Source of the DNA: Ostreococcus lucimarinus
Taxonomy: Eukaryota
Direction: 5' to 3' (one strand)
Length of the DNA: 64,000 nucleotides
Assembly (NCBI GenBank): GCA_000092065.1
Contig: CP000585.1
Positions within the stretch are counted from its first letter, which is position 1. Every line of letters starts with the position of its first letter. Positions 1-64,000 of the stretch are shown here, piece by piece. A program made the position numbers and the translations under genes. The notes beneath the pieces were generated by a model that worked only from the letters and a program-made list of their open reading frames with translations, ran no database searches and was not told where the DNA came from.

Positions 1-610
1 GACCGACGAGCGAGAGCGCCTCTTGTTGCTGCAACGGCACCTCTTGCTTGTCCTTTTGAGCGACGATGACTTGGAAATCCGTCAACACACTCTCGAGCTC
101 TTTCAATGCCTGCTCACCGTCCGCCTTCTTCCCCGACGCGAGAGCCTCAACGATCTTACCGCGTTGCTCCTTGACAATCTTCAAAGAGCCGTTCACGCTC
201 GATTCGACGCCGGAGAATTTCACTCCCGGCACGCGCAAGTCGTCGCTGATGCTCTCGAGCTTCTTCTGAATGGCGCGAATCGGCTTATTGCTCACCGGCA
301 ACGCGTTTCGCAACAGCGCCTTGGCGTTCGTGATGGGATTCGCTTCCAATCCAGCGACTTGGCCGATCTCCATCGGCGTCACCGGCGACGCGAACGCTTC
401 CAGAGTCGGCGCGGAGACGCACGCCGTCGCGGCGATCGCCATCAAACTCTTCGCGATCGATTTCGCCGCGCTCGGGGCGTCTTCGCCCGCAGCGTGCGCG
501 CGCACGACGGTCAACGCGCTTTGCTTGCGCGTGTTGACTGTTTTCGCGCGCAAAGCGCGCGCTGGGCGCGCGCACGCGCGTCCGATGGTGGGTGACGTCG
601 ACCCCGGCAT
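1..610 (-). CDS. CYP38: Thylakoid-lumen peptidyl-prolyl isomerase CYP38/TLP40-like, 5' part only; the gene continues beyond the window start
   Basis: The reverse-strand translation from the ATG near 610 begins with a Ser/Thr/Arg/Ala-rich transit-peptide-like N-terminus. It continues LLRNALPVSNKPIRAIQKKLESISDDLRVPGVKFSGVESSVNGSLKIVKEQRGKIVEALASGKKADGEQALKELESVLTDFQVIVAQKDKQEVPLQ, which is collinear with the Arabidopsis CYP38 N-terminal helical domain ([42 protein letters not shown]...). There is no stop before position 1. The ORF track does not list it because it is open-ended. Confidence 0.6.
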   Translation of the reverse strand, partial: MPGSTSPTIGRACARPARALRAKTVNTRKQSALTVVRAHAAGEDAPSAAKSIAKSLMAIAATACVSAPTLEAFASPVTPMEIGQVAGLEANPITNAKALLRNALPVSNKPIRAIQKKLESISDDLRVPGVKFSGVESSVNGSLKIVKEQRGKIVEALASGKKADGEQALKELESVLTDFQVIVAQKDKQEVPLQQQEALSLVG

Positions 611-1538
611 TTTGGATAAAGTCGTCCTTTACGAGCGTCCACCAACGCGCTGAGTCGCACGAACGCGCTCGGGCGCGACGAAAAGCGCGTCGAAGCGAGT
701 TTCCGTCTTCGGAGTCGTGCTGCGACGAGCGCGCGCGAATGTGCGGTCGCCCCGCGCGCGCGCCGCGGTTTTCGCAAACTATCGGCTACTCTAACGCTAC
801 AAACTCTAGACGCGCGCGTCGTCACCTGCGCCCGGCGGGCTCGCGATACGCCCTATTCGCGCGATACAACGCGTAGATTTCATCCCCTCCGATCGACGCG
901 TCCGTCGGGCGGCTGCCCAGTCCCGCGCGCGCGGGTCCGTCTGTCTCGCGCGCGTTCGCCGTCGGCGCCGCGCGCGTCGGCGCCGCCGCCGTCCCCGCCC
1001 GACCGCGTTCCGACGCCCGCGCGCGCTCATCGTGCTCCAACATCGATTTCGCCGACGCCGAGGCGTCGTATCCGCGCACGTCGCGATCGAACCGCTCGAG
1101 TCGACGCTCGACGTACGCTCGCGGCGGTTCCCGCGCCGCCCTCGTCGTCGTCGCCTCCACCGCGCGGTACAGCCCCGCGACGCCCGCGTTCGCGCGTCGC
1201 GCGCGCATCGCGAGCGTCCCGACCGCCGTTCCCGTCCCGCGCGTCTCGCGCGTCGTCGCGCGCGCGTCGAGATCGATCTCGTTCGCGTCGCCCGCGCCCG
1301 AGTCTCGCGCGTCGTCCCGCGCGCGCGCCCCGAGCGCCGCCGCGATGCGCTCGGCGCGCCTGCGCGCCTCCTCCACCATCGCGCTCGCGGGCGCGGGCTC
1401 CATCGCGCGCGGCGCGTCGCCGCGTCGCCGCGTCGTCGGCGCGCTGTGTCGACGCCGTGTCATTTCATGTCGCGCGCGTCGCGGCTCGTCTCGCTCGCCC
1501 CGCGCGCTCGCGTCGCGCGCCGACGCGCGACGCGCGCG

Positions 1539-2198
1539 ATGGCGGGACCGCCGACGCCCGCGCGACCGCTCGGGCGCGTCGCGCGCGGCGCGGCGACGGC
1601 GAGGGTGAAGATCGACGCGTGGTTGGACTTTGCGTGCCCGTTTTCGGGACGGTTTTGGAGAAACTGCACGGCGGCGTGGGCGAGTTACGACGGGAAAGCG
1701 GACGTCGCGATCGTCGTGTACAATCAACCGCAACCGTGGCACGCGCAGAGCGCGCTGGCGCACGAGGTGTCGTTGGGGGTGGAACGACTGCGCGGCGAGG
1801 ACGCGTTCGTCGCGTTTTGCGAGGCGGCGTTTAGCGAGAAAAACTGGGACAAGTTCACGGATAAGTTCACGGAAAAGATGACCAAGGGGGAGATGTACGA
1901 TTTGTACGTCGACGTCGCGCGCGAGGCGATGACGGGCGCGATGGGCGCGGACGCCGCGGCGTCGACGGCGGGCGAAGTGCGAAAACTTTTGGAATTGGAC
2001 GCCGAGGCGTTGGCGCGCGGGGAGAAGAATCCGGGCAACGCGATGACGCAGCAGTTGAAGTTTTACGTCAAACTCGGACGGCAAACGGGCGTGCACGTGT
2101 CGCCGAGCGCGTACGTGAACGGACTGTTCGCGGATACCTCGAGCGGGTGGAGCGAGAGCGAGTGGCACGCGTTTTTCGACGCCGCGCGTGGCAAGTGA
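1539..2198 (+). CDS. DSBA-like thioredoxin-fold protein
   Basis: The C-terminal 220 aa of track ORF 1032..2198 reads VKIDAWLDFACPFSGRFW... with a CPFS active-site-like motif and a DsbA-type fold. The upstream 170 aa are an arginine-rich GC artefact. The first plausible ATG is at 1539 (MAGPPTPARPLGRVARGAATARVKIDAW). Confidence 0.55.
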   Translation: MAGPPTPARPLGRVARGAATARVKIDAWLDFACPFSGRFWRNCTAAWASYDGKADVAIVVYNQPQPWHAQSALAHEVSLGVERLRGEDAFVAFCEAAFSEKNWDKFTDKFTEKMTKGEMYDLYVDVAREAMTGAMGADAAASTAGEVRKLLELDAEALARGEKNPGNAMTQQLKFYVKLGRQTGVHVSPSAYVNGLFADTSSGWSESEWHAFFDAARGK

Positions 2199-2281
2199 GC
2201 GCAGCGATCATCGCGCCGCAGCTTCTCGTCAGTCTTAGCGAATGCCTTTTAAACTCTAATTACAGACAAAGCGAGATAACA

Positions 2282-3025
2282 TCACGGATCCTCTGACTTT
2301 TCTTCGTTCGCCTCGGCGGCGTCGCGTTCGGCGAGCTCCGCCTTGGCCTGGTCGAGCAGATCCTTGCCGTCGAAATAATCCAGCGTCTTTTGTCCGGCGA
2401 GCGCGATCAATCCGACGCCGTTCGCCGCGTACACGAACGTGGCCAAGTACGTCAGCCCCTCGACGATCGTGCGCACGGTGATGGAAATTTGTCGCACCGT
2501 CTCGCTCTCCGGCAGCGCCTTCCCGTCGAACGACGCGCTCACCTTGGACGCGAACGCGTACAGCACGACAGAGATCCCGATCCCCGTCAAACCTCCGGTA
2601 AAACTCTGCATCGCCGTCAGCTCTTTCGTCTTCTTCGCGCGCTCTTCGTCGATTTTCGCTCGTTCCTCCTCCGGCAACCTATTCGCCACGCGAAACTCCC
2701 TCGCCTTCCCGCTTCGCTTCTGCACCGCGCGCGCAAAGTACCAGAACGAAAACCCCGTGAACAGGACGCCGAACACGTTCTGCAGCGGCGTCGCCTCTTC
2801 CGTGGGCACGCCGTACGAGTCGTACACCCCCGCGACGGCGACGCCGCCGTCGACCGCCGCGACCCACGCCGCCGCCGCCGCCGCGCGCGCCGTCGCCGTC
2901 GCCGTCGCCCGCCCTCGCGCGCGCGCGTCCGCGTCCGCGCGCGCGACGCCGTTTCTCGCGTCACCGTCCTCGTCCGCGCGCGTCGTCGTCGTCGTCGCCG
3001 TCGTCGCGCGCGTCGTCGTCCTCAT
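2282..3025 (-). CDS. Hypothetical membrane protein with about three TM helices, possibly organelle-targeted
   Basis: The C-terminal 247 aa of track ORF 2282..3949 run NVFGVLFTGFSFWYFARAVQKR...GLTGIGISVVLYAFASK...GLTYLATFVYAANGVGLIALAGQ. The N-terminus is Thr/Ala-rich. The upstream part of the ORF is an Arg-rich artefact. Confidence 0.5.
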   Translation of the reverse strand: MRTTTRATTATTTTTRADEDGDARNGVARADADARARGRATATATARAAAAAAWVAAVDGGVAVAGVYDSYGVPTEEATPLQNVFGVLFTGFSFWYFARAVQKRSGKAREFRVANRLPEEERAKIDEERAKKTKELTAMQSFTGGLTGIGISVVLYAFASKVSASFDGKALPESETVRQISITVRTIVEGLTYLATFVYAANGVGLIALAGQKTLDYFDGKDLLDQAKAELAERDAAEANEEKSEDP

Positions 3026-3214
3026 CTTTCGTTCGCCGTCGCCGCGCGTCGCCGTCCACCGTCGCGTCGCGCGCGCGCGTCGCGCCGCGGGCGCCGCGCG
3101 CGCGCGCGCGCGCGCGCCCGTCCGCGCCCGCATCGCCCCGTCTCGCGTTCGCGCGCGCGTGTGCGGCGCGCCCGCGCGGCGCCGCGTCACATCGAGTCGC
3201 GCCGTCGTCGATCG

Positions 3215-4240
3215 ATGTCGCGCGACGCCGACGCGCGCGGGCGCGCGGTGTACGTCGGGAACCTGCCGCTCGACGCGTCGTCGCGCGACGTCGACCGACG
3301 GTTCGCGGCGCACGGCGTCGTGGCGCGCGTCGAGGTCAAGCGACCGCGACATCCGCCGGCGTTCGCGTTCGTGACGTTCGACGACGCGCGCGACGCCGAG
3401 CGCGCGGCGCGGGCGGAGGACGGGACGACGTTCGATGGGAGACGCGTGCGCGCGGAGCTGGCGCGGGGACGACGGGACGGCGGGAGGGAGAGGGAGAGGG
3501 AGAGGGAGAGGGAGGCGCGCGGCGACTGGGACCGCGGCGACCGGGACGACGGCGACGGGCGCGATAGATACGCGGGACGGATGCGAAGCGATCGAGAGGG
3601 GCCGTACGATCGACCGCGATGGCGCGATGGCGCGGACGCGCGATCGATGGTGCGGGAGCGCGCGGCGACGCGAAAGACGGAGCATTCGGTGAAGGTGGAG
3701 GATTTGCCGCGAGGCGCGGATTGGCGAGACGTGAAGGACGCGTTTCGACGCGCGGGACGGGTGACGTACGCGAGCACGTTCGTCGATCGCGATGGACGGA
3801 GGTGCGCGGAGGTACACTTTGAGAGCGCGGACGACGTCGAACGAGCGATCGACGCGTTCGACGATAGGGAGTTTGAGATTTCCGGCGGCGCGCGCGAGTA
3901 CGTGCGGGTGTTTCGTCGAGCGCCGAGACGTCGTCGAGAGGGCGGGCATCGACCGCGGAGTTACTCGCGCGAGCGGTACTCCGATGACCGCGTCCGGCGC
4001 GCGCGAAGTCGCAGCCGTAGCTTCAGCCGTAGCTTCAGCCGGTCGCGCAGCCGCAGTCGCGACGAACGCGACGACGGCCCGTCGCGGAGCCCGTCGCCCG
4101 AAATCATCGAGCGACGCCGCTCGCGCAGCAGAACGCCGTCGCGGCGCGACGACGATTCGCCTCGGCGCGGGCGGTCGCCCACGCCGCGGGGCGCGCGATC
4201 GCGCGAGCCCTCATTCGACGACCTCGCGGCGAACGATTAA
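3215..4240 (+). CDS. Serine/arginine-rich splicing factor, SRSF1/ASF-SF2-like, with RRM, pseudo-RRM and RS domain
   Basis: MSRDADARGRAVYVGNLPLDASSRDVDRRFAAHGVVARVEVKRPRHPPAFAFVTFDDARDAERA is RRM1. SVKVEDLPRGADWRDVKDAFRRAGRVTYASTFVDRDGRRCAEVHFESADDVERAI is a pseudo-RRM carrying the SWQDLKD-type motif. The C-terminus is an RS domain (RSRSRSFSRSFSRSRSRSRDER...RSPSPE). Confidence 0.7.
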   Translation: MSRDADARGRAVYVGNLPLDASSRDVDRRFAAHGVVARVEVKRPRHPPAFAFVTFDDARDAERAARAEDGTTFDGRRVRAELARGRRDGGREREREREREARGDWDRGDRDDGDGRDRYAGRMRSDREGPYDRPRWRDGADARSMVRERAATRKTEHSVKVEDLPRGADWRDVKDAFRRAGRVTYASTFVDRDGRRCAEVHFESADDVERAIDAFDDREFEISGGAREYVRVFRRAPRRRREGGHRPRSYSRERYSDDRVRRARSRSRSFSRSFSRSRSRSRDERDDGPSRSPSPEIIERRRSRSRTPSRRDDDSPRRGRSPTPRGARSREPSFDDLAAND

Positions 4241-4273
4241 CGAACGATTCAATTTCTAAAATTCTTCACAAAA

Positions 4274-4885
4274 TCACTTCATCTTTTCAATCGCCGCTCG
4301 ACAGTCGACGCTCGCGCCGCGTCCTTTCCCTCGCTCGAACGCCTCGAGCACGCGCCAAATCAACGCCTCGTACTCATCCTCTAAAAACTCCCCATCCTCC
4401 GTCACGAACTCTTCGCACCGCACGTCGCATCGCACCGCGTCCTTCGCCTCGCACTTCCCGTCGCTCTTCGCGCTCACGATCACCTCGAGCGTCTCCGCCA
4501 GTCGCGCGCACCGCACGTGCACCGTCAGCCCATCCTTCGACCGTTCGTTTCTCGCCCACGCCGCCGGTTCGCGTCCATCGCAATCCACCCCTCGCGCTCG
4601 CGTCAGCAGCAGCGCGTCTCGCTCCGCGTACTTCGCCACGCACGGCGCCCCGCACGCCAGCGCCCCGTACGCCGCCGCGCACGCCCATCGCGTCGCGTCG
4701 TTCGTCATCGTCACCGCGTGCGCCGCGCACGCCGCGCCGATCGCCGCGATCGACAGCGCGATCTTCGCGTCCACCGTGCGCGTGTCCTCGTCGTAGCCCG
4801 CGTCGAGGACCGCGCACACCGTCGCGTCGTCGTACGCGCGCCGCACCGCGACGTGGTCGTACACGTTCGAGATCGGCGTCGCCAT
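4274..4885 (-). CDS. Hypothetical protein
   Basis: The 203-aa ORF has non-biased composition (MATPISNVYDHVAVRRAYDDATVCAVLDAGYDEDTRT...EDEYEALIWRVLEAFERGKG). I do not recognise a domain. Confidence 0.4.
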   Translation of the reverse strand: MATPISNVYDHVAVRRAYDDATVCAVLDAGYDEDTRTVDAKIALSIAAIGAACAAHAVTMTNDATRWACAAAYGALACGAPCVAKYAERDALLLTRARGVDCDGREPAAWARNERSKDGLTVHVRCARLAETLEVIVSAKSDGKCEAKDAVRCDVRCEEFVTEDGEFLEDEYEALIWRVLEAFERGKGRGASVDCRAAIEKMK

Positions 4886-5051
4886 CGCGCGTCGCGGTCG
4901 CGATCGAGCGTCGCGATTTCGGGGTCGCGCGCGTCGTGCGCAGCGCGCGTCGCGCGGCGCTCGCGCGCGTCGTCGCGCGCGCGCGTGTGCGGGACGGCGT
5001 CGAACGCGTTCGCGACGCCATCGCGCGCGTCCCGCACACGCGCGCGCGGCG

Positions 5052-5090
5052 TCGCGCTCGATCGCGCTCGATCGCGCTCGATCGCGCGCC
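5052..5090. repeat. (TCGATCGCGC)3 decamer tandem repeat in the 5' flank of the tau95-like gene
   Basis: Three tandem copies were read directly. They lie in the divergent promoter between the 4274..4885 (minus) gene and 5122.. (plus) gene. Confidence 0.7.
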
Positions 5091-5121
5091 GCGACGCGGC
5101 GTCGAACGCGGCGCGCGCGCG

Positions 5122-6585
5122 ATGGCGCGCGAGCGACGCAGGGACGACGTGACGCTGCCGCGAGCGACGAAACTCGCGCTGATTCGCTTCCCGGGATACG
5201 TCGACGACGTCGACGCGTGCGAACGGATGCTGGGCGGACGCGCGGCGCTGTCCGAGGCGTGCTTTCCGAGAGAAACCTCGCGGCGACGCGCGGCGGGAGG
5301 GCGCGCGACGTCGGAGGACGGCGCGACGACGGGGCGACGACGACGGGACGGCGGGCGGTTGGAGCTGCGATTCGCGAACGCGAACGCGAACGCGAAGGCG
5401 AAGGCGAACGGGCGTCGGTCGGTGGCGTACGGCGAACGAAGGGAGACGCGGTCGATCGTGTTGAAAATGACGGAACGCGCGGACGCGAACGGCGGGACGA
5501 GGACGGAGGTGGAGGCGATCGGGTTGGCGCGGCGAGTGTTTTTGTTTCGAGGCGCGGCGGATTTCGGACGACGAAACGAGGGACGAGACGACGACGCGGG
5601 ACGACGGGACGCGGTTGACGGGGTGAAGTGGTTGAAGGATGCGAAGGGAGGGGCGAACGATCCGTTCGAGCTCGGGAACGAGGGCGATGGGGGGGTCGGG
5701 GGGATGGGCGCGACGTCGCTGCGGCCGCCGTTGTACACGCGAGACGACATTCCCGTGGCGAATTATTTTGAGCAAAACGATACGGGGGCGACGACGACGC
5801 GGGAGGTTGATTTCCACGAGATCGCGGTGCCTACTCGAGGTTTGGCGATGGAAGACGCCTCGAGCGCGGCGGTGAGCGCGATGCGGGCGTTGATGGAAGA
5901 GAGAGACGTTTGGGCGCCGCTCGCGGCGTTGGCGCGTCTGCCGAAATCGTTGGCGGACGAAATCGTTTCGCGAAAGCTTCACGCGACGACGTGTTATCAG
6001 TTCTCGAGCGGGCCTTTTAAGAAGTCGTGGATTAAAGTCGGCGTCGACCCGCGATTTGATAGGACGTACGTGCGTCATCAAACCGTGACGCTTCGATTAC
6101 CCGCGAATTGGTTTCGGGACGACGACGAAGAGGGCGCGCGTCGCAAAGAGCGATTCTCCCTCAGCTCGCGCGCCGATCGCGGATATCACGCCGCCATTCA
6201 CGGGTTTCGAGCGATACCGGACGCGAGACACCCAGTCTTATCGCTCGCTGATATCGATCTGCCGAGCGTGCGCGCCGCGGTGGAACGCGCGGCGACGTGC
6301 GAGGACCCGCCGAGCGCGTGCGACGAGCGTCGCGGCTGGCTATCCGCCGCGCTTCATCGCAAGATCCAGCGCGCCATACTTCGCGGCTACCAAACATTGC
6401 TGAACGGTGGTGACCCGATCGCCGTCGACGAAGCCTCGATGGCCGACGCGGACGACGCCGCGGTGGACGACGATTTCATCGCGAACGACGCCGCCGCGCC
6501 CAAAGTCGCCGCCGACGACGACGAAGGCGACGAGTACGAAATTCTCGCCGGCGACGATGATTCCGGCGACGACGACATCGCGTAG
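5122..6585 (+). CDS. RNA polymerase III transcription factor TFIIIC subunit 5 (tau95/GTF3C5)-like
   Basis: LIRFPGYVDDVDACERMLGGRAALSEA matches the tau95 N-terminal VEYPGVV..A..LGG motif. CYQFSSGPFKKSWIKVGVDPRFDR matches the conserved tau95 block Y.F.NGPWR..W.RFGYDPR. The C-terminus is an acidic tail. The upstream part of track ORF 4936.. is an Arg-rich artefact. The gene contains an internal (GCGAAC)n repeat encoding ANANANAKAKAN. Confidence 0.5.
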   Translation: MARERRRDDVTLPRATKLALIRFPGYVDDVDACERMLGGRAALSEACFPRETSRRRAAGGRATSEDGATTGRRRRDGGRLELRFANANANAKAKANGRRSVAYGERRETRSIVLKMTERADANGGTRTEVEAIGLARRVFLFRGAADFGRRNEGRDDDAGRRDAVDGVKWLKDAKGGANDPFELGNEGDGGVGGMGATSLRPPLYTRDDIPVANYFEQNDTGATTTREVDFHEIAVPTRGLAMEDASSAAVSAMRALMEERDVWAPLAALARLPKSLADEIVSRKLHATTCYQFSSGPFKKSWIKVGVDPRFDRTYVRHQTVTLRLPANWFRDDDEEGARRKERFSLSSRADRGYHAAIHGFRAIPDARHPVLSLADIDLPSVRAAVERAATCEDPPSACDERRGWLSAALHRKIQRAILRGYQTLLNGGDPIAVDEASMADADDAAVDDDFIANDAAAPKVAADDDEGDEYEILAGDDDSGDDDIA

Positions 6586-6626
6586 AAATAGATTGTGTAA
6601 CGAAATAGACGCACGCTTTGATTCGC

Positions 6627-6656
6627 GCGTTCGCGTTCGCGTTCGCGTTCGCGTTC
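6627..6656. repeat. (GCGTTC)5 hexanucleotide repeat in the TFIIIC-tau95 to MRPL47 intergenic region
   Basis: It was read directly from the sequence. A related (GCGAAC)n repeat at about 5374..5411 is coding, giving ANANANAKAKAN inside the tau95-like gene. Confidence 0.75.
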
Positions 6657-6754
6657 GGCGCCTAGGGCAACAGTCCCGCGCGCGCGCGCCGCCCGACATT
6701 CGCCGTCGCGCGCGTCGCGCCGCGTCTCGCACGCGACAAACACGCTTCGCGCGC

Positions 6755-7195
6755 ATGTCCACCACCGCGCTCGCGCGCGCGGCGTCCAGAATCGCGCGCG
6801 CCGCGCTCGAAACTTCCGCGTCGACGCCTCTGACGCGATCGATCTCCTCCACCGCCGCGGCGTCGCGCGCGCACGGTCTAGACGCCTTCGTGGACGCGAA
6901 CAGAGACGAAAAAACCTTCGTCGGTCGCGAGTGGCTCGCGAGCGACCTGCGGAACAAGTCGTACGAGGACCTGCACGAGCTGTGGTACGTGCTGCTCAAG
7001 GAGCGAAACATGCTGCTGACGGAACGATACCTGGCGAGAACGAATCGCGAACCCATGCGAGCGCCGCAGAGGATGACCAAGGTGAGAAAGAGCATGGCGA
7101 GGATTAAACTCGTGCTCACGGAGCGGGCGAGAGAGGAAGCGGGAGGAGATCCGCAAAAGTTATTCGAGATGATGCGTTTGATAAACGCCAAGTGA
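6755..7195 (+). CDS. MRPL47: Mitochondrial ribosomal protein L47 (uL29m)
   Basis: [39 protein letters not shown] is the MRP-L47 signature (human [31 protein letters not shown]). A presequence-like N-terminus follows the first plausible ATG at 6755, which lies inside track ORF 6407..7195. Confidence 0.65.
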   Translation: [146 protein letters not shown]

Positions 7196-7209
7196 GCGCG
7201 CGTCTCGTT

Positions 7210-7214
7210 TGTAA
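7210..7214 (+). terminator. TGTAA putative green-algal polyadenylation signal 15 nt after the MRPL47 stop
   Basis: TGTAA occurs 10-35 nt downstream of the stop codon of many plus-strand genes in this window (6596, 7210, 16722, 24673, 25668, 35197, 47137, 58979). TGTAA is the established poly(A) signal in Chlamydomonas and other green algae. Confidence 0.45.
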
Positions 7215-7292
7215 ATAGCCACGTTAGCGACTTCGTTCACGCGCGACGTTCGCCGCTGGGCTAATGGGCTAATGGCCTAATGAGCTAAGCGT

Positions 7293-8261
7293 CTACTGGG
7301 CGTCGCTATGATTATGTTCGCCGAGCGCGTCGGTCTCGCCGCCGTCGTCGTCGTCGTCGTCGTCGCTCGCTCGACCGAGTTCAATCCAGCACGACAGCGC
7401 AGTCTCTTCGCGTTCGCGGACTCCGAGCATTAATCGAGGGATGCGATGTCGTAAATCGACGATGCACGAACACCCGGTGAATTGAATGTCATTCTCGACG
7501 CCGATCCTGTTCGCGCACACGAAGTACGGGCTCATTGTTTTGCCTAAAAGAGGCTGCAGCCTCGACATCCAGTAAGACACCGTCTCGCCGAAATCGACAG
7601 GCTTCCGTTTGATCTCTTCTGGGTCGTCGGGATGCGCCGACGTCCACGCCGAGCTGAAGAGAATCAAATCGCTCCCGACGCACGCGTTCGCGAGCTCGAA
7701 ATCCGTCCAAGGCGCCTCGAATTTGTACGGATTAATATCCATGCAAATCGCCGACACGCACTTCACGTCCCGAACCACCTCGGCGTACGCCGACCCCGCG
7801 CCACGGACGAAGCACTTCATCGCGAGCGTGAAAACCTCAAAACCTCGGCGTCCCTCGACCGCCCACGCCTCGTCCACGAAGTACAGGTGCGATTTGTCGT
7901 ACCGACGCGCGACGTCGCCGTCGGGCGCGAAAACCGTCTGCGAGTTGAACAACTCCCCGCTCGTCGCCTCCTCCCTGCAGTGTCCGAGCGCCACGTGCGT
8001 GTCGTACGTCATCGCGATCTCGCGCGCCCACGCGAGCGCGCGCGCGCTCTCGCGCGCCACCGCGCGCGCGTCGTCCTCGTCGCGCAACGCGTAACGACTG
8101 AAACCGAGCTCCGGGCAAACAACCATCCCCACGCCTCGATCGCGCGTCAGCGCCGCGCGCACGCGCGCGTCGACGCGCGCGACGTTCTCCGCCACCGTTT
8201 CCGCGCGCGTCGGGTCCGTCTGCACGACGCACACGCGCGCGCGCGCGTCCTCACCGCGCAT
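7293..8261 (-). CDS. Carbon-nitrogen hydrolase (nitrilase superfamily) protein, possibly Nta1-like
   Basis: The C-terminal 322 aa of track ORF 7293..8801 start ARVCVVQTDP... and continue ...GMVVCPELGFSRY...SAICMDINPYKF..ILFSSAW (CN-hydrolase catalytic E-K-C-type blocks). The upstream 180 aa are a Ser/Arg-rich artefact. The gene is divergent from PWP1 with about 85 bp between the start codons. Confidence 0.6.
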   Translation of the reverse strand: MRGEDARARVCVVQTDPTRAETVAENVARVDARVRAALTRDRGVGMVVCPELGFSRYALRDEDDARAVARESARALAWAREIAMTYDTHVALGHCREEATSGELFNSQTVFAPDGDVARRYDKSHLYFVDEAWAVEGRRGFEVFTLAMKCFVRGAGSAYAEVVRDVKCVSAICMDINPYKFEAPWTDFELANACVGSDLILFSSAWTSAHPDDPEEIKRKPVDFGETVSYWMSRLQPLLGKTMSPYFVCANRIGVENDIQFTGCSCIVDLRHRIPRLMLGVREREETALSCWIELGRASDDDDDDDGGETDALGEHNHSDAQ

Positions 8262-8346
8262 GCCCGCCGCCGCCGCCGGCACACTGTGACGCCGCGCGTC
8301 GTCGCGCGCGCGCGCGCTCGGCCCTCGCCGCGCGAACGCGCGCGCG

Positions 8347-9963
8347 ATGATCTCCAGCCTCGCCTGGGTGCCTCCCGGCGCCGCGAGCGCGTCGCCCAAG
8401 TACGCGGACGTCCCCGAAGAGGAGCTCGAGCGGCTCGCGCATCGCGCGCGCGACGTCGCGCGTCGCCGCGACTCGCGACGGCGCGACTCCGACGCCTCGG
8501 ACGCGTCGGAAGACGAGGATGGGATGACGGACGATGATTCGGACGCGTCGAGCGGCGACGCGTCGGACGAGAGCGACTGGGAAGAGGTCGAGGCGGACGC
8601 GGAGGAGGATTTGGACGAAATGGCGGCGGACGAAGAAGACGCGAAAGAAACGACGACCAAGGCGGTGGCGAAGGCGAAGGCGGTGGCGAAAGCGGCGAAA
8701 GGAATGGTTGATGATCTCGCGGAACTGAACATGGACGCGTACGACGATGAAGAGGAGGATGAACGCGCGGCGGCGGGACGGTTGTTCGGAAGCGGACGCA
8801 TGACGCACTACGACGGAAACGAGGACGATCCGTACATGACGATTAAGGATAGCGATGACGACGAGGATGAGATGCCGGACGATATGACGATGGCGGAGAC
8901 GGATTTGGTGATATTGGCGGCGCGAACGGACGAGGATGTGTCGCATTTGGAGGTGTGGGTGTACGAGGAGGCGGGAGTGACGGGGAACGCGGAGACGAAT
9001 TTGTACGTGCATCACGACGTGCTTTTACCGGCGTTTCCGTTGAGTGTGGCGTGGATGAATTGCGCACCCAAGAGCGGGACGAATGAAGTCAACTGTGCGG
9101 CGATCGGGACGATGTATCCAGGGATCGAGATTTGGGATTTGGATTGCGTGGACGCCGTCGAGCCGGTGACGACGCTGGGGGGATATTCAGACGAGGCGAT
9201 CAAGGCTGCGAGTAAAAAGGGTAAGAAGGGCGGCAAGAAAGAGTCGAAAGCGTTGAAAGGCGGCTCACACGAAGACGCCGTCATGGGATTGTCGTGGAAT
9301 CGCGAGTTTAGAAACGTCCTGGCGTCGGCGAGCGCCGACACGACGGTTAAGATTTGGGACATCGCGACGGAAACCGCCTCGCAAACGCTGAATCATCACA
9401 AAGGGAAAGTGCAGGCGTGCGAATGGAACCCAGCTGAACCTACTGTGCTTCTCACAGGATCTTACGATAAAACGGCTCAAGTTGTAGACGTCCGCGCGCC
9501 CGATAATGCATCACTTACGTGGAAAGTCGGCGCCGACGTCGAGAGCGCAATTTGGCACGTCGGATCGCCGACGCAGTTTTTAGTATCGAACGAAGATGGG
9601 CTCGTGATGTGCTTCGATACACGCATGGGATCAAAGTCGGACTGTGTTTTCAAGCTCCAGGCGCACGACAAGGCCACAACAGGGCTGAGCATGGCGTCTG
9701 GTGCGCCCAACCTATTGACGACGTGCTCCACGGACAAGTCGATCAAATTGTGGGATTTGAACGATGGTAAACCGTCCTTACTGTGTCAGCACTCTCCTCA
9801 AGTGGGAGCTATTTTTGCGTGTGGATTTTCGCCTTCGGTGCCGTATTTGATAGCCGCCGCTGGCTCCAAGGGCACCGTGGCGGTTTGGGACATCCTGTCG
9901 GAAGCCGCAGTCAAGCAAACTCACGGAAAAACTCTCGAACAATACTATCGCGTGTCAAAGTAA
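8347..9963 (+). CDS. PWP1: Periodic tryptophan protein 1 (PWP1), WD40 repeat ribosome-biogenesis factor
   Basis: The N-terminus MISSLAWVPPGAAS is the SSLAWVPRG motif of PWP1. There is an acidic Asp/Glu tract, then WD40 repeats (SWNREFRNVLASASADTTVKIWD, GSYDKTAQVVDVR, CSTDKSIKLWD). It is a full single-exon ORF of 538 aa. Confidence 0.8.
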   Translation: MISSLAWVPPGAASASPKYADVPEEELERLAHRARDVARRRDSRRRDSDASDASEDEDGMTDDDSDASSGDASDESDWEEVEADAEEDLDEMAADEEDAKETTTKAVAKAKAVAKAAKGMVDDLAELNMDAYDDEEEDERAAAGRLFGSGRMTHYDGNEDDPYMTIKDSDDDEDEMPDDMTMAETDLVILAARTDEDVSHLEVWVYEEAGVTGNAETNLYVHHDVLLPAFPLSVAWMNCAPKSGTNEVNCAAIGTMYPGIEIWDLDCVDAVEPVTTLGGYSDEAIKAASKKGKKGGKKESKALKGGSHEDAVMGLSWNREFRNVLASASADTTVKIWDIATETASQTLNHHKGKVQACEWNPAEPTVLLTGSYDKTAQVVDVRAPDNASLTWKVGADVESAIWHVGSPTQFLVSNEDGLVMCFDTRMGSKSDCVFKLQAHDKATTGLSMASGAPNLLTTCSTDKSIKLWDLNDGKPSLLCQHSPQVGAIFACGFSPSVPYLIAAAGSKGTVAVWDILSEAAVKQTHGKTLEQYYRVSK

Positions 9964-9997
9964 TAAAAACTACCAATCACTAGATTTCACTACAAAG

Positions 9998-12268
9998 TTA
10001 CGCGTTCAACTGTCGCGTGAGGGTCTCAAACTTCTCTTGAAGAAGCTTTTCGCGCGTTCGCGCGGCTTCCACAAGCTCGAGCCAGTATTCGATTCTATTA
10101 GGCGCTGCGCGTTCTTCTTGCACGTGCAAAACGGCGTAAGACGCCGCCTCAGTGGACAAAGCCTTGACTTCCTCCACAGTCTTCTTCAGTTTGTTGCACA
10201 ATTCTCCATTCCGCTTCTGAAGCCCGGCCGTGAGGAGGATACATTTTTGCTCCAACTTGGCTGCGCGTTTTGCGTCCTTCTCCATTTCCCCTCTAACGAG
10301 TTCGAAAGTCGCTTTTGCCGCTTCGAGCTGTTGTTCTTTCGACGCTTCATCGACAGAGATCTGCGCATTGAGACTCGGTACGAAAATAAGTTTCTTCCGC
10401 TCCGCGACGAGCGCAGCGGAGAAGGCTTCGGCGAAATCTTCTCTCGACACGTTTTGCTCTCGCAACATCTCATCAGCCTCCGTATCGACGAGTCGACGGG
10501 CCGCCACGAGCAAAGATTCGTCAAAATCTTCGAGTGCGGGCGCGGACTTGGACTTCTTGCCATATTTGGCGATGTCGTTCTCAAGCAAGGCGTGCGCCTC
10601 TTCGTTGACGAGCTTCGAAATCGAATCCTCGGCGAGCGGCGCGACTGGCGTCAACTCAGTCGGTCGAGGTAAATCGCGCTGGACAGCTTGGGAGCGCTTA
10701 CGGCGTTGAATCGCTTCATACTCCGCCAAGGCCGCGGCTTCGCGCGCACGAACGTCGGCTTCATCTTCCACGACGGCGTCCTCCATCGGCTCGTCTTCCA
10801 TCGGCTCGTCTGGGAGATCAATTTGATATTCGTTTTGTGGCTTCGGAAGCGACATGAACGCACTCTTCAATGAGGCAGCAGTCGACGCAGTGTGTGCACG
10901 TCGCTCTCGCGCCGAGAGATCGCCGAAGTGCGAGGCATACTGGTCGTTGATGTTCAATCCGTCGCGAATGGGCGTTTGCCCGTGCAGTGACGGCGTCGCG
11001 CCCATGTGCGAGCTCACATCACTTCGCGACGGCGTCGGTGCCGCTTTCGCGTGGCTTGGCGTCGCACCAGCAAAGTCAGTGGGCATGACGGCCGCCGCCT
11101 CTTCAGCACCACCGAATAAAGTCGACTGTTGTTGACGTCGGGCGGCTTGCTGCTGGGCCTCGATCAAAATCGCGTCGCCCCCGACTTGAGGCGTTCGCAT
11201 CGGCGTTCGCCCGGCTAATCCGGACGAGGTCGCCGGCGTTTGCCCGTATGATCCTAATAGCCCAGATGCAGGCGTCGCGCTGCCGTCGTCGAGCAAGCCG
11301 ACGCCTCCTTTGCCAATCTTTGCGATGTCCTCCAGCTCTCGGTCAGACACTTGCGGCGTCGGTAACATGAGCTTCGATCGTCGAAAAAACGACGCGTCGT
11401 TCACTTTGAGCGCTTGTTGTACTGCACCGGGCATATCGCGACGCTCTTGCATTTTCTGTTTCGCCGCCTCACGCTTCTTGCTCTCTTCGTCTAATTGCTT
11501 TGCGCTCTTCTTCCCTTCGAGCTCGGCGAGCGAAATTGGTTTAAACACCTTTGCAGATTGCTGCTTTGCAAATGCTTCGTCTTCTTCGCGCGTATCGTAC
11601 ATCACTGCGTCCGGCTTTCGTTCAAACGCGATTTCGGCGTTGTAATCCACGCCTCGAACGCGCTTTGCGCGCCGCACGTGTGCGATTCCTGCCGCCTTCA
11701 GTTCGCGCTTCTTTTGCAACTCAGCCAACCTTCTCGCCTCCTCCAACTGCTTCTCCCGTGCTTTTCGCTTCGCTTTTTTACCCTTCGTGTTCGCAAGTCT
11801 CGCTCGAGCCTCAGCGAGCATCTCCTTCTCGTCTTCATCCATATCCACCGCATCCGGTTTCGCCGGCTTCGTCTCTGGGTTAGGGTCAATTTCCCCCGGA
11901 CGCAGTCTTCTCGGATCATCTCCGGCGTCGTAATCGTCATCCTTCGCGCACGCCGCATCGAGTAACTTCTCATATCTCTCCAAGCACTGACTCGGCGTCC
12001 GTCCGACCACGGGCGCGATCGTTCTCCACTGCGTCGGCATCAATTTCGCCAGGTGCAGCAGCTTTTCGTCCTCCTCCCGCGTCCACTCCGTCTTTTTGAT
12101 GCTCGGATCGAGCCATTCGAACCATCGCGCTTTGCACTGCTTCGCCGACTTCCGATTCAACAGCGACGCGATTCTCGGCCACTGGTTCTTGCCGTACTTC
12201 ATCACCGCCGCCTTTAAGATCTCATCTTCGGTGTTTTTCCACACGCCGCCTTTGATTTGGATGCGCAT
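9998..12268 (-). CDS. CDC5: Cell division cycle 5-like protein (CDC5/CEF1), Myb-domain pre-mRNA splicing factor
   Basis: MRIQIKGGVWKNTEDEILKAAVMKYGKNQWPRIASLLNRKSAKQCKARWFEWLDPSIKKTEWTREEDEKLLHLAKLMPTQWRTIAPVVGRTPSQCLERYEKLL is near-identical to the CDC5L N-terminal tandem Myb repeats. It is a 756-aa single-exon ORF. Confidence 0.85.
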   Translation of the reverse strand: MRIQIKGGVWKNTEDEILKAAVMKYGKNQWPRIASLLNRKSAKQCKARWFEWLDPSIKKTEWTREEDEKLLHLAKLMPTQWRTIAPVVGRTPSQCLERYEKLLDAACAKDDDYDAGDDPRRLRPGEIDPNPETKPAKPDAVDMDEDEKEMLAEARARLANTKGKKAKRKAREKQLEEARRLAELQKKRELKAAGIAHVRRAKRVRGVDYNAEIAFERKPDAVMYDTREEDEAFAKQQSAKVFKPISLAELEGKKSAKQLDEESKKREAAKQKMQERRDMPGAVQQALKVNDASFFRRSKLMLPTPQVSDRELEDIAKIGKGGVGLLDDGSATPASGLLGSYGQTPATSSGLAGRTPMRTPQVGGDAILIEAQQQAARRQQQSTLFGGAEEAAAVMPTDFAGATPSHAKAAPTPSRSDVSSHMGATPSLHGQTPIRDGLNINDQYASHFGDLSARERRAHTASTAASLKSAFMSLPKPQNEYQIDLPDEPMEDEPMEDAVVEDEADVRAREAAALAEYEAIQRRKRSQAVQRDLPRPTELTPVAPLAEDSISKLVNEEAHALLENDIAKYGKKSKSAPALEDFDESLLVAARRLVDTEADEMLREQNVSREDFAEAFSAALVAERKKLIFVPSLNAQISVDEASKEQQLEAAKATFELVRGEMEKDAKRAAKLEQKCILLTAGLQKRNGELCNKLKKTVEEVKALSTEAASYAVLHVQEERAAPNRIEYWLELVEAARTREKLLQEKFETLTRQLNA

Positions 12269-12603
12269 GGTTCGCGTCTCTCTTCCGTCGTCGTCGGCGT
12301 CGTCGTTCGCACGAAGGGCGCGGCGCTGAAAGCGTCTTTACCTTCGTCTTCGTCGCGAGACCGCGCGCGTCGGTCGGTCGGTCGTGACGCGCGCGCGCGA
12401 CTGGCGCACGATCGCGGGGCGAGAATGCGCCGGCGAGGCGGCGAGACGCAAGGTTGCTTGTTATTATTTCAACGCGGCGGCGCCGAGGCCCCTACGCGAC
12501 GCGTCGTGCGCCGTGATAAGTAGTAAAGTATACGAAAGCGCATATTAAGTCGCAACATCGCTTCGGACGACCGAAGGAGTGCGTTATTGACGTTTACGTT
12601 AAT

Positions 12604-12677
12604 GACTGTTAACGACGACGACTGTTCGACGCCGGTTATTGACTGTTAACGACGACGACTGTTCGACGCCGGTTATT
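12604..12677. repeat. Tandem duplication of a 37-bp unit (GACTGTTAACGACGACGACTGTTCGACGCCGGTTATT x2)
   Basis: Two adjacent identical copies were read directly in the sequence. They lie in the 3' flank of the AMT gene and the 5' flank of CDC5. Confidence 0.8.
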
Positions 12678-12693
12678 GAGGGGAGTAATATCG

Positions 12694-13950
12694 TTAGACG
12701 TTGACGGCGCCGCCCTTCTTGGAGCCGCTCGGGTCTTCACTGTACGCCTTCGCGCCGTGCATGGAGACGTCCAAGCCCATCCTGCGGTCGCCTTCGCGGG
12801 GGACGACATCCATGAACTTTTCGAGAACCTTGATGATGGCGTAGCCCATGACGAAGGAGTACGCGGCGCAGCCGACGGCGGCGAGCAGCTGCTTGCCGAA
12901 GAGCTTACCGCCAGCTTCGAAGGCATTCCCAGTCATGGCGGCGCTGGAGAAGATGCCGACGCAGAGGGTACCGAAGAAACCACCCATACCGTGCACGGCC
13001 CACACATCGAGCGCGTCGTCGAGGTTGTACTTCTTCGTGAGTTCGATGCACGCGTAGCACCACGGCACGCAGAGCGTACCGATGGTGAGCGCGGCCCACG
13101 GCTTGACGTACGCGGCGCACGGCGTGATGGTGGCCAAACCAGCGATAGCGCCGACGCAGGCGCCAACAAGGGTGGGCTTGCCTTCCATCTTCCACTCGAG
13201 CATGAGCCAGAAGAAGAGAGCGGCGGAGGCGGAGATTTCAGAGTTCATCGCGGCGAGCGCGGCCGACTCGTTCGCCGCAAGGGCGGAGCCGCCGTTGAAA
13301 CCGAACCAGCCGAACCAGAGAAGACCGGTGCCGAGGGCAACGAAAGGGATGTTGTGCGGGTTGGTGTCGACGTCGTCACCCTCGAGCTTTCGGCGGTTGG
13401 GCAGCGCCACGACGGTGGCCAAGGCGGAGAAGCCCGCGGTGATGTGCACGACGATGCCGCCGGCGAAATCCTTGACGCCGTTGCGAGCCATCCAGCCCCC
13501 GCCCCACACCCAGTGGGCGAACGGGAAGTACACCAAGTGCACCCAGAAGAAGATGAACAGGACGTACGGCACGAATCGCACGCGATCCGCGAACGCGCCC
13601 GTCATCAGGCTCGGCGCGATGACGGCGAACATGCCTTGGAATCCCGCGAACACGAGCCCCGGCATCCCCTCGGCGTACGGCAATTCTTGCGTCGCCAAGT
13701 TTTCCAGGAAGTAGTGCGTGCGCGCGCTGCCGATCACGCCGTTCTTCGACGTCCCGAAGCACAGCGAGTACCCCCAGACGGCCCAAACCAGCGTGATCAA
13801 TCCCATCGACACGTAATTTTGCATCATGATCGTCAGCACGTTGGACGATCGCACGAGACCGCCGTAGAAGAACGCCAGTCCCGGCGTCATGAGGTTCACG
13901 AGCGCCATGGAGACGATCATGAACGCGGTGGTGCCCGCATCGATGGCCAT
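12694..13950 (-). CDS. AMT: Ammonium transporter, Amt/MEP family
   Basis: The 418-aa ORF has 11 predicted TM helices and Amt signature blocks (GLAFFYGGLVR, FAGGIVVHITAGFSAL, MGGFFGTLCVGIF). An AT-rich region with TATATATTA lies about 100 bp upstream at 14044-14060. Confidence 0.85.
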   Translation of the reverse strand: MAIDAGTTAFMIVSMALVNLMTPGLAFFYGGLVRSSNVLTIMMQNYVSMGLITLVWAVWGYSLCFGTSKNGVIGSARTHYFLENLATQELPYAEGMPGLVFAGFQGMFAVIAPSLMTGAFADRVRFVPYVLFIFFWVHLVYFPFAHWVWGGGWMARNGVKDFAGGIVVHITAGFSALATVVALPNRRKLEGDDVDTNPHNIPFVALGTGLLWFGWFGFNGGSALAANESAALAAMNSEISASAALFFWLMLEWKMEGKPTLVGACVGAIAGLATITPCAAYVKPWAALTIGTLCVPWCYACIELTKKYNLDDALDVWAVHGMGGFFGTLCVGIFSSAAMTGNAFEAGGKLFGKQLLAAVGCAAYSFVMGYAIIKVLEKFMDVVPREGDRRMGLDVSMHGAKAYSEDPSGSKKGGAVNV

Positions 13951-14043
13951 CTTCGCTCGCTCGCGTGCGGCGCGCTGTTCTGCGGCGCTGTGCTGCGGCG
14001 CGCGCCGCCGCGTCGGCGCGAACCGCCGCGCGTCCGAACGAAA

Positions 14044-14060
14044 TCTATATCTATATATTA
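14044..14060 (-). promoter_or_regulatory. AT-rich TATA-like element (TATATCTATATATTA) upstream of the ammonium transporter gene
   Basis: It lies in the only strongly AT-rich stretch of the 13951-14220 intergenic region, about 100 bp upstream of the AMT start codon on the minus strand. Confidence 0.35.
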
Positions 14061-14820
14061 GAAGGCTTTAAATACGTATTTCTCTGTGAGTATGATTTAT
14101 CTTGCGTGTAGATACTGTATGTACAAACAGTGACACATTAGATACGACGCCCCGGGGGAACTTCGGCGAATTCAATCGACACCGCCGCGCGCGCGCCATC
14201 GAGCGACGCGGGCGGCGCGCATGTCGCGCGCGCGCGCGAGATGCGACGCGATGCCGTCGACGATCGCACCCCGCGCGCCCGCGCGCGCGTTCGCGTCCAA
14301 ACGCGCGCTGGACGCGATGCGAAAGCTGCGCGAACGATGCGACGACGGGCGTCGCGCGGTGCGCGACGCGCTCGCGGCGAGCGCGGACGCGCTCCGAGGG
14401 ACGCGCGCGAGCGCGAAGGAGACGGAGACGGCGATGGAGGCGTTCGTGAACGGGGCGAGGGAGGTGCTGACGCGATCGGGCGATCGGACGGGGGTGGGGA
14501 AGGAGAACGAGAGGTGCGACGCGGCGACGCGAGCGACGCGCCAACAGTTATCTCGCGAGACGCGAGGACGAGACGAGAGACGAACGGGACGGGCGCGATG
14601 GACGACGCGGGAGGGCGGTCGAGGGATGAAATCAATTGTGGTGACGCGTGGATCAGCGCGATCGGTGGTCAGAGCTCGAGGCGCGCGAGGGTGAAGACGA
14701 ATGGAAGACTGACGACGAAGACGCGCCGCGCGGCGCGCGACGGCGACGCGCAGCGCGAAAGCGACGACGACGACGCGCGGGAGCGCGAGGAAGAGCGGCG
14801 GCGCGCACGCCTCGAAAGGT

Positions 14821-16707
14821 GTGACGCCTGGTAAGGGGTTACGCGCGAGAGGGGGGGAGAATGTTGGGGATTCGAAGGGAGAGACGGCGAGGGCGAGGGC
14901 GACGGATGGCGCGACGGTTCCCCCCGAGGCGAGCGCGAGCGAGGCGAGCGAGGGACGAACGGTTGAGGTTAGCGGTGCGGGCGGCGAGGAAACGGGCGCG
15001 AACAAGTCTGAAAAAGATGGCGTGATGGCCGATGACACTGCGCGAGACGGTGGACATTCGACCGAGGCGTCTGGCGGCGCGCGCGTATCCGCGGCGCGCG
15101 CGTACGCCGACGTGCAGACGCCAAAGAACGTGAAGAAGATTGCGTGGCAAACCGCGGGGGCGTCGAACGAGCGCGTGACGAGAAAGAGTATGCGAAGTGC
15201 GACGCGGGGCGGTGCGCCGGTTTCGACGGTGAAGAACGTGAACGAAGATGCTGAGATGAAGGACGGCGCGGCGCCGCTCGACGACGCGCCGAAGAGCAAA
15301 TCTGTCGACGCCGCGAAGATTGAAGAGCAGCAGGATCCATCCTCGGCCGGGCAGTCGAGCGAAAAGCGGAAGCGCGCCAAAGCGCGAGCAAACGGTATGG
15401 CTTTTCTTAAGGCTGATATCCCCGCGCTCGCCGCACAGAATCCCAAAGCCGGCGGCGCGGTGGTTTCGACCGAGTTGAGAATTTCCCCCCGCACGCTCGC
15501 GATGGACAAGGCAAAGCAGAGTGCGTCGAAGGAACCCGCGGCGGCACCAGGGACGGCGACGATGACGTCTGAATCGAAAGAACCCGCATCAGCGCCCACA
15601 GTGGTGGCACCCGTCCTAGCGCCGCGCACCGTCGCTCCCAAGCATCCAGTCGATCAGCGCAGTTTGATGGAGTCGTTTATGATTCAGCCTGAGAATGTAT
15701 CGGCCGCGGTCGATCTCGCACCGTTGTCATCGTTCCAAAAAATGTCGGCGACGCCTTCTCAGGTGAAGGCTTTCCAATCTATGAGCTTGAACACGCCTTC
15801 TCACCAGGCAACTCTCGGCGAGCAATCCGCGCAACGTCCCAAACCGCCGTCTTCGCTGGCGCCGGTGACGACGGCGGCTGAGGCGAACGATGTCATGAGT
15901 CGACTCAAGCGCGCGATGGAGGCTCGATCACGCGCGGACGAAGAGAACAAGCGTCAATTAGAGAGTGCGCTTCGACAAAAGGAAGAAGAGCGCAAGCGAC
16001 GCGAGATGGAGATGCAGGCGCGAAAGGCCAAGCAAGCTGATCAGGAAGCGCGCGAGCGAGAAGAACGACGCCTGCGTCAAGAGCGTTTGGCTCAGTTTCG
16101 ACTTCAAGAAGAAGAGGCGCAACGAAAGGCGGCGATGGAGAAGAGTAAGTGGGCAAAGATGCTTGAGGAACAAAAGAAGGCGACGTTTGACGTGTCGACG
16201 AAGCCAATGCCAGTGTCGTTGAAACGCACGAGCGGTCAATCTGGTTTCACGTCTTCCGCTTCTCACGAAGCAGAAAAGCGTCGCCGACTGCTCGAGAACG
16301 CGCAAGCGGCAATTCATGGCCATTCCCATCAATCTTCGGCCGCCATGCGCACACCCACTCGCTCCATCTTCAGGACCAATTTTGCTTCGTCTTCGTCGCA
16401 GCAGCAACGCACGCCGTTGGATTCGTATCCGATTTCACCCTATTGCAGCAGCGACAGCGAAGACGATGAGCGACCGAAAAAAATGATCCCGGGATGGGCT
16501 CGTGGCGACGCCCTCGTTCCCCAGTTGAAAGCGCAGTCTTATGTGGACCCGGATGACATCTTCCCGAACCCCAGCCTCACGTGCAGCCTCGGCAAAATCT
16601 TCAAAAAGTCTAGCCACGACCGCCGACGTAGCAGTAGCAACTGGGCGCACGACAGGTTAACGCTCCAAGAGGAGTTAAGTTACAAGCAAAAGATGGGATT
16701 TCGCTAA
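14821..16707 (+). CDS. INCENP: Inner centromere protein (INCENP)-like, with SAH coiled-coil and C-terminal IN-box; the 5' end is uncertain
   Basis: The C-terminus IPGWARGDALVPQLKAQSYVDPDDIFPNPSLTCSLGKIFKKSS...RRRSSSNWAHDRLTLQEELSYKQKMGF matches the Aurora-B-binding IN-box (IP.WA.G..L..A...Q...dp..IFg....c.LeeIF....R.SSa.W). It is preceded by an ER/K-rich single alpha helix. The track ORF begins at a GTG and has no in-frame ATG for about 200 nt. See the finding proposing an upstream exon at 14221..14513. Confidence 0.6.
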   Translation: MTPGKGLRARGGENVGDSKGETARARATDGATVPPEASASEASEGRTVEVSGAGGEETGANKSEKDGVMADDTARDGGHSTEASGGARVSAARAYADVQTPKNVKKIAWQTAGASNERVTRKSMRSATRGGAPVSTVKNVNEDAEMKDGAAPLDDAPKSKSVDAAKIEEQQDPSSAGQSSEKRKRAKARANGMAFLKADIPALAAQNPKAGGAVVSTELRISPRTLAMDKAKQSASKEPAAAPGTATMTSESKEPASAPTVVAPVLAPRTVAPKHPVDQRSLMESFMIQPENVSAAVDLAPLSSFQKMSATPSQVKAFQSMSLNTPSHQATLGEQSAQRPKPPSSLAPVTTAAEANDVMSRLKRAMEARSRADEENKRQLESALRQKEEERKRREMEMQARKAKQADQEAREREERRLRQERLAQFRLQEEEAQRKAAMEKSKWAKMLEEQKKATFDVSTKPMPVSLKRTSGQSGFTSSASHEAEKRRRLLENAQAAIHGHSHQSSAAMRTPTRSIFRTNFASSSSQQQRTPLDSYPISPYCSSDSEDDERPKKMIPGWARGDALVPQLKAQSYVDPDDIFPNPSLTCSLGKIFKKSSHDRRRSSSNWAHDRLTLQEELSYKQKMGFR

Positions 16708-16781
16708 CATTATTCTAGCAATGTAAACGATACGCTACATACGGTACTGCTGTTCGCTTGCTCGCTCGCTTACTCGCTCGC

Positions 16782-18590
16782 CTATGTCTTGACGGGATGG
16801 CCGTTTTCATCCAAACCTTCGACGCGCGGAAAGAGAGCGAGCTTTTCAACCTTAGTTCCCGGCTTCAATCCGCCCCATTTCGTTCGTTGTGCGATCGATC
16901 CCTCACCAAGGCCGACTCCAGCGTCGAATTCCGCCATCTTGTTGGGCATCAAAGGCTCCAACAACACCGCGGCGATGCGAAGCGCTTCGAGGCACTGGTA
17001 CAAACAAGCCGCCAATTCGGCGCTCTTTGACTCGTCCTTAGCCATGCGGAAAGGCTCGGTTTCCGTGATGAATAAATCGACATCCATGACGATGTTTTTC
17101 GCCGCCGCTGCGGCGCGAGGAAGGTCCAACTTGTCGTACGCCGTCAACGCGTCTTGAACGTGCGCGCTCGTGCGCGCCGGCCAGTCCCAGTTATCGAACG
17201 TCACCCGCGCACCGTTCGCCTCTTCGCTTCGCACTTCGCCGTCGAAGTACTTGTTAATCATCGCGGTCGTACGACTGACGCTGTTACCCATGGTATTCAC
17301 TAGATCGCTCGAATAGATTTCTTGAACGCGTTCGGCGCTAAAGTTGGCGTCTTGCGCGCCGATCGGTCCTTCGACGGCGAGATAGTATCGCATCGCATCC
17401 AAACCGTAATGCTCCTTGAATCGATCCATGCAAGCCAAATCAACGAAGTTACCTAGTGATTTCGACATCTTGCGTCCCTCGCGAATCCAGAAAGCGTGCG
17501 CGTGCACGCGCTGAGGAAGCGGCAAATCGAGCGCCATGAGGAGCGCGGGCCAAATCACCGAGTGAAACCAAGAAATTTCCTTGGCCATGATGTGCATGCT
17601 CGCGGGCCAGTACTTGGATCGATCGGCGTAAACGATGGAATCCTTACCATCGCCAAGACCGATAGCGGTGATGTAATTCATCAACGCGTCGATCCACACG
17701 TAAATGACGTGCTTTTCGTCATCCGGCATCGGGATGCCCCACTTGAAGTTGGTACGCGAAATCGGCACGTCGTTCAACCCTTCATTCAATCGACCGATCA
17801 TCTCGTTACGCCTCGCGCTGGGCGTCAAAAAATCTGGGTTATCAGCGTGCAGCGCCTCGAGCTCCTTCTGGAACTTGCTCAATCGAAAGTAATAATTTTC
17901 CTCGCTCGAGCGAACCATATCCTTTCCGCTAATCGGGCTCTTGTAATCGAGCTCCTTCGCCTTGGATTCGGTGTAATACTCCTCTTGTCCTTCGTCGTAC
18001 CACCCCTCAAAGCGACCCAAGTACACCGCATCCTTCTCCTGCAGCACCTTCACCAACGCCCGCACTTGTCTCTCGTGATAATCATCCGTCGTGCGAATAA
18101 ACTCGTCGAAGGAAATATCGTACGCCGTCATGACGTCGCGAAACTTTTGACTATTCTCATCCGCCAACGCCTGCGGTTCGATCCCTCGCTTCTCCGCGCT
18201 TTGCTCCACCTTCAATCCGTGTTCATCCGTGCCCGTGAGAAAGAACACGTCCTCCCCACGCGCCCTTCGATACCTCGCGTACGCGTCCGCCACCGTCGAC
18301 GTGTACACGTGCCCGATGTGCGGCTGATCGTTCACGTAATATATCGGCGTCGTCACGAACGTCGGCCCTTCGCTCGCGCGCGCCGCGACCGCGCATCCCC
18401 GTCCGCGCGTCGTCGCTCGCGTCGTCGCCGCGCGCGCGACGCATCCGCGCGTCGCCGTCGCCGTCGCCGCCGTCGCCGTCGTCGTCACCGCCGTCGTCCG
18501 CGTTCGTCCCGCGACCGTCGTCGCGCGTCGCGCGCGCGCCGTCCGTCGCGACAGCATCATCACCCGCGACGTCGCGGACGCGAGCGCCAT
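16782..18590 (-). CDS. MARS: Methionyl-tRNA synthetase, organellar type
   Basis: [28 protein letters not shown] carries the class-I HIGH motif. [11 protein letters not shown] carries KMSKS. A Ser/Thr/Arg-rich presequence ([26 protein letters not shown]) starts at the first plausible ATG, 18590, inside track ORF 16782..19049. Confidence 0.8.
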
Positions 18591-18771
18591 CGCGCGCCGT
18601 CTCGCGCGTCGACGCGTGGCGCCGGCGTCGACGCCGCGCGCGCGTCCGACCGCGCGAGATTTCGCCGCGCGAGGGCGAACGCTGGTTTCGCCACTCGAGG
18701 GCGAAAAGACGGATTCGGATTCGAACGCGCGTCGCGACGGGCGCGACCGGCGCACGTCGACGCGCGCCGCG

Positions 18772-20046
18772 ATGGCGCCCGGACGGGCGAAGAAGCGCGC
18801 GACGCCGGACGAGGGCGTGAACTTCGCGCTGAAACGCCTGCGCGACGGGCGCGATGGACGCGAGGGCTCGCTCGATGAGGTGCTCGCAAAGGTGCGGGCG
18901 CTCGAGCGCGCGGTGAAGGCGAAGCGAGGCGGACGGCGGACGCTGGACGATCTCGGATTGGCGACGACGTATCGCGAGGTCGAGGACAGGGACGCGAGGG
19001 AGATCGCGGCGGCGATCGAGCAGGTGATGATCGCGGCGGCGAAGAGCATCGTGGCGGGCGACGGGTTCGAATACGTGCTGCCGAGTCGAGGGGCGACGGA
19101 TCAGGTGTACGTGGAGGCGCTCGATCGAATCGTGCTGAAGAATAAGACGACGAAAGCGAATTTTGCGGCGGTGTCGAGCGTGCGGAAGGTGACGATTCTG
19201 ACGCGGGTGATGCAGTTGGTGCACGGGGTGCTGAGTCGCGGGATTCACGTCACGAAGCGGGATTTGTTTTACACCGACGTCAAGTTGTTCAAGGATCAGA
19301 AGGATTCCGACGCGGTGTTGGACGATATTTCGTGCATGCTCGGATGCACGCGTAACTCGCTGCACGTCGTGGCGTCGGAAAAGGGCGTCGTCGTCGGACG
19401 GTTGCAATACAAGGAGGACGGCGACGAAATCGACTGCACGAAGATGGGAGTGGGCGGTAAGGCGATTCCGAGCAACATCGATAAAGTGAGGGATATGCGC
19501 ACCGACGCCAAGTTCGTACTGCTCGTCGAGAAAGATGCGGCGTTCATGCGCCTCGCCGAGGACCGATTTTACAACAAGTACCCGTGCATAATCATAACCG
19601 CCAAAGGACAACCCGACGTCGCGACGCGCTTGTTCTTGAGCAAGGTGAAGAGAGATTTGAAAATCCCGGTGTTAGCGCTGGTTGACGCCGATCCGTACGG
19701 GTTGAAAATCATCTCAGTGTACATGCAAGGTTCGAAGAACATGGCTTTCGATAGCGGAAACCTCACCACGCCCGATATCAAATGGCTCGGCGTCCGCCCG
19801 AGCGATTTGGACAAGTTCAAAATCCCCGAACAGTGTCGCCTAGAGATGACGGCAAAGGATATTGAAACGGGGCATCACATGCTCAACGAGGATTTCATTA
19901 AAAGCAACCCGGAGTGGGTGAAGGAAATCAACATCATGCTCGAAACGAAAACCAAGGCGGAAATTCAGTCGTTGAGTAGCTACGGCTTTCAATACCTGAG
20001 CGAGGTGTACTTGCCTTTGAAGCTGTTAGAAGGGGACTGGATTTAG
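18772..20046 (+). CDS. TOP6A: DNA topoisomerase VI subunit A (TOP6A/SPO11-3 type)
   Basis: From [15 protein letters not shown] onward the protein is collinear with Arabidopsis TOP6A over its whole length. Examples are [94 protein letters not shown] and [26 protein letters not shown]. The similarity to TOP6A is greater than to meiotic SPO11-1/2. The gene is divergent from MetRS, with about 180 bp between the ATGs. Confidence 0.85.
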
Positions 20047-20127
20047 ACGTTTGTACAATAGAAGACGACTCGAACGTAAATTTACTCGCTAAGAATCAAT
20101 CACTTGCACGGGCTATACTACTATTTG

Positions 20128-21231
20128 CTAGAACCAATGGAGCATCTTCCTTCCATTTGTGATGCTTTTTATCTCCGACTCGTGTTGCCGCACGATTCCG
20201 TCGCAACTGACGTAAATTTTGAGCTCGTTCAGGCGCAGCAGGCGCGCGAGGTACATGTCGATCACGAGGCTCGATGGCAAATGACGTAATATCTGCATAG
20301 CGCCTTTCCAGCTCACGACGATGACGGTCGTTCTCGAAAACGTCGTGAACGCCCTGAACAATTTCACTCCTTCGTCGGCGTTCGTCGGGCGACGAACTCT
20401 CACGCGGTGCAACCATGACGACGGGGCACGCCATACAGACTCGCGACAATACTCCGGATTCGCATCCAACGATATGATGTCGTAATCATCGGGTACTGAA
20501 TTCAGCAAGGTGCCAAACTTGCGCTCGAACAACTCAAAGTCTACGTTTGCGTCGTCTTCAAAGATTACGATGGATTGTTCGCGCACGGCGCGGTCTCTAC
20601 GCTCAGCCTCCATCCCAACCCTCAACGCCGTTTGAACGTCCGGCCACGGTTCCTCGCGCTCACCGTTTTGCGCCGACACGAAATTCGCCAGAATCCCAAA
20701 CGACGCTAAGTTTCCAATGGCGCTAAACCGAATCGCGTCGCCCTGGTACAACCGATGCTTCTCGATGTCCGCCGTGACGCTCGCGTACGCCGCTCGCGGA
20801 TGCACCAGCGCGTTCGCGTACGTGCGCCACGCGTTCTCCCCATCCCGTCTCGACCAAAACGTCCGAATCTTCCTGTTCTCCTCGTAGCGAACGACGTATC
20901 CTCGCCCCTCGATCTCTCGCGCCTGCTCCGCTCGCTCGAGCTTCGTCGCGTTCGTCGCCGCGCACGCCGTCGCGTGCCTCGACCGTTCCAACATCGCGCA
21001 CAACCGCCGCGCGTTCTCCGCGCGCTCGGGAATCCACGACGACGTCAACACGCGCGCCCGCGTCGGCGTCGCGCGCGCGCCCGCGTCGTCCCGCGTCGAC
21101 GCGCCGAACCACGCGTCCGTCCTCGTCCCAACCGACCCAAACGTTCGCGCCAAAACCAACGCGCAGACGACCGCCAGCGCGCACGCGCGCGCGCACCGTC
21201 GCGGTTTACGCCGCGCGACGCTCGGCGCCAT
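20128..21231 (-). CDS. Type II membrane glycosyltransferase, family 25-like
   Basis: A signal-anchor (MAPSVARRKPRRCARACALAVVCALVLA) is followed by SIVIFEDDANVDFELFERKFGTLLNSVPDDYDIISLD, which has a DxD-type motif reminiscent of Glyco_transf_25. Confidence 0.5.
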   Translation of the reverse strand: MAPSVARRKPRRCARACALAVVCALVLARTFGSVGTRTDAWFGASTRDDAGARATPTRARVLTSSWIPERAENARRLCAMLERSRHATACAATNATKLERAEQAREIEGRGYVVRYEENRKIRTFWSRRDGENAWRTYANALVHPRAAYASVTADIEKHRLYQGDAIRFSAIGNLASFGILANFVSAQNGEREEPWPDVQTALRVGMEAERRDRAVREQSIVIFEDDANVDFELFERKFGTLLNSVPDDYDIISLDANPEYCRESVWRAPSSWLHRVRVRRPTNADEGVKLFRAFTTFSRTTVIVVSWKGAMQILRHLPSSLVIDMYLARLLRLNELKIYVSCDGIVRQHESEIKSITNGRKMLHWF

Positions 21232-21342
21232 CGCCGCGCGCTCGGACGCGCGCGCGGTCGCCGCGGCGGCGCGCTCTGCCGTTCGAATCGTTTCGAGCGC
21301 TCGTCAGACGGCCGCGCGCGACGACCCGCGCGCGCGACGCGA

Positions 21343-21624
21343 ATGTCGCCGCCGTCCGTCCCGCGCGAGCTCGTGTACGCCATCGCGCGCGCCGCGTGGG
21401 TCGCGGACGACGATCGCGAGCGCCGCGAGCGCGGCGTCGAGCGCGAGTTCGACGCGACGGCGAAGCCGGAGGCGCTGGAGGTGATGGCGACGCTCGTCGA
21501 GGCGTTCGTCGAGGAGGCGACGCATCGCGCGTGCGCGCTGGCCACGCTCGAGGGCGCGCGCGCGGTGGACGGAGAACACCTCGAACGCGTGTTGCCGCAG
21601 TTGATGCTGGATTTCGCGGGGTGA
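21343..21624 (+). CDS. CENPX: Centromere protein X (CENP-X/MHF2) histone-fold protein
   Basis: The 93-aa product is MSPPSVPRELVYAIARAAW...EALEVMATLVEAFVEEATHRACALATLEGARAVDGEHLERVLPQLMLDF. It aligns with human CENP-X (...[47 protein letters not shown]). It is the last 93 codons of track ORF 20755..21624, whose upstream part is an Arg-rich artefact. Confidence 0.6.
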   Translation: MSPPSVPRELVYAIARAAWVADDDRERRERGVEREFDATAKPEALEVMATLVEAFVEEATHRACALATLEGARAVDGEHLERVLPQLMLDFAG

Positions 21625-21831
21625 GCGCGACGGCGACGGCAGCGCGAGACGTCGCGGCGGCGGCGGCGACGGCGGCGACGATAGAGCGCGAGGATAGAAT
21701 GTAAAGAAATTAGAGGTTCACGCGCTTGAGTGCGTTAAAAGTGGTCGTCGCGCGCGCGGGGGACGAACGAGGCGGCGTCGAAACGGCGCCTCGTTCCAAC
21801 CGTCAAAGCTCCGAATCGCGGAAAACGATAA

Positions 21832-22608
21832 TCATCTCTCCGGTTCGGGATTACCGGCGACGGAGACTAAGTTGATGCAGTAGCGGTTACCGTTACGGTC
21901 TGGCAAATTATGTCCCAAGTGCGTTCCCGTCGTGCTGACGCACTCGCCGTCGCGCAAACATCGGACGTTTTCTTGCACCATCTCCGCGTCTCTGAAGCTC
22001 GGCCAACCGTGCGCTCTGGACTCCTTCTCGAATTCCGCCCACGTTCGCCCTCGAGGTGCGATGAAAAGCGGCGCGCCCGTCACTGAATCGTAATACGTCA
22101 CCTCGCCTTTATCCTTCACCTCGGAGATCCAGTTCGTGCTCCACGCGTACCCGGCGTGTTCCGCGTAGTGCCTGTTAAAGTTGCAAATTCGATCCGCGAG
22201 TTCGCGATCGCTGCCGTAGCGCAGATTCTTCATCACCGCGTGCTCGCTCGTGCCGTGCGCCTTTTGCGACATCACGCTCTCGTCGGCGACGATCGGCAGG
22301 CCCTTCAAACCTTCGGGTATCGGGGCGCCTTTGCATCCATCGGACACGCCCGGAATCTTCGCGCCGTCGAGGAACGCGCGCGTCGCGGGCGACGATCGCG
22401 ACGCGCTCGCGCCCATGATGGACGCCTTCGCGCGGAGTGGTCGCGCGATCAGGGACGCCCGCGCGGTGCGCATCGCGTCGACGAGTGGCGCGCGCGTCGC
22501 GGTCGAGCGATGACGTGTCCCGCTGGCGCGACGTCCGGACAGCTCGACGCGCGATGCGGGCGTCGACGGCGACCGCGGCGCGCGCGCGCGCGCGCGGAAA
22601 CGTCGCAC
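21832..22608 (-). CDS. MSRB: Methionine-R-sulfoxide reductase B (MsrB/SelR domain), chloroplast-targeted, Zn-less type
   Basis: GWPSF and THLGHNLPDRNGNRYCINLVSV are the MsrB catalytic motifs. The N-terminus is transit-peptide-like. The two CxxC zinc motifs are absent, and the catalytic residue is Cys, not Sec (TGA). Confidence 0.65.
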   Translation of the reverse strand: MRRFRARARAPRSPSTPASRVELSGRRASGTRHRSTATRAPLVDAMRTARASLIARPLRAKASIMGASASRSSPATRAFLDGAKIPGVSDGCKGAPIPEGLKGLPIVADESVMSQKAHGTSEHAVMKNLRYGSDRELADRICNFNRHYAEHAGYAWSTNWISEVKDKGEVTYYDSVTGAPLFIAPRGRTWAEFEKESRAHGWPSFRDAEMVQENVRCLRDGECVSTTGTHLGHNLPDRNGNRYCINLVSVAGNPEPER

Positions 22609-22679
22609 CGTCGACGCGACGCGCGGAGGCGACGCGGGCGCGCGCGGTGAGCCGACGCGAGGGTGTTTTACTCGCGACG

Positions 22680-23753
22680 ATGCTTTCGGTGAGTCTCGCG
22701 GGACGACGACGCGCGACGGCGGCGGAGGAAGACGAGGACGGCGCGACGACGACGACGACGACTGAGACGAAGAAAAGGGTCGTGATTACCGGGTCGAACT
22801 CGGGGATCGGGCTCGACGCGGCGACGAAACTCGCGGCGAGCGGGGACTGGGTCGTCGTGTTGGCGTGCCGAACGCGCGCGAAGGCGGAGGCGGCCAAGGC
22901 GAATATATTGTCTGCGACGAACGCGGACGGGGCGAACATCGAGTGCGTCGAGTGCGATTTGTCGAGTTTGGACTCGGTGCGCGCTTTCGTGCGCGAGGTG
23001 AGGAAAACGGGCGGTGTCGACGCTTTGTGTCTGAACGCCGGCGTGGAATACAGCGGCGATCCCGTGGTGCATCGAACGAGGGACGGTTTCGAGGAGACGT
23101 TCGGTGTGAACCATTTGGGGCACTTTTTGCTCGCCAACTTGTTATTGGAGGATCTCGAAAAGTCGAGCGAGGCGCATCCGCGAATCGTCGTGACGGCGAG
23201 CGAGGTGCACGACCCGGCGTCGCCGGGAGGATCGGTGGGCAGCGGCGCGCACATCGGCGACTTGCGAGGCCTCGAACGCGACGGCGCGGCGTTCGAGATG
23301 GCGGACGGTGAAGCGTTCGACGCCGATAAGGCGTACAAAGACTCTAAGTTGGCGAACATGCTCTTCATGTACGAGCTCGAGCGACGCCTGCAGGCGAGAA
23401 ACTCGAAAATCACGGTGAACGCGTTCGGTCCGGGACTCATCACGCGCACCGGCTTATTTCGCAACCAAAATCCTCTCTTCGTCAAAGTCTTCGACTTCGC
23501 CACGAACGAGATTTTCCACGTCGCAGAAACCGTTTCCGGAGGTGGGAACTGCTTAGTCTTCATGCTCACCGACCCTTCGCTCGAGGGCAGCGGGGGCGTG
23601 TACTGGAACAACGATTTGTCGCCCGGCGCGCCGCCGTCCCTCGTCGCCGCCGGACACAAATTCGCTCAAACCAACTCTTCTGTCGAATCAAACGATGCCG
23701 TCGAAGCGCAAAAGCTTTGGAAGCTCAGCGAATCGCTCGTCGGGTTGGCCTAG
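22680..23753 (+). CDS. Protochlorophyllide reductase (POR)-like short-chain dehydrogenase
   Basis: [41 protein letters not shown] resembles the POR sequence [57 protein letters not shown] resembles the POR sequence YKDSKVCNMLTMQEFHRR. The C-terminus ...[18 protein letters not shown] resembles the POR sequence EKARKVWEVSEKLVGLA. The start is set at the first ATG that does not overlap the divergent MsrB CDS. An alternative ATG at 22554 would add a longer presequence. Confidence 0.65.
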   Translation: [357 protein letters not shown]

Positions 23754-23847
23754 CGCCGCGTCGCGCTCGTTGTTATATACTCGATACGTCGCGTACGCTC
23801 GCGCTCGCGCTCTCGCACTCGCTCGCTCGTCACAACTCGTCGTCGCC

Positions 23848-24660
23848 ATGCGCACCGTCGCCCACGCGCGCGTCTCCCCGACGTCGTCGTCCCGGCCATC
23901 GACGTCGGCGTCTGCGTTGGCGCGTCGCGCCTCCTTCCGCGTCGCCGTGCGCGGCGACACCGCGCGCGACGCGTTTTTCGCGCTCGGTCCCGCTCGACCG
24001 CGCGCGCGCCGCGCGCACGCCGCGCCGCGCGCGTTCCTGTGGTGGAGCCGCGAGAAGGAGCTGCGCAAGCGATGGAAGCAGCTCGCCGACTTCGCCGCGG
24101 ACGAGATCCCGGAGAGCTCGCCGTTGGCACGCTCGAAAGGACTCATCCAGTGGGTGGGTGAATATCCGCTCACGGCGGCGTCCGCGGCGACGGCCATCGC
24201 CGGCGGCGTCAGCGCGCTGATCTCCGCCGCGGTGTTGCCCGTCGTCGTCGGCGTCGCCGTGCTCGCGCTGCCGGGCTTGCTGTTCGCGTTCGTCGGTACG
24301 GCGGCGGTGGCGTCGCTCGTCGGAGCGCTCGTGCTGCTGCTGTCGCTGCCGGCGTTGGGATTTTTGTCGGTGTTCGGAGGGACGATCGCCGCGGCGGCGA
24401 GCGCAAAGTTATTACCGATCGCGATCATCGGGTCGGGACTGTTGTTCGGCGCGAACGCGATCAAGTGGGGGATGTCGGGCGACGCTCGCGCGGAGCGCTT
24501 GAAGGCGGGCGCCGACGTCGACGACGACGCTTGGTCGCCTCGAAACGTCAACGCCGTCGACGACACGGACGAAAGCAGCAGCTCGGAAGATTACGAGGAA
24601 ACAGTTAAACGTAATTTCGACGCGCGTTTGCGCGCCTTAGACGAAAAGAAGAAGAAGTGA
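23848..24660 (+). CDS. Hypothetical multi-pass membrane protein with presequence
   Basis: The protein is MRTVAHARVSPTSSSRPSTSAS... followed by four hydrophobic Ala/Val/Gly/Leu-rich helices and an acidic C-terminal tail. It is the downstream part of track ORF 23695..24660. The track start would overlap the POR-like CDS. Confidence 0.4.
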   Translation: MRTVAHARVSPTSSSRPSTSASALARRASFRVAVRGDTARDAFFALGPARPRARRAHAAPRAFLWWSREKELRKRWKQLADFAADEIPESSPLARSKGLIQWVGEYPLTAASAATAIAGGVSALISAAVLPVVVGVAVLALPGLLFAFVGTAAVASLVGALVLLLSLPALGFLSVFGGTIAAAASAKLLPIAIIGSGLLFGANAIKWGMSGDARAERLKAGADVDDDAWSPRNVNAVDDTDESSSSEDYEETVKRNFDARLRALDEKKKK

Positions 24661-24718
24661 TGTTGTAGCCCGTGTAAAGCGTCACTCCTCGCCGCGCTCT
24701 ATCCAGTAACCACCGACG

Positions 24719-25650
24719 ATGACCGCGCTCGAAGAAATCTCCACCGACGAGCTCATGCGCGAGATTCAGCGGCGGCTGGAGTGCCAAAATAAGCCAGACA
24801 AGCGCTTGATCCTCATCGGTCCGCCGGGATGCGGCAAGGTGCGCGTTTTCGACCGTCAACTTCGACCGTCAAAACCTCAAAAAGCGCGCTTCGGGACACC
24901 CGACTGACGACGCGTCTCGACGCCGAACAGGGAACGCAATCGCCTAAGATTAAATCCGACCACTGCCTGTGCCACCTCGCGACGGGGGACATGTTACGCG
25001 CGGCGGTGGCGGCGAAAACGCCGAACGGCGTGAAGGCCAAGCAAGCCATGGAGAGCGGAGCGCTCGTGAGCGACGATATCGTGGTCGGGTGCGTGTGGAG
25101 CGTTGCGATGGCGCGTTCGAGCGCGAGTGATGATACACGAGGCCCTACGCTGTGTTCTTGTGTCCTGCGCGGTGACTGACAGAGATGCTTCACTTGTGAA
25201 TGTAGGATTATCGAGGAAGCCGTCAAGGCGCCCGAGTGCCGAAACGGTTTCATTTTGGACGGGTTCCCGAGAACGGTGCCGCAAGCGGTGAAGTTGGACG
25301 AGATGCTCTCTGCGAAAGGGGTATCGATCGATGCAGTGCTGAACTTTGAAGTGCCGGATGAGGTACTCGTAGAAAGGGTGGAGGGACGATGGATCCACCC
25401 CGCGAGCGGGCGATCGTACCACACGAAGTTTGCTCCGCCGAAGGTTGAAGGGAAGGATGATTTCACGGGAGAACCTTTAATTAAGCGTAAGGATGACAAC
25501 GCGGAGACCCTTAAGTCACGCTTGCAAGCGTTTCACACGCAAACGCAACCGGTTATCGATTACTACGCGATAGCAAAGAAGGTTACTGAAATTCACGCCA
25601 ACAAACCAGCCAGCGATGTCGAAGCGCAAATTGCAGCGGCGTTGAAGTAG
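24719..25650 (+). CDS. ADK: Adenylate kinase, three exons: join(24719..24838, 24931..25088, 25206..25650)
   Basis: Exon 1 encodes [40 protein letters not shown] (P-loop). Exon 2 encodes [53 protein letters not shown]. Exon 3 encodes [34 protein letters not shown]...[61 protein letters not shown]... The three are collinear with plant ADK1. The introns are 92 and 117 bp, phase 0 and phase 2. The donors are GTGCGC and GTGCGT. The acceptors are CAG and TAG. CTGAC branch motifs lie 25-30 nt upstream of the AG. The spliced length of 723 nt gives 240 aa. Confidence 0.8.
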
Positions 25651-25685
25651 TTGAGTGCAAATCACGGTGTAACAAAACAAAAGGA

Positions 25686-27557
25686 CTACTCTTCATATGT
25701 GTATGTACTCGCGTCAGACTTACCAAACATGAGCTCTGCCGTCGAAAGCTCGCTTTCGTCAAACTCTTCCTCGTCTTCGTCGTCCGAATCTCCAGGCGCC
25801 TCCAAGCCAAGAATGGACGAAAGCCGTTCCAACAGGGGGCGGAAAGTGCTCGCCGCCGGCGACAAGTCCGTGGCCCCAACAGAAGCTTCGGCCATTTGCT
25901 GCGAGCACATGTTTCTGATCTCGATCGCCCGAACGTCGTCGCCTTCTCTCTCCTCCATCATGGCCCACGTAAGCCACGTGCGCTCGCTGCTCGCGTCGAC
26001 GTTAACCGCACATTTGAAGAGCTGTCGCGCGAGGGAGATATTTTCTTCTCGCGATTCCAATACCCCCCATGCATGAAACAAGCGCGCGGCGTCTCGATTC
26101 TTTGGATTAACCCATACGCCTCGTTGAAACAGATTGCGCGCGCGATCGATTTCTCCCGCTCGCCACTCCGCCATCGCCCATGCGTTCCAGTTCGCCTGGT
26201 GTTGGGGATCCATCATCGTCCCTTGCTCAAAGTACTTGCGCGCCTGTTCCAGATTCCCTTGCTCTGCCTCGAGCTTTGCGAGTGCTTGAAGCAAATGCGT
26301 GTCCAAGGGATTCAATTTGCATCCCTTGGTCAGGAGCTCCTTCGCGCGGTCGCAATACCCGAGCTTGGCTTCCCACACCCCCCACGCGAGCCAAATAAAC
26401 TTGCTCTTCGGGGCAACCATCAAACCCTTTTGAAAAAGCTTGCGCGCTTGCTCTTCGTCGCCCGCTTTCGCTTCTAACATGGCCCAAGAGCGCCAGATGG
26501 CGCCAGATTTCGCTCCCGCCTCTGTGCGAACGCCTTGCCTGAAATGTTCCCTCGCCTCGGAGATACGCCCGCGCTCGAGCGCCATGACGCCGAGCGAGTG
26601 GTACAGATGGGCAGACGCATCCATCGGCGGCACCAACCGCACACCTTTGATGTACAATTCTCTGGCGCGCTGATAATTTCCCAAGTTCTTTTCCATCGAT
26701 CCCCATCCGTGCCAAGCCGCGGCGTGCGTTTTATCCGCCGCCGTCGCCGCGTCGTAATACTTTCTCGCCAGCGCAATGTTCCCAGCCTTTTCCTCGAGCA
26801 CGGCGAGAGCAACCCACAAATACGCGTTGTCTCCTCCCTTGGCGTCGCATCCAGCTTGGTAAATCGCGCGCGCATCATCCAACCGACGCATCTGCACCAG
26901 TGTCTGCCCTATTCCGCAGTACGCGCGCCCATCCGTGACGTCGTACGACATCGCCTTCTCGAACATCGCTATCGCCTCTAAGCGCTTTGCGTTCCTCTCA
27001 TCCACGGATTTCATGAAGCCCGCCTCATTTCGCAATTTCCGCGCGCGGTACAGCGCCAAGTCTTGATTGATCTTGAGCGGCTTCGCGTCTCCGCTCGTCG
27101 CCTCGACGCTCCCCAACATCTGCATCTTCGATCCCGGACTCGCGATCGTCGACGACTCCCCGCTGCGACGACTTCTTTCCAACACCGCGTTCTCGTACGT
27201 CAGCTCGGGCATGGCGCGCGATCTCGCGCCGTTCGCGCTCGTCCGCTCCGTCGTCCCCGCGCCGGCGTCCCGTCGCCTTATCTCCCGCCCATCGCCATCG
27301 TCGTCGTCGTCCAGGCTCATCGACGCGCTCGACGCGCGACACGTTGATCGTTGCGTCCTCCCGCGCCATCGTCGCGCCGTTCGCATCGCTCGCGCGTCGA
27401 CGCGCCGCGCATTTCCCATCGGGACGTCACGATGCGTCGACGTTCGCGTCGACGTCGTCGCGCGTTCCGTCGCCCCGACGCATCGCGCGCGGGCGAGCGC
27501 GCGGGCGTCGACGCTCGCGAGCATCATCGACGCGCTCGCACCGAGGGCGTGGGCCAT
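25686..27557 (-). CDS. Chloroplast HAT/TPR (RNA-TPR) repeat protein, HCF107/MBB1-like
   Basis: There are about ten tandem HAT repeats with a conserved W at fixed positions (AWHGWGSMEKNLGNYQRARELY, IWRSWAMLEAKAGDEEQARKLFQKG, IWLAWGVWEAKLGYCDRAKELLTKG, ANWNAWAMAEWRAGEIDRARNLFQRG, TWLTWAMMEEREGDDVRAIEI). A chloroplast transit-like N-terminus precedes them and an acidic C-terminus follows. Confidence 0.6.
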   Translation of the reverse strand: MAHALGASASMMLASVDARALARARCVGATERATTSTRTSTHRDVPMGNARRVDARAMRTARRWRGRTQRSTCRASSASMSLDDDDDGDGREIRRRDAGAGTTERTSANGARSRAMPELTYENAVLERSRRSGESSTIASPGSKMQMLGSVEATSGDAKPLKINQDLALYRARKLRNEAGFMKSVDERNAKRLEAIAMFEKAMSYDVTDGRAYCGIGQTLVQMRRLDDARAIYQAGCDAKGGDNAYLWVALAVLEEKAGNIALARKYYDAATAADKTHAAAWHGWGSMEKNLGNYQRARELYIKGVRLVPPMDASAHLYHSLGVMALERGRISEAREHFRQGVRTEAGAKSGAIWRSWAMLEAKAGDEEQARKLFQKGLMVAPKSKFIWLAWGVWEAKLGYCDRAKELLTKGCKLNPLDTHLLQALAKLEAEQGNLEQARKYFEQGTMMDPQHQANWNAWAMAEWRAGEIDRARNLFQRGVWVNPKNRDAARLFHAWGVLESREENISLARQLFKCAVNVDASSERTWLTWAMMEEREGDDVRAIEIRNMCSQQMAEASVGATDLSPAASTFRPLLERLSSILGLEAPGDSDDEDEEEFDESELSTAELMFGKSDASTYTYEE

Positions 27558-27735
27558 CGCGCGTGCGAACGCGCGCGCGTGTGCGGATACGATGATTGGA
27601 ATGCGGCGACTCCAGCGCTGGACGCCGGGCTCGCGGCGAAAGACCCGAACCGAGCGACGGCGAGTCGAGCCAAACGCGCGCGCGGGGTCTACGAGCTAGA
27701 GCTGATTCACTAAATAACTAACGAAGTTGCGCGCG

Positions 27736-29073
27736 CTATCGCGGCGCGTCGGAGGCGTCCGGGGAGACGACCGTCGCGCGGCGTCGCGAGGTGAGGCGAC
27801 CGCCGTCCGCGCCGGCGATGCCGGTGTTCCAAGCGTCCGTCTCTCTCGGGCCCGTGGAGATGATGCGCGGGGCCTGGCCGGATGGCGTGGCGACGCGCAT
27901 GTTCCCGACAACACGCGCACCGCCGGCGTTGGTGTTATCGACGTGCGGACGACGCGCGCGACGACGATCTCCCATGCCGAAAATGTCGGCGCCGACGAAA
28001 CTTGGACCAGTGTGCATGCGCGGCTGATTTTCAGCTTCGGCGGCCTCGGGGTCGTCCTTGGCGAGGCGCCTTCTGATCAAGTACCCGATCGCCGCGGTGA
28101 TAGAAAGTGCGAGCCATATGGCGATGAGGCCCCAAAGCGATCCGCAGCGAGCGATGGTGGCGAAAGCGCGCTCGCGCACCACGTGCTCGTCCGACGGACG
28201 CGTGTCCTCGTACGTTCCCTTGGTGATGGTTTCCATCGCTCGCTGCACCTTGATAAACATCTCCTTCTTCTTCTGATCGTTCCCAGTCTTATCGGGATGA
28301 TACTTCATGCTTAAGTCTCTGAATCTCTTACGAATTTGAGTCGACGTCGATGTACGACTGACCCCGAGCACGCGAAACGGATCCTCACCCTCCTCGGTTT
28401 CGTATCCCAACAGCGACGCGTATTGCTCGAAATACCACCACAGCTTTTGGTACTCCGGTTTCTTCCGTCGCCGAATTACGCGCTCGAACCAATTCGAATG
28501 AAAATATGCCGCGCCGAATATCAACAGTATGGGCATCACCGCCGCGAACGCTACGAGCCAAATGGCGAGCGACCAAAACGCGTTCGGGCCAAAGTACCAC
28601 CCGCGCACCTCTTGCGCCGTGCTCACCCCTTGATACAGCGTCAACCCGACAAAAAGCTCGCGCACGCCCTCCAAACGCCACACCGTATGCAATATGAACC
28701 CAAGAAACGGCACGATCGGCCACAGGTACGGGTACGTCGCGCATTTGAACACCGGAAGCACGCCGGCGGTGATTATCAAAAAGTATCCCAATCTCGCCCT
28801 TCCCGCGGCGTGTAACCCCCACTGCACGCCCGCCGACACCGCGCCGTAAAATGCGATCGAAACATACGGCACGCGCGCGCGCCGCCACGACTCTGGATGC
28901 ACCTTTCCAGCGCGCACGAGCTTTGGAATCATGATCATTTGCTGGCAAATGCCGAAAAACTCGCGCAGGGACCAACTCAAGATGACGTGCGCGATGCTCG
29001 CGCACACGCCCTCGACGTCGTCGGAGGACATCATGGCGATCATCATGGCGATTCTGAACCATGGCACGCCCAT
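27736..29073 (-). CDS. J-domain (DnaJ) polytopic membrane protein
   Basis: DPFRVLGVSRTSTSTQIRKRFRDLSMKYHPDKTGND is a J domain carrying HPD. It is flanked by about seven hydrophobic helices (WGLHAAGRARLGYFLIITAGVLPVF, YPYLWPIVPFLGFILHTVW, FWSLAIWLVAFAAVMPILLIFGAAYF, CGSLWGLIAIWLALSITAAIGYLI). Confidence 0.6.
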   Translation of the reverse strand: MGVPWFRIAMMIAMMSSDDVEGVCASIAHVILSWSLREFFGICQQMIMIPKLVRAGKVHPESWRRARVPYVSIAFYGAVSAGVQWGLHAAGRARLGYFLIITAGVLPVFKCATYPYLWPIVPFLGFILHTVWRLEGVRELFVGLTLYQGVSTAQEVRGWYFGPNAFWSLAIWLVAFAAVMPILLIFGAAYFHSNWFERVIRRRKKPEYQKLWWYFEQYASLLGYETEEGEDPFRVLGVSRTSTSTQIRKRFRDLSMKYHPDKTGNDQKKKEMFIKVQRAMETITKGTYEDTRPSDEHVVRERAFATIARCGSLWGLIAIWLALSITAAIGYLIRRRLAKDDPEAAEAENQPRMHTGPSFVGADIFGMGDRRRARRPHVDNTNAGGARVVGNMRVATPSGQAPRIISTGPRETDAWNTGIAGADGGRLTSRRRATVVSPDASDAPR

Positions 29074-29278
29074 GGTGGCGACGGCTCTGGACGACCGCCG
29101 ACCGGTCGTCCACGCCCACCCAGGAGTGAGGTTGTTAGCGGGCGAACGCGCGAACGCCGGGGACGGGCTATTTTAAGCTCTTCACACGCGGTCGCGGATC
29201 GACTCGAGGCGCGCGTGGGTTTGAGAGCGATTTTCGACGCTCGGCGGGTTTGCCTCGAAAGCGCGCGCGCGATCGGTG

Positions 29279-30180
29279 ATGGGGACGGATACATTGGAAA
29301 AGTTGCGCTCGGCGGCGATGGACGAATTGGACGCGTTTGCGGCGCGCGAGCCCGAGAGGGCGTTGGAGTTAAAGGTGCGATCGGTGAACGGTTCACGCGT
29401 GGGATGTGCACACGAATGGGAGCACGTGTCGTCACGTGTGCGTGAGACTGAATGACGCGTTTGTCGTGATTGCGTTAGAAACTTTGCGAAGACGCAGAGG
29501 CGAGGCGCGGTCAAATGCGCCGACTCAGAACTCGACTCGAGCAAGTCGCCGATTTTGAACGTGAGACCGCGGCGCAGACGCGAGAAAGCATCGATGCGTT
29601 GGAAGCACGCATACGCACGTTAGAAGATCTCGTGCGTGCGCGAGACGCGGCCGTACGGGAAAGCGAACAGGCGAGGCTGACGTTGCTCGAGAAGACGAAA
29701 CGCCTTCAAGCCGAAGCGTCGACGCGAGCGGACGATCTTGAACTCAACGTGCAACGCGCGAAGCGAATGGAGGAAACAGTTGCGCTATTGACGAGTAAGG
29801 TAGCCGATCTCGAGCGCGTGCGCTTGGAAAACACCGAGCTTTACGGTGAGTTGGATGAAAATAAACGCGCCGCCGTCGCGCTCGAACGACAGGTGGACTT
29901 GTACAGAGAAACCGCGCGAGCCGCGGAGAGCCGGCAACTCACCGCCGAACTCGCGGCGGCAAAGAGCGAAGCGCTATTGAAGCAATACCTCTCCTCTCCA
30001 GCGGGCGAAGACCGTTTACGTCTCGAAAATCGCATCGGCGCGTTGCAAGAAAAGATTCGAGACTTGTCCACGAAGGAATCCCGCCTCGCCGAGCGCTTTC
30101 GCACGGTGCTCACCGACGAGCTCGCGAGCACTCGACACGCGCTCGCACTCGAAAAGCTTCGCACGACTAGCACTTTTTAA
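29279..30180 (+). CDS. Coiled-coil protein, proposed two exons: join(29279..29374, 29479..30180)
   Basis: Track ORF 29515..30180 encodes a heptad-rich coiled-coil (LEDLVRARDAAVRESEQARLTLLEKTKRLQAE...). It continues upstream in frame to an AG at 29477-29478. A short ORF at 29279..29374 (MGTDTLEKLRSAAMDELDAFAAREPERALELK) ends at a GTGCGA donor. A phase-0 join across this 104-bp intron gives a 265-aa product. The donor type is the same as in the adenylate kinase and NOP10 introns. Confidence 0.4.
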
Positions 30181-30322
30181 TTTAACCCTATGAGCGTGGC
30201 GCGCATGGCGCGATTCAGTTAAAATACTACTAAGCCGCCGTCGTCTCGCTAAGCGCTCTCGTCGCTACGCGTCCGATCGCCCCGCTCGCTCGATCTCGAC
30301 GCCCCCAAAGACTAATACAAAC

Positions 30323-30775
30323 TCAATTAATCTCTAAGCTCGGCGCGCTCGCGCTCTGCGCTTGCAGCGCGTTCACCTTGCGCAGACTATCCGCCACCGC
30401 TTCCTCGGGCGACTCGTAGCTCTGAAAATCCACCTCCACCGCGCCCTCGTTGTACGTGGACGTCGCGTAAAATCCCGCCCCCGCGGCGACGATCCCGATC
30501 ACCAGCAGCGCGTACTGCGCCGCGTTTCCGAGCCCCTCGAAGCTTTCGCTCTCCCACGGGTCGTCGACGAGCATTTCCGGCGGGAGCGATCGCTGTTTGT
30601 CAGCGCTGAGCGGGGTGGGGACGTCGTCTTGCGTCGAGGATTGCGACGTCGCGCGACCGCCTTCGGAGATGATCTTCGGCGTGACGCTCGATCGTTTCTT
30701 TGCCGAGCACTTCACGGCGGTGCGCGCGCGCGCGACGGGGGCGCTCGTGGACGCGAGGGCGACGAGCGTGGTCAT
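30323..30775 (-). CDS. Small hypothetical protein with presequence and one TM helix
   Basis: The 150-aa ORF is MTTLVALASTSAPVARARTAVKCSAKKRS..., with a single hydrophobic segment AQYALLVIGIVAAGAGFYA. Its composition is unlike the Arg-rich shadow ORFs. Confidence 0.35.
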   Translation of the reverse strand: MTTLVALASTSAPVARARTAVKCSAKKRSSVTPKIISEGGRATSQSSTQDDVPTPLSADKQRSLPPEMLVDDPWESESFEGLGNAAQYALLVIGIVAAGAGFYATSTYNEGAVEVDFQSYESPEEAVADSLRKVNALQAQSASAPSLEIN

Positions 30776-30881
30776 CGCGCGAGGCGCGGTGTGCGGATAA
30801 GCGCGTCGTAGCGGCGAGCGAGCGGTGCGTTACGACGACGACGCGAACGATGAATCGCGCTCTGAAGATGATGACTGTATA

Positions 30882-33173
30882 TTACTTCGCGGATGTCTTG
30901 CGCTTGCGGGCGGGCTTGCGCTTGCGTTTGGATTTGCCGGTGCCCGCGGGCGCGCGCTTCTTCGGCGGCGCCTTGGCGGCGACGGCGATGGCCCAGTCGT
31001 CGTCGTCTCTGGGGAGTCGACCGGCGCGACGGAGGCAGTTATCGCAGGATTCACCGCAGACTTCGCGAGAAATATGCTCGCCGAGGTACGCGAGCAGAGC
31101 AACGCGGCGGCAGCGCGTGCGATCCTCGAGAAAGTCTTGCACCGCCTCGAGAAGCGGCATGGATTTCTCAAGCCGGCTTCGCTTCGAGACGCCTTTTTGG
31201 GGCATCTTGATGAGTCGCTCGATGCGGCCGATATCGCCACGAGCGTAGAGCACGACACCCTTGGCTGGAAGTCCATCGCGACCGGCGCGCCCGACTTCTT
31301 GATACAAGCCTTCAAGACTTTTTGGCGCGCAATGATGGACAACCCAACGCACGTTTGGCTTGTCGATGCCCATTCCGAAAGCGATTGTGGCGCAGCACAC
31401 GGAGACTTCGCCGCTCATCCATTTATTCTGCACAGCGAGACGTTGTGAATCTGTCATCCCGGCATGATACGCCGCCGCACTCGGACCCGGTGGAAGATGT
31501 TCGCGCTGACGACGCAAGCGTGCGTCATTCAGCGCTTTCGCCACGTTCGCTGTTTCGTCGCGCGAGAGGCAGTACACGATGCCGGCGTTGTTGGGGCCAA
31601 ACTCTTGGGCGATCCAATCGGCAAACTTTTCCAAGTCGTACAAATCTCGTTTAGGCATCACCGTGAATGAAATATTCGGGCGGTTGAAAGTCACGACGAA
31701 AGACTTTGCCGTCTTCGCAATCTTTAATATCTTCATCACGTCGGTGCGAACCGCCATCGTCGCCGTCGCCGTCAACGCCGTGATGGGAACGTTTGGATAA
31801 TTTTTCCGAAGCGAGCCCAAAGCCTTATAATCTGGTCTAAAGTCGTGCCCCCAGGACGACACACAGTGCGCTTCGTCGATGACGAACCGCGTCAACAACC
31901 CATTCCTGTCTAACTGATCCATTATGTCTGCCAGCGTCGAGCTCGATGCGAGTTTTTCTGGGGTCACGTACAGCAATCGAATCGTCGGCTTTCGCTTTCG
32001 TAATTCGCGCAGAACCGCCACTGCGTCTCCTTGCGACTGCGCAGAGCTAAGAAACGTCGCAGGAATGTTGAAGTCTTTCACTAAGTGCGATACCTGATCC
32101 TGGATGAGAGACAGGAGCGGCGAGCACACGATGGTGACGCCACCTTGTAAAATCGCGGGTAGCATGTAACACAACGACTTCCCACCGCCAGTTGGCATTA
32201 AGACGAAACAATCTTCGCCCCGAACGCTCTGCTCGCAAATTTCTCGCTGACAGTGCCGGAACGAGGCATTCTTGAAAATCATCGTGTTCGCTAAATCAAA
32301 ATCGTCCATATCTTCCCAATTCGTCGGCACCGCCGTCGACGTGGTGGGACGCTGAACATTCGCTATGTCCGTGTTTCTGCGCACATCCGACGCCGCGACG
32401 GTCGTTATCGCGCGCACATTCGCACTCGATCGAACCACGGGCGGCTTCACGCCCGCCATCGCCAGTACAGCCTCCCCGCGTCGAAACTCCACACCGTTGC
32501 TCGTGCCTCGCCCGACGAACGCGGGCGCCGTCGACTTCCCGTACCCATTCTCTCTCGTCCACGCCACGCTCCCTCCCAAAACATCTCGACCCGCCACACG
32601 CTTCGCTAACTCGCGTTCGCGCTCGGAATCCTCGTCTGAATCGCTCAAAATCACCACGCTCTGACTCGTCGCCGCCGCGTTCGATCGCCGGCGCGTCCTC
32701 GGCGGCGACAAATCGCTCTCCGACTCCAACTCCACCACATCAACGCTCGCCGTCGCCACGACATCGCGACCACGTTTCACGCGCTCGCTCTCTTCGCCCG
32801 CGTCCTCATCCGCGTCCTCGATCTCATCCTCCGTCGTCTCTTCGTCGTCGTCGCTCTCCGTCAGCTGTCGCTCGCGACAAAACTGCACAAACTCCTCACC
32901 CACGATCTCCGCCCGCACCTCGCTCGCGTGCTCGTCGAACGGCTTCAAAAACAACTCCACCGCGCGCGCCGCGACCGCCTCGCGCACCCCGACGCTCGTC
33001 GCGCGCGCGACGAGCTCGCGCTGATTTTTTGAACACTTCCAGCGCCCCGTCGCGCGCTCCCTCGCGGCGGGCGTCGCGCGCTCCCTCGCGGCGCGCTCGA
33101 ACATGGCGGCGATGCCGCTCGCGCGCGGCGCCGCCGTCGCGCGCGGCGCGCGCGCGCGCGCGCGAGACGCCAT
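30882..33173 (-). CDS. RECQ: ATP-dependent DNA helicase, RecQ family
   Basis: FVLMPTGGGKSLCYMLPAIL is helicase motif I. RFVIDEAHCVSSWGHDFRPDY is the DEAH/RecQ motif. LTATAT, a zinc-binding RQC region and a basic C-terminal tail are also present. The first plausible ATG is 33173 (MASRARARAPRATAAPRASGIAAMFERAAR). The upstream 246 aa of the track ORF are an Arg-rich artefact. The gene is divergent from the CCX gene. Confidence 0.8.
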   Translation of the reverse strand: MASRARARAPRATAAPRASGIAAMFERAARERATPAARERATGRWKCSKNQRELVARATSVGVREAVAARAVELFLKPFDEHASEVRAEIVGEEFVQFCRERQLTESDDDEETTEDEIEDADEDAGEESERVKRGRDVVATASVDVVELESESDLSPPRTRRRSNAAATSQSVVILSDSDEDSERERELAKRVAGRDVLGGSVAWTRENGYGKSTAPAFVGRGTSNGVEFRRGEAVLAMAGVKPPVVRSSANVRAITTVAASDVRRNTDIANVQRPTTSTAVPTNWEDMDDFDLANTMIFKNASFRHCQREICEQSVRGEDCFVLMPTGGGKSLCYMLPAILQGGVTIVCSPLLSLIQDQVSHLVKDFNIPATFLSSAQSQGDAVAVLRELRKRKPTIRLLYVTPEKLASSSTLADIMDQLDRNGLLTRFVIDEAHCVSSWGHDFRPDYKALGSLRKNYPNVPITALTATATMAVRTDVMKILKIAKTAKSFVVTFNRPNISFTVMPKRDLYDLEKFADWIAQEFGPNNAGIVYCLSRDETANVAKALNDARLRRQREHLPPGPSAAAYHAGMTDSQRLAVQNKWMSGEVSVCCATIAFGMGIDKPNVRWVVHHCAPKSLEGLYQEVGRAGRDGLPAKGVVLYARGDIGRIERLIKMPQKGVSKRSRLEKSMPLLEAVQDFLEDRTRCRRVALLAYLGEHISREVCGESCDNCLRRAGRLPRDDDDWAIAVAAKAPPKKRAPAGTGKSKRKRKPARKRKTSAK

Positions 33174-33335
33174 CGCGCGCGAGTCTGCGGCACTTCGCGT
33201 CGACGAGGACGCGCCGACGCGCCGACGCGACGCGCGCGCGACGACGCCGGGGCGCCGAACGAAACGCGCGGGATGTCGATCGCGGCGCGGGGCGGCGCCG
33301 CGACGCGCGTCGGGCGCGAGCGACGCGCGCGAGGG

Positions 33336-35186
33336 ATGAATCGGACGTGGAATTGGGTCGCGCTCGTCGCGCTCGCGTTCGCCGCGGTGGCGCGCGCGGA
33401 GACGCTCGTTGACGTTGAGCTCGCGGTCGCGGATGACGTCGGCGCGAGCGTGCGCGCGCGCGCGGGACGACGCGCGCTCGGGGCGAAACCGGCGGTGCAG
33501 GCGCCGGAACCGCCGCCGCCGCCGGCGACGAAGAAGGAGCGGTTGCGCGCGCAGTTTGAACTCGCGAGAGAAGACGCGGAACGCGCGCCTTGCGCGCCGA
33601 GTAAGGTGCAGGGCGGACGGGAGGCGAAGTGCGATCACGTGCGCTCGACGGACGCGTGTGACGGGCGGTTGAAGGCGTATTTGGAATACTCGTATTGCGA
33701 CGACGAAGCGTTCGGGATGCAAAACATGGTGACGCCGGTGATCGGGTTGACGCTCATCGCCGTCGCGTCGACGTATGCGTTGGCGGTCGCGGCTGGGACG
33801 TTTTTCGTGCCGGCGTTGGAGTACACGGCGACGTTGATGAAGATTTCTCCGGAAGCCGCGGGGGTGACGCTGTTGGCGTTGGGTAACGGCGCGCCGGATC
33901 TTTACGCGCAAGTGTCAGAATTAAGTGAAGGCGTGCTTCCGGACCTCAACGTCGTCATCGGTTCGACGCTCGGTAGTGGGTTCTTCATCGCCACCGTCGT
34001 GCTCGGCGTGGTGATTCGGGCGTCGCCGAACGCCGTCGTGATTAACAAGGACGCGCTCGGAGCGTCCATGGGATTGTTCGCCGTGGCGAACATCGCTTTG
34101 CTGTTGGCGATGTGCTTCGGTACGTTTAAGATGTGGTATACTATGACGTTCTTCGTCTCCTACGCGACGTACTTTTGCTTCATCGCGTTTCGCGACACCT
34201 CGATTCACGACGCGCAAGGCGACAGGCCGTCGTTGGAAGAGGGCAAGGGGGAAAAGCGACTCGAGCCGTTGTTCGACTTAGCATCGCAAAAAGGTGGTCC
34301 AGATGACATCAAAGGCTCGGTGCGCCCGATGAAGACGACGGCGAAAGACGGTGACGGCATCGTCGCCTCCGCGACGGCGGACATGAATGTGTACGAGAAG
34401 AAGTTGGCTTTGATCACGGTGCCCGTGCGCGTGGCGATGGCGTTCACGATGCCCGTCGTTCGCGCGGGAGACATGGATAAATTTTACGCCGTCACGTTGG
34501 GATTCATCGGACCGTTCTTCTTCTTGTGCGCACCCGGTAACGAATTCATGAGCGTCATCGGGTCGGACGAGGCGACGACGATGTTGTACAACATCGCCGT
34601 CGCCGGCGCGTGCAGCTTTGGCGTCGCCGCCGTCGTCAGCACAAAATACAAAGCGACCCCGCTTCCCGCATCCACAGAATTCGCCTCTATGTTCGCATTC
34701 GTGCAATCCATCTGTTGGATGCACTTGATGTCCAACGAGCTCGTCATGTCGTTGGGTGCGCTCGCGAAAATCTTTGGCATCGACGAAGAAGTTTTCGGCG
34801 TCTCCTTCGTCGCGTGGGGCGACGGCATCGGCGATCTCGTCGCCTGCCACGCCGTCGCCAAGGCTGGTCAAGTCACCATGGCCGTCGTCGCATGTTTTGC
34901 TGGCCCTGTCTTCAACTTGCTCATCGGTCTCGCCAGTTCCATCGCCTTTCTCACCACCATCTTGGGCGACCTCCCTTTCAACGTCAAGCAGGGCGAAATC
35001 GTCTTGGCCGTCGGCTCCCTGTTCTCCGTGATGTTCACCATCTCCCAGCTCCGTCACCGCTCGCCTCGCGAGTTCGAAATCCCACGTTCGTTCGCCAACG
35101 CCGCCTTCGCGACGTACGGCGCGTTTTTGCTCATCTACCTCTTGTGCGAGGCGCGGCTTTTATTCGTCTCCAAGCTCGCGTCGTGA
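33336..35186 (+). CDS. Cation/calcium exchanger (Na_Ca_ex superfamily, CCX/NCKX-like)
   Basis: A signal peptide MNRTWNWVALVALAFAAVARA is followed by two alpha-repeat regions with GNGAPD (LALGNGAPDLYAQVSE) and GDGIGDLVA motifs. There are about 11 TM helices. Confidence 0.75.
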   Translation: MNRTWNWVALVALAFAAVARAETLVDVELAVADDVGASVRARAGRRALGAKPAVQAPEPPPPPATKKERLRAQFELAREDAERAPCAPSKVQGGREAKCDHVRSTDACDGRLKAYLEYSYCDDEAFGMQNMVTPVIGLTLIAVASTYALAVAAGTFFVPALEYTATLMKISPEAAGVTLLALGNGAPDLYAQVSELSEGVLPDLNVVIGSTLGSGFFIATVVLGVVIRASPNAVVINKDALGASMGLFAVANIALLLAMCFGTFKMWYTMTFFVSYATYFCFIAFRDTSIHDAQGDRPSLEEGKGEKRLEPLFDLASQKGGPDDIKGSVRPMKTTAKDGDGIVASATADMNVYEKKLALITVPVRVAMAFTMPVVRAGDMDKFYAVTLGFIGPFFFLCAPGNEFMSVIGSDEATTMLYNIAVAGACSFGVAAVVSTKYKATPLPASTEFASMFAFVQSICWMHLMSNELVMSLGALAKIFGIDEEVFGVSFVAWGDGIGDLVACHAVAKAGQVTMAVVACFAGPVFNLLIGLASSIAFLTTILGDLPFNVKQGEIVLAVGSLFSVMFTISQLRHRSPREFEIPRSFANAAFATYGAFLLIYLLCEARLLFVSKLAS

Positions 35187-35271
35187 AGTCGCGCGTTGTA
35201 ATCTCATCTCATCGCACTCATCGCGCGCGTTCCGCACACGCGCGCGCGCGACGCCGCACCTCTCGCGCGCG

Positions 35272-35616
35272 ATGTCCCGCTTCCTCTGGGAGACCTCTGG
35301 CGCGTACCGCGCCCTCGTCCGCGTCACCGCGCGCTCAAAACTCGCCATGGGCGTCTTCGTCGTCGTCTCCTGCGTCGCCGTGCCGCTCGGCGCGACGTAC
35401 GCGGTGATGGGCGCGACGAACCCCGAGGGCGCCGAAGACGCGCGCGCGCGAGAGGTGCTCGCGGGACGCGGGATGTCGGGACGACGCGAATCGCTGGACT
35501 CGCGAATGCTGCGAGAGAGGAACAGACAGAATTTGATGGACATGCTGCGAGACGCGAACGATGGAGGAGCCAACATGGACGCGCGGTGGAAAAAGGCGCT
35601 CGGGAAGCGAACGTAG
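35272..35616 (+). CDS. Small hypothetical single-TM protein
   Basis: The 114-aa ORF is MSRFLWETSGAYRALVRVTARSKLAMGVFVVVSCVAVPLGATYAV.... It starts only 85 bp after the CCX stop codon. It shows no obvious homology. Confidence 0.3.
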   Translation: MSRFLWETSGAYRALVRVTARSKLAMGVFVVVSCVAVPLGATYAVMGATNPEGAEDARAREVLAGRGMSGRRESLDSRMLRERNRQNLMDMLRDANDGGANMDARWKKALGKRT

Positions 35617-35690
35617 GGATTTTTGTCGCGCGAAGGGCGTTAGATTTAGGGACTGTATTGCTACTATCGATGATTTTAATTTAATTTAAT

Positions 35691-36998
35691 TTACGGCGCG
35701 CGGCGCGCGTCGAGCGCCCGGAGCGCGCGCTCGGCGACGTCGGCGCCGATCGCGTCCGCGGGTCCGGCGCCCTTGCCCTGACACGCACCGACGGCTATGA
35801 TGTTCGCGCCTGGGCCTAGTGTTTGAATTTTCAACGAACCGTCGTCGGACGTGGAGTACGCGCACGCCTTGGACGTCAAGCTTTGGAAATTCGTCGAAGG
35901 AAACAAGTGGAATAAGATTTCTTGGAGCTGATCCGCCACGACTTCGTCGCCGTCGCTGGACATCCAATCCGCGAGCTCGCGTTCGGTGCGAGCCCAACTC
36001 GGGTCGCTCTTGTCGAAGTAGTCGAGCGGGCCTCCACCGATCTTGATGTACCACCCCGGCGCGGGTTCGGGGCCCGGGTAATAAATCGGCGGCAACACGT
36101 AGACGGATTTCGCCTCGTTCACGCTGTGATCGCTCCCTCCGCCCGACGACGCGCGCACGCGCGCCGCATCGAGCACGGCTCGAGGTACCTCGTACTTGAT
36201 CGTGGGCATCGTCGCGAGCGCGCCGAGCGCTTCGGACTCGAGCACCTCGGCGAGTAAAACGGTGCGCCGCGCGATTTTCACGTCGCCGAAATCCGCGCTC
36301 GCGTCGTCCGTCAATAACCCGCACTCGCGCGCCAGGGGCTCGGTGTAGAACCCACACGCGAGCACACACACGTCACACGCGTACGTCTCCCCCGTGGACG
36401 TGCGCACCTCGCACTCGCCCGTCGCCGCGTTCGATTCCACGCGTTCGCACGTCGTCCGCGTCACCGTCGCCCTCCCCTCGCTCGCCCTCCGCATCAGCGC
36501 GTTCTGCGCCGCTCGCATCGCGTGCGGGTTCACGTACCCCCCGACTTCGTCCCACACCGCCTCGTACTCGCTCGGAATCCCATCTCGCGCGAGAAATCCC
36601 CACGCCTCCGCGACGCCGCCGTCCGCGTTCGTCCTTCGCTCGTGCGTCACCCCTCGCGCTCGCAACCGCGCCGCCCCTCGCTCCACGAACGCCTCGCTCC
36701 CGATCGCCAGCGACCCTTTACGCGTGAAAAACTGTATCCCGCTCAGTCGCTCCGCTTCCTCGAACCCATCGATCGATCGCGCGTTCAGCGCCGTCCACTC
36801 GTCTCGTCCCTCCGCGTCGAGCGGCCGCGCGATGCGTCCCAGATCATCGCTCCCGCTCCGCAGCCGCTCGCTGTCCAGCACCGCCACGCGCAGCTCCGGT
36901 CGACGCTCGCTGACGTGCCTCGCGCACGCCGCGCCGATCGGCCCGTTCCCGGCGACGACGACGTCGACGCGCGTCGCCGTGCGTGGGTCCTCGTTCAT
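35691..36998 (-). CDS. FAD-dependent oxidoreductase (DAO family; sarcosine/pipecolate oxidase-like)
   Basis: VDVVVAGNGPIGAACARHV is an N-terminal FAD-binding GxGxxG with the betaalphabeta fold, and DAO-family blocks follow. The first plausible ATG is 36998 (MNEDPRTATRVDVVV). An alternative ATG at 37109 would add a presequence. Confidence 0.65.
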   Translation of the reverse strand: MNEDPRTATRVDVVVAGNGPIGAACARHVSERRPELRVAVLDSERLRSGSDDLGRIARPLDAEGRDEWTALNARSIDGFEEAERLSGIQFFTRKGSLAIGSEAFVERGAARLRARGVTHERRTNADGGVAEAWGFLARDGIPSEYEAVWDEVGGYVNPHAMRAAQNALMRRASEGRATVTRTTCERVESNAATGECEVRTSTGETYACDVCVLACGFYTEPLARECGLLTDDASADFGDVKIARRTVLLAEVLESEALGALATMPTIKYEVPRAVLDAARVRASSGGGSDHSVNEAKSVYVLPPIYYPGPEPAPGWYIKIGGGPLDYFDKSDPSWARTERELADWMSSDGDEVVADQLQEILFHLFPSTNFQSLTSKACAYSTSDDGSLKIQTLGPGANIIAVGACQGKGAGPADAIGADVAERALRALDARRAP

Positions 36999-37295
36999 TC
37001 GCGCCGTCGCGTCGCGTCGCCCGCGGTCACCGCGCCGCGCGCGCGACGCGACGCGACGGCGCGCGACGCCCGCTCGCGTCGTCGACGCGCCCGCGCCCGC
37101 GCGCGACATGTCGCGCGCGACTCTGCCGCGACGCCGTCGGCGCGGCTGCACGAAACGAAGACGCGTCGCTCACGAATCAATCAATCGGTGGTAATACAAC
37201 GCGAATCGCGTCGACGCGTCGACGCGACGCGATTCGGGCGACGACCGGTGCGTCGCCTCACCGCGCGTCGCGCCCGCGGTCGCTCGGACGCCTCG

Positions 37296-37631
37296 CTAAA
37301 TCCCGTCGCCTCCGCCCCGCGCGCGTCCTCGCAGCAGCGTCGCCTTGGCCTCGTTGATCTTCGTGCTCAGAAACGCCGACCCGCCCGCGTCGGGATGGTT
37401 CGCCATCATCACGCGTCGGTGCGCGTCGAGCACGCGCTGCCGCGCCGCGCCCTCGCGGACGCCGAGGATGAGCGCGGCTTCGCGCCGGGTCATCGTCGCC
37501 TCGAATCCGCCGTGGTAAAACGCGCGCGCGCGCGGGCCGGCGAGCGCCCACGCCTCGACCGTCGTCACGACGGCGCGCGCGGCGAGCGCGGTCGCGGCGA
37601 CGGCGAGGCCGGTGACCAGGGGCGTGGCCAT
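37296..37631 (-). CDS. TIM14: Mitochondrial import inner membrane translocase subunit TIM14/PAM18 (DNAJC19)
   Basis: [22 protein letters not shown] is a TM helix. [53 protein letters not shown] is a J domain. It aligns with the human DNAJC19 sequence [53 protein letters not shown]. Confidence 0.75.
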   Translation of the reverse strand: [111 protein letters not shown]

Positions 37632-37788
37632 CCGCGCCGCGCGTCGAGGAGTGACGACATCGGCGACGCCCCGCGACCGCATTCGACGACGTGCGCGCGA
37701 CCGCGACGCGTCGATCGCGGCGATCGCGGCCGCGACGCGCGACGGACGCGCGCGAGACCGCGCGAGGGACGTCGACGGGGGTCTCGCG

Positions 37789-40700
37789 ATGCCGCCGCGA
37801 CGGTCGGCGCGGTCGAAATCGCCGGCGAAAGCGACGAAGGATGCGATTGCGAACGCGGCGGCGGACGCGACGGCGACGAAACGACGACCGGACGCGCGCG
37901 AGGCGACGGACGAGGGCGCGCGGACGGTGAAAGCGGCGCGAACGGCGCGAGGGACGGCGGCGGGGCGGGGGAGCGCGCGTGGGGGGGGTAGTAGAGGGTT
38001 GACGACGCGCGCGATCGAGGACGACGCGCTGTTCGCGACGGCGCGAGAGACGTGGCGGCGAAACGACGGCGAAGCGGCGTACGACGGCGAGGTGGTGCGA
38101 AAGATTTACGAGGAGGAGCTTGGGGGGGGGAGAGCGGCGGCGGCGACGGGGCGATTGCAGGTTTTGGACGCGACGGGGTACGCGGAACGGTTTCTCGCCG
38201 TCGGCGCGCGCGATCGAGGGAATTGCGATCGAGCGCTCGTGATGTCGGTGATTTTAGGGGTGAATGAAAAGTTTCGACAAGGCGTGGACGGATTCGGGGC
38301 GTTCGCGGGAGAGGAAGGCGCGACGGCGTTTCGGAACGCGCTCGAGAGCGCGCTCGACGCGTACGCGTCGTTGACGACGATCGAGAAGACGGCGTGCTTG
38401 ATGTTCCTCATCAAGACGTTTGCGAGTTTGGAAAACGAAGCCGTGCGCGCGGTTGCGCTGCCGTTGGTGTCGCTGCCGCTGTGGAACAAACTCAGCGAAG
38501 GGCGTTTGCAATTGGAATTGACCAAGCACGAGTCGCTCGCGAAGCATCACTCGAAAATGTTGAAAAAGGAAGCCAAGACGGCGAAAAAGGCGGCCGAAGC
38601 GGGAGAAGCGCACGTGCCGATCGGAGAACGCCGCGAGTCGTGCTGGCTCGTGCGCGTGATTGATGATTTCGTGTCGTACGCCTCGGACGCGACGGACGAG
38701 GACGGCGTGCGCTTTTGCGAACGGTTCATGGAGTTGGTGATTGATTTACTCTCTCAGCTCCCCACGCGTCGCTTCACGCGCACGCTCATGAGCGACAAGG
38801 CGTTGCTCGTGAAAGCACGCATGGTTCCGTTGTACACGGCCCCGAACGGTCGCCTGTACGCGCAGTTGGTCGATTTGTTCACATTTTACCAGTACTTTGA
38901 AATCGACGATCACACGGGCGCGGCGCTCAAAGACGAAGAAGTCGCGTCCGCACACTACGATCGCTTGCTTCAGCTGCAAAGGTTAGCGTTCAAGTACATC
39001 CCAAAGTTGAAAGATCTCGCGCTCGGGAACTGCGCTGGGATCGAGAGAAGAAAGAACTTGATTCAGCACCTCGCCGTGCTCGAGCCCGAGGAGTTGTTCA
39101 AGCTCGTCACAGCGCAGCTTCGTTTGGTGGATCCGAATGATCCGTGGGCGAAGGACCCGAAATTTTTGTTAGAGGTCATGGTCAACGTGTTCGAAAAAAG
39201 GCGCAGTCAGCGCCAGATGATAAACTCCATGCCGCTCTACCCGAACGAGGACGTTTTGTGGAACGAAAACATCATTCCGAGCATCGAGTACGACGGTCAG
39301 GGCGCGTTGGCGTTGCCCAAACTCAACTTGCAGTTTTTGACCATGCACGATTACTTGCTTCGAAATTTCAACTTGTTCCGCCTGGAAGCGACGTATGAAA
39401 TTCGCGAGGACCTAGCTGATGTGTTGAAGCGCATGCAGCCCGTCGGCGATGGCAGCGGTGCTCGCGCGCGTTTCAACGGCTGGGCGCGTATGGCGATAGA
39501 AATTCCTTCTAACGGCGTCGAAGTCGTTGAGGTATGTAAGCCGAACGTCGGTGAATCGAAGCCTGCCGCGGTGACGATTGAGGTTTCAGTGGACTTTAAA
39601 AATGCGCGTCCTGACGTGCGAGAGGAATGGGATCGATTGCGCGTGCATGACGTCGTCTTTATGCTCGACTGCGAGGGCGTCGGTCCGAGCTCGAGCGAAG
39701 CTAAGAATCCTGGAGAAAAGTTCGGTCTTCGCCACGTGCGCGGTGCCGAAGTGATTGATATTCGTGATGGGTATGGGACGTACTTGAAAGAGTTTAGGTC
39801 AAGAAATCCGAACCCACGCGAAGACGACAAGCCACCGAAAACCGTCACCGGAACGCGTCGCATCTTTACGCTTGCGCTCGACACGGCGCAGTATCAAATG
39901 GACGTGAACAAGCAGAAAGAAGGAGGCGAAAACGTCTACAATCGACTGAACGTGCTCGTTCGCCGCGAAGCGAAAGAAAATAACTTCAAGGCGATCCTGG
40001 CGTGCATTCGAGACTTGATGAACACCGACGTCAGCGTTCCAGAGTGGCTGCACGACGTGTTTTTGGGTTACGGCGATCCCTCCGCCGCTGCGTTGTTGAA
40101 CACACACGAAGCCTTGCACACGATTGATTTCAAAGACACTTTCTTGGATGAGCAACACCTAGTGGAATCGTTCCCGAATCATAAAGTTTCGTGGAAGAAC
40201 AAGGCGAAGAAGCACATCGCACCATTTCGCGTCACGTTTCCGAAACCGGAAGACGAGACTCAAGACACAATTGAAGTGGAATCGTACGTCCGTCCTGATC
40301 CCGGTCCGTATCCGGAAGATCAGCCGAACACGAACCAAGTTCGTTTCACGCCCGTACAAGTTGAAGCGATTCGCGCCGGGTTAAACCCGGGATTGACCAT
40401 GGTCGTCGGTCCGCCCGGTACGGGGAAGACGGATACGGCGGCGCAAATCATGCACTGCCTGTACCACAACGAGCCGGGTCAGCGTACGCTTCTCATCACG
40501 CATTCCAACGCGGCGCTGAACGACTTATTCATCAAGCTTCTTCAGCGCGATGTCCCAGCGCGCTATTTGTTGCGTCTCGGCCAAGGCGAATCCGAACTCG
40601 ACACAGACTTGAGTTTTACTCGCGCCGGCCGCGTCGACGCCATGTTGACCAAGCGCTTGGAGATTTTGGCTGAAGTCGAAAAGCTCGCGGATTCGATCGG

Positions 40701-42072
40701 GCTCAATGGTGAGGATGTTGCGTACACGTGTGAAACTGCGGGATTCTTTTGGAAAATTCACGTGCTGGCGAAGTGGGAAAAGTTCACCGCCGACTTTGAT
40801 GCGAGCGACGAAAAGAACTTCGTGGAGACGTCGTTCCCATTTAAGGATTATTTCGCCTCGGCGCCGAACCAGCCACTTTTCTTGGGCAAAGACAAAGAAG
40901 AAGACTTTTCGCGCGCAAAAGGCTGCATGCGGCATCTGCAGGTGATGTTCACCGCCTTGGAAGAGTGTCGGGCGTTCGAATTACTTCGTACGCAAGGCGA
41001 CCGCTCCGAGTACTTGCTCACCAAGCAAGCGAAGATCATCGCCATGACGTGCACGCACGCCGCGTTGAAGAGACATGATTTCATCAAGCAGAGCTTGCGA
41101 TACGACAACTTGATCATCGAAGAAGGCGCTCAGATTCTCGAAATCGAAACCTTCATACCGATGTTACTTCAGAAGAATGAAGACGGTCACTCGCGTCTCA
41201 AGCGCGTCGTCATGATTGGCGATCACAACCAGCTTCCACCCGTGGTGAAGCACATGGCGTTTCAAAAGTATTCGAACATGGATCAATCCATGTTCGCTCG
41301 CTTCGTGCGTTTGGGTACGCCGTACACGCAGCTTGACGCGCAAGGTCGTGCGCGCACCGAGTTGGCCAACTTGTACAACTGGCGTTACAAAAACTTGGGC
41401 AACCTCCCGAACACGCAAACGGGGCCGTACACGCTCGCGAACGCGGGATTCGCCCATCCGTTGCAATTCGTGGATGTTCGTGGAGAAGAGTCGACACCGA
41501 CGCCGTTCTTCTACCAGAATCTCACCGAAGCGGAGTATATCGTCAGCGTGTACCAATACATGCGCATGTGCGGCTACCCGGCTGAGAAGATTTCCATCTT
41601 GACGACGTACAACGGGCAAAAGAATTTGCTTTGCGACGTCGTGAATCAAAGGTGCACGAATCACCCGTTATTCGGCGCGCCCGCTCACGTCACGACCGTG
41701 GACAAGTTCCAAGGCCAACAAAACGACTTCATTTTGCTTTCGTTGGTGCGCAGCAAGACTGTCGGTCACTTGCGAGACGTCCGTCGTATGGTCGTTGCGT
41801 TTTCGCGCGCGCGATTCGGCTTGTACGTCTTCGGCAACTGCGACATGTTCTCCGAGTGTTTCGAGTTAGCGCCGGCGTTCGAGACGCTGGCCAAGTACCC
41901 TACCACACTCGAATTGTGTGTGGGCGAAAAGTACGGCGCGTGCGATCGCAAGACGAGCGATCAAGGCGAAAATACCGAAACAATCGCCGACGGCGCCGCC
42001 ATGGGTTCGGCGGTAAACACGCTTGCGTCGCAGTGGCAAGCGAGCCAAATGGCGGTGCACGCCAAAAAATAG
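37789..42072 (+). CDS. AQR: Intron-binding protein Aquarius (AQR/IBP160), spliceosomal RNA helicase
   Basis: The 1427-aa product carries the C-terminal helicase blocks MVVGPPGTGKTDTAAQIMHCLYHNEPGQRTLLITHSNAALNDLF, VVMIGDHNQLPPVV and VGHLRDVRRMVVAFSRARFGLYVFG. The long N-terminal ARM-like region is collinear with AQR. The first plausible ATG is 37789 (MPPRRSARSKSPAK). The gene is divergent from TIM14. Confidence 0.85.
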   Translation: MPPRRSARSKSPAKATKDAIANAAADATATKRRPDAREATDEGARTVKAARTARGTAAGRGSARGGGSRGLTTRAIEDDALFATARETWRRNDGEAAYDGEVVRKIYEEELGGGRAAAATGRLQVLDATGYAERFLAVGARDRGNCDRALVMSVILGVNEKFRQGVDGFGAFAGEEGATAFRNALESALDAYASLTTIEKTACLMFLIKTFASLENEAVRAVALPLVSLPLWNKLSEGRLQLELTKHESLAKHHSKMLKKEAKTAKKAAEAGEAHVPIGERRESCWLVRVIDDFVSYASDATDEDGVRFCERFMELVIDLLSQLPTRRFTRTLMSDKALLVKARMVPLYTAPNGRLYAQLVDLFTFYQYFEIDDHTGAALKDEEVASAHYDRLLQLQRLAFKYIPKLKDLALGNCAGIERRKNLIQHLAVLEPEELFKLVTAQLRLVDPNDPWAKDPKFLLEVMVNVFEKRRSQRQMINSMPLYPNEDVLWNENIIPSIEYDGQGALALPKLNLQFLTMHDYLLRNFNLFRLEATYEIREDLADVLKRMQPVGDGSGARARFNGWARMAIEIPSNGVEVVEVCKPNVGESKPAAVTIEVSVDFKNARPDVREEWDRLRVHDVVFMLDCEGVGPSSSEAKNPGEKFGLRHVRGAEVIDIRDGYGTYLKEFRSRNPNPREDDKPPKTVTGTRRIFTLALDTAQYQMDVNKQKEGGENVYNRLNVLVRREAKENNFKAILACIRDLMNTDVSVPEWLHDVFLGYGDPSAAALLNTHEALHTIDFKDTFLDEQHLVESFPNHKVSWKNKAKKHIAPFRVTFPKPEDETQDTIEVESYVRPDPGPYPEDQPNTNQVRFTPVQVEAIRAGLNPGLTMVVGPPGTGKTDTAAQIMHCLYHNEPGQRTLLITHSNAALNDLFIKLLQRDVPARYLLRLGQGESELDTDLSFTRAGRVDAMLTKRLEILAEVEKLADSIGLNGEDVAYTCETAGFFWKIHVLAKWEKFTADFDASDEKNFVETSFPFKDYFASAPNQPLFLGKDKEEDFSRAKGCMRHLQVMFTALEECRAFELLRTQGDRSEYLLTKQAKIIAMTCTHAALKRHDFIKQSLRYDNLIIEEGAQILEIETFIPMLLQKNEDGHSRLKRVVMIGDHNQLPPVVKHMAFQKYSNMDQSMFARFVRLGTPYTQLDAQGRARTELANLYNWRYKNLGNLPNTQTGPYTLANAGFAHPLQFVDVRGEESTPTPFFYQNLTEAEYIVSVYQYMRMCGYPAEKISILTTYNGQKNLLCDVVNQRCTNHPLFGAPAHVTTVDKFQGQQNDFILLSLVRSKTVGHLRDVRRMVVAFSRARFGLYVFGNCDMFSECFELAPAFETLAKYPTTLELCVGEKYGACDRKTSDQGENTETIADGAAMGSAVNTLASQWQASQMAVHAKK

Positions 42073-42242
42073 TCAACCATCTTAGGCGATTATCGTTGTC
42101 AAATAAGCAGGATCGATCATGGATTCAAACCCTTCCCTCGACGCATTCGCTTCGCGCCTGGAATCCTCCGTCGCTTCGCGCGAGACTGAGATTCCGAAAA
42201 TCCCTCAAAGATCTCCATTCGCGCGCGCGCCCATCGTCCGCG

Positions 42243-43130
42243 ATGGACGACCTCGACGTCGATTTCGACTTCGAGGACAAGCTCGATGTCAACGACACCC
42301 AACCCCAGGCCCCGCCGCCCGAGCTCAACGAGCGCGGGCGTAAAAACTACCGTCAAACCGTGTGCAGGCACTGGCTGCGAAACTTGTGCATGAAGGGCAA
42401 CGCGTGCGGGTTCCTGCACCAGTTCGACAAGTCCCGCATGCCCACGTGTCGGTTTTTCGCAAAGTACGGCGAGTGCAAGGAACCGGATTGTCCGTACAAG
42501 CACTCGTTGGAGGACATGAAGGATTGCAACATGTACAAGCTCGGGTTCTGCATTCACGGGTCGCTGTGCAGGTTTAGACACGTGAAATTGCCGGGACCGC
42601 CGCCGCCGGTGGAAGAACAGGCGCTGATTGGACAACCGGGACACCTGCACGGGGCGAAGTCGTTTAAACAGCGCGAACGGGAGAAGATGATGTCGCAGGC
42701 GTTGGCGCCGAGGCCGGAGGCGGACTCGACGTTTAAGCCGCCGCCGTTGCCGCCGGGACCGCCGCCGAAGGATGCGAAAAAGCTGGAAGAAAGGTTGGCG
42801 CTGCCGCCTACGACGATAGAGCATACTGGACACGATGCTGGACGGGTGTCGGTGCCCCCACCGCCTACGATGCAGGCACCGGCGCAGAGGACGGAGCCGC
42901 CGGCGAGACCTAGCGCGCCGCCGGGCAGGCCAAGCGCGCCGTCGAGGGCGCCGACGGGGGCGCGTCCGCCCGTCGCTCCGCCGGGAGCGCCGCCGGGTTT
43001 ACCGCCGGGCGTGTCTGCGCCCGCGGCACCGGCGGCGAAATTGCGCGGATGGGGTGCGGGAGGCGTGAAGCGTAAAGCCGAATCCGCGCCCGAAGTACCG
43101 GAGGCGGATGGATTTCCGGGCGCGGCGTAA
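42243..43130 (+). CDS. CPSF30: Cleavage and polyadenylation specificity factor 30 kDa subunit (CPSF30), CCCH zinc fingers
   Basis: VCRHWLRNLCMKGNACGFLHQFDKSRMPTCRFFAKYGECKEPDCPYKHSLEDMKDCNMYKLGFCIHGSLCRFRH contains three or more tandem C-x8-C-x5-C-x3-H fingers, as in CPSF4. The C-terminus is Pro-rich. The first plausible ATG is 42243 (MDDLDVDFDFEDK). Confidence 0.8.
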   Translation: MDDLDVDFDFEDKLDVNDTQPQAPPPELNERGRKNYRQTVCRHWLRNLCMKGNACGFLHQFDKSRMPTCRFFAKYGECKEPDCPYKHSLEDMKDCNMYKLGFCIHGSLCRFRHVKLPGPPPPVEEQALIGQPGHLHGAKSFKQREREKMMSQALAPRPEADSTFKPPPLPPGPPPKDAKKLEERLALPPTTIEHTGHDAGRVSVPPPPTMQAPAQRTEPPARPSAPPGRPSAPSRAPTGARPPVAPPGAPPGLPPGVSAPAAPAAKLRGWGAGGVKRKAESAPEVPEADGFPGAA

Positions 43131-43196
43131 CTAGTCTGTGTTTGTTTAGCAAGTTTGTTAGAATCATTACAACGTTCACACTCACTAGATAAAAAA

Positions 43197-44591
43197 TCAT
43201 TTCCCCCAATCGTCATCGCCCCAGTCTTCATCCGGTTCTTTCGCGGACTTTTCCTCTTCCGAGTCGCTCACGCCCCACTCGTCGAGTGCGCTCGCGGACT
43301 GCGTTCGACTCGACGAACGGCTCGCATTTTGGTTCGCGCGCTGCGGCTGCGGCCGCGGCTGGCTCTGCGCGCTCTGAAAACTCGACGAGCTGCCGAATCC
43401 AGCGTACTTACCGCCTTGCGATGGGGGTAAGTTTGACGGACGATGCGAGTTTTCGGCTTGCTTACGGGCGAAGAAGTCGTCTCGCTGCGCGGCGACGGGA
43501 TCGCGATCGCGCCGCTCTGCGTCGTCCCAGCCCGCGCCCCAACCGTCGTTTTTCCGTTGTGCGTATTGCGGGTCGGCGCTGTTACCGCCGCGAGGAAATC
43601 CATCGTCGAATCCCGTGGTGGGGATATCGCTCGTCAAGGTTTCGATCGACTTCATCGCTTGCCCGGAGACGGCTTTGAAAAAACCCCAACCTTGCTTCGC
43701 GAGTTCCGACGCCTTATTCGCCGCCACGGTCGCGGTTTGCGACGCGCGATGCTGAAGCTGATCGTAGTCTCCGTCAGAGATGTTGCTCACGATGGACGAC
43801 GTCGCCTGCGCCGCGCGGTTCGCCGCGCTCATCGTAAACTGCCCGAGCTTGGACGTCACGTTGCTCACCTGCCCGATGATGGCCTCGAACTCGTCCTCCT
43901 GCCGCGGCGCGCCGCCACCGCCCGATCCAAACCCGACGTACTTCCCGCCCTGACTCGGATGCAACCCCTCGGGCTTATTCGCGTTCAACGCTTGCTGCCG
44001 CGCGAAGAACGCGTCCTTTTGCGCCGCGCTCGCCGCGTACTCCGACGCCGTGTACTCCTCTCCCGGTCTCGCGCCCGCGCGTCCGCGCCCTCGCCCGTCG
44101 TCTATCCCACCATCATTCCACCCCCCCCCATCGCCTCCGTGCCCTCGTCCTCGGCCCTCCGCGTCTCGACGCGTCTCCGCGTCTTCTCGCCGCGCGCCTC
44201 GCTCGACCCGCGTCGGCGCCGTCCACGCCTCCCCGTTCGCCTCCGCCGCGACCTTCTCCCTGAACACCCGCGCCGCGTCGGAATTATACTTTTCCTTTAT
44301 CGCCGTCCGTCTCGGCACGCCGTGTCGCTCCAAGAACGCGTTCAACGCGTCGTTCCCGCCCGCCCGCATCTTCGCCAGCTGCGCCGCGCTCCACGAATCC
44401 ATCGACGCCGATCGCACGAAGCTCACGTGCACGCCCAGCGATCTGTGCACGCCCGAGCACTCCAAGCACACGAACGCGCCGTGCGACACGCTCGCCCACT
44501 GCGGGTTCTTCGTCTCGCAGTCCGCGCACTGCGCGTTGCCGTCCGCGCGCTGGAGCGCGCGAAGCGCGTCGCGCGCGTCCGGCGACGCCAT
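43197..44591 (-). CDS. ADP-ribosylation factor GTPase-activating protein (ArfGAP1-type)
   Basis: [71 protein letters not shown] is the ArfGAP C4 zinc-finger domain. The C-terminal region is Gly/Ser-rich with repeated GGKYVGFGS and GGKYAGFGS motifs. The first plausible ATG is 44591. Confidence 0.8.
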
Positions 44592-44849
44592 GGCGCGCGT
44601 CGAGCGCTCGACGTCCCGAGCGCGTCGAGCGATACAGCGAGACGCGCGTCCGAGACGATCGAGAGACGCGCGCGCGCGTCCGGCCGCGATCGCGCGGCGC
44701 GATGGCGAGATTCGCGATCGGAATCTCCGCGTCCGAGACGTCCGAGACGTCCGAGACGATCGAGCGACGCGAGCGTTCGCGAACGGCAGTCGCGCGCGCG
44801 CCCACACGCGATCGAGGCGCGCGTGCGATACGACGAACGCGGCGTCGCG

Positions 44850-45998
44850 ATGCCGAGCTTCCGCGATCGCGCGCACGCGGACGCGCGCGCGGCGCGCGCG
44901 GCGCCGGCGTACGCGCACCCGACGGCGAAGGAGCGCGAGTCGATGGCGCAGATGCGCGCGTGGTTGGCGCGCGATGGATCGGCGCTGCCGCGCACGATGA
45001 CGCGCGCGGAGTGCGGTGGGGAAGAGCGCGCGCTGTTGAAGTTCGTGCGGGCGAGGAAGAGCGCGGAGAAGTCGTACGAGATGCTGAGGAACACGCTGGC
45101 GTGGCGGGCGAGGGAACGCGTGGACGCGTGCCTGTCGGAACCGATCGACGACGATAAATTGAAACACGTGGAGAGGATACCGGCGTATTACGCCGGGTTC
45201 GGGAAGACTGGACATCCGATCTACGTCGAGCACACGGCGGTGATTCCGTGGCCGACGATATTGGAGCACATGACGGCGGATGAGTTTTTGAAGAGTCAGG
45301 TGCAGACGCTCGAGTGGCAGGCGAGCGTGGTGTATCCGGAGGCGTCGCGACGGGCGGGGGAGCCGATCACGCAGGTGATTAACGTTTGGGATTTGAAAGG
45401 GCTCACCATGAGTGGGTTCACGAGCGAGATCAGGGCGTTCGTGAAGAAGGCGAGCGCGGTGGCGCAGGACAATTATCCCGAAGGATTGTACGCCGCGTAC
45501 ATCGTCAACGCCCCGAAGATTTTCTCCTTCGTTTGGGCGGTGGTTAAGCAGTTTTTAGACGCTAAAACGGTGGCTAAGGTGCACATTTACGGCAGTGGGT
45601 CGAAAATGTACGAAAAACTCTTAGATAGGCTCGGGCCGGCGACGCTGCTGCGCAAGGAGATGCTGTGCTGCCGGACGAAAGAAATCGGCGAAGCCGAGGC
45701 GGCCGCCGGGTTGCAACCCGCGCACGGTGCCACGCAAGAATGGATCAAATCGCAGCTAAAGGGCGAGGAACCCACGGGTGGGGCCGCCCCTGGATCGCTC
45801 CGTCGCGAGAGTAGCACGCAGAACCTGTACGACGTCTTCTTCGACGCCGCATCCGAACTTCCGCCGTCGTCCATGACCGAAAGGGAACTCGAACGATACG
45901 CGACGACAAAAGACTCGTTCGGACTGGCGAGCGAACAACCCGATGCGCTCGCACCGGATGTCGTGGACGAGAAGCAGAAGTGTTGCAAATGTTGCTAG
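44850..45998 (+). CDS. SEC14-like phosphatidylinositol transfer protein (CRAL-TRIO domain)
   Basis: [32 protein letters not shown] is the CRAL-TRIO N-terminal region. [20 protein letters not shown]...[20 protein letters not shown]...[38 protein letters not shown] is the lipid-binding domain. The first plausible ATG is 44850. The gene is divergent from ArfGAP. Confidence 0.75.
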
Positions 45999-46198
45999 CG
46001 CGTCGCCGCGATAGTCAAAGTGACGACCGAGGACACGCATCGTAGCCAATCTTGTACATTCTAGCATGCAATAACTTATAATAACAGCGACATCCGTCGT
46101 TCAAATCATTTTACATCGTCACCATCGTCTAGTACGACGGCGATTCATAATCTAAGAAGAGTGTGTACACGAGAGGAACGCGCTCGAGTCGAGCGCGT

Positions 46199-46488
46199 CT
46201 AGAAATCAACCTCCGGTTGTTGCGTCGGCAAAAGTGAAAACCGCTTCTTCAGCGCGACTCGTTGCTTCGAAAACTTATCATCCGGCGAAAATCTCGCCGG
46301 GTGCGCCGATTGCGTCGGCGTTCCATCCGGGGCGGTTTTCTGCGTCGCGAAATCCGGCGCGTCAGTCGCGCGTCCGTAGGGTTGCGTCGCCTCGCGCGCG
46401 CGTCGCGAATTCGCCTCGCGCGTCGTCGCCCGCGCTCGCGCACCTTGAGCGTGTACACCCGCTCGCCCTTCTCGTTCATGTAATACAT
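46199..46488 (-). CDS. NOP10: H/ACA ribonucleoprotein complex subunit NOP10, two exons: join(complement 46444..46488, complement 46199..46339)
   Basis: This gene is not in the ORF track. Reverse-strand exon 1 encodes [15 protein letters not shown] and ends at a GTGCGC donor. The 104-bp intron 46340..46443 carries GACTGAC 20 nt before the acceptor CAG. Exon 2 encodes [46 protein letters not shown] and ends at a stop. The 61-aa product matches NOP10 from end to end (plant MYLMYYINEKGDKVYTLKK...[34 protein letters not shown]). Confidence 0.75.
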
Positions 46489-46767
46489 CAAGTACCTGCG
46501 TTCGTTCGCGCGCGTTCGACGCGCGTCAGTCGCTCGCGTTCGCGTCCCGTCGCCGCTCGAAATTCCGGCGGCGGCGATCGCCTCTCGGCGTTTCCGCGCC
46601 GTCCCCGTCCCGCGTCCGCGACGCCGCGTCCGCGTCCGCGATCGCGCGCGCGTCGCGCGATTCTCGCCCGCGCGTCGCGTCGTCGCGTCGTCGCGTCGTC
46701 GCGCGCACGCACATGTCGCTCGTGACCTCGCGTCGCGCAATGCCGAATCGGCATTCGCCGGCGCGCC

Positions 46768-47106
46768 ATGTCGCGCGCGCTGCGGCGCCTCGCGCGCGCC
46801 AAGCACGACGCGGCGACGAATCCCATGGGGTTCCTGCTCGAGAACCCGCTGAAGCTGTACCGCGATTGCATGCGGTTGGCGGATTTCTTGGCGCACAAGC
46901 AGGGACACTCCAGGGACGCGCTGCGCGCGACGGTGCGAGCGCCGTGGAGGACGCACAGGGACGAGCGCGATCCGGAAAAAATCGTGGCGCTGCGAGAGAA
47001 CGCGGTGCGGGGGCTGTCGAATTACATGATGTACGAGGCGTCGCGGGGCGCGATGGCGGGGACGCCGGCGTTCGCGAAGGAGGACGAGGAAGAGCGACGA
47101 GAGTAG
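46768..47106 (+). CDS. LYR-motif (Complex1_LYR) family protein
   Basis: The 112-aa ORF contains the L-Y-R motif region NPLKLYRDCMRLADFLAHKQ and the downstream basic/aromatic pattern of LYRM proteins. The stop codon is embedded in a 3x GAGTAGACGA repeat. The gene is divergent from NOP10. Confidence 0.55.
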   Translation: MSRALRRLARAKHDAATNPMGFLLENPLKLYRDCMRLADFLAHKQGHSRDALRATVRAPWRTHRDERDPEKIVALRENAVRGLSNYMMYEASRGAMAGTPAFAKEDEEERRE

Positions 47107-47129
47107 ACGAGAGTAGACGAGAGTAGACG
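47095..47129. repeat. (GAGTAGACGA)3 decamer repeat spanning the LYR gene stop codon
   Basis: There are three tandem copies. The TAG of the first copy serves as the LYR stop codon. Confidence 0.75.
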
Positions 47130-47171
47130 CGAAGGATGTAACATATTGCGATTTGATGGTTTCACGAGTCG

Positions 47172-47924
47172 CTAGTGCGCCGCGTCGCCGCGAGCGAGCG
47201 CTCGCCAGAGGCAACCGCCGAGCATGACGATTTGAGGATACGAAAACGCCGCAATCGAAATCGCGAACGTCAACGAGAATGCGTGCTTGATTCGTCGCTC
47301 TTGCGTCGGAATCGGCCGCAGCGCTAAACCGAAGGCAATTTGATGCGTTATGAACATGCTCAGCGCGTAGAGCCAAAGAAATGCACGACTGTCGCTTCTC
47401 GGCACGCTCGCCCTTCGCAAAGGAATGATGAAGAACCCGACGCCCATGAGAATTCCCAAACCGAAGCAATACGACATCGCCAGCGCTGGTCCGATGGGAA
47501 TACCGAGCAACAACCGCAAGCACACCCACACCGAGCAAAACGTGGTCAAGAAGATCCAAATCACGTCCCCGACCGCGGGTCCGTATTCGCGCGCGTCGTC
47601 GCCTCGATCTCGTTCCGACGCGACGCCGGCTCTCCTGAGAAGTCGTCCCACGAAGCTCTCCGGCACGTCAAACTGCGTCGACTCCCTGCACACTTCGCAC
47701 ACGTTCGATCCCTTCGTTCGCAACCACTTCTCCGCGCACGTTTCGTGGACGTAGACGCCGACGCACGCGCACTCGAGTTTCACCAGCCTTGACTCTGGCA
47801 ACTCCTCGACGTCGCAGAGACACACTCGGCACACGGCATCGGCGGGCGCGTCGTCGTCGGATGGGCGTGGCGCCGGATGTGTCGCGGATGGGCATGGCGT
47901 CGACGCATCGACGCGCGGCGGCAT
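47172..47924 (-). CDS. RING-CH (MARCH-type) zinc-finger membrane E3 ligase-like protein
   Basis: CRVCLCDVEELPESRLVKLECACVGVYVHETCAEKWLRTKGSNVCEVC has the C4HC3 RING-variant spacing. About five TM helices follow. Confidence 0.65.
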   Translation of the reverse strand: MPPRVDASTPCPSATHPAPRPSDDDAPADAVCRVCLCDVEELPESRLVKLECACVGVYVHETCAEKWLRTKGSNVCEVCRESTQFDVPESFVGRLLRRAGVASERDRGDDAREYGPAVGDVIWIFLTTFCSVWVCLRLLLGIPIGPALAMSYCFGLGILMGVGFFIIPLRRASVPRSDSRAFLWLYALSMFITHQIAFGLALRPIPTQERRIKHAFSLTFAISIAAFSYPQIVMLGGCLWRALARGDAAH

Positions 47925-48051
47925 GACGTTCGGGTCGAGTGACGAGCGTCATTGTGTGCGTCGGCGCGCTCGAGACGGTTCGCGTTCCACGAGGCGATCG
48001 CGGTGGTTAATACAACAACAACAGCGAGGCTGGCGGATAGCGCGACGGCGA

Positions 48052-49290
48052 TCACGCGGACGCTTCTTTCGCTTCTTCGTCCTCGTTCGTCGCGTCCGCG
48101 ACGGCTTCGGTCGGTTCGATCGGTGCGTCGGCGGGTGCGTCGGCGGTCGGCGCGGCTTCGATCGGCGGCGGCTCGAGATCGTGCAAGCCGTGCGCCTCCA
48201 ACGCGGCTTTCGCTTCGGCCTCCTCCTTCAGCGCGGCGCGCTTCGCGCGCTCGTCGGCTAATTGCCTGGCGGCTTCTTTGTTTGCCTCTTCTTCCTTGAT
48301 CGCGCGCTTGATGAGCTTGGCGCAGTCGTCGTGCCCCTTTTTATTGGCGATTTGGCGCGGCGTCTTCCCCTTGGCGTCGACGGCGGCGGTGTTCGCGCCT
48401 CGCTTGAGGAGCAAACCGACGACGTCTTCGTACCCACCGCTGCACGCGGCGTGAAGTGGCGTCGCACCTTTTCCATCGAGCGATTCGATCTGCATGTCAC
48501 TATCGAGCAAGAGTTCGACGACGTCGTCGTGGCCTTTTCTCGCGGCGAGATGCAGCGCCGTGGCGCCGTTGCCCGCGCGCGTCTCGACGTCGCACCCAGC
48601 CTTGATCAAGCGACTCACCACGTTGACGTGTCCTTTAGAACACGCGACGTGTAACGCGTTGTTATCGCAGTCGTCCTGCGCGTCCAAGTTTGCACCGCTC
48701 TTGATCAAGAGCTTCACCATCTCGACGTTGCCCTTGGCGGCGGCGACGAGCAACGGCGTCGTCGAATCTTCCTCCGACTTCGGCTCGTTCACGTTCGCAC
48801 CGAGCTCGAGGAGTTCGCGCGCGTCGACCACATCCCCGCTCGCCACCGCCGCGTGCAGCGCGCCCGCCTCTTTCGCCCGCGCCGCCTTCTTCTTCAACAT
48901 CTTTTTCGACGGTTCTTTATCCATCCCAAACATTTCCTCCGCCGTCTTCTCCTTCGGCGCGTCCGCCTCGTCCTCGGAGTCCGCGTTCCTGGGCTTAGGC
49001 GGTGGATTATCCCACGAATAACTCGTCGCGTTCCTATTATTCATCCCCCCCGGTCCACCGTCACCGAAATTCGCCGCGCCGCCGCCGCCGCCCGCGCGTT
49101 CGTACGACGCCGCCTTCTCTCCCGCGGGTCCCCTCGACCCCTCCCCGCGCTGTGCGTCCCACTCCGGCGTCGGCGGCATATTATGCGCTTCCGCCTCCTT
49201 CTTCTCGCCGCTTTTCCCTCCGAACATCGCGCCCGCTTTATCCGCGACGCTTCGCGCCGTCGACGTCAATCCATCCTTCAGCGAACTCAA
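48052..49290 (-). CDS. Ankyrin-repeat protein
   Basis: Five or more ANK repeats are present (TPLLVAAAKGNVEMVKLLIKSGANLDA, NALHVACSKGHVNVVSRLIKAGCDVE, ATALHLAARKGHDDVVELLL, ATPLHAACSGGYEDVVGLLLKRGAN, KTPRQIANKKGHDDCAKLI). The N-terminus is Gly-rich and the C-terminus is an acidic/Ala tail. Confidence 0.7.
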   Translation of the reverse strand: MSSLKDGLTSTARSVADKAGAMFGGKSGEKKEAEAHNMPPTPEWDAQRGEGSRGPAGEKAASYERAGGGGGAANFGDGGPGGMNNRNATSYSWDNPPPKPRNADSEDEADAPKEKTAEEMFGMDKEPSKKMLKKKAARAKEAGALHAAVASGDVVDARELLELGANVNEPKSEEDSTTPLLVAAAKGNVEMVKLLIKSGANLDAQDDCDNNALHVACSKGHVNVVSRLIKAGCDVETRAGNGATALHLAARKGHDDVVELLLDSDMQIESLDGKGATPLHAACSGGYEDVVGLLLKRGANTAAVDAKGKTPRQIANKKGHDDCAKLIKRAIKEEEANKEAARQLADERAKRAALKEEAEAKAALEAHGLHDLEPPPIEAAPTADAPADAPIEPTEAVADATNEDEEAKEASA

Positions 49291-49699
49291 ATCGATCCCA
49301 CGACCCTGCGTCGCCCCATCTCCTCGCTGCTTCGTCCCGTTCGCCCCATCGGCCGCGCGTCAGTCTCCATCGCCTCCCCGTCGCGCGTCTCGCCTCTCTT
49401 CGCGCATCGCGTCGCCATCCGCGTCGCGATCCTCGTCGGCGTGGATGGTGTTACGCATCCATCGATTCGCGTCGCGTCGCGTCGCGTCGCGCCGCCGCGC
49501 CGCCGCGCCGTCGTCGCTCGCACCTGGTGCGTCTCGCCCACGCGCTCGTACCCCGCGGTCCAGTTCTTGAGCGCGTCCATCGTCGTCGCGCTGTGCCGCG
49601 CGTCGTCACTCCATCGCGCGCGCGTCGTCGCGCCTCCATGCTCGCGCCGCTCGCGCGCGTCGCGCGTCGCGCGAGGACGACGGCCGAGGACGCGTCGTC

Positions 49700-50857
49700 G
49701 TGGTCGGCGGCGGCGCGGCGGGCGTCGCGTGCGCGCGCGCGCTCGCGGCGACGCGCGAGGTGACGCTGTTCGACGGCGGACGCGCGCCGGGAGGGCGGGC
49801 GTCGACGCGAGAGGGACGAAGAGGGGCGTGGGAGCACGGCGCGCGCTTCGTCGACGTCGAACGCGAACGCGAACGGGAACGCGACGACGACGACGACGAC
49901 GCAGCGGACGCGTGGATGCGAGACAGAGCGCGCGAGGGCGCGTTCGTAAGATGGGAAGGCGCGGTGGTGGCGCTGCGCGGCGGACGCGCGGTGAAGAAAA
50001 GGCTGGGCGCGCGACGGACGGCGACGCCGTCGTTCGGCGCCGTCGCGAAGGCGCTGCTCGAAAAGGTGGATTTGCGCGCGAGCGCGCGCGTCGTCGGGTT
50101 CGACGCGAGCGACGTCGACGGCGCGGGCGTGGTGGTGAAGTATCGAAGCGCGGCGCCGGACGAGGGAGGCGAGACGCGGTCGATGTCGGGGTTCGACGTG
50201 GTGGTGCTGGCGGATAAGAACGCGGCGAACGTCGCGGACGCGTTGGGCGTGGAAGAGCTCGCGCGAGCGATGCGGGAGGTGCCGTCGGTGCCGTCGTTGG
50301 TGTTGATGGTGACTTTGAATCGCGCGCCGGCGATCGAATTCGTGGGGGCTGAGATTGAGAACGACGACGCGTTGAGTTGGATCTCGAACGAGTCGTCGAA
50401 ACCGTCGCGGCGGCGCGACGCCAACTGTTGGGTCGCGCACTCCACCGACGCGTACGCGCGCGCGAAAGTGAATCTCGACACGCGTCCCGGAACTCGCGAG
50501 CACGACGCGTGGATGGACGCGGTCGCGAACGAGATGAGCGAGTCGTTGTTGCGAATTCTTCGCGAAGCCGAGGCGAACGCCGACGTCGACGTCGACGGCG
50601 CTCCGCTGGAGATTACGTACGCGCGCGCCCATCGCTGGGGCGCCGCGTTCCCGGCGGCCGTCGCCGCGGGCGCCGAAAAGTCCAAATTTCTTCGCGCCAC
50701 GTCGACGTCGCCGACCGGTCGCGTCACCACCGTGTACGCCGTCGGCGACTATTGCGTCGAGCACGATAGATTCGGCGGCTTTCGCGCCGCCGTCGCGAGC
50801 GGTCTCGCCTGCGCCGAAGACATACTCGCGACGAAATCGGCGCGTTCAAAACTTTAG
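49700..50857 (+). CDS. FAD/NAD(P)-binding oxidoreductase, renalase/amine-oxidase-like; the first exon is probably upstream (proposed join 49445..49526 + 49689..50857)
   Basis: The track ORF starts at a GTG inside the dinucleotide-binding motif RVVVVGGGAAGVACARALAA. The first in-frame ATG would delete the Rossmann fold. An in-frame TGA lies at 49568-49570. The proposed exon 1 is ATG 49445..49526 (MVLRIHRFASRRVASRRRAAAPSSLAP), followed by a GTGCGT donor and an acceptor AG at 49687-49688. This phase-1 join yields ...LAPGRVVVVGGGAAG. Confidence 0.55.
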   Translation: MVGGGAAGVACARALAATREVTLFDGGRAPGGRASTREGRRGAWEHGARFVDVERERERERDDDDDDAADAWMRDRAREGAFVRWEGAVVALRGGRAVKKRLGARRTATPSFGAVAKALLEKVDLRASARVVGFDASDVDGAGVVVKYRSAAPDEGGETRSMSGFDVVVLADKNAANVADALGVEELARAMREVPSVPSLVLMVTLNRAPAIEFVGAEIENDDALSWISNESSKPSRRRDANCWVAHSTDAYARAKVNLDTRPGTREHDAWMDAVANEMSESLLRILREAEANADVDVDGAPLEITYARAHRWGAAFPAAVAAGAEKSKFLRATSTSPTGRVTTVYAVGDYCVEHDRFGGFRAAVASGLACAEDILATKSARSKL

Positions 50858-50888
50858 CGGCGCATCGTCGTCATCTGTATCATACGCA

Positions 50889-51776
50889 TTGTTTGTCTCC
50901 GAGCGCCCGTCGTCTTCGCGAGTCCTCACTTCGGTGCTCGCGCGCGCCGTCGTCGCCATGCTCATCCTCTTCGGTCGCCATCCCACCCCTGGTCGCTGTA
51001 AATCCCGCCTCGCCCGCGCGTTGAACTCCGACGAAGCCGCCGCGGCGATCTACGACGCCATCGTGCGCGTCGTCTTGCTCAGAACGTCTCGCGAACGCGA
51101 CGACCGGGACACCGGTGGGTTACAGTTGAAATTTTCGTGCGCGTCCAGCGACGACGTCGCCGCGTGCGAAGCGCTGTTCGCGACCGGTGGGCGCTGGCGA
51201 GCGTGCGCGCGAAACGCGCGCGACGCGGCGGCGATCGAGGTGGAGGCGCAGACGCAGGTGGATGATTTAGGCGCGCGCATCGTCGAGGCGTTTCGCCGCG
51301 AAGTCGACGGCGACGCTCGATCGAGCGATTCCTCGATCGGACGCGCGGTCTGCGTCGCGGGAACGGACGTTCCGGAGTTTTCGAGAGCGCACGCGCTCGA
51401 GGCGCTGGCTCTCGTGGAGGGCGCGTCGAGCGCGGACGCGCCGCGCGTCGCGTTCGGCCCGTCGCGAGACGGCGGCTTTTACTGCGTCGCCGCGCGCGCC
51501 ACGCGCGCTAATTGCGACGCCCTCGAGCGCGCGCTCGCGGGCGTCCGCTGGAGCGCGTCGACGACGCTCGAAGAGTGCGCGCGCAACTGCCGCGCGAACG
51601 GTTTCGACGTGCGCGCGACGATGCCGGAATTATTAGACGTCGACGACGACGGCGATTTGGACGCCCTCCTCGCCGAGCGTCTCGCCGCCGACGACGAGCG
51701 CGAGTCCCCAGCCGTGCGCGACGCGTTCGCGGAAATGGTGCGAATATTAGAGAACAGCCGCGCGGCGCGGCCTTAG
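50889..51776 (+). CDS. DUF2064 (TIGR04282-type, glycosyltransferase-fold) protein
   Basis: MLILFGRHPTPGRCKSRLARALNSDEAAAAIYDAIV matches the DUF2064 N-terminal consensus (lvfaK.P.pGrvKTRL...lg...aa.ly.a.l). The true start may be the internal ATG at 50958. Confidence 0.55.
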   Translation: MFVSERPSSSRVLTSVLARAVVAMLILFGRHPTPGRCKSRLARALNSDEAAAAIYDAIVRVVLLRTSRERDDRDTGGLQLKFSCASSDDVAACEALFATGGRWRACARNARDAAAIEVEAQTQVDDLGARIVEAFRREVDGDARSSDSSIGRAVCVAGTDVPEFSRAHALEALALVEGASSADAPRVAFGPSRDGGFYCVAARATRANCDALERALAGVRWSASTTLEECARNCRANGFDVRATMPELLDVDDDGDLDALLAERLAADDERESPAVRDAFAEMVRILENSRAARP

Positions 51777-51894
51777 ATTTAGCCCTTCCGGCGATGAGGT
51801 GTGATGGAATCGTCGTCGTCGTCGTCGCCTCGGCGCTCGCGTCGCGCGCGAATTCGCCCGCGGCGCCACACCGCGCCTCGGCGCGACGCGCGCC

Positions 51895-53478
51895 ATGGAC
51901 CCGCGCTTCGGTCGCGACCGCGCGAACGCGCGCGCGCGCGCGCGCGCGCCGCCGCCGCCGCCGCCGTTGCCGCACCGCGCGCCGCCACCGCCACCGCCAC
52001 CGCCGCACCCCGCGAACGACGACGCGAACGTCGAGATCGACGTCGACGCGCTGCGATCGATGCCCAAGGACGAGCGGCGCGCGCTGGCGCGCATCGCCAA
52101 AGCGCTGCTGTCCGCCGAGGACGAAGAGACGAAGATCGAGCTCGCGGCGGAGTTGCAAAAGAGATGCGCGCGCGCGGCGAATGCGGCGGCGAACGGGACG
52201 GCGACGCCGAACGCGGGACGCGAGGACGACGACGCGCGACGACGCGATGAGGACTCGAACGCGACGGGAACGTCGGCGATGGCGCGCGCGGGCGCGCGGT
52301 TCGGCGACTGGACGGCGTCGCGAGAGGACGCCGAGACGCCGAGGACGAAGAAGCGCAAGACGACGACGAGCGAGACGGCGAGCGGGACGGTTCCGTCGTC
52401 GACCGAACGCGCGGCGCGCATGGATCGCGCGCAGCGATTCGCGCGGGAGGCGATACAGTTCGCGAGCGACGTGGCGAACGCGAAGGGGCGCGGGACGCCG
52501 ACGATGCAGGAGATGAAGATGCGCGACGCCGCGGCGGTGGGGACGAACACGGCGCTGGAGAAGACGTATTTACGCCTGACGGAGGCTCCGTCGATGGCCA
52601 CGGTGCGACCGCCGCACGTGTTAGAGCGCGCGCTCGAGTTGGTAAAGAGTAAATGGGTCGCGCATAAAGATTACGAGGGTTACGCCAAGGATCAGTTGAA
52701 ATCGATCCGGCAGGATTTGACGGTGCAGCACATTCGCGACGGGGATTTGGTGTTGCAGACGTACCAGACGCACGCGCGCATCGCGCTCGAGTGCGGAGAT
52801 TTAGCGGAGTATAATCAGTGCCAAGCCGTGCTGAAGGTGCTTCACGCGGAACTACTCGAGCGCACGTTCGGCGTCGATCACCCGTCGCCGTCGAAAAAGG
52901 GGAAAAAGTCTGCGTCCAAAAAGTCGAGCGGGAAGAAGCGATCGTCGAGCGAACGCGACGAAGACACGGATCGTTTCCCGGAAGGTACGGACGATATCGC
53001 CGAGTTCGCGGCGTACAGATTAATCTACGCCGCGGGCGCGGGCTCGAAGGGCGAGCGAAGTGCCGCGCTTCTGCGCGAGCTTCGCGACATCCCGCCGCGG
53101 CTGCGAACGCACCCCTTCCTGGAGCACGCCGTCCGCGTCTGCCGAGCGCTCGCGTCGTCCAACTTCCACCGTTTCTTCGCCCTGTACAACACCGTTCCGC
53201 GCATGGGCGCGTACCTCATGGACATCATCGCTCCATCCGTTCGCACGGACGCCGTTCGCGCCGTTCTCCGCGCGTACGCTCCCACCGTTCCCGTGGAATT
53301 CGTCGCCTCGGCGCTCGGCTTTTCCTCGAGCGCTTCGTGCGCCGACGCCCTGGCCGAGCGCCATCGCGCCGTCTTCGACGGCGCCGCGCGCGATCGCCTC
53401 GACGTCAGGGCCACGAACGCCGCCATCGCCGCCAACGCCGTTCGACCGTCCGTGTTAGATCGTCTCGCGCGTTTTTAA
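51895..53478 (+). CDS. SAC3/GANP-domain (PCI-like) protein, LENG8/Thp3-like
   Basis: LEKTYLRLTEAPSMATVRPPHVLERALELVKSKWVAHKDYEGYAKDQLKSIRQDLTVQHIRDGDLVLQTYQTHARIALECGDLAEYNQCQAVLKVLH matches the SAC3/GANP family core. The N-terminus is Pro-rich. Confidence 0.6.
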   Translation: MDPRFGRDRANARARARAPPPPPPLPHRAPPPPPPPPHPANDDANVEIDVDALRSMPKDERRALARIAKALLSAEDEETKIELAAELQKRCARAANAAANGTATPNAGREDDDARRRDEDSNATGTSAMARAGARFGDWTASREDAETPRTKKRKTTTSETASGTVPSSTERAARMDRAQRFAREAIQFASDVANAKGRGTPTMQEMKMRDAAAVGTNTALEKTYLRLTEAPSMATVRPPHVLERALELVKSKWVAHKDYEGYAKDQLKSIRQDLTVQHIRDGDLVLQTYQTHARIALECGDLAEYNQCQAVLKVLHAELLERTFGVDHPSPSKKGKKSASKKSSGKKRSSSERDEDTDRFPEGTDDIAEFAAYRLIYAAGAGSKGERSAALLRELRDIPPRLRTHPFLEHAVRVCRALASSNFHRFFALYNTVPRMGAYLMDIIAPSVRTDAVRAVLRAYAPTVPVEFVASALGFSSSASCADALAERHRAVFDGAARDRLDVRATNAAIAANAVRPSVLDRLARF

Positions 53479-53571
53479 TCGCGCCCGAGCGCGCGTCCCG
53501 CCCCGTCCCGTCCCGACGACAGTTGGTAAAGTGCGCTGGGCGCACATCGCGGCGCGATTCCTGACGCGAGC

Positions 53572-55086
53572 ATGGCGCGCGCGAAGATGACGTCGAGGCG
53601 CGCGCCCGGCGGTAAGGTCCGCCGTCCGCAGTTCACCGTCGGGTCGCCTCGCGCGCCCGCGCGCGATCGCGTCGGCGCGAGCGACGCCGCGCGGCGCAAC
53701 CGCACGCTCGCGCGCGTCTTCGCGCTCGGCGAGGATTGGACGGTGGCGGACGCGCGCGCGCGCGAGCGAGCGTTCCTCGCCGAGTGCGACGACGGCGCGT
53801 GGACCGGGCTGACGACGTACGACGCGCTGGAGGAACACGGGCTGTTCACGGCGGTGGTGGAGGCGGGATGGCACGAATTGTGTCGAGCGCTCGGCGTCGA
53901 CGAGGACGAACGCGCGGCGTACGGACCGTGGCGGTACGTTCCGGGACGGATTTCGCACGAAGCGGTGCCGTGGGATGATTTCGACGAAATGTATTGGAAG
54001 CACAAGGCGAAGGGACTCGTGGACGACGATTTGATCGAGACTTTAGAAGACGAAGGCGACGAAGACGAATACGTCACGACGCACGCCAAGCTTTCTCGCG
54101 ACGACGTGGCGTCGCTTCTGGAGGAGTACGGTAAGCGTTACCTGTTCCTCATCGTCCGCGAATTTGAAGGCGCCGACCACGTGGCGGCGAAGAGCCTAGC
54201 GTTGGACGCCAATATGGAGTACGTGCGGCACCAGCACGAGCAGAAGAGCGCGCACCCGGGCGTGCCCATGGCGAGGCTTTTAGATCCGAAAGAGCTCTCT
54301 TTCGACGAAATCAAGGCTATGTATAAGGCGGCGGGGCTGCGCGTAGGAAAGAACGCCAAGCGCGAGTCGCTTCTCAGAGAACTCGTCATTGAGGACAGAG
54401 CGCTCGAGCTCGACGCGTACGGAAAGGCGTTCGCAAAAGTTGTGAAGCGGCTCGACGTGGAGACCAAAAAGTTGCAGGACAAAATAGAAAAAGCCGTGAA
54501 CAAAGCCGTCAAGTCCGTGATCATCGACAAGTGGGACACCGATCGCAAAAATGATTTCCTCGCCACTCACGACCATTGGAGCGACGAGCGAAAGAAGGCT
54601 TGGCACGATGGCGTTGCCAGTCGATTGAAGAAGACGCAGAACGCGAAAAAGGTGCAGCCGAAGACGACGAAAGCGCAGCCGAAGACGACGAAAGCGCAGC
54701 CGAAGACGACGAAAGCGCAGCCGAAGACGACGAAAGCGCAGGCTAATAAACCGGCGAAACCCAAACGAAAACGAAACGATCCGTTGGTCACGTCGGACTT
54801 CGCCGTCGGGATGGAATTGTACGTCCGAGGCGCGAAAGGCGAGACGTGGCACGCCGAGGTGACGAAAGTGCGACCGTCGAACGCGAAGTGCCCGATCGAG
54901 GTAGCTTGGCTCGTCAAGCAAAGCGATGATGCATACGTGTACTGGGACTGCGCGCACAGAGACGTGATCGATTTGCGCACCGTCCTCGAGACGCACGCGC
55001 CCGGGCACTTTCCAGCCGGGAAACGCGCGCGGTGCGTCGCGTGCGAGGCGGCGAAAACCACGTGCGCCAAGCGCGCGAAGACGTGA
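53572..55086 (+). CDS. Hypothetical protein with (KAQPKTT)x4 repeat and C-terminal Tudor/chromo-barrel-like region
   Basis: The 504-aa ORF contains four perfect 21-nt tandem units (54655..54738) encoding KAQPKTT. A basic tract KPAKPKRKRN follows. The block DFAVGMELYVRGAKGETWHAEVTKVRPSNAKCPIEVAWLVKQSDDAYVYWD resembles a Tudor/Agenet-type barrel (inference). Confidence 0.5.
   Translation: MARAKMTSRRAPGGKVRRPQFTVGSPRAPARDRVGASDAARRNRTLARVFALGEDWTVADARARERAFLAECDDGAWTGLTTYDALEEHGLFTAVVEAGWHELCRALGVDEDERAAYGPWRYVPGRISHEAVPWDDFDEMYWKHKAKGLVDDDLIETLEDEGDEDEYVTTHAKLSRDDVASLLEEYGKRYLFLIVREFEGADHVAAKSLALDANMEYVRHQHEQKSAHPGVPMARLLDPKELSFDEIKAMYKAAGLRVGKNAKRESLLRELVIEDRALELDAYGKAFAKVVKRLDVETKKLQDKIEKAVNKAVKSVIIDKWDTDRKNDFLATHDHWSDERKKAWHDGVASRLKKTQNAKKVQPKTTKAQPKTTKAQPKTTKAQPKTTKAQANKPAKPKRKRNDPLVTSDFAVGMELYVRGAKGETWHAEVTKVRPSNAKCPIEVAWLVKQSDDAYVYWDCAHRDVIDLRTVLETHAPGHFPAGKRARCVACEAAKTTCAKRAKT
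54652..54741 (+). repeat. Four perfect tandem 21-nt coding repeats (CAGCCGAAGACGACGAAAGCG) encoding (KAQPKTT)4
   Basis: The units are identical at the nucleotide level. They lie inside the CDS 53572..55086. Confidence 0.85.
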
Positions 55087-55302
55087 CAACCGCATCGACG
55101 ATAATCACTCGATTTCCGAACGCGACCACCGCCCGAATCGCTCGCATTACCGCGTATTCATTGTAGACCCAAATGCGTCGCGTTCGTCCCGTCCCGTCCC
55201 GTCCCGTCGAGGTGACAGAATTCACGATCCAACGCATTCCGCGACGTTCGACGCGCTCGCACGCCCGCGCTCGCACGCTCCGCGCCCTCGCGCGCGCTCG
55301 AT

Positions 55303-55677
55303 ATGTTCACGACGGCGTCCACGACGCTCCAATTCGCGCGCGCGCGCGTCGACGCGCCGCGAAAGCGCGCGCGCGCGATGCGTGAGTCAGCACGAGATAA
55401 CCGTCGCGGTGGGTTCGCGCTGACGACGCGCGCGAGCAAGGACGACCGACCGACGAAGGCGTCGGAAGAGCTCGCGGAAAAGTTCACCACGGGTGGCGGC
55501 GGCGCCGATGGATTCTGCGATTACGACGACATCAAGGACGCGATCAAGGAGTGCGAGGGACTGGAGGGCGCGAAGCTCGAGGCGTGCTACGCGCAGTACG
55601 GATGTAACCTCGAATCCGTGACCGAGCACTACGCGAAAGCGGCGGGGATCGACAGCAAGAATGAAAAGGCGAAGTAG
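55303..55677 (+). CDS. Small hypothetical Cys-containing protein with presequence
   Basis: The 124-aa ORF lies in an otherwise empty 660-bp interval. It reads MFTTASTTLQFARARVDAPRKRARAM (transit-like), then ...GGGGADGFCDYDDIKDAIKECEGLEGAKLEACYAQYGCNLESVTEHY with paired cysteines. Its composition is normal. I do not recognise a domain. Confidence 0.4.
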   Translation: MFTTASTTLQFARARVDAPRKRARAMRESARDNRRGGFALTTRASKDDRPTKASEELAEKFTTGGGGADGFCDYDDIKDAIKECEGLEGAKLEACYAQYGCNLESVTEHYAKAAGIDSKNEKAK

Positions 55678-55745
55678 GCTTGACTAGGTACGCGCGTACC
55701 GTGTAAGTTATTACAACAACAAGAAAGAATATTTCGACGCGGCGA

Positions 55746-57305
55746 TCATTTGAAAAAGCACATTTTTCCGTAGTGCATCAACGTTCTGTAAAAGAACTTT
55801 TCCTGTAACAAGACGCGGGAGAGCTGGGAGTCAGCCTTGGACGTGCCCGGGACGGCGACCATGTGAGCGTAACCGCGAGCGTTGTGGTACCAATCGATCG
55901 GGACGCCCGGTTGGCCGTAAACGTCGACGCGCGCGCAGCGGTTGGATCGAAGGAGCATGAGCAGGGCGACGAACGCCGGTGATGGGTCGCCGCGATAGCC
56001 CCAACCGACGACGTTCGAGCCTAGCTCGAGGTCCGCGGAGAGCGAGTCGTGGATGATGCGGCCGACCTTGCGCGCAGATTCGTAGGCTTGCTCGTCCAAC
56101 TCCACCGTTATCACGTCTTCCGGGCCGTCGCGAATCATGGTGAATTTGCAATACTTGCGTTCCGTCAAGACGTTGCAGTACACAGCCGTGTCGTGCGCGT
56201 CGATAGCGGTGGCGAATCGACTGACAGCTCCGTTGTATCGTTCGCCAGTTTCGGGATTATACTCCGCCTCGGTCGTCCACGCGCAGGTGCCCATGCCTTG
56301 CGGCGCGCCGCCAAGCGACGGAAGGTCGGTGGCGTTAAACTTGGTACGCGGATCGTTGGAGTATTTAATCAACACCGTTGACAGACGCTTTAACGTCTCC
56401 GCGCTCGCTTGTGGATTCACCACGGCAGCCGCATCGGCCTTGAGCGCTCGTGCGAGTAAGTCTGTCGCCATGTCGGCGCATTGCATCGTTTTGAATTGGC
56501 AGCGAGCGTCGTAGCCCGTGATGTTCGCGGCGTGAAATATTAATTGCCGCTCCGTGGTTTCTTTCCTCCAATCCATGTCTTTCGTCATTCCGCTCAACAT
56601 TAGCGGGTTTTGGAATCTATACCTCCGCACGAGCTTGCCGTCTTTGTGGATAAGCGTCGACGTAGGCACCTCCACCTCGACGTCTTGCGCGCCGTCTTCT
56701 CCCTCGTCGTCCGCGTCGCCCAATAATTTACGCCTACCGATGACGTTCGGCAACGGATCACGTCCCGAAATGATCTTCAACTCCTCCTCCTCTGTCACAA
56801 TCTCGCTCTCCAGCGTCTTTTCCGCCTCCTTCATCTCCGTCTTCGCCTCCTTCAGTTCCTCCTTCACCGACTCTTCCTCCTCCAACTCGCTCGCCGTGCG
56901 CACCTTTTCCGTCGTCTTCGCCTCTTTGGTCAGGTAAAACGCCCGTTCACCGTCCAATTCGTGCAACTCTAACCCAGGAATCACCGCCGTGGGCGTGAAA
57001 TCATTCTTCAAGCACTGATCCGGCACTCCTAGCGCGGCCCATCGTCGCGTGGCGTCTCTCGGCGGCGCCGTCGCCGACGATCGTTCCGGCGTCTTCGTCC
57101 GCATCGACACGCGCCCGTGTCGACCGACGATGTGCGATTTACTCCCTCCTCGATCGCCCGCGCCGACGTCCGTCGTCACCGCCGCGACGACCAACGCGAC
57201 GAGGAATATCGCCGCCACGCTCGCCGCCACGAAGAGCGCCGGGTCGCGCGCCCAATCGAATCGCACCCCCGACCGCAGCGCCCGCCGCGCGATCGCGCGC
57301 GCCAT
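55746..57305 (-). CDS. Type II membrane Golgi-type glycosyltransferase-like protein, possibly GT29 sialyltransferase-like
   Basis: A signal-anchor (ALFVAASVAAIFLVALVVAAV) is followed by an acidic coiled stem and a C-terminal globular domain. The domain contains RCARVDVYGQPGVPIDWYHNARGYAHMVAVPGT, which is reminiscent of the sialyl S and VS motifs. This is a weak assignment. Confidence 0.45.
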   Translation of the reverse strand: MARAIARRALRSGVRFDWARDPALFVAASVAAIFLVALVVAAVTTDVGAGDRGGSKSHIVGRHGRVSMRTKTPERSSATAPPRDATRRWAALGVPDQCLKNDFTPTAVIPGLELHELDGERAFYLTKEAKTTEKVRTASELEEEESVKEELKEAKTEMKEAEKTLESEIVTEEEELKIISGRDPLPNVIGRRKLLGDADDEGEDGAQDVEVEVPTSTLIHKDGKLVRRYRFQNPLMLSGMTKDMDWRKETTERQLIFHAANITGYDARCQFKTMQCADMATDLLARALKADAAAVVNPQASAETLKRLSTVLIKYSNDPRTKFNATDLPSLGGAPQGMGTCAWTTEAEYNPETGERYNGAVSRFATAIDAHDTAVYCNVLTERKYCKFTMIRDGPEDVITVELDEQAYESARKVGRIIHDSLSADLELGSNVVGWGYRGDPSPAFVALLMLLRSNRCARVDVYGQPGVPIDWYHNARGYAHMVAVPGTSKADSQLSRVLLQEKFFYRTLMHYGKMCFFK

Positions 57306-57571
57306 CGTCGTCGTCCGCGACGTCGTCGGCGCGCTCTTACCTCTCGCGTCCTTTCCCTGTTCGAGCGCGCGTCGTCGTCAGTCTCGTTCGCGCGCGTCTC
57401 GATCGCGACGTCGCCGCGTTTCGCATCGTTCGTTCGTCCACCGCCGTCGTCGCGGCGTCGCGCGCGCGCGCACCTCGTCCATCGCGACCTCTTCGTCGTC
57501 GCCGCGCCTCGGCGCGTCGCGCGCGTCCATCGCGTCCGTCGCGCGTCGAGGTGTCGACCGAAGTCGCGCGT

Positions 57572-57601
57572 CGATTCGATTCGATTCGATTCGATTCGAT
57601 C
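57572..57601. repeat. (CGATT)6 pentanucleotide microsatellite in a bidirectional promoter
   Basis: It lies between the divergent genes 55746..57305 (minus) and 57642..58961 (plus). Confidence 0.8.
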
Positions 57602-57641
57602 GACGCGCGCGGACGCACACGGCGACGCGCGCGCCGCGGGC

Positions 57642-58961
57642 ATGGAGCGCGAGTCGGCGCCGATACGCGCCGCGCGTCGAGCGTTCGGCGCGACGGACGA
57701 CGACGCGCGCGCGAGCGCGAGGGACGGCGCGCGCGCGCGCGGGCGAGGGCCAACACCAAAACCAAAGGCGGAGCTCGCGCGCGGAGGCGCGCTGGCGAGC
57801 GCGCGGAGCGCGACGCTGGCGCTGGCGAGCCTGTGCGCGATCGCGGTGGTGAGCGCGCGACTGGACGCCGCGTCGAGGGGCGCGCGGGCGAGCGCGGTGG
57901 TGGTGGGAACGACGACGAGGACGAGGACGACGGCGACGGCGACGCTGCGCGAGGACGAGGCGGTGGAGCCGGAGTTGCGCGTGGGCGATCGCAGCGTGGC
58001 GTACGTCGCCAAGGGATGGAACGCGGAGCGAAGATTGATAGGGGACGATAAGATCGAGGCGATTTGGGAAGGACCGGCGGCGGAGAACGCGGCGGGGGAG
58101 TTTGAGGCGACGAAGCCGAAGGGCGCGCTGTTGGCGCTGCACGGTTGTCATCATAGCGCGAAGGACTTCTTCGCGACGAACACGAAGTGCTCGCAGTGTC
58201 GAGGACTTGCGCAAGAAATGGCGATTACACGCACGGCGCTGAATCGAGGATACGTCGTGTTGGCGATTTCGTCGTTGGGGACGTGTTGGAGCAAGGACAT
58301 CGACGCGCCGCGCGTGCAGGCGGTGTTGGACGTCTTTTACAACGACACCGCGCTGAGTGACTTGCCATTGTTTGCGTTTGGTGCGTCGAGCGGTGGTTCG
58401 TTTGTGGGAGCGATGCCGCAAATGCAACTGACGCCGAAGGCGGCGGGTTTAATTATTCAAATCGCTCCGGGACCGACGGCGTCGGGCGTCGTCGGCGAAG
58501 TTTTGGCGGATTACCCGCCGACGGTGTTCTCGCACATGCCGCGCGACGCGCGCACCGCCGAGTTCATCGCAGCGTCGATCGCAGACTTCCGCAACGCCGG
58601 CGTTCGCATAATTGAATCTCGTCTAGAGCCGAGAGCGATCGACGACGCATATTTCTACGAACAAAGTTTTGGACGAGTCTCTGAAGAGGAGAGCGCGGCG
58701 ATGGTCGCTTCTCTTCGCTCCTTTAACTTGATCGACGCCCAGGGCTTGCTCACGGAGGATCCGCGTTTGTTCGACGACGATCATATCATCATGATCAAAC
58801 GACACGCACCGGAGTGGGATAGCTTGCTCGCCGACCAGAGCGATACGCGCGAGTTATTAAACGTCGCGTACGCCATGCACGAGCTCAGCGCGCAGGACTT
58901 TAGCAAGAACTTTGCGTGGCTCGTTCGTTCGCACGCGCGCGTCGCGCGCTCGACGTCTTAG
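57642..58961 (+). CDS. Alpha/beta-hydrolase-like (esterase/lipase) type II membrane protein
   Basis: A signal-anchor (ALASARSATLALASLCAIAVVSA) is present. FAFGASSGGSF is a GxSxG nucleophile elbow, with HGCHHS upstream. The first plausible ATG is 57642 (MERESAPIR). The gene is divergent from the previous gene, with a (CGATT)6 microsatellite in the shared promoter. Confidence 0.5.
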   Translation: MERESAPIRAARRAFGATDDDARASARDGARARGRGPTPKPKAELARGGALASARSATLALASLCAIAVVSARLDAASRGARASAVVVGTTTRTRTTATATLREDEAVEPELRVGDRSVAYVAKGWNAERRLIGDDKIEAIWEGPAAENAAGEFEATKPKGALLALHGCHHSAKDFFATNTKCSQCRGLAQEMAITRTALNRGYVVLAISSLGTCWSKDIDAPRVQAVLDVFYNDTALSDLPLFAFGASSGGSFVGAMPQMQLTPKAAGLIIQIAPGPTASGVVGEVLADYPPTVFSHMPRDARTAEFIAASIADFRNAGVRIIESRLEPRAIDDAYFYEQSFGRVSEEESAAMVASLRSFNLIDAQGLLTEDPRLFDDDHIIMIKRHAPEWDSLLADQSDTRELLNVAYAMHELSAQDFSKNFAWLVRSHARVARSTS

Positions 58962-59008
58962 TTCGATTGGTGGGTTTTGTAATGACTATCTTGTTCGTAG
59001 AAGTATTA

Positions 59009-60037
59009 TTAATCCGACGAGGTTTTAAGCTTCTGAAACTCTTCGTCCAACTCGTCTGTCGCCGACCGCGTCGACGAGCCGTGCTTCTTCTTTGACAGGT
59101 GTTCGGATACATCGGCGTCGTCCTCGACGTCGTCATCTTTGGACGAGTGGCTCGACGAGTGATGCTTCTTCGACGAAGAGTGCTTTGAAGAGAGTTTCGT
59201 GCTCTTCTCTTCTTCTTCTTCTTCTTCTTCTTCTTCTTCTTCTTCTTCTTCTTCGTCGCGATGGCTATGTTTGGAGTGTTTCGAGTGCTTGGAATGGTGA
59301 TGACTGTGACCGATTTTTGCGACGTAATCGACCCCGGGACACTCTGTGGCGTGTATGTTCAAATCGTCGCACACGGCCGGAGGGCAGTACGGCCAACCGT
59401 CCATGGGATCGTCCACGCTTTTCAACATGCACATTCTACACGGCGTCTCGCCCGGCTTCTGACACGCGCTCGGCACGCCCTCGTGGTTCGCGCACTCCCA
59501 ATCGCGAAAGGCGTGACGCCCGGCGTTACGATTGCCGACATCCGTCGAGCAATCACCGAGATCGTACTTCTTCTCCTTCGATCTCGTCTCCACGCCTTCG
59601 CACCCAGAGACTTCGTACTTGTCGCACACCCACGAGCTACACTTCGCCGTGCCCGACCCCTCTTTCGACGCTTCCGAGCCGGCGAGATGACAAAACTGGC
59701 ACCCGTGCGACCCGACGCAGTTCGACGGCACTCCCTCGTCGTCGGTGCAGTGCTTGTTGTACTGCTGATACAGCCCGATCGCTCGATCGCCGTGCGACGC
59801 GTCGCAATCCACCTTCGGCGGCGGCGGCGGCCGCGGCGGATGATGCGGATGCGGCGGCGGCGGCGTCGGCGGCGGCATCGGCGGCGTCGGCGGCGGCATC
59901 GGCGGCGGCATCGGCGGCGCCGGCGGCGACTCCGCCCCGATCCCGAACCCTCCGTCCCACCCCCGTCGCGCGAGCGCCAGCGCGCCGACGCACGCCGCCG
60001 CCGCCGCCGCGCCGACGCGTCCTCGCCACCGCCCCAT
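59009..60037 (-). CDS. Secreted cysteine-rich protein with Pro-rich linker and His/Ser/Lys plus poly-Glu C-terminal tail
   Basis: A signal peptide MGRWRGRVGAAAAAACVGALALA is followed by PPAPPMPPPMPPPTPPMPPPTPPPPHPHHPPRPPPPP. A 160-aa domain then contains about 22 Cys (CTDDEGVPSNCVGSHGCQFCHLAG...CSSWVCDKYEVSGCEG...CRMCMLKSVDDPMDGWPYCPPAVCDD). The tail is HSHHHSKHSKHSKHSHRD followed by E17 encoded by (GAA)n and Ser/Lys/His. It is the C-terminal 342 aa of track ORF 59009..61090. Confidence 0.55.
   Translation of the reverse strand: MGRWRGRVGAAAAAACVGALALARRGWDGGFGIGAESPPAPPMPPPMPPPTPPMPPPTPPPPHPHHPPRPPPPPKVDCDASHGDRAIGLYQQYNKHCTDDEGVPSNCVGSHGCQFCHLAGSEASKEGSGTAKCSSWVCDKYEVSGCEGVETRSKEKKYDLGDCSTDVGNRNAGRHAFRDWECANHEGVPSACQKPGETPCRMCMLKSVDDPMDGWPYCPPAVCDDLNIHATECPGVDYVAKIGHSHHHSKHSKHSKHSHRDEEEEEEEEEEEEEEEEKSTKLSSKHSSSKKHHSSSHSSKDDDVEDDADVSEHLSKKKHGSSTRSATDELDEEFQKLKTSSD
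59207..59255 (-). repeat. (GAA)16 trinucleotide microsatellite inside the CDS, encoding poly-Glu
   Basis: The plus strand reads (TTC)n. It translates to E17 in the secreted Cys-rich protein. Confidence 0.85.
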
Positions 60038-60416
60038 CTCGCGCCCGCGCGCGCGCGCCGCGTCCCCGCCGCGTCCCCGCTCGACGTCTTCGTCCTCGCG
60101 CGCGTCCTCGCGCGCGCGCGCGTCCTCGCGCGTTCGCCGCGCGCGTCCGCGCGTCGCCTCGTCGTCGTCGTCGCTCGCGCTCGATCCCGCGCCCGACGAC
60201 GCGCGCGCCGTCCGCGCGTCGCGCGCCGACGCGCGTTCGCCGCGAAGGAGCGCCTCGCGCTCGTCGCGCGACGACCGCGGCATCCTCGCCCGCGCCGTCG
60301 TCTCGCGCGCGCGACGACGCCGTCGCGATGGTGTTGCGCGCGCGGCGTTACGAAAACCCGTAACACACCGCACACGCGTGCGATCGCGCGCGCGCGTCCC
60401 GTCCCATCGCGCGCCG

Positions 60417-60424
60417 TATTTAAG
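60417..60424 (+). promoter_or_regulatory. TATA box (TATTTAAG) about 90 bp upstream of the PsaG start codon
   Basis: This is an isolated AT-rich octamer in a sequence context of over 70% GC. Its position fits a core promoter for the PsaG exon 1 proposed at 60515. Confidence 0.45.
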
Positions 60425-60514
60425 CCCCGAGGGACTCGCGCTCGAGTCGCGACTCGTCGACGAGATCGGATCCGTCGATCGCGCGAAGATACGCCCGCAC
60501 ACCCCGACGACGAC

Positions 60515-61102
60515 GATGCTCGCGCGCACGACCGCACCGACTCGCACGACCGCCACGCTGCGCAGGTGCGCGCGAAGCGCGACGCGAATCGCGGCGCGGC
60601 GCGACCGCGCGCGCGACCGGAGACCGAGGACGCGCGACCGGAGACCGAGGACGCGAGGACGAGGGAATCGTCGCGCGAGGCGCGGCGAGGCGAGCGATCG
60701 CGCGCGCGAACGGACGAGAGGACTGACGAGACGCGATGGTGACGAATGAATAGCCGCGTGGCGAAGCAAACGCGCACGGCGAAGCGCGGCGCGCGCGTCG
60801 CGGCGCGCGCGTTCGATGACGTGAACGTCGTGATCTCGTCGGCGAACGCGATTTGCCTGGCGTTGGGACGATTCGTGTTTTTGCCGTACCAACGCGCGCA
60901 AGTCGAACGCGTGGGCGCGCCGACGCAAAACGGACAGACGCACTTCGCGGCGGGCGACTCGCGCGCGGAGGAGGCGTCCTTCATCGTGTCGACGAACGAT
61001 CCGGCTGGGTTCACGATCGTGGACCTGCTCGCGTGGGGGTCCATCGGGCACGCCGTCGGATTTCTCGCGCTCGCGTCCCAGTCGGCGCAAACGATGTTGT
61101 GA
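60515..61102 (+). CDS. PSAG: Photosystem I reaction centre subunit PSI-G (PsaG/PsaK family), two exons: join(60515..60564, 60754..61102)
   Basis: Track ORF 60746..61102 encodes [71 protein letters not shown]. This matches Arabidopsis PsaG ([71 protein letters not shown]). Upstream exon 60515..60564 (MLARTTAPTRTTATLR) ends in AG followed by a GTGCGC donor. The 189-bp intron has GACTGAC 25 nt before the TAG acceptor at 60751-60753. The phase-2 join gives a 132-aa precursor with a typical transit peptide. A TATTTAAG TATA box lies at 60417-60424. Confidence 0.65.
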
Positions 61103-61202
61103 GCGTCGCCGCCGCCTCTAGTGGGTTTGTGATCGTATGAAAGACCGAACATAAGTCAATAATTCAATCGCGCTACGCTAAGAATGCTACTTTCTATGTG
61201 AG

Positions 61203-63611
61203 CTACGTGTGAGGCGGGGGGCGAAGAAACTGCCGCGCGTGCGCGCTCAACTCGCCGGCGTTTTCGAAATCCGACGCCGAGACAAAGGCGTTGACGCGCT
61301 CGAGCTTGAGCAAACGCAACGCGTCGGCGTTCAAATCGAGATCGAAATCGTCGTGAAGTTTTGAAATCGTGCGCGTCAACGCGTCGACGTTTGCGAGATC
61401 GGTCTCGTAGGTCAAGTTCACGCACTCGCGCTGGTGCGCTCGCAAGACGCTCGCCGTCGCCTCGTACCATCGCTTGTCCTCTCGAATGAGATTTCTGAAC
61501 GTTTTCTCGATAAACTTCACCCGCACGTTCGCGGACGTGACGTTCGGATCGCGCGCGGTGATGTTTTCCGCGTCGAAAGGCTCGGCAGCCTCTCGAATCT
61601 GCTGGAACGGCGCGTCGCCGTTCACCGCACGCATCGACGACGCGTACATGTCGAGCTTGTTTTCGCGACTCAAGCACAACAGCACGGGGTCTTCCGTAGC
61701 GGCGTCCAAGATGGCGCTGAGAACATCTTCCGAATGTTTGCTCGTCTCGGGCGTTGAATGGATGTGCGCGCCGATGATGGATACGTACACCTTGTCCACG
61801 CCAGCCTCCCACGCTCGGCTCAATACTTCGTTGACGAACTCACCCGGATACGTCAGCGAGGCGTCAATCGTGGCATCCTTGACGCCGATGTCTTGCAAGT
61901 ACTTTCGGAGCTTTGAACGCCAAGACGTTTCGTCGTCTTTGTCGGGGAGTTCGTCCACCGACCACCAATCGCCAAGGGTGATGTAATTCGCAAAAAACGA
62001 ATCCGTTCGCACCTGGCCGTCTCGCTCCCACAACGTGGACGACGTCGGATGATTGGAAGACGTCGCAAGCGCTTCACCGAGAAGTGACGCGCCGCCGCGC
62101 AAAGGCGACGAAGCGAGCACGAGACGGGCTTTTTTATACACGCCCTCGGTTTCGTGCAATCGCACGCGCGTGACGAGCGAGCTCGTAGCCTCGGACGAGA
62201 GCACGCGAACGAAAGACAGCGCCCACTTGTGCACGAGATCTTCATCTGCCGGGATGTTCTTCTCGAGCCATTCCACCACCATGGCTTGTCGCTCTTGATT
62301 CGTGCACCCATCCTGCCAACTCGCGCCGTGAAACGAAAAGTGGTCGATAGCGTACGATTGCGGGTACGCGCTGGCGATCGACGTGCACGGAAGAGTCGTT
62401 TTCCAAAACGTCCCGTCCGCCTCCTCCACGAGCGCGTTTGAGAGCGACAACGGATTCCAATCATCGTTGCCAGATGTCACACGCCGCCACGTCTGCGTCA
62501 CGTACTTAGTGAACGACGATTTCGTACCATCTAAATCGCTCCCATCCACCGCCTTGCCGTTATTCATCATCCACCGCATGCCAGGATCGTTCTTGGCGTC
62601 TTCGTGCGTGACTTGCTTGACGCACGTATCGAACTCATTTTCGCCGCATCCGAGCGGGTACGCGACGTCGCGATCGAGCCTCAGTATCGTGTCTCTCAAA
62701 TCGTTCGCACGAATGATGTGCGACAACCACACAGGACCCGTGATCGCGTTCGCGATGCACCGCTTGCCGAAATCTATGTTTTGCAGGTATCCGTCCGAGG
62801 AGGTGTCGTTGAACAAACTTCGAAACACGCTCGCTCCGGGCGTGAGCGCGCCGAATATCCCAGCGCTAAAGAACCTCGAGTCCCCGGGGTCGGCCACCAT
62901 GAACACCTCCTTGTTCGCCCGCAACGTCTTATGAAACAACGGCGTGATGTCCTTGAACAACTCCACGTTCGTGTCCAAGTACAATCCGCCGTGACGAAAC
63001 AACACCTCGTACTTCATCAAATCCACCAACATCGAATACACGTTCGATCCCGTGAGTTGATGAAACGCCCGCCCGCGCTCGAGCGTCGCCAGCGTAATCG
63101 GAAAGTTCCTCTCATTAATGTCTCCCTCCGTCCACAGCCGCATCTCCCACCCAGCCGCCTCCAACACCCTTCGGTTGCGCTCGAAAATCATTCGCTTCAC
63201 CCCCGGCACCTCGCTCCCGAGCCAAATCTCGTGCGCCACGCGCACGAACGCCCCCGCGTCGCTCTGTTTCGCCAGCATCTCCTCCCTGGCCACCATCCCA
63301 CACACGCCCAGCGTCAGCATCGTCGCCACGACGATCGGATGCGTCGCCCACGTCGTCGTCGCGCGCAGCCAGCCGCGTCGTCGCTCGGGGTGTTGACGCG
63401 TCGTCGCGTCGCCGCGCTCGACGTCCGGCGCGTCATCGCGCGCGCGCGCGAGCAGCGCGAGCGACTCGTCGCCGCCGGCGATCGCCGCCGACCGCGCGCC
63501 GTCGCCGACGCCCATCGCCGCGTCGTCTGCCGTCCGCTCGCCGATGGTGTTACGCCGCGCGCGAACTTCGAGGTCGATACGAAACGCCGTCTTGGTTTGC
63601 GCACCATGCAA
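61203..63611 (-). CDS. GT32-like glycosyltransferase (DXD sugar-binding region) with large uncharacterised C-terminal domain
   Basis: After a signal-anchor (THPIVVATMLTLGVCGMVA) comes IWLGSEVPGVKRMIFERNRRVLEAAGWEMRLWTEGD...SNVYSMLVDLMKYEVLFRHGGLYLDTNVE. This matches the Gly_transf_sug (OCH1/MIPC-synthase-type) region including the DxD motif. The following roughly 550 aa have no recognised domain. Confidence 0.6.
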   Translation of the reverse strand: MHGAQTKTAFRIDLEVRARRNTIGERTADDAAMGVGDGARSAAIAGGDESLALLARARDDAPDVERGDATTRQHPERRRGWLRATTTWATHPIVVATMLTLGVCGMVAREEMLAKQSDAGAFVRVAHEIWLGSEVPGVKRMIFERNRRVLEAAGWEMRLWTEGDINERNFPITLATLERGRAFHQLTGSNVYSMLVDLMKYEVLFRHGGLYLDTNVELFKDITPLFHKTLRANKEVFMVADPGDSRFFSAGIFGALTPGASVFRSLFNDTSSDGYLQNIDFGKRCIANAITGPVWLSHIIRANDLRDTILRLDRDVAYPLGCGENEFDTCVKQVTHEDAKNDPGMRWMMNNGKAVDGSDLDGTKSSFTKYVTQTWRRVTSGNDDWNPLSLSNALVEEADGTFWKTTLPCTSIASAYPQSYAIDHFSFHGASWQDGCTNQERQAMVVEWLEKNIPADEDLVHKWALSFVRVLSSEATSSLVTRVRLHETEGVYKKARLVLASSPLRGGASLLGEALATSSNHPTSSTLWERDGQVRTDSFFANYITLGDWWSVDELPDKDDETSWRSKLRKYLQDIGVKDATIDASLTYPGEFVNEVLSRAWEAGVDKVYVSIIGAHIHSTPETSKHSEDVLSAILDAATEDPVLLCLSRENKLDMYASSMRAVNGDAPFQQIREAAEPFDAENITARDPNVTSANVRVKFIEKTFRNLIREDKRWYEATASVLRAHQRECVNLTYETDLANVDALTRTISKLHDDFDLDLNADALRLLKLERVNAFVSASDFENAGELSAHARQFLRPPPHT

Positions 63612-63825
63612 AAACGTCTCTTCGTCTTCCGAACGCGATCATCGCCCGCCGCGCGCCGCGCGCGCGGCGTCACACGCGCGCGCGCGACGACGCGATCGAT
63701 CGACGCGCGCGCGACGGACGCGCGCGGCGAACGCGCGCGCGGCGCGAGACGACGCGCGGCGCGACGTCGGGGACTCGAATTCGGACGGTTCGGTGAAAGC
63801 CGCGCGCGGCGAGGCGTCGGTGACG

Positions 63826-64000
63826 ATGGCGCGGGCGAGGCGTCGCGCGATCGTCGCGGTGCTGGCGTGGGCGTGCGCGAACGCGATCGCGGCGCGCGCG
63901 GAGGATCCCGGGACGCACTGCACGACGAACGCGAGCGATCTGGCGCCGTGCGCGAGCGGTGGGGGATCGGCGTGCTGCGCGGCGATTACGGAGTGGAACG
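63826..64000 (+). CDS. 5' end of a secreted Cys-rich protein gene; partial, runs off the window end
   Basis: The ATG near 63826 opens MARARRRAIVAVLAWACANAIAARAEDPGTHCTTNASDLAPCASGGGSACCAAITEWN with no stop before 64000. It has a signal-peptide-like N-terminus. Confidence 0.3.
   Translation, partial: MARARRRAIVAVLAWACANAIAARAEDPGTHCTTNASDLAPCASGGGSACCAAITEWN

What the first reader, a model, noticed from the sequence alone, without database searches (positions are those of the whole stretch)
59009..60037. Unusual secreted protein with Pro-rich linker, 22-Cys domain, and His-rich plus poly-Glu tail
The protein has a signal peptide, then (PPMPPPT)n-like proline repeats, then a densely disulfide-bonded domain with no obvious family. 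The tail HSHHHSKHSKHSKHSHRD + E17 + SSKHSSSKKHHSSSHSSKDDD is a composition typical of metal-binding (His) and cation-binding (polyGlu) tails. It could be a cell-surface or extracellular metal-sequestering or matrix protein. The poly-Glu is encoded by a pure (GAA)16 microsatellite, so the tract length is probably polymorphic between strains.
Basis: partly seen in the sequence, partly recalled or inferred. Interest (0 to 1): 0.55.

Follow-up and report, generated by a model that had tools for sequence, protein, structure and literature searches.

The report
Membrane-anchored cysteine-module protein, polymorphic poly-Glu tail
This is a real but apparently unannotated gene of the tiny marine green alga Ostreococcus lucimarinus, encoding a membrane-anchored protein from an undescribed algal family that has a conserved sorting signal, two copies of a cysteine-rich module with no known structural relative, and a charged tail whose poly-glutamate length varies between wild strains.

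Summary
The window is Ostreococcus lucimarinus CCE9901. Orthologues show that the gene starts 246 nt further upstream (CDS 59009-60283, minus strand, 424 aa). An 89-aa charged tail precedes it and carries an E-x-x-x-L-L motif.

That motif lies before the membrane segment in 21 of 25 family members, against 1.4 expected by chance. Flanking charges indicate N-in, type II topology.

The "22-Cys domain" has 16 Cys, arranged as two copies of a ~72-aa 8-Cys module. About 45 cluster representatives, all unnamed, carry it. No full-length one has more than two copies, and 40 of 51 sequences show both.

The module has no Pfam match. Its AlphaFold model is confident (pLDDT 92.8) but has no PDB or viral structural match.

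The tail is as described, except the tract is E16, encoded by (GAA)15GAG. It ranges from E16 to E23 in nine near-identical alleles, so the polymorphism prediction is confirmed. The tail is missing in more distant orthologues.

Best reading: an adaptor-sorted, stalked type II membrane protein with a lineage-specific ion-binding appendage. Metal binding is untested.

The parts
59009..60283 (-). Corrected CDS: 424 aa plus stop, single exon.
   Evidence: Upstream ATG and N-terminal motif are conserved in L001, P0053 and the eight environmental alleles L003-L010. The internal ATG is not conserved (ACG in L001).
60017..60283 (-). N-terminal charged, low-complexity tail (aa 1-89), inferred to be cytosolic.
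   Evidence: Lys/Arg counts are 5 before and 2 after the hydrophobic segment. The same bias holds in 23 of 25 family members. GC3 is 0.91.
60245..60262 (-). EREALL (aa 8-13): acidic dileucine-type [DE]xxxL[LI] motif.
   Evidence: Present upstream of the membrane segment in 21 of 25 family members. Shuffles of the same N-tails give 1.36 expected, with a maximum of 6 in 2000 shuffles.
60035..60037 (-).
   Evidence: Replaced by ACG in L001. P0053 and P0054 have no Met at this position.
59969..60016 (-). Hydrophobic segment VGAAAAAACVGALALA (aa 90-105): signal anchor. It is short and Ala-rich, and is followed by an ALA|RR site that would fit signal peptidase.
   Evidence: Best 19-aa Kyte-Doolittle window is 1.3 here, against 1.5-2.7 in 24 relatives.
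59813..59929 (-). Pro-rich stalk SPPAPPMPPPMPPPTPPMPPPTPPPPHPHHPPRPPPPPK (aa 119-157), encoded by a degenerate CCG-rich tandem array.
   Evidence: TRF array 59816-59928; spacer 52% Pro; 41-56% Pro in the orthologue subfamily.
59594..59812 (-). 8-Cys module A (aa 158-230).
   Evidence: Single-module HMM hit with i-E-value 5.5e-25. Six-frame scan of the window finds it at 59594-59809.
59333..59557 (-). 8-Cys module B (aa 243-317).
   Evidence: HMM i-E-value 2.1e-24. Homologous to module A: BLASTP 30% identity, E 6e-10 in a two-sequence search. AlphaFold2 model pLDDT 92.8.
59255..59308 (-). His/Ser/Lys block HSHHHSKHSKHSKHSHRD (aa 326-343).
59207..59254 (-). Poly-Glu E16, encoded by the (GAA)15GAG microsatellite (aa 344-359).
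   Evidence: Length is E16-E23 across nine alleles. The codon choice runs against the local bias: GAG:GAA is 20:7 in the rest of the gene.
59012..59206 (-). Ser/Lys/His plus acidic C-terminal tail (aa 360-424).
   Evidence: The whole tail is 30% D/E, 13% H and 36% K/S. The formal PASK definition is met by 20-aa windows starting at aa 336-348, around the poly-Glu tract.
60284..60745 (.). Divergent intergenic region shared with the PsaG gene (60746-61102, plus strand). It contains a perfect 21-bp x2.2 repeat at 60610-60655.
   Evidence: The PsaG/K gene and the target are adjacent in L001 and L002 as well.

Best explanation
The locus is a real, intron-less gene of Ostreococcus lucimarinus (59009-60283, minus strand). 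It encodes a 424-aa single-pass type II membrane protein. The protein belongs to an undescribed family found so far only in Mamiellophyceae-like sequences.

Reading from the N-terminus:
1. A charged cytosolic tail whose only conserved feature is an E-x-x-x-L-L acidic dileucine motif.
2. A signal-anchor segment.
3. A polyproline stalk.
4. Two tandem copies of a ~72-aa, 8-Cys module, probably with four disulfides each.
5. A clade-specific tail of His/Ser/Lys and acidic residues, including a slippage-prone (GAA)n poly-Glu tract.

Inferred mechanism. The protein inserts N-in/C-out, so the Cys modules and the tail face the lumen or the cell exterior. Clathrin-adaptor (AP) complexes recognise the ExxxLL motif and route the protein between the trans-Golgi or plasma membrane and an endosomal or vacuolar compartment. 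The stalk holds the two modules away from the membrane, where they act as the conserved binding unit for an unknown ligand. The His/Glu tail is an accessory, fast-evolving polyelectrolyte that would bind divalent cations, or polyanions at acidic pH, with low affinity and high capacity.

Shown here: gene reality, the corrected start, the domain architecture, family-wide conservation of the motif and of the two-module layout, lack of known relatives, and tract polymorphism.

Inferred only: topology, AP-dependent sorting, disulfide bonding, and ion binding.
For: Organism and synteny:
- Both flanking ORFs and the glycosyltransferase-like ORF beyond PsaG are exact matches to O. lucimarinus CCE9901 proteins.
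- The order PsaG/K gene, target, 439-aa neighbour is conserved in L001 and L002.

Start codon:
-.

Sorting motif:
- ExxxLL is present in 21 of 25 members, against 1.36 expected.
- It always lies N-terminal to a hydrophobic segment with Kyte-Doolittle score 1.3-2.7.
- The positive-inside bias holds in 23 of 25 members.

Modules:
- The two-module layout recurs across the family: 40 of 51 sequences show two hits, the other 11 show one, and none shows more.
- Eight Cys columns are conserved (six invariant, two at >=90%) across 67 modules.
- One subfamily gains two extra Cys together, which fits disulfides rather than metal ligands.
- The AlphaFold2 module model has pLDDT 92.8.

Selection and expression:
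- dN/dS is 0.31.
- A Mantoniella antarctica transcriptome fragment sits in the cluster of orthologue P0055.

Tail:
- The tract ranges from E16 to E23.

Background on the motif:
- (D/E)XXXL(L/I) is the sorting signal read by AP complexes. The EKQTLL of an Arabidopsis tonoplast transporter binds AP-1 subunits (PMC9366067).
Against: - In the window protein itself the hydrophobic segment is short (16 aa) and Ala-rich (Kyte-Doolittle 1.3). It ends in ALA|RR, so cleavage by signal peptidase and release of a soluble ectodomain cannot be excluded.
- No TM, signal-peptide or topology predictor was available, and there is no localisation or expression data for this species.
- L001 has a 1-nt frame break between the anchor and the stalk.
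- The ligand of the modules is unknown.
- The His/Glu tail is absent in the Micromonas/Mantoniella-like orthologues.
Confidence: 0.55

Rival explanations
1. A soluble secreted or cell-surface protein made from Met83 (60037) with a cleavable signal peptide. Its function is extracellular metal sequestration or a matrix role, carried out by the His-rich and poly-Glu tail.
For: - MGRWRGR + VGAAAAAACVGALALA + ALA|RR looks like a textbook n/h/c signal peptide.
- The tail is 13% His and 30% Asp/Glu.
- There is a weak compositional resemblance to bone sialoprotein II (PF05432, E 0.041).
Against: - The Met83 codon is ACG in the 92% orthologue and absent in P0053 and P0054.
- The upstream ATG and the ExxxLL motif are conserved family-wide, which would be pointless in a 5' UTR.
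- The tail is missing in more distant orthologues.
- The BSP_II score of 14 bits is below the 25.1-bit cut-off.
- From my own knowledge, Ostreococcus has no wall or scales.
Confidence: 0.2
2. A luminal polyelectrolyte of an acidic, polyphosphate- and cation-rich vacuole (acidocalcisome-like). The ExxxLL motif sends the protein to the vacuole. There the His/Lys/Ser/acidic tail binds polyphosphate and/or Ca, Zn or Fe. This would work like the histidine-rich Ca-binding protein or calsequestrin of muscle, or like PASK and His-repeat polyP targets.
For: - N-terminal ExxxLL motifs are used as vacuolar and tonoplast signals.
- The tail meets the formal PASK definition (>=75% D/E/S in 20 aa plus a Lys), with 11 qualifying windows. 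So do 11 of 33 family representatives in total, the window protein included.
- His tracts and PASK peptides bind polyP, more strongly at acidic pH (10.1101/2023.04.10.536149).
- Acidic runs of up to 17 residues and His5-7 runs recur in other subfamilies.
Against: - This is purely compositional. The longest His run in the window protein is only 3, whereas the cited work used 5 or more.
- 22 of 33 representatives lack a PASK window.
- The orthologues without any tail keep the stalk and modules.
- No localisation data exist.
Confidence: 0.1
3. A cell-surface recognition molecule, such as a prasinovirus attachment site or a gamete or cell-cell recognition factor. Its variable tail would reflect diversifying or relaxed selection at the surface.
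For: - Stalked display of two Cys modules and a lineage-restricted family.
- The tail is rapidly evolving and length-polymorphic in natural populations.
Against: - No homologue or fold match was found in viral collections.
- The modules themselves are under purifying selection.
- The tract variation is fully explained by replication slippage of a pure GAA repeat that runs against codon bias.
- No functional data exist.
Confidence: 0.08
4. The opposite topology, with cytosolic, zinc-binding Cys modules (zinc-finger-like).
For: Weak profile match of the second half of the module to the piggyBac transposase Cys-rich domain (5lme_A, E 0.04).
Against: - The E-value is not significant and covers only half a module.
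- The positive-inside bias points the C-terminus outward in 23 of 25 members.
- A cytosolic ExxxLL motif requires the N-terminus to be inside.
- No His sits in the conserved ligand positions.
- Extra Cys appear in pairs.
- SPPPP-type stalks in orthologues are typical of secretory-pathway proteins.
Confidence: 0.04
5. Not a gene: a chance open frame in GC-rich DNA, one of several overlapping long ORFs at the locus.
For: Five other ORFs of 130-693 aa overlap the locus. The exact protein is absent from the 15-billion-protein collection under three candidate start codons.
Against: - About 45 homologous cluster representatives exist with invariant Cys.
- dN/dS is 0.31, and amino-acid identity is highest in this frame.
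- Synteny is conserved.
- A relative is transcribed.
- The four shadow ORFs that were looked up are not in the collection either.
Confidence: 0.01

Closest known systems
Type II endocytic or sorting receptors with an N-terminal dileucine signal, a stalk and C-terminal disulfide-rich binding domains (e.g. DC-SIGN/CD209, CD23, invariant chain CD74). Comparison drawn from my own knowledge.
   Same: The same order of parts: a cytosolic N-tail with an acidic or dileucine sorting motif, a single signal anchor, an extended neck or stalk, and then Cys-stabilised binding modules facing outward.
   Different: There is no sequence or fold relationship. The modules are not C-type lectin or any other Pfam domain. 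The stalk is polyproline rather than coiled-coil. Endocytosis and ligand binding are untested.
N-terminal acidic dileucine vacuolar signals: Arabidopsis tonoplast transporter EKQTLL binding AP-1 (PMC9366067), and yeast alkaline phosphatase Pho8, a type II protein using the AP-3 route (my own knowledge).
   Same: An E-x-x-x-L-L motif close to the N-terminus of a membrane protein, upstream of the first membrane segment (EREALL at aa 8-13; ERAPLL at aa 3-9 in P0060, P0064 and P0075).
   Different: The cargo is not a transporter or enzyme. Binding to AP subunits was not tested, and the destination compartment is unknown.
Histidine-rich Ca-binding protein (HRC), calsequestrin and bone sialoprotein II: luminal or extracellular polyacidic ion-binding proteins.
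   Same: His clusters next to long acidic runs and a poly-Glu tract. HRC also has a Cys-rich region (my own knowledge).
   Different: The resemblance is compositional only. The sole Pfam hit is BSP_II at 14 bits, below its 25.1-bit cut-off. No HRC or calsequestrin family was hit. The tail is not conserved in position or sequence across the family.
Hydroxyproline-rich glycoproteins and extensin-like stalks of green algae and plants.
   Same: A ~40-residue stretch that is >50% Pro, between the membrane and the globular modules. Orthologues carry SPPPP-type motifs (P0006, P0007, P0055, P0056).
   Different: The window's stalk has (M/T)PPP repeats and no Ser-Pro3-5 motif. Hydroxylation and glycosylation cannot be tested here.
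PASK and His-repeat targets of inorganic polyphosphate (10.1101/2023.04.10.536149).
   Same: The tail meets the published sequence definition of a PASK cluster.
   Different: Known targets are nuclear or cytosolic. Here the longest His run is 3, against 5 or more in the cited work. No binding data exist.

Membership tests
   Met83 (60037) is ACG in L001 and absent in P0053 and P0054. The conserved start is at 60283.
   An ALA|RR (-3,-1) site exists after the hydrophobic core. No predictor or proteomic data were available.
Type II (N-in) signal-anchor membrane protein | A single hydrophobic segment after a sizeable N-terminal domain. | tested here: met
   89 aa precede the segment. Kyte-Doolittle score is 1.3 in the window (weak) and 1.5-2.7 in 24 relatives.
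Type II (N-in) signal-anchor membrane protein | Positive-inside charge bias. | tested here: met
   Lys+Arg counts are 5 before and 2 after the segment in the window. The count before exceeds the count after in 23 of 25 members.
Type II (N-in) signal-anchor membrane protein | Experimentally determined topology. | not testable with these tools
   None available.
Acidic dileucine [DE]xxxL[LI] sorting signal | Motif present in a cytosolic, unstructured segment and conserved. | tested here: met
   EREALL at aa 8-13. Found in 21 of 25 members against 1.36 expected from shuffles.
Acidic dileucine [DE]xxxL[LI] sorting signal | Binding to AP-1, AP-2 or AP-3 hemicomplexes, with mis-sorting on LL-to-AA mutation. 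| not testable with these tools
   Requires experiments. The principle is taken from PMC9366067.
Any described Cys-rich extracellular domain (Pfam-A) | Profile match at or near the gathering threshold. | tested here: not met
   No family at E <= 0.1 over the modules in the window protein or in 9 diverse relatives.
Any solved protein fold (PDB) | Significant structural similarity of a confident model. | tested here: not met
Zinc-finger-like Cys-rich domain (piggyBac CRD) | Significant profile match covering the Zn ligands. | tested here: not met
   E 0.04, 17.6 bits, covering half a module only.
HRC / calsequestrin / BSP-II ion-binding proteins | Family profile match. | tested here: not met
   Only BSP_II was hit, at 14 bits against a 25.1-bit cut-off. 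There was no HRC or calsequestrin hit.
Extensin/HRGP stalk | Ser-(Pro)3-5 repeats. | tested here: not met
   The window stalk has SPPAPP and (M/T)PPP units only. SPPPP motifs occur in P0006, P0007, P0055 and P0056.
PASK cluster (polyP-interacting) | A 20-aa window with >=75% D/E/S and at least one Lys. | tested here: met
   11 qualifying windows starting at aa 336-348. Actual polyP binding was not tested.
Polymorphic coding microsatellite | A pure trinucleotide array whose copy number differs between otherwise near-identical alleles, in multiples of 3. | tested here: met
   (GAA)15 to (GAA)22 in nine alleles with 2-11 substitutions across the CDS.

The most novel reading that the evidence does not exclude
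The gene is the founding, reference-unannotated member of a Mamiellophyceae-specific family. The family would have at least six or seven paralogous subfamilies of adaptor-sorted type II membrane proteins, all built on a previously unseen disulfide-rich fold. The family would form a dedicated luminal or surface binding system. One possibility is receptors that capture cations or another ligand at seawater pH and release it in acidified endosomes. Another is polyphosphate- and metal-organising proteins of the acidocalcisome-like vacuole in the smallest free-living eukaryotes.
Probability: 0.15. Interest if true: 0.7.

Novelty: new variant of a known kind. Interest (0 to 1): 0.45.

Why it matters
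Mamiellophyceae (Ostreococcus, Micromonas, Bathycoccus) are globally abundant picophytoplankton with minimal genomes, so a lineage-specific family kept in several paralogues is likely to serve something important to them.

This family combines three features:
- One of the clearest sorting-signal signatures I could compute (ExxxLL in 21 of 25 members).
- A confidently predicted module with no structural relative in the PDB.
- No named or accessioned member in any look-up.

It therefore appears to have escaped reference annotation, possibly because of GC-rich overlapping ORFs and low-complexity sequence.

The locus offers three practical uses:
- A ready handle on endomembrane trafficking in these cells.
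- A candidate new fold for structural work.
- A naturally polymorphic (GAA)n marker that distinguishes O. lucimarinus-like strains in metagenomes.

If the charged tail does bind metals or polyphosphate, the gene would bear on trace-metal and phosphorus handling in oligotrophic seas.

Tried and rejected
- AlphaFold2 on the two-module region with only 7 sequences failed (pLDDT 38.5). It was redone on one module with 67 sequences.
- The word-indexed homologue search with the single-module alignment found nothing. With the two-module alignment it returned 16 unnamed proteins.
- The afdb50 fold library was unavailable.
- PDB sequence searches gave nothing with the domain alone and only a weak piggyBac CRD match with the profile. 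I rejected that match as insignificant and inconsistent with the topology.
- The IMG/VR viral scan and the BFVD fold search found no viral relative.
- I tested whether the reference annotation instead carries one of the overlapping Arg-rich ORFs. Four shadow ORFs were looked up exactly and none is in the collection.
- I tried to view the NCBI gene calls around the locus through the neighbour protein. Only an ENA contig came back, so whether the reference has a differently spliced model remains open.
- Literature searches for Ostreococcus with His-rich and Cys-rich proteins and for O. lucimarinus microsatellites found nothing about this gene.
- A six-frame scan of the window found no second copy of the module.
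- The weak Pfam hits to BSP_II, TFIIF_alpha, CDC45 and CCD97, and to Zip in P0081, were rejected as low-complexity composition matches below their cut-offs.
Full report
**What is there**

It has a hydrophobic stretch, a Pro-rich stretch, a Cys-rich region and a tail of His/Ser/Lys, poly-Glu and acidic residues.

Several counts are off. The 342-aa ORF has 17 Cys, 16 of them in the Cys region, not 22. The acidic tract is Asp followed by E16, encoded by (GAA)15 + GAG. It is the only period-3 array scoring >=80 in the whole 64-kb window. It also runs against local codon preference. Outside the tract the gene uses GAG:GAA at 20:7, and two neighbours use 20:6 and 36:14. This points to replication slippage.

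**Organism and context**

Exact look-ups identify the flanking ORFs as Ostreococcus lucimarinus CCE9901 proteins on an 847,696-bp record:
- XP_001417683, a 439-aa predicted protein at 57642-58961 (+).
- XP_001417684, PsaG, at 60746-61102 (+).
- XP_001417925, a DXD glycosyltransferase-like protein at 61203-63515 (-).

The target protein is not in that 15-billion-sequence collection under any of three candidate start codons. Four overlapping shadow ORFs are not there either. The gene therefore seems unannotated, or modelled differently, in the reference. I could not view the NCBI gene table directly.

The gene order PsaG/K, target, 439-aa neighbour is conserved in two more distant contigs, L001 and L002.

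**The gene is real**

- Eight orthologues keep all 16 Cys invariant.
- Against the 92%-identical L001 copy, the Cys region has dN/dS 0.31. Amino-acid identity is highest in this frame, and three of the other five frames contain stops.
- GC3 (0.78) matches neighbouring genes.
- A Mantoniella antarctica transcriptome fragment falls in the cluster of orthologue P0055, so a relative is transcribed.

**The start codon is upstream**

Gene calls in eight environmental O. lucimarinus-like contigs begin at or upstream of an ATG equivalent to window 60283, giving 426-442 aa. That alone only reflects a longest-ORF rule. Orthologues decide the matter:
- L001 keeps the upstream ATG and reads MARSSRSADERAALL, but it has ACG where the window has the 60037 ATG.
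- P0053 (432 aa, 74% identical in the domain) starts MASFSSERESLLRG, against MPRSSRDEREALLRG in the window. It has no Met before its hydrophobic segment.

The corrected product is 424 aa (59009-60283).

**A family with a fixed architecture**

An exhaustive profile search of 1.84 billion cluster representatives found 46 proteins at E <= 1e-3, 22 of them at E <= 1e-10. One hit, P0073, looks like an unrelated bacterial repeat protein and was excluded.

None of them carries a name beyond "hypothetical protein", and none carries a UniRef or NCBI accession in the look-ups. Their composition is Mamiellophyceae-like.

A single-module HMM finds a ~72-aa unit twice in 40 of the 51 sequences scanned and once in the other 11; no sequence has more than two. 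The two copies in the window protein are homologous to each other (30% identity, E 6e-10 in a two-sequence search).

Across 67 modules, eight Cys columns are conserved. Six are invariant and two are at >=90%. The consensus is C-x8-G-x2-Q-x2-D-x2-C-x8-GC-x6-CRFC-x12-WPxCPxxVC-x6-GC. One subfamily adds two further Cys together, which is what an extra disulfide would look like.

Upstream of the modules, every full-length member has a hydrophobic segment. Before that segment, 21 of 25 have [DE]xxxL[LI], and in 20 of those 21 it reads E-x-x-x-L-L. Shuffling the same N-tails gives 1.36 expected, with a maximum of 6 in 2000 trials. Lys+Arg counts are higher before the segment than after it in 23 of 25.

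Together these features indicate N-in/C-out type II topology with a cytosolic acidic dileucine signal. This is the motif class read by AP adaptor complexes. One example is EKQTLL of an Arabidopsis tonoplast transporter binding AP-1 (PMC9366067).

In the window protein the hydrophobic segment is comparatively weak. It is 16 residues, Ala-rich, scores 1.3 on the Kyte-Doolittle scale, and ends ALA|RR. Cleavage therefore cannot be excluded.

**No known relatives for the module**

- No Pfam family matches the modules in the window protein or in nine diverse relatives.
- PDB sequence searches give nothing, or only an insignificant half-module match to the piggyBac Cys-rich domain (E 0.04).
- With 67 aligned modules, AlphaFold2 gives a confident model (pLDDT 92.8, pTM 0.80).
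- Foldseek against PDB and BFVD returns nothing better than E 6.
- The AlphaFold database could not be searched.
- No viral homologue turned up.

**The tail**

The His/Ser/Lys plus acidic tail is conserved in composition in the Ostreococcus-like orthologues (P0001-P0005, P0053, P0054). It is absent in P0006, P0007, P0055 and P0056, which end just after module B.

Other subfamilies place acidic runs (up to 14 residues) and His5-7 runs either in the tail or between the anchor and the modules. Charged disordered segments are thus a recurrent accessory rather than a fixed element.

The close relatives P0001 and P0002 read DEDDDEDE where the window has E16, so the pure repeat is recent.

In nine alleles that differ by only 2-11 substitutions, the tract is E16, E18 (four alleles), E19 (two), E21 and E23. 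The caveat is that eight of the nine alleles are metagenome assemblies.

The tail meets the published sequence definition of a PASK cluster. That is a lead, not evidence of polyphosphate binding.

**Interpretation**

The conserved core is ExxxLL tail, anchor, spacer or stalk, then two Cys modules. This is the layout of a sorted type II membrane protein that presents binding modules to the lumen or the cell exterior. By analogy only, it works like the stalked type II endocytic receptors of animals, or like vacuole-directed type II cargo.

The destination compartment, the ligand and the role of the charged tail are inferred. The tail may buffer cations, capture and release metal in a pH-dependent way, or interact with polyphosphate.

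It is neither tested nor the conserved function, and the "secreted via signal peptide" part is not supported.

**Verdict**

This is a genuine, apparently unannotated gene. It defines an undescribed, lineage-restricted protein family with a probably new small disulfide-rich fold and an unusually clear sorting motif. It also carries a demonstrably polymorphic coding microsatellite. Interest is moderate: the architecture belongs to a familiar kind, while the domain and the family are new.

Noticed in passing
L001 about 9960-9990 (orthologue contig ena:ERZ10646527:contig_35883): A 1-nt indel between the anchor and the Pro stalk puts the N-tail and anchor in a different frame from the rest of the gene. 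The gene caller therefore started the protein at MPPPMPPP. This is either an assembly error in a G-rich run or a real frameshift.
   Followed up: partly
L010 and L007 (environmental alleles), N-tail region equivalent to window 60080-60330: L010 has an extra in-frame AREDED (18-nt tandem duplication) in the cytosolic tail. L007 has an additional in-frame upstream ATG that adds 16 residues. The low-complexity N-tail is therefore also length-polymorphic.
   Followed up: partly
Proteins P0080, P0082, P0085, P0090, P0092 (family members): This subfamily has 10-Cys modules, with the extra Cys gained in pairs. It also has a further conserved C-terminal Cys-rich domain (RFAAAGM..ESGPVDPLP...CPC) that has no Pfam match.
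   Followed up: partly
window 57642-58961 (+): The convergent neighbour XP_001417683 (439 aa, "predicted protein") has no Pfam hit but contains a GASSGG stretch resembling a GxSxG nucleophile elbow. It stays adjacent to the target in L001, L002, L011 and L012. Its stop codon lies only 47 bp from the target's stop codon.
   Followed up: no
window 60610-60655: A perfect 21-bp x2.2 tandem repeat (CGCGCGACCGGAGACCGAGGA) lies in the 462-bp divergent intergenic region between the target gene and PsaG.
   Followed up: no
window 54654-54741 and 12598-12679: Two further near-perfect tandem arrays: 21 bp x4.2 (100% matches) and 37 bp x2.2 (97% matches). Neither was examined.
   Followed up: no
window 61203-63611 (-): An ORF of 770-802 aa whose only Pfam hit is a short match to the glycosyltransferase DXD sugar-binding region (PF04488, E 1.2e-5). 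Environmental alleles vary from 770 to 812 aa.
   Followed up: no
window 59092-61152, both strands: Five overlapping ORFs of 130-693 aa, mostly Arg/Ala-rich, cover the same locus. They are typical shadow frames of GC-rich coding DNA. The four that were looked up are not in the protein collection.
   Followed up: yes

What the first reader, a model, noticed from the sequence alone, without database searches (positions are those of the whole stretch)
60417..61102. PsaG precursor requires an upstream transit-peptide exon; the track start codon lies in the intron acceptor region
The annotated ATG at 60746 would give a PSI-G protein with almost no targeting sequence. It sits exactly on the AATAG acceptor. 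An ATG at 60515 opens MLARTTAPTRTTATLR and ends AG|GTGCGC. Splicing to 60754 (phase 2) restores the frame and gives a 132-aa precursor with a classic Ser/Thr/Arg-rich chloroplast transit peptide. A TATTTAAG TATA box lies 90 bp upstream. The total coding length is divisible by 3, which would not be expected by chance.
Basis: partly seen in the sequence, partly recalled or inferred. Interest (0 to 1): 0.55.

Follow-up and report, generated by a model that had tools for sequence, protein, structure and literature searches.

The report
Missed first exon of psaG
The reference annotation of the photosystem I subunit G gene in the green picoalga Ostreococcus lucimarinus starts inside an intron and misses a 50-base first exon; this is a routine gene-model correction, because sister species already carry the right structure.

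Summary
The window is Ostreococcus lucimarinus CCE9901. The 118-aa ORF at 60746..61102 is exactly the deposited psaG model (ABO95977.1 / XP_001417684.1).

The real gene has three parts:
- Exon 1 at 60516..60565.
- A 188-nt GT-AG intron at 60566..60753, with an ACTGAC branch motif 27 nt before its end.
- Exon 2 at 60754..61102.

The spliced product is 132 aa. Two assembled contigs from public runs carry exactly this product with the intron cleanly absent. A control gene shows that runs of the same accession series are RNA.

O. tauri PsaG in PDB 7YCA is also 132 aa and aligns 1-132 without gaps. An O. tauri-like contig, a third Ostreococcus clade and the annotated Micromonas commoda gene all have an intron at the same codon and phase. 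Ten natural haplotypes keep exon 1 at 50 nt, while intron length varies between 180 and 190 nt.

Three caveats apply:
- The annotated start would still leave a 22-aa presequence, so "almost none" overstates it.
- The TATTTAAG motif is not conserved.
- "Divisible by 3" is weak evidence on its own.

This is ordinary biology and of low interest.

The parts
60418..60425 (+). TATTTAAG, a TATA-like motif 90 nt before the start codon. Its function is unverified.
   Evidence: Present in the window. Among 10 natural haplotypes, 8 read TGTTTAAG, 1 reads TATTGAAG and 1 reads TATTTAAG. RNA contigs L001 and L002 extend upstream through it.
60516..60565 (+). psaG exon 1 (coding part, 50 nt). It encodes MLARTTAPTRTTATLR plus the first two bases of Ser17, which is the N-terminal part of the transit peptide.
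   Evidence: Contiguous with exon 2 in L001 and L002. Homologous 50-nt exon 1 in O. tauri-like L020 and in L003/L021. Its length is invariant in 10 haplotypes.
60566..60753 (+). Spliceosomal GT-AG intron, 188 nt, phase 2, 73% G+C.
   Evidence: Precisely absent from L001 and L002. Length is 180-190 nt in natural haplotypes, i.e. indels that are not multiples of 3. No Rfam match. No other copy in the window.
60566..60571 (+). 5' splice site, GTGCGC.
   Evidence: Same GTGCG donor as both adenylate kinase introns in this window and as the M. commoda psaG intron. Invariant in 10 haplotypes.
60610..60655 (+). Perfect 21-nt tandem duplication inside the intron (2.2 copies).
   Evidence: The second copy is altered in 7 of 10 natural haplotypes.
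60722..60727 (+). Branch-point motif ACTGAC. The branch A at 60726 is 27 nt before the last intron base.
   Evidence: The same hexamer lies 30-43 nt before the acceptor in four orthologous psaG introns. It also lies about 22-25 nt before the acceptor of the two adenylate kinase introns. Only 16 copies occur in the window, both strands.
60746..60748 (+). Start codon of the deposited 118-aa model (ABO95977.1 / XP_001417684.1). It lies inside the intron, in ATGAATAG|C.
   Evidence: There is no equivalent in-frame ATG in O. tauri-like L020, where an in-frame TGA lies 9-11 nt before the acceptor (read by me from the sequence printed).
60752..60753 (+). 3' splice site AG.
   Evidence: Invariant in 10 haplotypes.
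60754..61102 (+). psaG exon 2 (coding part, including the TGA stop at 61100..61102). It holds the rest of the presequence (to about 60811) and the mature PsaG from about Phe37 (60812).
   Evidence: Pfam PF01241, 74.2 bits. PDB PsaG chains are the best hits. Mature plant and algal PsaG chains begin at query residues 37-41.
61103..61239 (+). 3' UTR, at least as far as the RNA contigs reach.
   Evidence: L001 matches the window at 100% to 61239, and L002 to 61159.

Best explanation
This is the nuclear psaG gene (photosystem I subunit V / PSI-G) of Ostreococcus lucimarinus CCE9901. It has two coding exons. Exon 1 (60516..60565) supplies the start codon and the first 16 2/3 codons. A 188-nt GT-AG spliceosomal intron (60566..60753; GTGCGC donor, ACTGAC branch site, AG acceptor) is removed. 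Exon 2 (60754..61102) supplies the rest.

The 132-aa precursor carries a presequence of about 36 residues: 9 Ala, 8 Arg, 8 Thr, no acidic residue, net charge +10. It is inferred to act as a stroma-targeting chloroplast transit peptide and to be cleaved near Ala36/Phe37. The result is a mature two-helix PsaG of about 95 residues that enters photosystem I.

The deposited 118-aa model is an annotation artefact. It starts at an ATG that happens to lie in frame within the last 8 bases of the intron.

Shown: the gene identity, the splice junction in RNA-derived contigs, conservation of the intron's position and phase, and non-coding evolution of the intron. Inferred: the transit-peptide function, the cleavage site and the promoter.
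For: 1. The 118-aa ORF is identical to ABO95977.1 / XP_001417684.1 / A4RX32_OSTLU. The exact 132-aa spliced product is also in the collection (P0054, Logan only).

2. Contigs L001 (SRR28326231) and L002 (SRR28369057) match the window up to 60565 and resume at 60754, with the intron absent.

3. Control for RNA origin. The adenylate kinase gene at 24719 has two introns with the same GTGCG and ACTGAC signals, and its spliced product equals XP_001417670.1. Logan contigs from SRR28369051 and SRR28369158 lack both introns yet run colinear with the window over 2.6-2.8 kb and three genes. Those runs are therefore RNA, and RNA contigs here do merge neighbouring genes.

4. PDB 7YCA chain G (O. tauri PsaG) is 132 aa and aligns 1-132 to 1-132 with E = 7e-69. 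The O. tauri-like genomic contig L020 encodes it with a 50-nt exon 1, a 205-nt intron and the same phase.

5. The L003/L021 clade has a 50-nt exon 1 and a 230-233-nt intron. The annotated M. commoda gene has a 56-nt exon 1 and splits the same Ser codon AG|C.

6. The metatranscriptome-derived protein P0084 reads across the homologous exon 1-exon 2 junction.

7. In ten natural haplotypes, exon 1 is always 50 nt and only residue 16 varies. Intron length is 180, 187, 188, 189 or 190 nt. GT, ACTGAC and AG are invariant.

8. All Mamiellophyceae homologues carry 16-20 residues before the S-R/K-V motif.

9. 95 of the 132 residues are traced in the O. tauri structure (PMC10097422). Mature PsaG chains in the PDB start at query residues 37-41.
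Against: The library type of SRR28326231 and SRR28369057 could not be read. RNA origin is inferred from neighbouring accessions and from a control gene, not from metadata. L001 and L002 differ from the window by a few indels upstream, so they come from other strains, not from CCE9901 itself. Both contigs carry 545-609 nt upstream of the ATG, including the supposed TATA box, so they are not clean single-transcript units. No targeting predictor or N-terminal proteomics was available, so transit-peptide function and the cleavage site are inferred. The in-frame ATG at 60746 is conserved in all 10 natural haplotypes, but so are the last 70 or so bases of the intron as a whole.
Confidence: 0.95

Rival explanations
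1. The deposited model is right. Translation starts at ATG 60746, from an unspliced transcript or one initiated inside 60566..60745. The 118-aa protein, with its 22-residue presequence, would be the real precursor.
For: ATG 60746 is in frame with exon 2 and is present in all 10 natural haplotypes. The remaining presequence, MNSRVAKQTRTAKRGARVAARA, is still basic and free of acidic residues. This ORF is called on contigs in 1433 blocks of the collection, but those are mechanical ORF calls on genomic DNA.
Against: Spliced contigs exist. The O. tauri orthologue is 132 aa and has no in-frame ATG near the acceptor (read by me). The other clade has GTG at that place. Exon 1 is conserved in length and sequence while the intron is not. 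An unspliced mRNA would be read from ATG 60516 into a 77-aa nonsense peptide that stops at 60747.
Confidence: 0.02
2. L001 and L002 are genomic DNA from natural strains that have lost the intron, i.e. an intron presence/absence polymorphism. They would then not be evidence of splicing.
For: Both contigs include 545-609 nt of upstream sequence and the TATA-like motif, which a simple mRNA would not. They differ from CCE9901 by small indels upstream. The library type was not retrievable.
Against: Runs with adjacent accessions (SRR28369051, SRR28369158) give contigs that lack both adenylate kinase introns while spanning three genes. All 10 long metagenomic contigs keep the intron. The intron-less ORF is found only in Logan, never in the ENA or JGI metagenome assemblies. 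The gene model also stands on the orthologues, independently of these contigs.
Confidence: 0.02
3. Both starts are used. Most transcripts are spliced, but intron-retaining or internally initiated transcripts are translated from ATG 60746, giving a second precursor with a shorter presequence.
For: The in-frame ATG sits exactly at the acceptor, immediately after the stop of the unspliced upstream ORF (ATGA overlap). It is conserved in 10 haplotypes.
Against: There is no evidence of such a transcript or protein. The ATG is absent in O. tauri and in the L021 clade. Its conservation is not distinguishable from that of the surrounding invariant 3' part of the intron.
Confidence: 0.03

Closest known systems
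Ostreococcus tauri PsaG (PDB 7YCA chain G; eLife 2023, PMC10097422)
   Same: 132 aa, and it aligns residue 1-132 to 1-132 without gaps at 83% identity. The O. tauri-like genomic contig L020 has the same 50-nt exon 1, a phase-2 intron, an ACTGAC branch motif and an AG|C-type junction.
   Different: The intron is 205 nt and barely alignable (62% identity against a shuffled baseline of about 52%). There is no in-frame ATG at the acceptor. Residues 6-17 of the presequence differ (ALPTKTTASFNG against TAPTRTTATLRS).
Micromonas commoda RCC299 PSI-G (P0022, annotated on CP001574.1)
   Same: An annotated intron splits the homologous Ser codon (..CGT AG|GTGCGT ... CTCAG|C AAA GTG), phase 2, with a GTGCG donor and ACTGAC 33 nt before the acceptor.
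   Different: Exon 1 is 56 nt and the intron is 346 nt at 49% G+C. A second intron lies further downstream (after ..REK) that Ostreococcus lacks. Protein identity is 54%.
Deposited O. lucimarinus model ABO95977.1 / XP_001417684.1 / A4RX32_OSTLU (118 aa)
   Same: Identical from Ser17/Arg18 to the stop codon, i.e. all of exon 2.
   Different: It starts at ATG 60746, inside the intron. It replaces the 16 residues of exon 1 with Met-Asn and so lacks the N-terminal 40% of the presequence.
Land-plant and Chlamydomonas PsaG (e.g. PDB 7WFD, 5L8R, 7DZ7, chain G)
   Same: Same Pfam family, PF01241. The mature region aligns from about residue 37-41 to the C-terminus with E = 1e-20 to 1e-34. All are nuclear-encoded with a cleavable N-terminal presequence (established knowledge).
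   Different: Plant precursors are 145-167 aa, with presequences of about 50-65 residues. Here the presequence is only about 36 residues.

Membership tests
PsaG (photosystem I subunit V; Pfam PF01241 PSI_PSAK) | Significant match to PF01241 above the curated cut-off. | tested here: met
   74.2 bits against a cut-off of 23.2, E = 8e-21, residues 39-129.
PsaG (photosystem I subunit V; Pfam PF01241 PSI_PSAK) | Closer to PsaG than to the paralogue PsaK. | tested here: met
   PDB PsaG chains score E = 7e-69 to 3e-8. The best PsaK chain scores 1e-7 or weaker.
PsaG (photosystem I subunit V; Pfam PF01241 PSI_PSAK) | Physically part of the PSI core, next to Lhca1 and PsaB. | not testable with these tools
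   Shown only for the 83%-identical O. tauri orthologue in 7YCA.
Spliceosomal GT-AG intron | GT at the 5' end, AG at the 3' end, and a branch-site motif 20-45 nt upstream of the AG. | tested here: met
   GTGCGC ... ACTGAC (27 nt) ... AG. The same signals occur in two annotated introns of the adenylate kinase gene in this window.
Spliceosomal GT-AG intron | Removed from RNA. | tested here: met
   L001 and L002 join 60565 to 60754. RNA origin is inferred from the control gene in runs of the same accession series. The library metadata were not seen.
Spliceosomal GT-AG intron | Position and phase conserved in orthologues, and sequence evolving as non-coding. | tested here: met
   Same codon and phase in an O. 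tauri-like contig, in the L003/L021 clade and in M. commoda. Intron length is 180-190 nt in 10 haplotypes, against a constant 50-nt exon 1.
Chloroplast (stromal) transit peptide | N-terminal, rich in hydroxylated and basic residues and in Ala, and free of acidic residues. | tested here: met
   Residues 1-36: 9 Ala, 8 Arg, 8 Thr, 2 Lys, 1 Ser, no Asp or Glu.
Chloroplast (stromal) transit peptide | Cleaved off, and therefore absent from the mature protein. | tested here: inconclusive
   95 of 132 residues are traced in O. tauri PsaG, and mature PsaG chains start at query residues 37-41. Untraced residues could instead be disordered. No N-terminal sequencing data were seen.
Chloroplast (stromal) transit peptide | Predicted by TargetP, ChloroP or PredAlgo, or shown by an import assay. 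| not testable with these tools
   No targeting predictor was available.
TATA-box core promoter | Motif conserved, with the transcription start about 30 nt downstream. | tested here: not met
   8 of 10 natural haplotypes read TGTTTAAG and 1 reads TATTGAAG. No comparable motif lies in the 118 nt upstream of the ATG in L003. The RNA contigs extend upstream of it. The start site itself could not be mapped.
Introner-like repeated intron (as in Micromonas pusilla); considered | Many near-identical copies of the intron sequence elsewhere in the genome. | tested here: not met
   No other copy in the 64 kb window. Only low-complexity matches of 39 nt or less, and the 23-nt repeat unit occurs only here. 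The rest of the genome was not searched.

The most novel reading that the evidence does not exclude
The in-frame ATG embedded in the last 8 bases of the intron (ATGAATAG|C) overlaps the stop codon of the unspliced upstream reading frame and is conserved in all ten natural O. lucimarinus haplotypes. It might be a functional second start used on intron-retaining transcripts. O. lucimarinus would then make two PsaG precursors with presequences of different length (36 and 22 residues).
Probability: 0.03. Interest if true: 0.3.

Novelty: already known. Interest (0 to 1): 0.1.

Why it matters
The significance is practical, not conceptual. The 118-aa model is the one held in GenBank, RefSeq and UniProt (ABO95977.1, XP_001417684.1, A4RX32). 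Mechanical ORF calling repeats it on contigs in more than a thousand blocks of the metagenome collection. The correct 132-aa O. lucimarinus precursor has no NCBI or UniRef accession in the collection searched.

Studies of targeting signals, proteomics databases and comparisons of transit peptides in picoalgae would therefore use a precursor that lacks the first 40% of its presequence. The case also illustrates a general weakness of the 2007 annotation: short 5' exons in front of GC-rich introns are easily missed when an in-frame ATG lies near the acceptor. Nothing here changes what is known about photosystem I, splicing or protein import.

Tried and rejected
1. I scanned JGI metagenome contigs for the spliced junction (pattern YTKSRSAGCCGCGTGGCGAAGCA). 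The four hits share only 17-23 nt with psaG and have no PsaG by tblastn. They are chance matches, so this gave no extra evidence.

2. A literature search for the two run accessions found no paper, so the library type stayed unknown. I replaced this test with the adenylate kinase control.

3. Introner-like repeated element: rejected, with no other copy in the window.

4. An RNA gene hidden in the intron or UTRs: no Rfam match at E <= 0.1 in 60300..61300.

5. I considered that the long ORFs overlapping the locus could be genes: 59009..61090 and 59422..61152 on the minus strand, and 60378..60749 on the plus strand. They are the usual stop-free frames of 63-73% G+C DNA. The 60378..60749 frame is broken by the non-triplet indels seen in natural haplotypes.

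6. "Coding length divisible by 3" as evidence: 3 of 15 possible ATG/GT pairs pass the same test, so it has little weight alone.

7. The bacterial promoter/terminator scan, structure prediction and fold search were not used, because they would add nothing to a eukaryotic gene-model question.

Full report
**What is in the sequence**

Between 60300 and 61300 the plus strand holds a 118-aa ORF, 60746..61102. It opens MLARTTAPTRTTATLR and runs into ...CGCAG|GTGCGC, with the last exon base at 60565. The annotated ATG sits in ATGAATAG|C, which is the last eight bases before 60754, and an in-frame TGA lies at 60740. Joining 60565 to 60754 gives a 399-nt reading frame of 132 aa plus stop. The junction is in phase 2, inside a Ser codon AG|C. 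TATTTAAG is at 60418..60425.

**Identity**

The spliced product matches Pfam PF01241 (PSI_PSAK) with 74.2 bits against a cut-off of 23.2. Its best matches among solved structures are all PsaG chains (E = 7e-69 to 1e-20), while PsaK chains reach only 1e-7. The 118-aa ORF is residue-for-residue the deposited psaG of Ostreococcus lucimarinus CCE9901 (ABO95977.1, XP_001417684.1, UniRef A4RX32).

**Direct evidence for the splice**

The exact 132-aa product is itself in the 15-billion-protein collection (P0054), from Logan assemblies only, on two contigs. These are L001 (SRR28326231, 1080 nt) and L002 (SRR28369057, 1065 nt). Both are identical to the window through ...CTGCGCAG (60565) and continue directly with CCGCGTGGCGAAG (60754 onward). 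They then match at 100% to 61239 and 61159 respectively.

Both contigs also hold 545-609 nt upstream of the ATG and differ from the window by a few small indels there. They therefore come from other strains. On their own they could be either cDNA or an intron-less allele. No paper mentions the run accessions.

**Control for RNA origin**

The window contains an adenylate kinase gene starting at 24719. It has two introns, 24839..24930 and 25089..25205, each with a GTGCG donor and an ACTGAC motif shortly before the acceptor. Its spliced 240-aa product is exactly XP_001417670.1.

Logan contigs carrying this contiguous ORF include SRR28369051 and SRR28369158. Their accession numbers are 6 and 101 away from L002's run. 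Those contigs are colinear with the window over 2.6-2.8 kb and three genes, at 99.9-100% identity, except that both introns are cleanly missing.

Two conclusions follow. Runs of this series are RNA, and RNA-derived contigs of this compact genome do fuse neighbouring genes, which explains the long upstream stretch in L001 and L002. The link rests on accession adjacency and is an inference. L001's run belongs to another series and is covered only by analogy.

**Comparative evidence, independent of those contigs**

- PsaG of O. tauri as deposited in PDB 7YCA is 132 aa and aligns 1-132 to 1-132 without gaps. Its N-terminus reads MLARTALPTKTTASFNGRVAKQ.
- An O. tauri-like genomic contig (L020) encodes that N-terminus on a 50-nt exon ending AACGG|GTACGTG. 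A 205-nt intron follows, with ACTGAC 30 nt before ...CACAG|CCGTGTGGCG, in the same phase.
- A third Ostreococcus clade (L003, L021) again has a 50-nt exon 1 (MLARTSVPTRTVATFE) and a 230-233-nt intron.
- The annotated Micromonas commoda gene (P0022 on CP001574.1) has a 56-nt exon 1 ending CGTAG|GTGCGT. Its 346-nt intron ends CTCAG|CAAAGTG and splits the homologous Ser codon.
- A protein from the MERC catalogue (P0084) reproduces the +1 frame of the spliced L003-type mRNA across the junction (..APSPRLR|AAWRSK..). To my knowledge MERC is assembled from Tara Oceans metatranscriptomes.
- In a nine-sequence alignment, every Mamiellophyceae homologue has 16-20 residues in front of the S-R/K-V motif. 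Only the deposited O. lucimarinus model lacks them.
- ORF calls on related genomic contigs all lose similarity exactly upstream of (S)RVAKQ. Several show a translated polypyrimidine tract (FFLF) there.

**Population evidence**

Ten long metagenomic contigs carry the identical 118-aa ORF (L010-L019). All have exon 1 at exactly 50 nt, with variation only at residue 16 (Arg, Gln or His). The intron is 180, 187, 188, 189 or 190 nt long. GT, ACTGAC and AG are invariant. Indels that are not multiples of three are tolerated in 60566..60753 and nowhere in the exons. This is the signature of non-coding sequence between two coding segments.

**Chance**

Frame restoration by itself is weak evidence, because 3 of the 15 ATG/GT pairs upstream of the acceptor are in frame and stop-free. 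ACTGAC is not enriched in the window as a whole: 16 copies against 17.7 expected. It is rare enough, though, that its presence on the right strand 27 nt before the AG is not a coincidence, especially as it recurs in four orthologous introns and two control introns.

The intron has no Rfam match and no second copy in the window. It is therefore neither a hidden RNA gene nor an introner-like repeat, as far as 64 kb can show.

**Mechanism**

Transcription, removal of the 188-nt intron and translation from 60516 give a 132-aa precursor. Residues 1-36 hold 9 Ala, 8 Arg, 8 Thr and no acidic residue. Mature PsaG chains in solved structures begin at query residues 37-41. In the O. tauri supercomplex, 95 of the 132 residues are traced (PMC10097422).

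The presequence is therefore inferred to be a stroma-targeting transit peptide, cleaved near Ala36/Phe37 (60811/60812). That PsaG needs only a stromal transit peptide and then inserts into the thylakoid membrane is established knowledge from plants. It was not tested here.

An unspliced mRNA would be read from 60516 into a 77-aa Arg-rich nonsense peptide that stops at 60747..60749. In O. tauri an in-frame TGA lies 9-11 nt before the acceptor, so exon 1 is indispensable there (read by me). The ATG at 60746 is a lineage-specific accident.

**Promoter**

The TATA-box reading is not supported. Eight of ten natural haplotypes read TGTTTAAG and one reads TATTGAAG. The 118 nt upstream of the ATG in L003 contain nothing similar. 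The RNA contigs also extend through the motif, although fusion with the divergent upstream transcript could explain that. The transcription start remains unmapped.

**Comparison and novelty**

The gene structure is the one already deposited or annotated for O. tauri and M. commoda. The protein is an ordinary PsaG, and the intron is an ordinary GT-AG intron with the local donor and branch consensus. The only new item is that the public O. lucimarinus model is truncated and that the correct 132-aa sequence has no NCBI or UniRef accession in the collection searched. This is a valid correction of low scientific interest.

Noticed in passing
L003:1-917 and L004:1-913, against window 60752-61270: Two short contigs come from independent samples (ENA ERZ23487813 metagenome; Logan SRR30304741). 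They are 99.8-100% identical to the window from the acceptor AG through exon 2, the 3' UTR and into the next gene. Upstream of that point they carry the exon 1 of the L021 clade (identical) and a related intron (81% to L021, unalignable to the window). This is either a recombinant or introgressed haplotype with its breakpoint at the intron/exon 2 boundary, or an assembly chimera. The stretch shared between L021 and the window at the boundary is only 23 nt.
   Followed up: partly
L033:1200-1330 (ENA contig taylor_4__contig_6763_pilon, 713 kb) and protein P0084: In the L021-type clade, a genomic contig and a MERC protein both show a 2-nt shorter (GC)n run just before ..RAFDD. L033 has an extra G as well. 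The presequence is therefore read in another frame (..AAWRSKRVRRSAARASPRAFDD) that is still Arg/Ala/Ser-rich. This is either slippage or assembly error in a GC repeat, or a real frameshift within a transit peptide. It was not resolved.
   Followed up: partly
window 60610-60655: A perfect 21-nt tandem duplication (CGCGCGACCGGAGACCGAGGA, 2.2 copies) lies inside the psaG intron. The second copy is altered in 7 of 10 natural haplotypes, and one haplotype has a 7-nt deletion further on.
   Followed up: yes
window 24719-25900 (+): An adenylate kinase gene with two short introns (24839-24930, 92 nt; 25089-25205, 117 nt), both with GTGCG donors and ACTGAC branch motifs. The spliced product equals XP_001417670.1, so the reference annotation is correct here. 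It served as the splice-signal and RNA control.
   Followed up: yes
window 14708 (+), 46366, 46530, 49364 and 57382 (-): Further ACTGAC motifs sit in purine-rich, GC-rich stretches, followed by AG at 20-40 nt and preceded by GTRMG donors. They look like additional introns. Simple ATG/donor/acceptor combinations give long ORFs (for example 444 aa from 49580 on the minus strand). Whether the reference models treat them correctly was not checked.
   Followed up: no
window 58994-60283 (-): The divergent upstream neighbour has no Pfam hit. It encodes a Cys-rich protein with Pro-rich (PPMPPPTPP), His/Ser/Lys-rich and poly-Glu tracts. Its GC-rich, low-complexity 5' part is where all short-read contigs break, and ORF callers give it seven different lengths in the ten contigs (383-442 aa).
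   Followed up: no

Follow-up and report, generated by a model that had tools for sequence, protein, structure and literature searches.

The question raised by this locus is whether one very long open frame is a single gene and, if so, what its C-terminal half encodes. In the 64,000-nucleotide stretch of Ostreococcus lucimarinus DNA analysed here (the window), the first-pass annotation had assigned the frame to a GT32-type glycosyltransferase (GT) behind a signal anchor, followed by a 550-aa domain of unknown function. Our reading, to which we give a probability of about 0.6, is that one nuclear gene of a Mamiellophyceae green picoalga encodes a type II membrane protein in which a glycosyltransferase and a sulfotransferase (ST) are fused, and that this protein would both add and sulfate sugars in the lumen. 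The features at the level of the gene are as follows.

61203..63611, minus strand: whole flagged open reading frame, 802 codons plus stop (list of open reading frames, codon-position GC)
63516..63611, minus strand: probable 5' leader, first 32 codons (in-frame TGA, 4-nt indel relative to P0001)
61203..63515, minus strand: probable coding sequence of 770 aa, from the ATG at residue 33 to the stop (first in-frame ATG)

The frame is listed without interruption from its first codon to its stop. The GC content of the window is ~0.63, and long spurious open frames occur on both strands here. The homologues are collinear with the flagged frame over the full length at identities from 99% down to 31%, which indicates that it is coding and not a chance frame in GC-rich DNA. 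GC at the three codon positions was 0.58/0.45/0.77, and these values were alike across all domains of the frame. The listed start is a TTG with an in-frame TGA directly upstream, and at this TTG the window differs by a 4-nt indel from the 99%-identical P0001, so that the first 32 codons are read as a probable leader. In the alignment the residues ahead of Met33 were variable and conservation among the homologues began downstream of the ATG at 63515. It is thus probable that translation starts at this ATG to give the 770-aa product. The first-pass annotation had allowed that two adjacent genes might have been joined in the model. This was ruled out by the codon frame, which continues unbroken through both domains, and by the conservation of the fusion in both clades of the family described below: dozens of contigs encode the two domains within a single protein, and so they occur in P0117, a transcriptome-derived protein of Mamiellaceae sp. 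RCC2288. Judged from these sequence comparisons, the 802-codon frame is a real, single, intron-free gene.

Identical copies of the gene were present on three independent assemblies, and a gene for a PsaK-type photosystem I protein follows it in convergent orientation. No second copy was detected within the window by tblastn. Among the five large neighbouring open frames the sole Pfam match was SAC3/GANP, so that no functional gene cluster is suggested by the neighbours.

A search of 5.8 billion proteins retrieved 20 homologues, most of them matching over the whole length, with 34-99% identity in the best local alignment. For P0156, a single HSP of 677 aa was obtained against the DNA of the window (E 7e-96). 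When 1.84 billion representative proteins were searched exhaustively by HMM with the C-terminal profile, only 39 matched, among which was the divergent full-length relative P0117 (E 7.6e-36). Addition of P0117 to the profile revealed a second clade, in which proteins of ~720 aa combine the two domains in the same architecture. The fusion thus forms two paralogous clades, A (which includes the window protein) and B, and all members with an organism name are from Mamiellophyceae, the named relatives being Mantoniella antarctica and Mamiellaceae sp. RCC2288. Since a scan of the IMG/VR viral contigs gave no relatives, there is no sign of a prasinovirus origin. The protein had been suggested to be a lineage-specific glycan-modifying enzyme; its restriction to Mamiellophyceae bears out the first part of this suggestion, with the GT-ST fusion as the lineage-specific entity, and a role in glycan modification would follow from the domains described next.

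The order of the protein is a short tail, presumably on the cytosolic side, one transmembrane anchor, a GT32-like GT-A domain, a helical linker and a Stf0-like domain. The two N-terminal features are given here.

63348..63515, minus strand: charged N-terminal tail, residues 33-88, poorly conserved in alignment A1
63288..63347, minus strand: type II signal anchor, residues 89-108, THPIVVATMLTLGVCGMVA

Residues 89-108 give the highest Kyte-Doolittle value of any 19-residue segment (1.64) and the only strongly hydrophobic one, and a hydrophobic stretch occurs at the same place in clades A and B. The signal anchor proposed earlier is therefore supported as the sole hydrophobic segment of the protein. 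From their position ahead of this segment, residues 33-88 are probably cytosolic. A lumenal, Golgi-type location of the remainder fits the single N-terminal anchor together with the GT domain, in which five cysteines are invariant; both catalytic domains are thus predicted to lie on the lumenal side of the secretory pathway, probably in the Golgi.

The features of the glycosyltransferase part are as follows.

62304..63254, minus strand: GT32-like retaining GT-A domain, residues about 120-436 (Pfam, fold match, motifs)
62967..62975, minus strand: D213-T214-N215, the version of the DXD motif in this family, in which Asn replaces the second Asp
62430..62600, minus strand: variable loop inserted in the GT domain, residues 338-394, 57 aa (alignment, pLDDT)

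The Pfam family Gly_transf_sug (PF04488) matched residues 191-226 (E 1.2e-5, 26.3 bits against a cut-off of 23), and the same match was found in 17 of 18 family members. When the model of the GT domain was used in a fold search, the best matches were SetA, TcdA/B and Och1, which share the GT-A fold. The motifs along the domain are HEIWLG (127-132), SMLVDLMKYE, GGLYLDTNVE, TGP (291-293) and AIDHFSFHGASW (421-432). The nearest relatives outside the fusion family are OCH1-like proteins with PF04488, PF05704 and PF12919; in alignment with these outgroups, HEIWLG corresponds to IHYVWLG, SMLVDLMKYE is the counterpart of an SD..R-like motif, and AIDHFSFHGASW corresponds to the C-terminal IHHA-EGSW motif. 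Since AIDHFSFHGASW matches the C-terminal motif of GT32, the domain extends to about residue 436 and not to residue 250. The earlier assignment to a GT32-type enzyme therefore holds by Pfam, fold and motifs alike, and the remark that the protein is unusually large for this family is correct, as it is indeed long for GT32. Within the protein, conservation is highest in the GT domain (47-84% identity). Confidence of the model was low in the C-terminal third of the domain, and pLDDT was below 50 in the inserted loop, which is disordered and lineage-specific: it is missing in clade B, and is longer and of low complexity in the clade of roughly 900-aa proteins.

The earlier description of this domain also fails at the DXD motif itself. 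The motif reads D213-T-N215 and is not the DXD that defines GT32. It aligns to D-S-D of Legionella SetA, and every outgroup protein that covers the motif has a canonical DXD, mostly D-T-D, which is also the form in the nearest GT32 relatives. D-T-N was invariant in all members of both clades. In several related toxins, activity is abolished when the second Asp of DXD is lost. It is conceivable that the GT32-like domain is catalytically dead and acts as a module that binds a sugar or nucleotide and hands substrate on to a sulfotransferase that is active. This explanation, which we regard as unlikely, would account for the presence of D-T-N in every member where the nearest outgroups have D-T-D, and is in line with the severe loss of activity caused by mutation of the second Asp in clostridial glucosyltransferase toxins. 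However, the remaining GT32 motifs are strongly conserved, no other part of the protein is as well conserved as the GT domain, and the Asn does not drift but is fixed. Bacterial GT6 enzymes that carry NXN where DXD is usual are active without metal. Because N215 is fixed in every member and the nearby GT motifs are conserved, D-T-N is better explained as a functional, altered active site than as a product of decay. The substitution suggests an altered binding of the nucleotide-sugar diphosphate, which may be weaker or independent of metal.

The region that follows the GT domain comprises a linker and the putative sulfotransferase.

62130..62303, minus strand: three-helix linker between the catalytic domains, residues 437-494, about 58 aa (AlphaFold2 helices)
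61272..62129, minus strand: Stf0-like PAPS-type sulfotransferase domain, residues about 495-780, ~285 aa (fold, motifs, transitive homology)
62055..62126, minus strand: 5'-phosphosulfate-binding (PSB) element, residues 496-519, RLVLASSPLRGGASLLGEALATSS (model, alignment)
61623..61685, minus strand: 3'-phosphate-binding (PB) element, residues 643-663, VLLCLSRENKLDMYASSMRAV (model, alignment)

The first lead to the identity of the C-terminal half came from alignment A1, in which SSPLRGGASLLGEAL resembles a 5'-phosphosulfate-binding loop and LSRENKLDMYASSMRA resembles a 3'-phosphate-binding element. The AlphaFold2 model of residues 437-802 had a pLDDT of 83 and a pTM of 0.83. The linker was modeled as three helices (model residues 2-16, 22-35 and 41-51) with pLDDT values of 86, 94, 84, 68 and 87 per 10-residue block. 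Within clade A, the linker residues W448, E450, H461, W463 and R469 are conserved; identity of the linker to clade B is only 16-21%, and residues 437-494 gave no match to a known domain. Behind the linker, the model places the strand RLVLAS ahead of a loop and a helix (strand 496-502, model 60-66; helix 505-519, model 69-83), and the strand VLLCLS ahead of a turn and the helix that bears S658 (strand 643-648, model 207-212; helix 652-663, model 216-227). Strand-loop-helix and strand-turn-helix are the canonical elements of sulfotransferases as described in PMC11625862. The single Foldseek match at E<=1e-3 was Stf0 (1tex_A) with a probability of 1.00, at low TM-scores of 0.32 and 0.45.

The sequence searches linked this region to sulfotransferases through its paralogues. 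The window protein gave no match to the Pfam sulfotransferase families even at E<=1, and its residues 230-802 gave no match in Pfam/NCBIfam. Four members of the same clade gave weak Sulfotransfer_3 matches of 14-19 bits, under the cut-off of 27. The full-length paralogues P0159 and P0160, which align to residues 494-773 of the window protein (E 3e-21 to 4e-21, 27% identity), passed the cut-offs for both Sulfotransfer_3 (35.6 and 34.2 bits against 27) and Stf0 (24.7 and 22.1 bits against 22). In P0160, positions 4-155 of the Sulfotransfer_3 profile span the PSB element, and in P0117 and P0159 the counterpart of the PB element is the stretch that matches positions 106-150 of the Stf0 profile. 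In the alignment, the PSB element of the window protein lies opposite ARSGST, the canonical form, in clade B. Searches of PDB protein sequences, run with the window protein itself and with profiles of alignments A1, A2 and A4, gave no sulfotransferase. Matches in the PDB to chaperonin, NDK, VraS and USO1 had E values of 0.3-1 and were rejected as chance, and weak Pfam/NCBIfam matches to MEDS and E2-E1mid were dismissed as noise. Since sequence likeness to Stf0 and Sulfotransfer_3 does not suffice for a direct match in Pfam or in PDB sequences, the assignment is based on fold, motifs and transitive homology, by which residues 495-780 are predicted to be a Stf0-like PAPS sulfotransferase domain.

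This assignment alters the description of the C-terminal half. What had been regarded as a 550-aa unknown domain breaks up into ~165 aa that complete the GT-A domain, including the 57-aa loop, and the ~285-aa Stf0-like domain; the statement that no domain was recognisable after about residue 270 was wrong, as only the linker of ~58 aa is unmatched. The first-pass annotation had itself named a known second catalytic domain as the result that would overturn its view, and such a domain is what the fold, the motifs and the Pfam matches of the paralogues indicate. A GT32 enzyme with a truly novel 550-aa domain, or the two-gene artefact dealt with above, is thereby left extremely improbable; the lack of a Pfam/NCBIfam match over residues 230-802 would agree with a novel domain, whereas the evidence from fold, motifs and transitive homology assigns all but the linker. 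A P-loop nucleotide or sugar kinase in the C-terminal half is likewise very improbable and was rejected, because a regular-expression search of the whole protein found no Walker A motif (GxxxxGK[ST]).

It is more difficult to decide whether the predicted sulfotransferase is active. With the same architecture, the ST-like domain could be a pseudoenzyme, that is, a module that binds PAP(S) or an acceptor or has a structural role, and that regulates or targets the GT. We consider this rather doubtful. The PSB loop is degenerate in the clade of the window protein, where it reads RGGAS (in the window protein) or RAGGA instead of RSGST, and the window protein lacks a Pfam sulfotransferase match. In addition, evolution has been faster in the ST domain, which is 27% identical to clade B where the GT domain is 48% identical, and for the catalytic base there are only candidates, namely E513 and D537, which are invariant, and H521, which is invariant in clade A only. 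On the other hand, PMC11625862 describes Arg and Ala in the PSB of Stf0 itself, and positions 4-5 of the loop vary in clade B as well, which has RSGST or RSGAQ. R505 and G507 in the PSB element and R649 and S658 in the PB element, by which PAPS binding is defined, are invariant although the two clades share only ~27% identity in the ST domain, as is N651 of the PB element. Further invariant residues, E513, W528, D537 and Y735-E736, are located around the putative active site. An active sulfotransferase therefore remains our preferred reading of this domain.

Comparison with known systems places each half in a known superfamily. Stf0, the mycobacterial trehalose 2-sulfotransferase (PDB 1TEX, PF09037), shares the fold of the C-terminal domain by two methods, and Sulfotransfer_3 (PF13469), which includes the CurM/OLS ST domain (PDB 4GOX), is a related family. 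Stf0 and the window protein both have Arg instead of Lys in the PSB, and both carry Arg and Ser in the 3'-PB. The bacterial Stf0 is a soluble enzyme of ~240 aa that stands alone, whereas the present domain has ~285 aa with extra loops, is eukaryotic and probably lumenal, and is fused behind a GT. The N-terminal half shares the GT-A fold with GT32 enzymes (Och1 alpha-1,6-mannosyltransferase, MIPC synthase, A4GALT) and GT44-type toxins (SetA, TcdA/TcdB). It has the HxxWxG, GGxYxD, TGP and C-terminal H..G.SW motifs and the type II anchor in common with GT32 and its relatives, and differs from GT32 by D-T-N in place of DXD, by D-H-F in the C-terminal motif where GT32 has H-H, by the 57-aa disordered loop and by its covalent ST partner. 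In BoGT6a-type bacterial GT6 enzymes, which belong to another CAZy family, both Asp residues are replaced (NXN), whereas only the second is replaced here. The heparan sulfate N-deacetylase/N-sulfotransferase NDST is an analogous design, a bifunctional type II enzyme of the Golgi. Its partner domain is a deacetylase instead of a glycosyltransferase and its ST belongs to the heparan-sulfate branch and not to the Stf0-like one; a common descent of the two fusions is not indicated. Our literature search found no description of a GT32-sulfotransferase or any GT-ST fusion. The protein is thus an uncharacterised GT-ST fusion with a DXN site, whose parts are familiar and whose combination had no description in the literature searched; both activities are predicted from sequence and model.

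If both domains are active, the GT domain would transfer an alpha-linked sugar from a nucleotide sugar onto a glycoconjugate acceptor, and the ST domain would then use PAPS to place sulfate on a hydroxyl of the added sugar or of an adjacent residue. In the alternative order, the ST domain would make a sulfated acceptor for the GT domain. In either case the product may be a glycolipid or glycan that carries sulfate and is peculiar to Mamiellophyceae. The full proposal, that a bifunctional glycosyl- and sulfotransferase builds a sulfated surface glycoconjugate unique to the Mamiellophyceae on one polypeptide, with a GT32 site rewired from DXD to DXN, is put forward tentatively, and we rate its chance of being correct in every part as rather low.

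Ostreococcus and Micromonas, which lack a cell wall, rank with the most abundant eukaryotic phototrophs of the sea, and to our knowledge their surface glycans are almost entirely uncharacterised. The annotation of this gene moves from a GT32 enzyme plus an unknown region to a defined architecture of two enzyme domains. The family provides a naturally occurring change of the GT32 active site from DXD to DXN. Stf0-type sulfotransferases are otherwise bacterial, and the family may represent a branch of them that is eukaryotic and probably lumenal. A class-restricted enzyme that couples the addition of a sugar to sulfation, as proposed here, would predict a specific sulfated glycoconjugate, and a single gene would be the knock-out target for finding this product. 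In Ostreococcus, expression of sulfotransferases and glycosyltransferases has been linked to prasinovirus susceptibility in bioRxiv 10.64898/2026.02.10.705097; the link described there concerns genes of the outlier chromosome, whereas the present gene is a conserved core gene. If the reading is true, the sulfated product could belong to the surface that is recognised by viruses or grazers.

Comparison of the GT-ST gene, which encodes GT32-like glycosyltransferase and Stf0-like sulfotransferase domains on one protein, with the 99%-identical metagenomic protein P0001 revealed a difference just upstream of the ORF.

63612..63650, minus strand: 4-nt indel (atcg) between the window and P0001

An upstream ATG is made or lost by this indel, and prokaryote-style gene callers have therefore called the protein as 802, 811, or 812 aa.

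Outside the window, a second, paralogous GT32-sulfotransferase clade of ~720 aa proteins (clade B; P0117 and P0152-P0161) was detected. In contrast to the window protein, clade B lacks the variable 338-394 loop of the glycosyltransferase domain, and its 5'-PSB loop is the canonical RSGST. Mantoniella species contain both clades, represented by the P0011 cluster and P0117. The closest GT32 relatives without the fusion, also outside the window (P0183-P0189, 505 aa each), carry two OCH1-like domains in tandem, and nearly all copies show the canonical D-T-D form of the DXD motif.

In the surroundings of the GT-ST gene, four large ORFs besides the one with the SAC3/GANP domain had no Pfam match. 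Pfam searches and ORF analysis gave the following features.

51895..53478, plus strand: SAC3/GANP-domain ORF, 527 aa (Pfam, E 1.6e-23)
59009..61090, minus strand: long ORF, no Pfam match
60746..61102, plus strand: PSI PsaK-type subunit ORF, 118 aa (PF01241 match on identical contigs)

GC content per 2-kb bin ranged from 0.54 to 0.72 in the window; the bins at 16-18 and 40-42 kb were low in GC, and the bin at 36-38 kb was high.

The upstream third of the long ORF overlaps psaK on the opposite strand and is probably non-coding. The downstream two thirds code for a hydrophobic leader at an internal Met, the proline block PPMPPPMPPPTPP, two repeats rich in Cys, the run HSKHSKHSKHS, and 17 consecutive Glu residues; the product may be a secreted proline-rich protein.

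The PsaK-type ORF and the GT-ST gene are convergent, the former ending ~100 nt from the GT-ST stop. This adjoining PsaK-type gene confirms that the genome is very compact and belongs to a photosynthetic eukaryote.
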